DNA of 20,000 nucleotides from an uncultured virus (IMG/VR IMGVR_UViG_3300030376_007133) (taxonomy: Duplodnaviria > Heunggongvirae > Uroviricota > Caudoviricetes), in the IMG/VR virus record IMGVR_UViG_3300030376_007133, one strand, 5' to 3'. The notes below the pieces were generated by a model. It was not told the origin of the DNA, searched no databases, and worked only from the letters and a program-made list of their open reading frames with translations. Position numbers and translations under genes: made by a program. Each line of letters opens with the position of its first letter. The first letter of the stretch is position 1. Below, in pieces: positions 1 to 20,000 of the stretch.

Positions 1-75
1 ATCAACATAAACATAATATTGTTTAATTTGACCATTTTCAACAGCTGTTTCTATTGTAAGGTTTCTATCTTTCAT
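1..75 (-). CDS. Partial ORF (5' end) directly downstream of portal gene, function unknown
   Basis: ATG at 75-73 overlaps the end of gp20 and reads MKDRNLTIETAVENGQIKQYYVYVD with no stop before the window edge. Only 25 codons are visible. Confidence 0.5.
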   Translation of the reverse strand, partial: MKDRNLTIETAVENGQIKQYYVYVD

Positions 76-1585
76 CTGGTTCTTCTTCATTATCAACTTC
101 ACCAGATGCAATTTCACCGTCAATTTCTTTCTTAATTCTTTTGATATCTTCATCATCTAACATAAGAATATTTTTCATGGCCCATTCTTTTGAATAGTAC
201 TGACCAATATAGTTCTGAGCTAAATCCATTGTTTGTAATCTTTCACGTATTAGTTCAGCATCTCTAAGTTCAGCAAAATGATTGTCATGTGCATATTCGA
301 CAACTAAATCATTTTCCCATTCTTTCCAATCTTCTTCAGCTATTACACCTTTTAATATAAGTTGCTTGCGAAGAATATCTAAGAAGAGAGCTGAGAATCT
401 ACGTCGTAGACGTTCAACAAACTTCTGAAATTTTAATTCGTCCCTATTGATCTCTGTCGATCTACCAAGTATATTAGCAGATTGATCTTGTTCAAGACGA
501 GATATAGGCACATTGAGAGACTTATATAAACGTTTCTGAAAATATAAGATATCATCTATTTGTCCGAGGTTCTCACCACCTGGTAATGTACTAATCTCTG
601 TACCACGGCCACCTTCTTTTCTTGGTAACCAAAAATCTTCAAGCATTGACATATGTTTACGATCATCTTTTAGTTTACCTGTTGTTTGATCATAAACAAG
701 CTTGTTACGATACTGAGTCATGATTTTCTTCATGTACTCTTCAGCTTTACCTGTTGGCATGTTACCTACATCGATATAAAAGATACGACGTTCAGGTGCA
801 CGTGCAAGACGATAGATGACTAGTGAGTCTTCCATCATTCTTAACTGGTTTAATGGCTTCAGTGATTTCTGAAGATATGATATAACTCTCTTACGATCTT
901 GATCTAATAGACCAGATGTAACATAACTCACGGCGTCTGTTGTAAGCTTAACGCCTTGCTTAGTTTGACCTGGTTTCTCTTGGTAAATAAAATGCTCGTC
1001 AACCTTTTCAATTAACTCAGCACCTGTGATCGGGTCTTTCTTCTTCTTAATTTCTTTTACTTTACGTATCTTCGTAGCATCAATAGGACGGATATCTTGG
1101 ATACCCATCTTCATATTTGCTTCGTTGACTACGAGATGATGATAAATTCGACCGTCTACATACCAACGACGGAAGATGTCATGCCCTAGTTCGTTAAACT
1201 TAAGCATTACACATATGTTTTGAAATTCTTCTGTTATATTCTTTTTAATCTTATCTGATACTTTAACATTATCCATATTCATAGATACGGTAGAACCATC
1301 ATCTGCGATAGATACTGATTCGTTAACAATGTCTTCAATAGCCGCATCAACTTCTGGATGCATAGCAACACCACGATATTGCTTAATCTTTAATATATTA
1401 TCTTTAAATTCATCACCGTCAATATTAACATATTGACCAAAGTGAGATCCGGATGCAGTTACGTAACCCGCGCCATCCTCATCGATGGGCGGTACAATAG
1501 AATCCATCTGATTCTTTTTAGAAGGCTTGTCTTGCTTTCTACGTATTTCAAATCCAAATAATGTAAATCCGTTATTCTCTGCCAT
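65..1585 (-). CDS. gp20: Portal vertex protein, T4 gp20-like
   Basis: 506 aa. Family motifs include LFGF at the N-terminus, FRRWYVDGRI, LRMMEDSLVIYRLARAPERRIFYIDVGN, MLEDFWLPRKEGGRGTEISTLPGG and EINRDELKF. Follows gp19 as in T4. Confidence 0.98.
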   Translation of the reverse strand: MAENNGFTLFGFEIRRKQDKPSKKNQMDSIVPPIDEDGAGYVTASGSHFGQYVNIDGDEFKDNILKIKQYRGVAMHPEVDAAIEDIVNESVSIADDGSTVSMNMDNVKVSDKIKKNITEEFQNICVMLKFNELGHDIFRRWYVDGRIYHHLVVNEANMKMGIQDIRPIDATKIRKVKEIKKKKDPITGAELIEKVDEHFIYQEKPGQTKQGVKLTTDAVSYVTSGLLDQDRKRVISYLQKSLKPLNQLRMMEDSLVIYRLARAPERRIFYIDVGNMPTGKAEEYMKKIMTQYRNKLVYDQTTGKLKDDRKHMSMLEDFWLPRKEGGRGTEISTLPGGENLGQIDDILYFQKRLYKSLNVPISRLEQDQSANILGRSTEINRDELKFQKFVERLRRRFSALFLDILRKQLILKGVIAEEDWKEWENDLVVEYAHDNHFAELRDAELIRERLQTMDLAQNYIGQYYSKEWAMKNILMLDDEDIKRIKKEIDGEIASGEVDNEEEPDER

Positions 1586-1597
1586 ATTCTTACCTAC

Positions 1598-1631
1598 AAA
1601 AAATAGTTTAGCAAAGGGCCTTTCGGCCCTT
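1598..1631 (-). terminator. GC-rich hairpin with GAAA tetraloop in the gp19-gp20 spacer; possible weak intrinsic terminator or 5' stabilising hairpin
   Basis: Minus strand reads AAGGGCC-GAAA-GGCCCTT (1631-1614), then TGCTAAACTA, then TTTTTT (1603-1598). The U-tract is offset from the stem. Confidence 0.6.
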
Positions 1632-1638
1632 CACATAT

Positions 1639-1646
1639 TATTTATA
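1639..1646 (-). promoter_or_regulatory. T4-type late promoter (gp55-dependent) upstream of gp20
   Basis: Exact TATAAATA on the minus strand, intergenic, 5 nt after the gp19 stop and oriented toward gp20. Confidence 0.8.
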
Positions 1647-1651
1647 ACTCC

Positions 1652-2179
1652 TTACGAAGTGGTATTTGACTCCCAGTACTGGATCGTGAAGGTAGTAATA
1701 AACTCTTCGATCGCTCCAGTGTTGTCATAATTAAGCTCTATTTCTCCAACTTCAGTAGGAAAAGATCCTCTGAAATCATATCGCTTAATTGATGTGCCGT
1801 CTCTATCTAATTGTTCTACAATTAAGTCAGCCTGGTAATCAGTTGGATTCACAAGACCAACGTTAGTCGTATGTCCATTTATACCATTCATCCATCTTTC
1901 CATTGCGTCACGTACATTAAAGTCTGTATCATTAATGACTGTAACTGTCCATGGTGCAAACGTACGTTCGCCAGCTATTTGTAACTGACGACCACGGAAA
2001 GCAATCGGTACAGCTTCAATAGTTGATGCCGGTAATTGAGCACCCTTACACATAAATGATGTCATTTCAACGTCACCAGCCGCATAGCCTGGAAAGTTAA
2101 TTGTTGCTTTAAACAGATTAGAGCGAGCGCCACCACCACGTAGTTTTGCTTTAAAATCATCTACTCCTAGAATAGCCAT
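1652..2179 (-). CDS. gp19: Tail tube protein, T4 gp19-like
   Basis: 175 aa. Motifs GGARSNLF, CKGAQLPAS, FRGRQLQIAGERTFAPWTVTVINDTDF and IEEFITTFTIQYW. Strong SD TAAGGAG at 2194-2188. Confidence 0.97.
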   Translation of the reverse strand: MAILGVDDFKAKLRGGGARSNLFKATINFPGYAAGDVEMTSFMCKGAQLPASTIEAVPIAFRGRQLQIAGERTFAPWTVTVINDTDFNVRDAMERWMNGINGHTTNVGLVNPTDYQADLIVEQLDRDGTSIKRYDFRGSFPTEVGEIELNYDNTGAIEEFITTFTIQYWESNTTS

Positions 2180-2200
2180 TTTGTTTTCTCCTTACCGCTA

Positions 2201-3925
2201 CTATATGCCAACTACTTCTTCGAAGTCAGCACCCGTTCTAGTCGCCACAAAATTCAATGTGATGAAGTTGATTGAGCGTGCTGGCTTGATGAAGAGTGTC
2301 GCCACAAATTCATTTCTATCAATTACTGAAGCGGTATTGTTTGTCTCATCACAGACTACTTTAAAGTCTGTAATACCACGTCGACCTTTTACTTCACGAA
2401 GTAGAGGTTCTACGTTATTCACAAATTCAGCTCGAGTAAACTCGTCGTTTAGTTCAAAGAGAGAAGCTTTAGCGAATTCACCGATTGCTTTTTCTAATGA
2501 TGTAAACAATCTACGAACATTAATACGATCAAATGCTGATGGTCTGTTCATGTGTGTTTTATCACCATAGAGCATTACTCCTTGTCCAGGAATATTTGCA
2601 ATAGGATTAACTGCCGCTTTATAGAGTGTATCTCTTTGAGCTTTTGTTGGTGAGTAAGCCAATGAAGTAATACCTAGGTAATTACCACGTCTTGTTCCAG
2701 CAGGAGATACCCATGGAGCAGCATTGTTATCTGTTGCGGCCATGATTCCGGCTGTTGAAGATGCGGCAGGTACCATGATATACCTGTCATTGTACTTATC
2801 GTATACTTTTAAGAAGTTGTTATCAACAACTAAGAATGAACCGAATGTGAAATCTTTCGCTGTTAATAGAGTATTTGTTACCATAGTAGCAGGATCTGCT
2901 ACTCCTACAATATCAGTTCTTGCCGGTGAAGCTACCGCTACACAATCTTTACGAGCAACTGCTGTTGCCATAATATCGTTTACAACCGTTACATGATCTG
3001 ATCTAGCGTTCATTGAATTAGAGAATAGAATATCTACGGGAATCGTATCTTCGTCTTCTAATGCATCAAAGGCTGTTTGCATAGTTCCAGCTGTATTAGC
3101 GTTTTGATTTACACCACCAGTTAAATCTATATTTAAGACGGCCGCAGGTGTTGTTAAGTAGTTTGTACCACTTGCCAATGCTGTACCGGCGTCTGCATCG
3201 AATCTCGATCCAGCTGTACCAAATCCAGCCATCCATACATAGGATGATCCTGTGTTTATAACGTCTTTAATATAGTTAGCAGTTCCATCTGCTTTCTTTG
3301 AGTCGGTTGCTAATGATACATGTGGAAATGTTTCTAAAACTCCACCCTTTGGACCAAAGTTTCCGCTAACGTCTACGACTGCAACATGTACTTCGTCATT
3401 TGTTGCACTCTCAGCAGCGGCTGATGTTGATGTTCCAGGGAATGTATCGAAATCTGATTTATATGCCCAACCATCAAAGGTTGTCTCATCTGCTGGACAT
3501 ACTGAAATTGTTAAACCAGTACCCAATGCGCCAGGATACTTTGCTATGAAAGTATGATTTGCGCCAGCGAGTGTTGATTCTTGTGCGTCCCATTCCATTG
3601 AATTTCCAATTGATGGGGCTGTTGCAGAGTCTGCGTCATATGCATTCTTTGCGTTTGCGTCTGTTGTCCGAACAACTTTCAAGTTATCGGCATATCGTAA
3701 ATAATATGCTGCGCTATGAAAGTCAACGGAGTTTGCATCGTCAGGTGCGGCAAAAGTTCCTACTAGTTCTGTTTCTGTTGCAACAGTCATAGGTACTCCT
3801 ACTGGTCCCCAACGAAAATCACCTACCGTACCACCGATTGTAGTGCTAGATGTACGAATACTTGTACTAGCATCAATCTCTTTGATTACTACGGCAGGAC
3901 TTGATGAAGGTACTCCAAGTGCCAT
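2201..3925 (-). CDS. gp18: Contractile tail sheath protein, T4 gp18-like
   Basis: 574 aa. Motifs SPAVVIKEID, FRWGP, AKYPGALG, PWVSPAG, GDKT, SAFDRINVRRLF, FELNDEFTR and KPARSINFITLNFVATRTG. Confidence 0.98.
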   Translation of the reverse strand: MALGVPSSSPAVVIKEIDASTSIRTSSTTIGGTVGDFRWGPVGVPMTVATETELVGTFAAPDDANSVDFHSAAYYLRYADNLKVVRTTDANAKNAYDADSATAPSIGNSMEWDAQESTLAGANHTFIAKYPGALGTGLTISVCPADETTFDGWAYKSDFDTFPGTSTSAAAESATNDEVHVAVVDVSGNFGPKGGVLETFPHVSLATDSKKADGTANYIKDVINTGSSYVWMAGFGTAGSRFDADAGTALASGTNYLTTPAAVLNIDLTGGVNQNANTAGTMQTAFDALEDEDTIPVDILFSNSMNARSDHVTVVNDIMATAVARKDCVAVASPARTDIVGVADPATMVTNTLLTAKDFTFGSFLVVDNNFLKVYDKYNDRYIMVPAASSTAGIMAATDNNAAPWVSPAGTRRGNYLGITSLAYSPTKAQRDTLYKAAVNPIANIPGQGVMLYGDKTHMNRPSAFDRINVRRLFTSLEKAIGEFAKASLFELNDEFTRAEFVNNVEPLLREVKGRRGITDFKVVCDETNNTASVIDRNEFVATLFIKPARSINFITLNFVATRTGADFEEVVGI

Positions 3926-3986
3926 GTGTTTTTTCCTTTTTAAATAATAAGATCTGTCATAATACGGCGGGTTTTCACTATGTTCT

Positions 3987-3994
3987 TATTTATA
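3987..3994 (-). promoter_or_regulatory. T4-type late promoter upstream of gp18
   Basis: Exact TATAAATA on the minus strand in the gp17-gp18 spacer, 5 nt after the gp17 stop. Confidence 0.85.
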
Positions 3995-3999
3995 ACTTA

Positions 4000-5586
4000 T
4001 TAAAAGTCTAGATCTGGCCTCTCTTCTATCTGCCAATGTCGTCTATCTTCATCTATTACTGGTACATGTGGTAAGCCATCATCCACAAAACCAAATGGTA
4101 ATACATCTGCTTCTATTTCTTTCATCCTTTGGTCGAATAACATTTCTTTTAAATTAATATCTGTCAATTCGCCAAAGTAATTAGTGCCTGCAAAATAACC
4201 AAACAGCACTAGATTCATCACTAAGTCATCATGATTACCTTGTGATGCTTCGTATGATTGACCTTTTGCCTCAAACGTAGATATTTCTAATATAGTTTGT
4301 TGATCAACGATCTCTAGTTTATTATTTTCTAGCAAATCTTTAAATGATGAGCAACCAATACGTTTAACCTTACGTGTCATCTCAATGCCTAAACCAGTAG
4401 ATTTAATCGCTGATTCAACATGAAAGTTTTCATATTCTAACTCATGGTATAATCCGTTACATACAACTTGCCCAGCATCATTTGCCTCTACAACCACATA
4501 AGCATTATTGTAGGCTTTTGCAAATTTATAAATAAAATCTGGGAAGAGAATAGGCGAGATAAGGTTATTGCGATAAACAGCAACCTGTTTAAAAGGCCTC
4601 GTGCTAATGTCGACTACATTAAAAGTACTATAGTCCTGGCCTCTTCCCTTCGCAACATCTACCGTTACAACATATTCGTGTTTAGGTACAACCTCCTCAT
4701 ATATTAGTGCATCACCTTTTACTTGTATTGGGTCCTTTGCTCTTAGACTCATAAGTGTTTCAGCATTGATTAACGTATCACCTGTACCAAAGAATGTATT
4801 ACCAAACTCTTGATCGAATTGCAATCGAGAAGTATTGGCAATAGTTTCTTCTTTCCACTTACTGTCCCGCCCGGGTACGTCCCACCAGTCAACTCTGAAC
4901 GGTTGAAACTGATTTGTTTTTTGTTGTGCTCCCTCCCAAATTTTATGGAAGACATTACCTATACCATTGGCGGTAGAAGTAATAATCACTTTTGTATCTT
5001 TACCTGATGAAATCACCGGATATGTTGATGTGAAAAATTGTGCATCATTCTCAACGAATGCAAACTCGTCTAAGAATAATAGGTTAATAGAAAGACCACG
5101 AATAGAGGAGCCTGATGTAGCTGCCGCAATGATCTTACTATTATTCGAAAATTCTAATGAACCTTTGTTTAAAGCTTTTGTACCAGGTTGTAAGAAGAAT
5201 GGCAGATTCTCTAACATAAGAGTAATACGTGCAAGCATCTCACGGGCAGTTGCGCCTTTGTTAGCTAGTACAGCCACTGTTTTTTCTGAGTGAAATAAAA
5301 CAAACCATAGAATATATGCAACAGATGAAATTGATTTACCGGACTGACGACAAGCCAATACGATATTAAATCTATGCTCATTGAAGTATTCGAACATTTT
5401 CTCTTGATAAGGATATAAATCGAAGTCAACTAAGCCTTCGTCAAGAGAAATAACTTTACAATATTCTCTCGCAAAGTGTATAGGATCTTGCATACACTTT
5501 TGATATTCTAGTATTTCTGCTTGGGACCATGAAGTGACAATACCGTCACGTTTAACATTGGAGTTCCCTAAGTAACCATCATTCAT
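4000..5586 (-). CDS. gp17: Terminase large subunit, T4 gp17-like
   Basis: 528 aa. Walker A region CRQSGKS, Walker B LLFLDEFAFV, coupling motif ITSTANG, nuclease motifs TVDVAKGRGQDYS and HDDLVM. Uninterrupted. Confidence 0.98.
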   Translation of the reverse strand: MNDGYLGNSNVKRDGIVTSWSQAEILEYQKCMQDPIHFAREYCKVISLDEGLVDFDLYPYQEKMFEYFNEHRFNIVLACRQSGKSISSVAYILWFVLFHSEKTVAVLANKGATAREMLARITLMLENLPFFLQPGTKALNKGSLEFSNNSKIIAAATSGSSIRGLSINLLFLDEFAFVENDAQFFTSTYPVISSGKDTKVIITSTANGIGNVFHKIWEGAQQKTNQFQPFRVDWWDVPGRDSKWKEETIANTSRLQFDQEFGNTFFGTGDTLINAETLMSLRAKDPIQVKGDALIYEEVVPKHEYVVTVDVAKGRGQDYSTFNVVDISTRPFKQVAVYRNNLISPILFPDFIYKFAKAYNNAYVVVEANDAGQVVCNGLYHELEYENFHVESAIKSTGLGIEMTRKVKRIGCSSFKDLLENNKLEIVDQQTILEISTFEAKGQSYEASQGNHDDLVMNLVLFGYFAGTNYFGELTDINLKEMLFDQRMKEIEADVLPFGFVDDGLPHVPVIDEDRRHWQIEERPDLDF

Positions 5587-5953
5587 CTTTTAATCGAGGC
5601 GTTAAATCAATAACGTTGTTAGCAGGCTTTTCGATTTTATCTACGTCCTGTAACATCCTTTGTAAATCAGTTGTAGAACCAATAAACAAATTATTATTTG
5701 TTGTGCCTTCAGCTTTCATAGGTATGTCATCATTTTTATTAATATCTTTGTTTTTCTTATTCAGGTCCATAAGCTTATCGTTTACATCACCGACATTCTT
5801 AATCATGCCAGATAATACTTCTATAGCACGAGGATGCTCGGACTGTTGAGCAATCTCAATAGCCAAGTCAAGGGCATCTTTGCCTTTCTCTATTAACTCA
5901 TAGTAAGTTTGTCGAGAATATTCATAGTCGTTTGCAATCTTATCGCTATCCAT
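5579..5953 (-). CDS. gp16: Terminase small subunit, T4 gp16-like
   Basis: 124 aa. Motifs DYEYSR, SEHPRAIEV and NNNLFIGSTTDLQRML. Overlaps the gp17 start by 8 nt. Confidence 0.95.
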   Translation of the reverse strand: MDSDKIANDYEYSRQTYYELIEKGKDALDLAIEIAQQSEHPRAIEVLSGMIKNVGDVNDKLMDLNKKNKDINKNDDIPMKAEGTTNNNLFIGSTTDLQRMLQDVDKIEKPANNVIDLTPRLKDE

Positions 5954-5960
5954 AATTCAC

Positions 5961-6749
5961 CTATAAGCTGCTATCACCAACATACTTTGTATTATAACCT
6001 GGAAATAACGGATCGTCAGGAGTTCTACTAAAGAATTTAGGTGTATATTCTACACTAAATGCAAACCCAGCTGAATCTGCTTGATCTAAATCATAATTGA
6101 CAATAGACTTTTGTATAACACTTTTACCGGCATCTATAGGACCGTAAAAAGCTGTTTTCATTTCAAAGTCTAAAACATATTGTAATACACTTCTATCTTG
6201 TAATGGTCCTTCAAAATCAGAAAGATAAGAAACACCTTGTAAAGTAATTGGTATATCTTCTAACAAATCAGTATAATCATCAAAAGGTTTCATAGTCAAT
6301 GTATATTGTGGACTAAAGAACGGTAAAATCTGCTCTACTACTTGTAATGCATCATCTTGTGCTTTTGCGTATATAGTCAAAGAAAATGTTATATTATATG
6401 GTACAGATCTTGTAACCACATCTTTTTTAGAACCTTCATCACTAATTGTATTATTATGAAATGTTTTATTTAATTTTTGTAATTGTCTTGTATCATCATA
6501 AATGTACGATGTAATCTCAAAAGACATACGAGGTAGTTTAAGAGCAACGGCCTCATCTCTTTGTATATCTTGAATGCCTTGGATTCGTTCTATGTACTTA
6601 TCACGAGGCGCATATGCTAATGGTACTCTTATAGTACTAATTACTGCACCAGACGAATCTTTACGAAGTATGTATAATTGCGTAAATAGAGAACCAAATG
6701 CTGCTACGCATTTTCTAACCTTCTGATGATAAAAATGAGGGCCGAACAT
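5961..6749 (-). CDS. gp15: Tail sheath stabiliser / tail terminator, T4 gp15-like
   Basis: 262 aa. Motifs MFGPHFYH, FGSLF, VPLAYAP, LPRMSFE, VPYNITFSL, QVVEQILPFFSP and FYGP. Immediately precedes gp16. Confidence 0.96.
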   Translation of the reverse strand: MFGPHFYHQKVRKCVAAFGSLFTQLYILRKDSSGAVISTIRVPLAYAPRDKYIERIQGIQDIQRDEAVALKLPRMSFEITSYIYDDTRQLQKLNKTFHNNTISDEGSKKDVVTRSVPYNITFSLTIYAKAQDDALQVVEQILPFFSPQYTLTMKPFDDYTDLLEDIPITLQGVSYLSDFEGPLQDRSVLQYVLDFEMKTAFYGPIDAGKSVIQKSIVNYDLDQADSAGFAFSVEYTPKFFSRTPDDPLFPGYNTKYVGDSSL

Positions 6750-7552
6750 TACTTACCTATCCTTAGCATATAATCGGTATTAACAAAATCTGCTTTACCA
6801 AATATTTTTTCTGCCGTTATGTCTGCATTTTTATGATATTTATCAGCCATTTCATCTAAAAAGTTTTCTAAATCATTAGCATGAGGTAAATCGTGCTTAG
6901 CAATTCTATCGGTTGTATGTTTAATATATCCTGAAACTTCTGTAATAGCTACTTGTGGATGTATACCAAATTGTTGCATATACTCAATAGTAGATGCTGA
7001 AGCTCTAGAACCATTAATTAAGTTACGATACATCAATTCAAATGATCGTCTTACGTGATGTCTCTTTTCTTCCTTTTCAAATGATTCTTCATCCCATTCA
7101 TCAATGCCATAATTTTCTTTTATATTTTCATAGTTATCAATCAAAGTTGCAATATCTTTTATAGAGCCATTTATTTTATTTTCTAACATAACTAAACCGT
7201 GTCTAGCATGCTTTAGCTCAGCTTCTGCAACTGCACCATCTTTACCTTCTAATTCCAAAATTCTCATACGAGTTTTCGCATGATTTACTTGTGATTCAGA
7301 TAATGCCATTTTTCTTTTTTCTACTTCAGCTGTGATTTGTCTTAACATTCTATATGGCGAATGACCATTTAGCATAGTAAGAGTCATCATAGACAAAGTA
7401 GTTTGAGAATTACTTCGATCAAACGCACGTGTAACACGATCTATTTCTGGTAATTTTTCTGCTACTCTTGCCGCAGCAACTTGATTTATATTTTCTGATG
7501 CTTCTAACGGCAAAGAAAAGGTAATCGGTTTTTGTATCACATTATTTTTCAT
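6749..7552 (-). CDS. Hypothetical alpha-helical/coiled-coil protein, possibly an assembly factor for the upstream fibre-like proteins
   Basis: 267-aa ORF with SD AGGAG. Its stop overlaps the gp15 start (TAATG at 6751-6747). Charged, heptad-like central region (RQITAEVEKRKMALSESQ...IKDIATLIDNYENIKE). Function is inferred from context only. Confidence 0.8.
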   Translation of the reverse strand: MKNNVIQKPITFSLPLEASENINQVAAARVAEKLPEIDRVTRAFDRSNSQTTLSMMTLTMLNGHSPYRMLRQITAEVEKRKMALSESQVNHAKTRMRILELEGKDGAVAEAELKHARHGLVMLENKINGSIKDIATLIDNYENIKENYGIDEWDEESFEKEEKRHHVRRSFELMYRNLINGSRASASTIEYMQQFGIHPQVAITEVSGYIKHTTDRIAKHDLPHANDLENFLDEMADKYHKNADITAEKIFGKADFVNTDYMLRIGK

Positions 7553-7560
7553 AATATCTC

Positions 7561-10500
7561 CTATTGAGGTGTACCTGAACTACCACTATTATAATATTGT
7601 CTTATAACCATTTCGCCAAAGTCTGCTGCATTGCCAAGAGTTTGAATAGTTATATATTGAATTTCATCATGAGTTGTTATGTAGCCTTGTGAATTATATG
7701 CACGTACTCCACCTGCCATGACTCCTCTATAATAGTTTGACATACCAGCCATACCAGTCATTGTTTTAGTTAAATCTCCAAAGTCAGATGCATTCCCAGG
7801 AGTAGCTATAGTTATATAATCAATAGTGTTTGTATAATTCAATAGATGATCCGCATCACCAGTAAATCCACCTGCAAATATTCCTCTTGTTTCATCTTGC
7901 ATAGAGGCTGTTCTAAATTTGTTTGTAGTTAAATCTCCAAAGTCCTGAGAATTACCTGTTGTTGCAATAGTTACATAATGCAAATCGTTTGTTCTTTGAA
8001 AAGTAGATCCGTCATGATATGTTCCTCTTTGAAAAATACCATACGTAGCATTAGATATTCCGTTATTACCACCGCCATTAACTATTGCATCACCGAAATC
8101 AGCTGCATTTCCAGTTGTTGCAATTGTAATATAATCTATTGCGTCTTGATTAACTGATCCCTGTACACCACCAGCCCATAGTCCTCTATTACCATCTGAA
8201 GCAGAGCTTCTACTTGCTGTCGCAACTGTTTGATCGCCGAAGTAAGAAGCAGATGCAGGATTAGCTGAATTTATATAGTCTAGTGCAGTAGTTGATCCAG
8301 AAGAATCGATATAATTATATACAATTCTCCCTGCATCGCCACTACTTACAGCGCATACATGTTTTGAACTTACACCACTAGCGTCACCAAAAGAGACAGC
8401 ATTTCCTTTATTGTTAATATCGATATATTGATTGATGTTATCTGGAGTTTGGCCTGAACCATTTTCGCCATTAAATATAATACCTCTATCACCAGAATAT
8501 GAATTAGTTACTGTTTTAATTATTGTTTTACCAGTTGGTCTTGCTTGTTGCCAGTTTTGTCCATAATGGCTTAAATTATATTTAGAGACACTAGAATTAG
8601 AAGTAGTCATGTTAGTCATTGTTTTAGAAATCAATGATGTACCTGGTCTTACCTGTAATCTATTAGATGCGCTCTCGGTATTATTAACATCTTCGATATG
8701 TAAGTGAATTCCATGCCTATCAGCTTGTTGTTGAATTTGATTTTCTCCTGGTACGTTACTATCATAATAGCCTACCGGCAAAGTATTTGGTAACTTTGCT
8801 AACCATAAATTATGATTCGATGTATATAAAGAATCCTCATAATCACCTGATAAAATTAGATTATTATTTGCATCGATATTGACGTCTCCGATTGCAAAAT
8901 AACCAGCATGAGCTCTAATTTTCTTCTGATCTAATAAATTACCATCTGAATCATACTTTAAAATAATATTAAATTGTTCCGCAGGATCGGCCGCCTCTGA
9001 TGCTTTAATGCCATTAAAAAATAAATTACCATCATCATCAACAGCAGCATTATATGTTATACCTGTATACGCATTTGGTTCTGAATGGTTATATACTCTT
9101 TGCCACTTGATAGCTCCAGTATCCTTATCTAATTTTACAACTGATGGTCTAATATCACCCGGACCTTGCATAGAATATCCAGTTAATACAGGATCTCCGC
9201 TTTTAAATAAGTTTAAATCATATAACATATCAGATACATCATCAATACTATCATTAGTTTGAAGACAGCTATGCCATTGTAGTTCACCTACTGAATCTGT
9301 TTTAAATGCTAAGGCATAATTTCCTGAGCCAATATAATTTTGATTAGAGTCATATAATGATCTACCATTATATGATGTTCCGTAGATATTATCAGAATCA
9401 TCTAACTTTACAATTGTACCTACTAAACTATTACCTCTAAAATTCGGTACTGTAAAGTCTGAATCAGTCTCCCACCCAATTTGTTTAGACCATATAGGTG
9501 TACCACTAGTGTTAATCTTTGCTAATGTCATATTAGCAAAACTACCGCCTGAGTTAATGGGGTATGTATTTGTTTGTATTTTAGATTCACCTAATACGAC
9601 AGCATTATCATTTGTATCTACATCAACTCCACGTAGTTTAACACCATTGCCTGCGCTTTGAGCTGTATTATCATAAAAAATCTTTTTATATTCAATATTA
9701 CCTCCTGAGCTTATTTTTGTAATAAGACCAGGACCCCAAGTTTTAGTATGCCAATCTTCACCTACCGTAATTGAATTATTATTTGTATCTACTACCATAT
9801 CATATGGAAAATTATCATCTACATTTTGATTGTTATTCCAATAATATCCCCATAATTTATTGCCATATGTATCATATGATGATACAAACATATCTTTATC
9901 AGAAAAAGATACACCCGATACTATTATATTTCCTTCACCATCTCCAACTATATTATATGATTTTTCATCTGCTAAATTTGAAAAATTATCTATTCTTTGC
10001 CAACCTTCGGACGGAGCACCTCTTGTTAAAAATGCATTTGATTTAAATGGAAATTCATAATCATCATCAAATAATACAGCTGAATCTAAATCTGTCCATA
10101 TTCGTGATTGATAATAAGAACGATAATCTCTTAAATCTGTACCCATAGCAGGTTTATCAGTAACTCGTGATGCCCCGCTATTTGTAAATGTCGCATTACC
10201 TGTTAAATCTGTATAACCATTAGCATCGGCAACAATTAATGTCTTAGTGCCAGTATTTAGAGTATCATCTTTAATAGTAGGTCTAGCTAAACTAGGAACA
10301 AATGGGCCAGGATATTTTACATAATGATGAATTGCAAAGTCTCTAATATAGACACCATCTGAATATCCGTCATTTCTACCAAAAGTCCAAGTTGAATTAC
10401 CTTTTTGAGTTGGCAATTGATACCAGTTACTACCTGCTACTAAACCATCTACATAGCCTATAAGAGCACCACGTTGTCCGTGAGAGTCTGCACCCACGTA

Positions 10501-12558
10501 ACCATCGTATACTCTATCATGCGGAGCTGGCTTATATACAACAGCTCTATGATGCCATCTTGTAGGTCCATCATCTCCTGGCACGCCATCGCTATCAGCG
10601 CCAGGACCAGCAGTACCTGTTAGATTAAAAGATTGTACACCTCCAGATGTTCTCATACCATATTGCATTGTGTAATGTGTACTATTATTTACATCGCTGT
10701 AAAAAAATCTAGGTTCGTCACTCGTTAAATACAATTTAATCTTGCTTGGATTATATGAATAAACCTCTGCTTTACTAGTTTGTGTATCGGTATATTTCAT
10801 CCAATATTCTATGGTCCAGCCATTGGGGCTGTTTAGCCAACCATCATCACCATTAATTTGTAGATAATCATTTGCTCCACTTATACTAACAGAATGTGTT
10901 GATATGTCTGAATCCGGCGGTTGAAAGAAACCATTAGTTCCTTTTATTTTATATAAGTTTTTCTTGTATGAATTGTTTGGATCATTATAATCAGCTGAAG
11001 CAAAAACAGTTCCGTCCGGACTTAAAGCCAAACTTTTTCCAAAATAATCTTGTGTAAAACCCCTAGTCGATGGATTAAATTCTCTAGGATTATAAATTGT
11101 TCCTCGGTGCGATTTATCTCGTATATCAAAAACTGCAACACCACCAGAATAATGTGCAGACCAAGGACTACCAAGATCACCATAAACACCAGAGTCTTCA
11201 TCGTGTCTTAAATTACCGTGTATACCAACATATGGGTAATTCATTGTTAATCCAAATTTACCCCATTCAGCATTATTAATATTATATGTTGTATTGGTTT
11301 GGTTACCAAAACTTCCGTATGCTGTTATATCTGATGCTGTCATAGCAAGTTCATAATTATTATCTAATAACTTTAAAACATAAACTATACCTACAGCTTG
11401 TGTTCCTGGGCTTGTCATACCACTGTTGATGTCATCAAAAGGAGCAGATGATAATAAGTAATGATCACTATCTTTTTGATGTGCAAATATATTATAACCA
11501 AACCCATCTCCTACTTGATTCATTTTTTTCTGAATCATATTCATTAAACCAGGATTTTCTATTGTATATAAATGCTCATAAGTTGTTGTACTAAAAACAT
11601 GAACCGCACCAGCGTTTTCGCCGCCATAAGTTCCTGTAAATATTGGTTGGCCATACGCGTATGCCCATTCAGGGTCGTCTACATAAGCATCAGCATTTGG
11701 CGCCGCAACACAAATATATTTGTCCGTCATAGCTACGCACTGGCCGAAGTTATGATCACTAAGTCCGTCAGTCTGAGCTCTAACATTTCTCAATGAATAT
11801 AATTTAGTATTTAAATCACTGAGACTATAAATGTCAACTGTTGGATCACTTGCTGATCCTGCACAAAATGCTATCTTTCCACCAGCTATACCAACAGAGC
11901 TCGCACCAGTAGAAGTCGTTTGCTTAGAATACACATTCTCATATTTTTTCAGTAGAGTACCTTGATCATTATATACACATACATAACCATCAGTAGCGCT
12001 ACTACCAGTTGTTTCTCTTATAATAATTTTATCACTATCAGCATCTATCGTTTGAGTTTGATTATAACTTGTTGGTGTTTGGCCCTGAAGATTATGCGTA
12101 GTCAAATTATCAGCTAATAATCCATTTTCTACATCTTCGTATATGAGAAACTTACCTTGACCGCCTACAATAACTTTATTATTATTGTATCTTATATTAC
12201 GACCAAAATTAGTTGTAAAACTTGTTACCGTCTCATCGACAGTAATGTTATAGCTATTATATGTTTTTTGTGCATTATCTCCACTAGCCGGTGTAACAAT
12301 TTTAATTTTATTACCCATGCCTAAACCATGTGTACCACAATAATAATTCATCGCATCTGGAGCATCTGTCGGAACAGTAAATGTTACTTTACCACCAACT
12401 GTACCTTCTGTACCTGATGTTGTAACACCACTAGAGTATGTGCTAGACCCACTATCAGATGTAAATCTAAATGGATGAGTGGCATTGCTTGAATCACTTA
12501 CATCAAATGTGTAAGTTTGGCCTCTTTCCATTTTTAGTTTTGGGCGATAGACTGGCAT
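7561..12558 (-). CDS. Large multidomain putative virion surface/adhesin protein (cupredoxin-like N-terminus, FG-GAP-like propeller, LamG/ConA-like domain, second propeller, C-terminal Kelch-like repeats)
   Basis: 1665 aa with SD AAGGA, rich in S/T/G/N/D. Motifs HPF...YYCGTHGLGMG, FGQCVAM...AAP...GAVHVF, WTIEYWMK...WHHRAVV...YVDG, repeated D-x-x-G-N-x-x-V-x-G / G-x-x-x-W, and six YxxIxxxGNAxxFGD-type repeats. Confidence 0.85.
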   Translation of the reverse strand: MPVYRPKLKMERGQTYTFDVSDSSNATHPFRFTSDSGSSTYSSGVTTSGTEGTVGGKVTFTVPTDAPDAMNYYCGTHGLGMGNKIKIVTPASGDNAQKTYNSYNITVDETVTSFTTNFGRNIRYNNNKVIVGGQGKFLIYEDVENGLLADNLTTHNLQGQTPTSYNQTQTIDADSDKIIIRETTGSSATDGYVCVYNDQGTLLKKYENVYSKQTTSTGASSVGIAGGKIAFCAGSASDPTVDIYSLSDLNTKLYSLRNVRAQTDGLSDHNFGQCVAMTDKYICVAAPNADAYVDDPEWAYAYGQPIFTGTYGGENAGAVHVFSTTTYEHLYTIENPGLMNMIQKKMNQVGDGFGYNIFAHQKDSDHYLLSSAPFDDINSGMTSPGTQAVGIVYVLKLLDNNYELAMTASDITAYGSFGNQTNTTYNINNAEWGKFGLTMNYPYVGIHGNLRHDEDSGVYGDLGSPWSAHYSGGVAVFDIRDKSHRGTIYNPREFNPSTRGFTQDYFGKSLALSPDGTVFASADYNDPNNSYKKNLYKIKGTNGFFQPPDSDISTHSVSISGANDYLQINGDDGWLNSPNGWTIEYWMKYTDTQTSKAEVYSYNPSKIKLYLTSDEPRFFYSDVNNSTHYTMQYGMRTSGGVQSFNLTGTAGPGADSDGVPGDDGPTRWHHRAVVYKPAPHDRVYDGYVGADSHGQRGALIGYVDGLVAGSNWYQLPTQKGNSTWTFGRNDGYSDGVYIRDFAIHHYVKYPGPFVPSLARPTIKDDTLNTGTKTLIVADANGYTDLTGNATFTNSGASRVTDKPAMGTDLRDYRSYYQSRIWTDLDSAVLFDDDYEFPFKSNAFLTRGAPSEGWQRIDNFSNLADEKSYNIVGDGEGNIIVSGVSFSDKDMFVSSYDTYGNKLWGYYWNNNQNVDDNFPYDMVVDTNNNSITVGEDWHTKTWGPGLITKISSGGNIEYKKIFYDNTAQSAGNGVKLRGVDVDTNDNAVVLGESKIQTNTYPINSGGSFANMTLAKINTSGTPIWSKQIGWETDSDFTVPNFRGNSLVGTIVKLDDSDNIYGTSYNGRSLYDSNQNYIGSGNYALAFKTDSVGELQWHSCLQTNDSIDDVSDMLYDLNLFKSGDPVLTGYSMQGPGDIRPSVVKLDKDTGAIKWQRVYNHSEPNAYTGITYNAAVDDDGNLFFNGIKASEAADPAEQFNIILKYDSDGNLLDQKKIRAHAGYFAIGDVNIDANNNLILSGDYEDSLYTSNHNLWLAKLPNTLPVGYYDSNVPGENQIQQQADRHGIHLHIEDVNNTESASNRLQVRPGTSLISKTMTNMTTSNSSVSKYNLSHYGQNWQQARPTGKTIIKTVTNSYSGDRGIIFNGENGSGQTPDNINQYIDINNKGNAVSFGDASGVSSKHVCAVSSGDAGRIVYNYIDSSGSTTALDYINSANPASASYFGDQTVATASRSSASDGNRGLWAGGVQGSVNQDAIDYITIATTGNAADFGDAIVNGGGNNGISNATYGIFQRGTYHDGSTFQRTNDLHYVTIATTGNSQDFGDLTTNKFRTASMQDETRGIFAGGFTGDADHLLNYTNTIDYITIATPGNASDFGDLTKTMTGMAGMSNYYRGVMAGGVRAYNSQGYITTHDEIQYITIQTLGNAADFGEMVIRQYYNSGSSGTPQ
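7564..8490 (-). repeat. Six protein repeats of about 47-55 aa (likely a six-bladed Kelch-like beta-propeller)
   Basis: NQYIDINNKGNAVSFGD, LDYINSANPASASYFGD, IDYITIATTGNAADFGD, LHYVTIATTGNSQDFGD, IDYITIATPGNASDFGD and IQYITIQTLGNAADFGE, with intervening RGLWAGG/RGIFAGG/RGVMAGG. Confidence 0.85.
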
Positions 12559-12568
12559 TTCTTATTCC

Positions 12569-15500
12569 TTATTCTGTTCCAAAAGTCATATTTGGCCAAT
12601 CCATTTTACGTACAGATAGGCTTTTAAAATTATCATCTGCTATACTGTAAATAGTTCTACCAGTAAATGAGAAATCAAATCCTTTTGCATCTGAAAAGTC
12701 TTCTTCATTTTCAGGCATAGTGTTAAAATTAAAGTTAGCAATTGTACCACTATGATTTGCCTGATCATATTTTCTCCATAATCCACCACTAACTATTGAA
12801 CCTTGATAGATATAATCTCTTACAGTTGCAAAGTGGTCCTGACCAAGTATGTAGAAGTTGTAGGTACTATAATGATTAGCTTTAATCTTAGTTGCATCTG
12901 GTGATACACCAAGCTGTCCGTTAACATTTGTAATAGCGCCAACATCTAGATTAGCATAGCTACTACCAGCAGTTGATGGATCATATGATTCACTATCAAG
13001 TGCATATTGATATATTGTATTATTTTGTCCACCTAGGACAATCATTCCATTACCCCAAGGTGACATTATAAAATCTCGAGGATTATTATCATCAGGTACA
13101 GTAAATGTTTTTGCTGTATCTTGAACCGCAGTACTTACATCCCAAGAAGTAGATAGGTCGTATGTTTTAATTTTACCTGAGGTTCCGCCTACTGTATAGA
13201 GCTGCGTACCATCTCTCTTAAATGATATTGATAAATTATCTGTACCATCTAGTGTAAACGATCTTACATAGCTCATATTTGTCAAGTCTGCAGAATCGGC
13301 AGAGAAAAATTGTTTAACAGTAGTAGTACCATCTAAGACATAAAAGTTTCCTTGATCACCAACAGCAAGATCATTTGGTGATGTAACATTCTGATATGTA
13401 TTAAAACCAGTAGATAAGGGTGTAAGAGATCTAATTTTACCACCAGACCATCTACGATTAGCTGTAGAAGGTGGATAACCAAACGTTAAGTCTGATAGAC
13501 TTGCAACAGCTTCACCATAGAAAACATTACCTTGTGTTGCGCTATCTTCATATAACGGACCTTGATCAACCGTAATTACCCAGTTAGCAGCCGTTGCATA
13601 TCCTAATCCGTCACTATCTGAATTAGATGTTGGCGGTGGCGGTGGAGGCGGAACTGAATCTTCAATTTTATATCTTCTAATAACAGTTGAACCATCAGCT
13701 GTTAGTGACACATATAGGTAATCTTTAGTTGCGGCAAGATCACCTCTTGCAGATGTAACAGTACCGTGATTACTATTACTTGATAATTTCAAGAATTTAT
13801 CTGAATCCCAAGTAGCTGTTTTAACATTCCATGCGGAATCTAAATCAAATTGGTAAATACCAACTCCTCTTGAATAAGTGTTAGTATTAGTAAGCATATA
13901 CATTCTAGTACCGTCGTGGTTCAAGACAGTTCCAAGAGTACTACTATCACCGCTTACAATACCAGGAGTATATAAGCCACCGCTATCTACCATATCTAAA
14001 TCTATTGTATATGGAGAAGATAAGTTCCATTGTGAAATTAGATTAGTAGAACCATTTACATTTGTCCAGTATAACTTATTACCGCTGTCTCCAAACTGAA
14101 TGTTCTCAGGTCTCTGATCATGGTTAGTACCAGTTTGATCTGTAATTTGTGAATTAAATGCTAATGTACCCCAGAATGAAGTTCTATCACCATCTGATTC
14201 GTTATCTATTCTATCTAAGCTATATGCACTAGCACCATTACTTATGTCATACATGCTAATTTCATTTTTGTAAATGTCTAGAGGTGTACCAATCCGTGTA
14301 GTTGCTAATTTATTCCAGTCATTAGTAAATGTCATACCATGGCTTTTAAATTTATGAGCTGAGTCAGTCATACCAAAAGTTGGTTCTTTATTCGTATCTC
14401 GAATTGCTGTAGATAAATCGTATGGAGTTGACATTGTAAATACACGCCAGTCATCTTGGCCAAGATCTTTCATTACAATTGTTGACCCATCTGGGCTAAC
14501 TTCTAATCCGTAATCATTTGATACAGTAGACCAACTTAATTCTTGTGTTGAATCATAAACTAAGTTTTGTATGCTTTGTTGAGGAAACCCAGCACTATCG
14601 GCACTATCACCGCTTCCAGCACTATCTGCACTATCGGCGCTATCGGCACTATCGCCACCACTTCCTGCACTATCAGCTACGTAGTCTGAATCTTCATAGT
14701 AGTATACTCTACCTGCGTCTACATTTCCAGCCGAATCGTCATAAGCATTATTACCTATAATAAGACTCTTGCCTCTAATATCTATCTCTTGTCCAAAATA
14801 ACTACTTGACTGTTCAGTAGGGCTTTTAATAGTTGATTTTAAAGATCCGTCTGACACATTGAATACATATGCTTTACCGTATCCAGCTTCATAGATAGCA
14901 CCTACAACTGCATGATCGCTGTCTATAGCAACTGCTCCTCCATAAGCAAAATAAGCACCTGTTCCTGGATGAGATAATGTATGTAATAATGACCCATCAG
15001 ATAAGTCATAGATATAAGCCTTACCTTCATCCGTATTTCCAGCTGAATCTTCACTTGGAGCAGCTACGATAGCGTGTGTATTACTAATTGCTACTCCTTC
15101 ACCAAAATAATCATTGGTATCAGTTGTGTTAGGATTTGGATTATTTAGCGTATATAACTGATTAAAGTTATTTTGTGCATCATAAACATATGCTACTCCA
15201 TCACCACCGGCTCGTGATGAGACTATAGCATACTTATCACTCATATGAACATCCCAACCAAACCTTCCCTTTGCTGGAGTTGGATTGTTTAATGTATGAG
15301 CTACTTGTCCATCAGATGTGTTAAAAACGTATGCTCTACCAGCCCCTGCTTGATAATTAGCATACGAACCATATGCACCTACAATAGCATGCGTTTCATT
15401 TATATCGACAGCATAACCAAAATATTGTTGGACGTTTAAATTATTATTGTCATTGGCTAATGGATTTGATAGAGTATATCTCTTAGATCCATCTGACAAG

Positions 15501-18500
15501 TTAAAGATATGAGCTATACCAGGTTTATATTGATAAGTAATTTCTTCTCTAGGAGCACCAACAACAGCGTATGAATTACTAATTCCAACTGCAGCTCCGA
15601 ATCTATCAACTATAGCACTTCCATATATATTTGGGTTATCTAATGTGTGTATTAAAGTATTACCTGTGGAATCATAAATATATGCTTTACCAGAAGAAGC
15701 TCCTGCTGTATCATCTTCTTGAGGAGCACCAGCTATAATATTTTTACTAGTCATAGCTACTTTATAACCAAATGTATCATAGGAAGGAGTGTCGTATGGA
15801 TTTGGATTATTTATTGTGTTTGTTAGCACCCAAGGATCTGCACTATCAACGACTGGTCCAGTACTATCATCTTGAGATAATACATACGTACCCTGAATCA
15901 TAGGCTTAACACTTATGTCAGGAGTTGTAATAGCTGGAGATCCAGCACTATCAGGTTGTGTACTAAATTCCCATAAATTAAAATGAGCATAATCTGGTGT
16001 ACCAGCTATTTCACTAGCGTAAGTCATCATATAGAATCTGTTACCAGATGGGTGTATACCCATTTTGCCTGATGGTTTTACATGTGTAGGACCACCGGCA
16101 CTTTCAGCTAAATTAGTAATTTCAGCTTGTCTATCAAATGCCATAGTTGTAATATCATATGGAGTATCTAATGTAGCTTTTACTAAGTTAACTCTCCAAC
16201 CACCTAGGCCGCTACCGCCTGATTCATTAAAGTTCGCTGAGTCAAATTGCTGATGTATAAAATACATTTCTGAACCGTCATGATTAAATACACTACCAGC
16301 ATTGAATGCTAATCTTAATGCATCACTTGCATATTCAGCTCCATCACTATCTGAATCTGAATATTGTGTATGACGATAAATTGTACTTGGATTATATCCT
16401 GGAGATGTACAAGTTGATATATCGTATGGCGTACCGAATGTTTGTTTAATAGTATCACCACGAGGACCAAGCTTTGTACTAATAAGACTACGTCCGCTAT
16501 CTATCCACTCATTAGAATAATTATTAATTACTTGTAAATTCGAATCATATGTCCAATTGTTCAGCCTAACTGAACCGTTTGACCACATATTTAAAGAACC
16601 TGTACCAATTTTATGTTCAGGCGTAATTGTACCATTTAAATTCCATGCAGAATCTAGAGCGAATTGCGCGACAACGCTGTAAGTATTACCACTAACCCAC
16701 ATCTTTGTACCTTGTGGATTAAACCATACATCAAGCATATTATGTTCTGAATATTGTCCAGAATATCCACCTTGGAAAATATCAGAAAAATGCGTAGATA
16801 AATTTAATGAAGCCGCACTCTCAGCATGATTAATGCTTGACACATCATACGGAGTGCTCATTTTCATACCATACACATATTGTGTATTTGTATATGCACC
16901 ACCAGAAACATAGAATAACTTTCTACCATTATCTCCAAATGTTACGCCTCTTGGCATATACAATGAACCTGTTACGTCAGAAGTAGTCCAATGATATTTA
17001 GATTCAAATCTAATTTTTTCTAAACCAAGATTTACGGCTGCACTATCAAAGACTGAAGATGTTGAAGACTGAGCAACTCGTGTGGAATAATCTGAATCAG
17101 ACATAAATCCAGGGTCTGCAGCTTGACCGCCTTGTTGTCCCTGTCCAGCTCCTCCACCTTGTGTTGGAGTTGTTACGCCGTCATACGTACCTGGTATTAA
17201 TTCTATATGAGTCCAACCATTTGCATTAGGATCAAGCGTTAATGTGTCTGTAGATGTTTGCTTAATATACTCAAGCTTAACAGCATTTAAATATCCATTT
17301 TGGTTGTGTACAGTTATCGTAAAACCTGGTATATTTAAATTCCTAAGTCCAGAATAGAAACTACCATTATAATTATCACCTGCACCATTTGTAGGCCCAT
17401 ATGTATATGTTATACCATTTGCTGTGAGTGTGTAGGTTTTACCACTTGCAAAACTAGGATCATTTTTTGTACCAAACACTTCGATATCTGGTTGTGGATC
17501 AGCACTATCACCAGCTGATAAATCTTGTCTATCACCTGATACTCCGTATTCACCTTCTAAAATTCCTAGATGTATCCAGCCTGAGCCTGCAAATTTTACC
17601 GTATCGCCATCAACTTGTGGAGTATATTTTACTTCTATTCCATTTACAATACCTGTAGCGTTATAAGAACCGATAACTAGACCAGGTATATTTAAATCTC
17701 TAATACCTTCAAAATAATTTCTTTCATCTTCACCAGTTGCATTATATTGATATGTGACTCCATTAGCAACGACTTTATATTCTAAAGGATAATCGAATGA
17801 TGGATCACTTTTTGTTCCTTGAATAACAGCTTCAGTTGGAGTAGAAGTTTGAGTTGCAATTGCCGCTGCTTCTTGAGCAACGGTTGCCGCTTCAGGTTCG
17901 CCGAACGGATTAGACTCAGAAAAATCTAAAAAGTCTGATGCCTCATCATCGAACTCGTCTGATGCATCTCCTGGTATCTCAGGATTTTCTGATTTAGTAA
18001 TTACACTACTAGCACCTGATGCTGGAGCAGTTACAACAGAATTAGGTCCTGGTTCTACAAAATCTCCTGTATCATTTGCAACGTGAATAATTACAAGTTT
18101 TCCAGTTTCTTCTATAAACTCAGCAACTTCACCTGTCATTGTTGCCGCAGTTGAATCAGCGCCAATACCAGAAATATTTACGTCTTCACCAACTTCAAAC
18201 TCTTGATTAGGAAATGGTTTTTCAATAGTTATAGTAGGTGGATTATTCTCGTCATAAAAATTACCACTATCGACAACATTGATTTTTGTAACAGTACCAG
18301 TCGATGAATCAAAATCCACGCTTAATTGTGCAGCAAAATCTGATTTAGGATCTGTAGACTTTGCAACTGTAATTGTTGGTGGTGATGTATAACCAGATCC
18401 TGAATCTGTAATGTTTATAGATGAAACTTCAGCATTTTGTAATACAGCTGCTGCAGTCGCTTGAGTACCTGATAATTGATCAGGTGGACTGATAGTTACA

Positions 18501-18697
18501 GTTGGAGGTGTATTATAAAAATTACCACCGCTATCTACTGCTATACTTGCAATTCCGTCACCATCCATAACTGGTGTAACGGCAGCTGGTTCTTTAGGAG
18601 CCGCTGGTTCTGATACAGTGATAGCCGGTTTCTCTTGATACTTTTCACCAGGGTTTGTAACTGATGCTCTACGTAATCTTTTCCATCTATGACTCAT
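12569..18697 (-). CDS. Giant putative neck-associated virion protein: gp14-type C-terminal segment fused to a duplicated domain of about 100 aa and about four beta-propellers
   Basis: 2042 aa. SD GGAG 8 nt upstream; start overlaps the gp14 stop. aa 1-268 carry DSG-x-x-Y-x-x-PP-x-V/I repeats, an FEVGEDV module and DFLDFSESNPFGEP. Later come STPYD/TSWDVST-type propeller repeats and seven FG...GAP-type blades. Confidence 0.88.
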   Translation of the reverse strand: MSHRWKRLRRASVTNPGEKYQEKPAITVSEPAAPKEPAAVTPVMDGDGIASIAVDSGGNFYNTPPTVTISPPDQLSGTQATAAAVLQNAEVSSINITDSGSGYTSPPTITVAKSTDPKSDFAAQLSVDFDSSTGTVTKINVVDSGNFYDENNPPTITIEKPFPNQEFEVGEDVNISGIGADSTAATMTGEVAEFIEETGKLVIIHVANDTGDFVEPGPNSVVTAPASGASSVITKSENPEIPGDASDEFDDEASDFLDFSESNPFGEPEAATVAQEAAAIATQTSTPTEAVIQGTKSDPSFDYPLEYKVVANGVTYQYNATGEDERNYFEGIRDLNIPGLVIGSYNATGIVNGIEVKYTPQVDGDTVKFAGSGWIHLGILEGEYGVSGDRQDLSAGDSADPQPDIEVFGTKNDPSFASGKTYTLTANGITYTYGPTNGAGDNYNGSFYSGLRNLNIPGFTITVHNQNGYLNAVKLEYIKQTSTDTLTLDPNANGWTHIELIPGTYDGVTTPTQGGGAGQGQQGGQAADPGFMSDSDYSTRVAQSSTSSVFDSAAVNLGLEKIRFESKYHWTTSDVTGSLYMPRGVTFGDNGRKLFYVSGGAYTNTQYVYGMKMSTPYDVSSINHAESAASLNLSTHFSDIFQGGYSGQYSEHNMLDVWFNPQGTKMWVSGNTYSVVAQFALDSAWNLNGTITPEHKIGTGSLNMWSNGSVRLNNWTYDSNLQVINNYSNEWIDSGRSLISTKLGPRGDTIKQTFGTPYDISTCTSPGYNPSTIYRHTQYSDSDSDGAEYASDALRLAFNAGSVFNHDGSEMYFIHQQFDSANFNESGGSGLGGWRVNLVKATLDTPYDITTMAFDRQAEITNLAESAGGPTHVKPSGKMGIHPSGNRFYMMTYASEIAGTPDYAHFNLWEFSTQPDSAGSPAITTPDISVKPMIQGTYVLSQDDSTGPVVDSADPWVLTNTINNPNPYDTPSYDTFGYKVAMTSKNIIAGAPQEDDTAGASSGKAYIYDSTGNTLIHTLDNPNIYGSAIVDRFGAAVGISNSYAVVGAPREEITYQYKPGIAHIFNLSDGSKRYTLSNPLANDNNNLNVQQYFGYAVDINETHAIVGAYGSYANYQAGAGRAYVFNTSDGQVAHTLNNPTPAKGRFGWDVHMSDKYAIVSSRAGGDGVAYVYDAQNNFNQLYTLNNPNPNTTDTNDYFGEGVAISNTHAIVAAPSEDSAGNTDEGKAYIYDLSDGSLLHTLSHPGTGAYFAYGGAVAIDSDHAVVGAIYEAGYGKAYVFNVSDGSLKSTIKSPTEQSSSYFGQEIDIRGKSLIIGNNAYDDSAGNVDAGRVYYYEDSDYVADSAGSGGDSADSADSADSAGSGDSADSAGFPQQSIQNLVYDSTQELSWSTVSNDYGLEVSPDGSTIVMKDLGQDDWRVFTMSTPYDLSTAIRDTNKEPTFGMTDSAHKFKSHGMTFTNDWNKLATTRIGTPLDIYKNEISMYDISNGASAYSLDRIDNESDGDRTSFWGTLAFNSQITDQTGTNHDQRPENIQFGDSGNKLYWTNVNGSTNLISQWNLSSPYTIDLDMVDSGGLYTPGIVSGDSSTLGTVLNHDGTRMYMLTNTNTYSRGVGIYQFDLDSAWNVKTATWDSDKFLKLSSNSNHGTVTSARGDLAATKDYLYVSLTADGSTVIRRYKIEDSVPPPPPPPTSNSDSDGLGYATAANWVITVDQGPLYEDSATQGNVFYGEAVASLSDLTFGYPPSTANRRWSGGKIRSLTPLSTGFNTYQNVTSPNDLAVGDQGNFYVLDGTTTVKQFFSADSADLTNMSYVRSFTLDGTDNLSISFKRDGTQLYTVGGTSGKIKTYDLSTSWDVSTAVQDTAKTFTVPDDNNPRDFIMSPWGNGMIVLGGQNNTIYQYALDSESYDPSTAGSSYANLDVGAITNVNGQLGVSPDATKIKANHYSTYNFYILGQDHFATVRDYIYQGSIVSGGLWRKYDQANHSGTIANFNFNTMPENEEDFSDAKGFDFSFTGRTIYSIADDNFKSLSVRKMDWPNMTFGTE
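14591..14674 (-). repeat. Imperfect 9-bp tandem repeat (GATAGTGCN) encoding DSAGSGGDSADSADSADSAGSGDSADSA
   Basis: Seven copies of GCACTATC/GCGCTATC on the + strand, in an inter-domain linker of the 2042-aa ORF. Confidence 0.92.
14693..15832 (-). repeat. Seven FG-GAP-like (integrin-alpha-type) repeats forming a complete 7-bladed propeller
   Basis: Seven blades: FGYKVAM..AGAP, FGAAVGI..VGAP, FGYAVDI..VGAY, FGWDVHM..VSSR, FGEGVAI..AAP, FAYGGAVAI..VGAI and FGQEIDI..IGNN. Most end in G-x-A-Y-x-[YF]...TLxNP. Confidence 0.85.
17183..17830 (-). repeat. Two tandem copies of an uncharacterised domain of about 95-100 aa
   Basis: Copy 1 (about 17830-17546): GTKSDPSF..ANGVTYQY..GIRDLNIPG..GWIHLGILEGEY. 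Copy 2 (about 17482-17183): GTKNDPSF..ANGITYTY..GLRNLNIPG..GWTHIELIPGTY. Confidence 0.88.
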
Positions 18698-19290
18698 TAA
18701 TCGAGCTCCACTTTACCGGCTGCTGTGATACCAGTTTCAAGAGTTAGCTCATATCTAAAGGCCCCATCTCTTTCTAGTTGTGAGATATCGTCATTGTTAA
18801 CGTCGAAGTCTTCATCGTTGTATTCGAATAGTTCACATTGTAGTTTAAATACTGGTAGGTTGTTTAATTGATAAAAAGGTTGTTCATGCTCAACATGCAT
18901 GATCTGAAACATTTTCTTCGAGAACGGAGTGAATATTAAATCACCCTCAAGTGGACGAATACCTTGTATCTCATTATCATATCTCATAACCGTTTGTTCC
19001 CAACGGCGTTTAGCGACTGTCAATGTAACTTGATCTCTTATTTCAACACCAAATTTTGTAAATAGATCTCCTTCACCATCGAAACCATCAATGTTGTCGA
19101 CATACATTTCTAACAAATAATTAGAATTAAATCTGGATTCTGGATCTTCTCTGAAAACATCATCAACATTCACTAAGTCACGTGGCAAATAATATAAGTC
19201 TTGTCCATATATTTTTATGGACTCTATAATTAAATCTTCATATAAATTCTGTTCAGACCTTGCTCCAGCACTGAAATAAAGATTACGCAT
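18697..19290 (-). CDS. gp14: Neck / head-completion protein, T4 gp14-like (core only; the typical C-terminal segment lies in the next ORF)
   Basis: 197 aa. Motifs EQNLYEDLIIESIKIYGQDLYYLPR, GFDGEGDLFTKFGVEIRD, RPLEGDLI, VEHEQPFYQL and CELFEY. Confidence 0.95.
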   Translation of the reverse strand: MRNLYFSAGARSEQNLYEDLIIESIKIYGQDLYYLPRDLVNVDDVFREDPESRFNSNYLLEMYVDNIDGFDGEGDLFTKFGVEIRDQVTLTVAKRRWEQTVMRYDNEIQGIRPLEGDLIFTPFSKKMFQIMHVEHEQPFYQLNNLPVFKLQCELFEYNDEDFDVNNDDISQLERDGAFRYELTLETGITAAGKVELD

Positions 19291-19294
19291 ATTC

Positions 19295-20000
19295 TTATCC
19301 TATGAAAAACGATACTGGGTCTTCTTGTTCTAGTCTTAACTCCTCTTGCAATCGTAAAATCTCTTGAGTTGCTGATTCGTATATAGCATCGCCATTCATT
19401 GTGACGCCACCAGGAAGTTGCATTCCTGAGAACTTCATTAAGTTTGACCCCCATTGTTGTTTAATCAGTTGAGTGCCATATAGCTTTAACCATTTGTCAT
19501 TCCATACACTATTATGTGCATTCTCATCTATTTTTATTAAAGCTTCAATTACAACGTATTTATTTTCTTTGAGTGTTTCATCTTCGAAATCACCGTGTAT
19601 ATAAACCCTTTGCTGATGATAAGCATAATCGTGTTGCGGATGACCATTTAGTGTCATATCTAGCAATTGAGTATATTGTTGTATTTGACTAAAGTACCCA
19701 ACGTCTCCAAGGAATGATGTCATGTTTGTAATATCGTGAAGCATCAATTGATACTTAACATCAAACATGGTCGACCCTTGAGTAGAGAGCATAAATGGCA
19801 AAACTCTCTTAACCTGTAGGACATTGGCTGGAACAGTAATATACTTATTTGTAATATCAGCTGCTGTTAACTGATGTTGTATATAAGTACGTAGCATTGA
19901 ATCAGCATGAAATTCTCTGTAATATTCTAAAGCTTGATCTACTCTATCATCTAGCTGATCTTCGTCTACATTTATTTCTATTACAGGATGCCCTAAAGCC
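19295..20000 (-). CDS. gp13: Neck protein, T4 gp13-like (5' end outside the window)
   Basis: The frame stays open upstream of the track's Met at 19897 and reads ALGHPVIEINVDEDQLDDRVDQALEYYREFHADSM, the conserved gp13 N-terminal region. The C-terminal part has WLKLYGTQLIKQQWGSNLMKFSGMQLPGGVTMNG and ends in FFIG. Confidence 0.96.
   Translation of the reverse strand, partial: ALGHPVIEINVDEDQLDDRVDQALEYYREFHADSMLRTYIQHQLTAADITNKYITVPANVLQVKRVLPFMLSTQGSTMFDVKYQLMLHDITNMTSFLGDVGYFSQIQQYTQLLDMTLNGHPQHDYAYHQQRVYIHGDFEDETLKENKYVVIEALIKIDENAHNSVWNDKWLKLYGTQLIKQQWGSNLMKFSGMQLPGGVTMNGDAIYESATQEILRLQEELRLEQEDPVSFFIG

Follow-up and report, generated by a model that had tools for sequence, protein, structure and literature searches.

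In the DNA of an uncultured marine T4-like phage analysed here (a stretch of 20,000 nucleotides from the IMG/VR record IMGVR_UViG_3300030376_007133, referred to below as the window), two translationally coupled genes specify gp14, the neck protein of the T4 type. The first gene, gp14N, encodes the neck-protein core, and the second, ORF2, starts within the stop codon of the first and encodes a giant protein. As judged by sequence comparison, residues 1-268 of this protein are the missing C-terminal half of gp14, up to the DFLDFSESNPFG hook. Both gp14N and ORF2 are real genes, and their arrangement is conserved. The two open reading frames, 18697-19290 and 12569-18697 on the minus strand, encode 197 aa and 2042 aa, respectively, and were found where the earlier note on this DNA had placed them. 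The features of the region, together with the evidence used for their assignment, are as follows.

19295..19999, minus strand: gp13, head-tail adaptor, with the 5' end beyond the window (phrog_211 'head-tail adaptor Ad2', E 1.6e-35)
18697..19290, minus strand: gp14N, the 197-aa neck-protein core (PF11649; alignment to unsplit relatives)
18706..18709, minus strand: Shine-Dalgarno-like GGAG, 8 nt 5' of the ORF2 ATG and within gp14N codons (read from the sequence)
18695..18699, minus strand: TAATG stop-start overlap, made up of the TAA of gp14N and the ATG of ORF2
18605..18697, minus strand: ORF2 aa 1-31, clade-specific basic head (MSHRWKRLRR) and the rest of repeat 1 (ASVTNPGEKYQEKPAITV) (alignments)
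18212..18604, minus strand: ORF2 aa 32-162, three complete repeats of about 41-49 aa each (AF2 strands)
17993..18211, minus strand: ORF2 aa 163-235, FEVGEDV beta-barrel module (hhalign to the unsplit gp14 barrel; AF2 strands within 172-232)
17894..17992, minus strand: ORF2 aa 236-268, acidic helix (aa 246-256) and the DFLDFSESNPFGEP hook, internal (AF2 model)
12569..17893, minus strand: ORF2 aa 269-2042, Ala/Thr-rich linker, FG-GAP payload, Ser/Asp-rich linker and poly-Pro linker (PF14312; translation)
7561..12558, minus strand: ORF3, 1665 aa, the second giant protein of the insert between gp14 and gp15 (phrog_30742 'tail fiber protein', E 4.1e-15)
6749..7552, minus strand: ORF4, 267 aa, the final gene of the insert (sub-threshold matches only, Pfam and PHROG)
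5961..6749, minus strand: gp15, tail terminator/sheath stabiliser, the presumed target of the hook (PF16724, 4.2e-61)

The two halves of gp14

The matches of gp14N and ORF2 to the gp14 family are far beyond chance. The core encoded by gp14N scored above the curated cut-off of Pfam family PF11649 (1.9e-34, 119.7 bits, cut-off 25; positions 40-195 of the 278 in the profile) and matched phrog_460 ('head closure Hc2') at 8.6e-70 over positions 18-206 of 385. It also matched the T4 gp14 chains 9mkb/9lu4 (E 6e-24), with only the core aligned. The gene of gp13 is located directly upstream and shares 87-95% identity with its counterparts preceding gp14N in relatives, and gp15 is found about 11.9 kb downstream, after ORF2, ORF3 and ORF4. 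At its C-terminus (...GITAAGKVELD*), gp14N has a strand designated b0 (YELTLET), and repeat 1 opens there with its first strand (ITAAGKVEL). The acidic helix and hook that the family carries at its C-terminus are missing from gp14N, as the stop at aa 197 precedes them, and are found as aa 246-268 of ORF2.

The suggestion of the earlier note that the N-terminal part of ORF2 and the C-terminal half of unsplit gp14 are homologous was borne out by two profile comparisons. Residues 41-267 of ORF2 matched PHROG 460 (E 3.5e-24) at positions 223-376 of 385, complementary to the half covered by gp14N, and hhalign placed ORF2 on the alignment of unsplit gp14 with a probability of 99.9% (E 1.4e-32, 199 columns), the order of modules being the same as in unsplit relatives. 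All the elements that had been listed for this part were found in the sequence, including three full units and one partial unit of the repeat S-I-x-V-x-DSG-x-x-Y-x-x-PP-T-V, the FEVGEDV module and DFLDFSESNPFGEP at aa 255-268 (nt 17935-17894). In the AF2 model, each complete repeat is composed of two long strands and one short PP-T-V strand (39-45/48-55/67-69, 81-87/90-98/109-111 and 124-130/135-143/156-158). When the ORF2 chain is modelled alone, aa 1-25 contain no strands, and the helix 246-256 is followed by a disordered hook. The barrel is predicted there with a pLDDT of 71-89, compared with 90-96 in the unsplit model, and the lower confidence may come from the shallower alignment (15 rows versus 32).

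The hook motif DF[ST]E[ST]NPFG occupies aa 258-266 of ORF2 and is followed, after aa 268, by 1774 residues, in agreement with the approximately 1770 noted before. In marine gp14 this motif is, as the earlier note stated, usually the extreme C-terminus: NPFG lies 15 residues or fewer from the end in 118 of the 120 closest unsplit proteins, and gp14 of Phage C48C1 and phage Melnitz ends with ...DFSESNPFGD and 2-5 further residues, with gp15 directly next. An extension of 50-64 aa past the hook is present in two of the 120 (P0124 and P0126) and is thus tolerated.

The unsplit marine T4-like gp14 proteins of PHROG 460 (Phage C48C1, Melnitz, HTVC008M, cyanophages and the metagenome proteins P0123-P0242) contain the same modules as the window, namely the core, b0, 0-4 repeats, the barrel, the acidic helix and DF[ST]E[ST]NPFG, with repeats sometimes bearing LamG-type inserts, and their cores are up to 69% identical to that of the window. 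They are single chains of 290-730 aa, whereas the window encodes two chains, and their variable domains precede the barrel, whereas the variable payload of the window follows the hook. In the annotated isolates examined, gp15 is immediately next to unsplit gp14.

The barrel and the hook alone are specific to gp14; the repeats are not. A whole-library search yielded 3431 proteins with the repeat at E<=0.001, and in cultured phages a tblastn search with ORF2 aa 1-268 gave baseplate or 'virion structural' proteins, and not gp14, as the best matches. The profile of unsplit gp14, when compared with the PDB, also matched the tailspike Dpo31 (28lx, E 1.2e-5) over one repeat, and a PDB sequence search with ORF2 aa 1-268 returned nothing below E 0.76. 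The occurrence of the same repeat in cyanophage proteins with baseplate-wedge or virion-structural annotations, as well as the match of the neighbouring ORF3 to a 'tail fiber' PHROG, would fit the re-use of a gp14 module off the neck, with ORF2 being a baseplate or tail-fibre component or a non-virion protein. However, the barrel and hook are located at the gp14 C-terminus in every unsplit relative examined, the ORF2 gene lies directly 3' of gp14N and is stop-start coupled to it in all relatives, and in payload-free split lineages the second gene is the rest of gp14, followed by gp15. Such re-use appears improbable.

Conservation of the junction

The ATG of ORF2 (18697-18695) and the TAA of gp14N (18699-18697) have one A in common, and the frame of ORF2 is -1 relative to gp14N. 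The stop after 197 aa with the next ORF in the same TAATG, the GGAG at 18709-18706 with its 8-nt spacer and the basic MSHRWKRLRR start were all confirmed in the sequence. The opinion of the earlier note that the split has evolved and is no sequencing error gained support from two sides. Contigs of four runs from four studies span the TAATG junction with no gaps, and the overlap is kept in diverged relatives. Ten of eleven metagenome loci, 54-61% identical over ORF2 aa 1-70, possess both the ...KVELD* end and the TAATG overlap, and these ten are all the diverged loci with sufficient upstream sequence; the eleventh has just 15 nt available upstream, all of them identical. Among the 24 top proteins inspected, 21 start with M[SGT]H(R)WKR and contain the hook internally, at about aa 258-262. 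In a comparison of 14 relatives, no stretch is more conserved than the 30 nt around the junction (23 of 30 positions are invariant), and the conservation reaches synonymous sites. The sole close locus revealed by an IMG/VR scan with ORF2 aa 1-268 was L006, which ends inside the repeats, and the nearest record (G001, 5.6 kb) had no match to the junction region.

If the split were due to an indel introduced by sequencing or assembly, or to a frameshift that had recently turned the gene into a pseudogene, the real protein would be a continuous fusion of gp14 and the giant protein. The ORFs do lie in different frames, a 2-nt change at TAATG would join them, and the contig L006 is not independent because it is 100% identical. 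Against this stand the bridging contigs, the presence of the same junction in relatives merely 42-61% identical in ORF2, the split of 21 out of 104 classified loci with both halves intact, and the conservation of GGAG and the start context, which leave the artefact a negligible probability.

In other phage structural proteins, decoration domains are added by frameshift. Similarly, if ribosomes were programmed to shift by -1 close to the stop of gp14N, full-length gp14 or a gp14-giant fusion could be produced beside the short gp14N. Such a shift would agree with the -1 frame of ORF2 in all 14 lineages compared, with the break at one structural site in every split lineage and with the unusual conservation of the junction nucleotides. 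However, a stop in the ORF2 frame lies 1-5 codons 5' of the ATG in the four payload-clade junctions compared (a TGA in L092 and L096, with one sense codon between it and the ATG; a TAA in the window and L102, five codons ahead of the ATG), and inspection of these junctions by eye found no slippery heptamer X XXY YYZ between this stop and the ATG. In addition, the ORFs are still separate where the junction is shifted (TAG..ATG in L107, ATGA in L113), and the ATG, the GGAG and the conserved Met-led N-terminal peptide favour independent initiation. Such a frameshift product seems highly improbable.

Position of the break and spread of the split

Alignment to unsplit relatives and the AF2 model of one of them, P0125 (pLDDT above 90 for aa 170-335), show that the break lies inside the first repeat unit, as had been supposed. 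The strands of the model are 180-186, 193-199 and 202-210, and the stop of the window falls between the last two. The strand 180-186 appears to be part of the barrel, because the fold-search alignments of residues 179..322 cover only about 64 residues. The search with the unsplit gp14 model among 48,161 PDB representatives revealed no clear fold family; the best match had a Z-score of 7.7 (9f4a_AY) and was followed by many small beta-barrels with Z 4-6. The length of gp14N is 197-201 aa in 21 of 21 split loci, with no earlier truncation, and the gene boundary sits where gp14 already accepts domain insertions. The gp14N tail also encodes the Shine-Dalgarno site and the start context, and these may account for part of its conservation.

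All the split loci are broken at the same beta-hairpin. Most of them have the order gp13-gp14N-gp14C-gp15 and no payload, and both the post-hook payload and the basic N-terminus are found only in the clade of the window. The payload-free loci, which belong to uncultured marine phages (L098-L101, L106, L007/L008/L014/L107/L113/L170; proteins P0269, P0276, P0306, P0347 and P0367), share with the window the break in the first hairpin of repeat 1, the -1 frame, the length of gp14N and, in most cases, the TAATG overlap. Unlike in the window, their second gene ends 3-10 residues past the hook, with gp15 directly following, and encodes neither the HRWKRLRR head nor a post-hook payload. The split is not a peculiarity of the giant protein but is older than it and more widespread: several diverged lineages are split at the same hairpin with a second gene of 260-628 aa. 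Since several split lineages end at the hook, the fission did not arise together with the giant extension.

In the phylogenetic tree of the core, the split sequences were placed in three groups, and a constraint to one clade was rejected (p-AU 8e-12, for a group named after the tree had been seen). The tree of the barrel plus hook, for which 108 columns were kept, contains the same three groups and is compatible with a single origin. The exchange of cassettes at the junction was also considered; there is no sign of swapping between the groups, because both trees show the same three. In the full texts searched, including PMC7029224 and PMC12379486, no description of a split gp14 was found.

The insert before gp15 and the putative neck attachment

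The propeller payload proposed earlier was recognised as FG-GAP repeats: ORF2 matched PF14312 (FG-GAP_2) with 126.4 bits (cut-off 23) in five stretches, and aa 601-1040 alone gave 34.2 bits. Among relatives, the length of the payload varies from about 220 to 2150 aa. It is the domain type that suggests an adhesin role. The next protein, ORF3, has a match to PF00127 (E 0.005) that is under the family cut-off, and possesses a conserved N-terminal domain of about 90 aa, which heads one or two ORFs after ORF2 in relatives. The gp15 of the window matched the T4 gp15 chains at E 8.6e-21. Among the five basic residues of T4 gp15 pairing with the C-terminal region of gp14, four are basic in the window as well, and K160 is replaced by Leu.

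According to PMC12929629, which concerns T4 only, six copies of gp14 assemble on the gp13 dodecamer and bind the hexamer of gp15. Residues 212-245 of T4 gp14 (the acidic helix and the hook) wrap around gp15, each subunit making five salt bridges, and this C-terminal region becomes ordered only on clamping the gp15 hexamer. The window resembles T4 in the homologous core, in its place after gp13 and in the acidic helix followed by an extended hook. However, T4 gp14 is one chain of 256 aa with no repeats and no barrel, whereas in the window the core and the clamp belong to two different polypeptides and the clamp is internal, with the 1774 residues beyond it. Profiles aligned T4 gp14 through the core only, up to T4 residue 193, and the hooks were not alignable; therefore, the equivalence of the marine hook and the T4 hook rests on position, charge and the predicted helix-plus-disorder.

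As the helix and hook of T4 gp14 are described to clamp gp15, the likely mechanism is an appendage mounted at the neck-tail joint. By analogy with the T4 virion, ORF2 would be held by its hook on gp15, and up to six copies would be placed at the neck-tail junction, with the propeller payload directed outward on the flexible Ala-rich linker, possibly as an accessory adhesion or host-contact fibre. The variable payload would have been added after the hook in this clade, later than the fission. The explanation as a whole, comprising the split gp14, the hook on gp15, the propeller appendage at the neck-tail joint and perhaps strand complementation, is considered rather probable. A functional analogue is the T4 fibritin (wac) of the collar and whiskers, whose fibres surround the neck as twelve trimers placed on the gp13 dodecamer (PMC12929629). 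Fibritin, a coiled coil, attaches to gp13, whereas ORF2 combines a gp14-derived clamp with a propeller chain, and the fibritin family was absent from the Pfam and PHROG scans of ORF2.

In chaperone-usher pili, an incomplete beta fold is completed by a strand of another chain (donor-strand complementation). These pili are an unrelated family, and it is the position of the break that suggests, more weakly, that gp14N and ORF2 might be joined in a comparable manner, with the gp14N strands (barrel b0 and strand A of repeat 1) completing folds that start in ORF2. Alternatively, ORF2 may be anchored only via its hook and barrel, on gp15 or elsewhere, with no contact to gp14N, and the strands of gp14N may be kept for the ribosome-binding site of ORF2 or for its own fold. 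The presence of GGAG or AGGAG in the last gp14N codons of many lineages and the conservation of synonymous sites at the junction agree with this alternative, as does the dispensability of the repeats, since repeat-free unsplit gp14 proteins occur (C48C1; L163-165). On the other hand, b0 and strand A are kept in gp14N of 21 of 21 split loci, b0 is, in the unsplit model, apparently part of the barrel that is supplied by ORF2, and the ORF2 portion of repeat 1 is conserved yet strandless when folded alone. Anchoring with no contact to gp14N seems unlikely. A complex prediction for gp14N (A5) with ORF2 aa 1-115 (A2), run without controls, gave 0.01 against a mark of 0.32 and is neutral on binding.

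A more far-reaching interpretation may also be considered, which is doubtful when all of its parts are taken jointly: that the second gene provides a free, exchangeable coupler that clamps gp15, is interlocked with the core, serves as a socket for fibres and belongs to a host-contact cluster between gp14 and gp15. In this view, the half of gp14 that clamps gp15 would be mounted on the tail (at gp15) or on the neck separately from the ring-forming core, and inter-chain beta-strand complementation would lock it to the core upon head-tail joining. In this clade, six fibres rich in propellers, of about 220 kDa, could be seated in it, and the companion variable proteins with their own N-terminal adaptor of about 90 aa could make up, together with it, a previously unrecognised cluster.

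All T4-type head-tail joints contain gp14, and it was not until 2026 that the structure of its clamp on gp15 was resolved. In many ocean phages, the ring and the clamp are separate, translationally coupled genes, always cut at one hairpin. The split loci suggest that the joint can be built from three parts, not two, and represent a natural experiment on the clamp. The payload clade would demonstrate a new way of mounting very large, fast-evolving proteins, behind a conserved neck anchor and not on the baseplate. According to PMC7029224, the known host-recognition cluster is located between the vrlC gene and gp14; if the payloads are host-contact fibres, part of the host recognition of abundant uncultured marine myophages would lie outside that cluster. 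The 268-aa anchor and the MSHRWKR head can be used as search handles for such proteins in metagenomes. The RNA runs listed contain almost none of the words sampled from the stretch, and the stretch itself is present in at least 16 public runs.

Gene order and the gp14–ORF2 junction

The genes considered here are listed below; gp14N denotes the neck-protein core encoded by the gp14 of the window, and gp14C the second half of gp14 where it is encoded separately.

Genes of the window
19295-19999, minus strand, gp13, open at the 5' end
18697-19290, minus strand, gp14 (gp14N), 197 aa
12569-18697, minus strand, ORF2, 2042 aa
7561-12558, minus strand, ORF3, 1665 aa
6749-7552, minus strand, ORF4, 267 aa
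5961-6749, minus strand, gp15 (tail terminator)
downstream, minus strand, gp16, gp17, gp18, gp19 and gp20

The gp14 of the window ends in ...GITAAGKVELD*, and its TAA overlaps the ATG of ORF2 in the sequence TAATG, with GGAG located 8 nt upstream; the ORF2 product begins with MSHRWKRLRR. The motif DFLDFSESNPFGEP, of the DF[ST]E[ST]NPFG type and called here the hook, occupies aa 255-268 of ORF2 and is followed by 1774 residues, which comprise a linker and the payload. All coordinates of the earlier note agree with the sequence, and the GC content is uniform throughout the window (33-41%). ORF4, situated between ORF3 and gp15, matched no Pfam or PHROG family above threshold; DUF1978 (E 0.0026) and phrog_1409 (E 0.0005) were sub-threshold. 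No counterpart of ORF4 appeared in the loci of the relatives, all of which stop short of its position.

An 801-bp stretch including the junction was found in 20 listed runs (of which 16 contained half or more of the sampled words), representing 13 studies, and contigs of four runs from four studies span the junction with zero inserted or missing letters. In a search with ORF2 aa 1-300, 21 of the 24 best proteins inspected were 42-98% identical, started with M[SGT]H(R)WKR and had the hook near aa 258-262 in chains of 1225-2414 aa. Eleven metagenome loci, 54-61% identical over ORF2 aa 1-70, were compared at the junction: ...GITAxxKVELD* and the TAATG overlap are present in all ten having upstream sequence, and the eleventh is identical over the 15 upstream bases that it contains. 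Complete gp14N is consistently 197 aa long here. All relatives of the split form are uncultured contigs. The bridging contigs without indels and the retention of the junction in diverged loci bear out the earlier view of an evolved split, and in practice a sequencing error or a pseudogene can be dismissed. A programmed -1 frameshift joining gp14N and ORF2 is unlikely: in the four payload-clade junctions compared, the ORF2 frame meets a stop codon 1-5 codons before its ATG, and visual inspection of the interval between them showed no slippery site.

Nucleotide conservation peaks in the 30 nt around the junction, 23 of which are the same in all 14 sequences compared; this could reflect a translation-initiation constraint or a recombination joint. 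The conservation (18677-18714) reaches synonymous sites, with His CAT, Arg AGA and Lys AAA invariant, and the similarity of a 291-nt contig of run X4 to the window is limited to the same 38 bases.

Correspondence of the ORF2 head to gp14

On the 385 positions of PHROG 460 (gp14), the window gp14 corresponds to positions 18-206 and ORF2 aa 41-267 to positions 223-376 (E 3.5e-24). The comparison of the unsplit gp14 profile with the ORF2-family profile gave 99.9% probability (E 1.4e-32, 199 columns), and the alignment with unsplit relatives revealed a shared order of modules, namely core, short strand, repeats, FxVGE barrel, acidic stretch and hook. The proposed homology of the ORF2 N-terminus to the C-terminal region of gp14 thus holds, and, as judged from these alignments, the ORF2 head is the half of gp14 that gp14N lacks.

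The closest cultured relatives, Phage C48C1 and Methylophilales phage Melnitz, encode a one-piece gp14 (292 and 287 aa) ending in ...DFSESNPFGD plus 2-5 residues, with gp15 directly next, and the same one-piece layout is found in P-RSM6, Mosig and HTVC008M. NPFG lies at most 15 residues from the C-terminus in 118 of the 120 closest unsplit gp14 (length >345 aa, core identity 59-69%), so its description as the usual C-terminus of marine gp14 was correct.

The repeats alone are insufficient as proof of gp14 origin because they are promiscuous; the repeat search of the whole library yielded 3431 proteins at E<=0.001, including many giant cellular proteins. Among cultured phages, the proteins that ORF2 aa 1-268 matched best are of baseplate or structural type. 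By these comparisons, the gp14-specific part of the head is the barrel with the hook.

The repeat (ORF2 aa 32-162; 18212-18604, minus strand) is about 45 aa long, follows the pattern A-x-A-x-A..G-x-V..I-x-V-x-D-S-G-x-x-Y..P-P-x-V-T-I and is extremely widespread, with up to 26 copies per protein among the library matches; it is not covered by any Pfam family. The proteins bearing it include ones named multicopper oxidase, autotransporter-associated and T9SS-sorted, and the tailspike Dpo31 (PDB 28lx) matches one repeat (E 1.2e-5). Many unsplit marine gp14 (P0124, P0126, P0133, P0188 and others) reach 560-730 aa through insertion of LamG or concanavalin-like domains (PF13385, PF02210) between the repeats and the barrel, and the neck protein is therefore a common display platform in such phages.

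Break site, hook and putative attachment

In the AF2 model of the unsplit gp14 P0125, pLDDT is above 90 for aa ~180-335 and the core is poorly modelled. Strands 180-186, 193-199, 202-210 and 220-223 (repeat 1) are followed by a second repeat and the barrel (272-335). According to the alignment, gp14N stops after the counterpart of strand 193-199, and ORF2 begins at the turn preceding strand 202-210; therefore, the break falls within a beta-hairpin of repeat 1, inside one repeat unit as had been supposed. In fold-search alignments that reach across model residues 179..322, no more than about 64 residues are aligned, which suggests that strand 180-186 belongs to the barrel, the repeats being an insertion into it. 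In that case gp14N would retain a single barrel strand and a single repeat strand, their partners being in ORF2. When ORF2 was modelled alone, aa 1-25 were strandless, later repeats folded normally, and the barrel had pLDDT 71-89; this is a weak indication that a partner strand is required. These structural arguments derive from monomer predictions.

According to PMC12929629, the gp14 hexamer of the T4 virion wraps around the gp15 hexamer, each subunit contributing five salt bridges. In the AF2 model, ORF2 aa 246-256 form an acidic helix followed by the disordered hook. The phmmer alignment of gp15 places Arg in the window at T4 R11, R38, K46 and R74, and Leu at K160. The hooks of T4 gp14 and ORF2 are equivalent by position, but their sequences do not align. 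Unsplit P0124 and P0126 have 50-64 residues past the hook; therefore, a free C-terminus after it is not required.

In the most likely, and reasonably probable, arrangement, gp14N would form the neck ring and ORF2, translated by stop-start coupling, would be fixed at the neck-tail junction by its hook on gp15, perhaps with added strand complementation by gp14N, displaying up to six copies of a propeller-rich appendage. Anchoring through gp15 alone, with no gp14N contact, is a serious alternative, if a rather unlikely one.

Neck-mounted fibres are already known, as T4 fibritin on gp13 exemplifies, and gp14 with inserted domains is common among the sequences compared here. Full-text literature searches and passages of marine-phage papers yielded no account of separate ring and clamp genes for gp14 or of a giant protein on the clamp. 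By annotation, the cultured-phage gp14 matches listed all fall within features described as one gp14 or structural gene.

Distribution of the split and of payloads

Stand-alone proteins of 260-279 aa (P0269, P0276, P0306, P0347, P0367) emerged from an all-length HMMER search; their sequences open with strand two of repeat 1 and finish at the hook. Classification of every fetched locus with both gp14 core and hook gave 104 loci, the window included (L007 and L130 are one contig), of which 21 are split and 83 unsplit. In all 21, gp14N comprises 197-201 aa, and 19 of them have a start codon whose A doubles as the final base of the stop codon; the exceptions, L107 (TAG..ATG) and L113 (ATGA), keep the -1 frame relation. 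Payload-free split lineages have the gene order gp13-gp14N-gp14C-gp15-gp16, with the hook 3-10 residues before the gp14C C-terminus. Substantial post-hook sequence occurs only in the MSHRWKR clade, which includes the window and has ORF2 lengths of 492, 492, 812, 819, 1227, 1271, 1310, 1423, 1437, 1733 and 2042-2414 aa. On this sequence evidence, the gp14 split predates the giant protein and is more widely distributed.

The core tree placed the split rows in three groups, requiring 4 changes, and a single split clade, a group chosen after tree inspection, was rejected by the AU test (p 8e-12). The barrel and hook tree contains the same three groups and is compatible with one origin. Beside the split L098 on the core tree are L163-L165 with an unsplit 298-aa gp14 without repeats, which suggests re-fusion via loss of the repeat region.

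After the hook, ORF2 comprises an Ala/Thr-rich linker, about 700 clade-conserved residues and variable sequence. The propeller content attributed to the giant protein was recovered as FG-GAP_2 repeats (Pfam, 126 bits), and further payload blocks are set apart by two linkers, one rich in Ser/Asp and one of poly-Pro. At aa ~1440-2042 (12569-14400, minus strand), the low-complexity linkers DSADSADSADSAGSGDSADSAG and PPPPPPP lie between C-terminal propeller-like blocks.

The N-terminal ~90 residues of ORF3 recur (45-65% identity) at the head of either one or two of the ORFs located downstream of ORF2 in relatives (L087, L088, L091, L092, L095-L097, L102, L104, L105). This domain resembles an additional adaptor module carrying variable payloads; its match to plastocyanin/azurin PF00127 (E 0.005, 17.6 bits) is below the cut-off of 21.2. 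The last ~300 residues of ORF3 share 32-38% identity with the C-terminal ends of certain ORF2 homologues (L087, L092, L104, L105); payload domains therefore move between the two anchor types. ORF3 aa ~1350-1660 (7561-8600, minus strand) contain repeated IDYITIATxGNAxDFGDL units.
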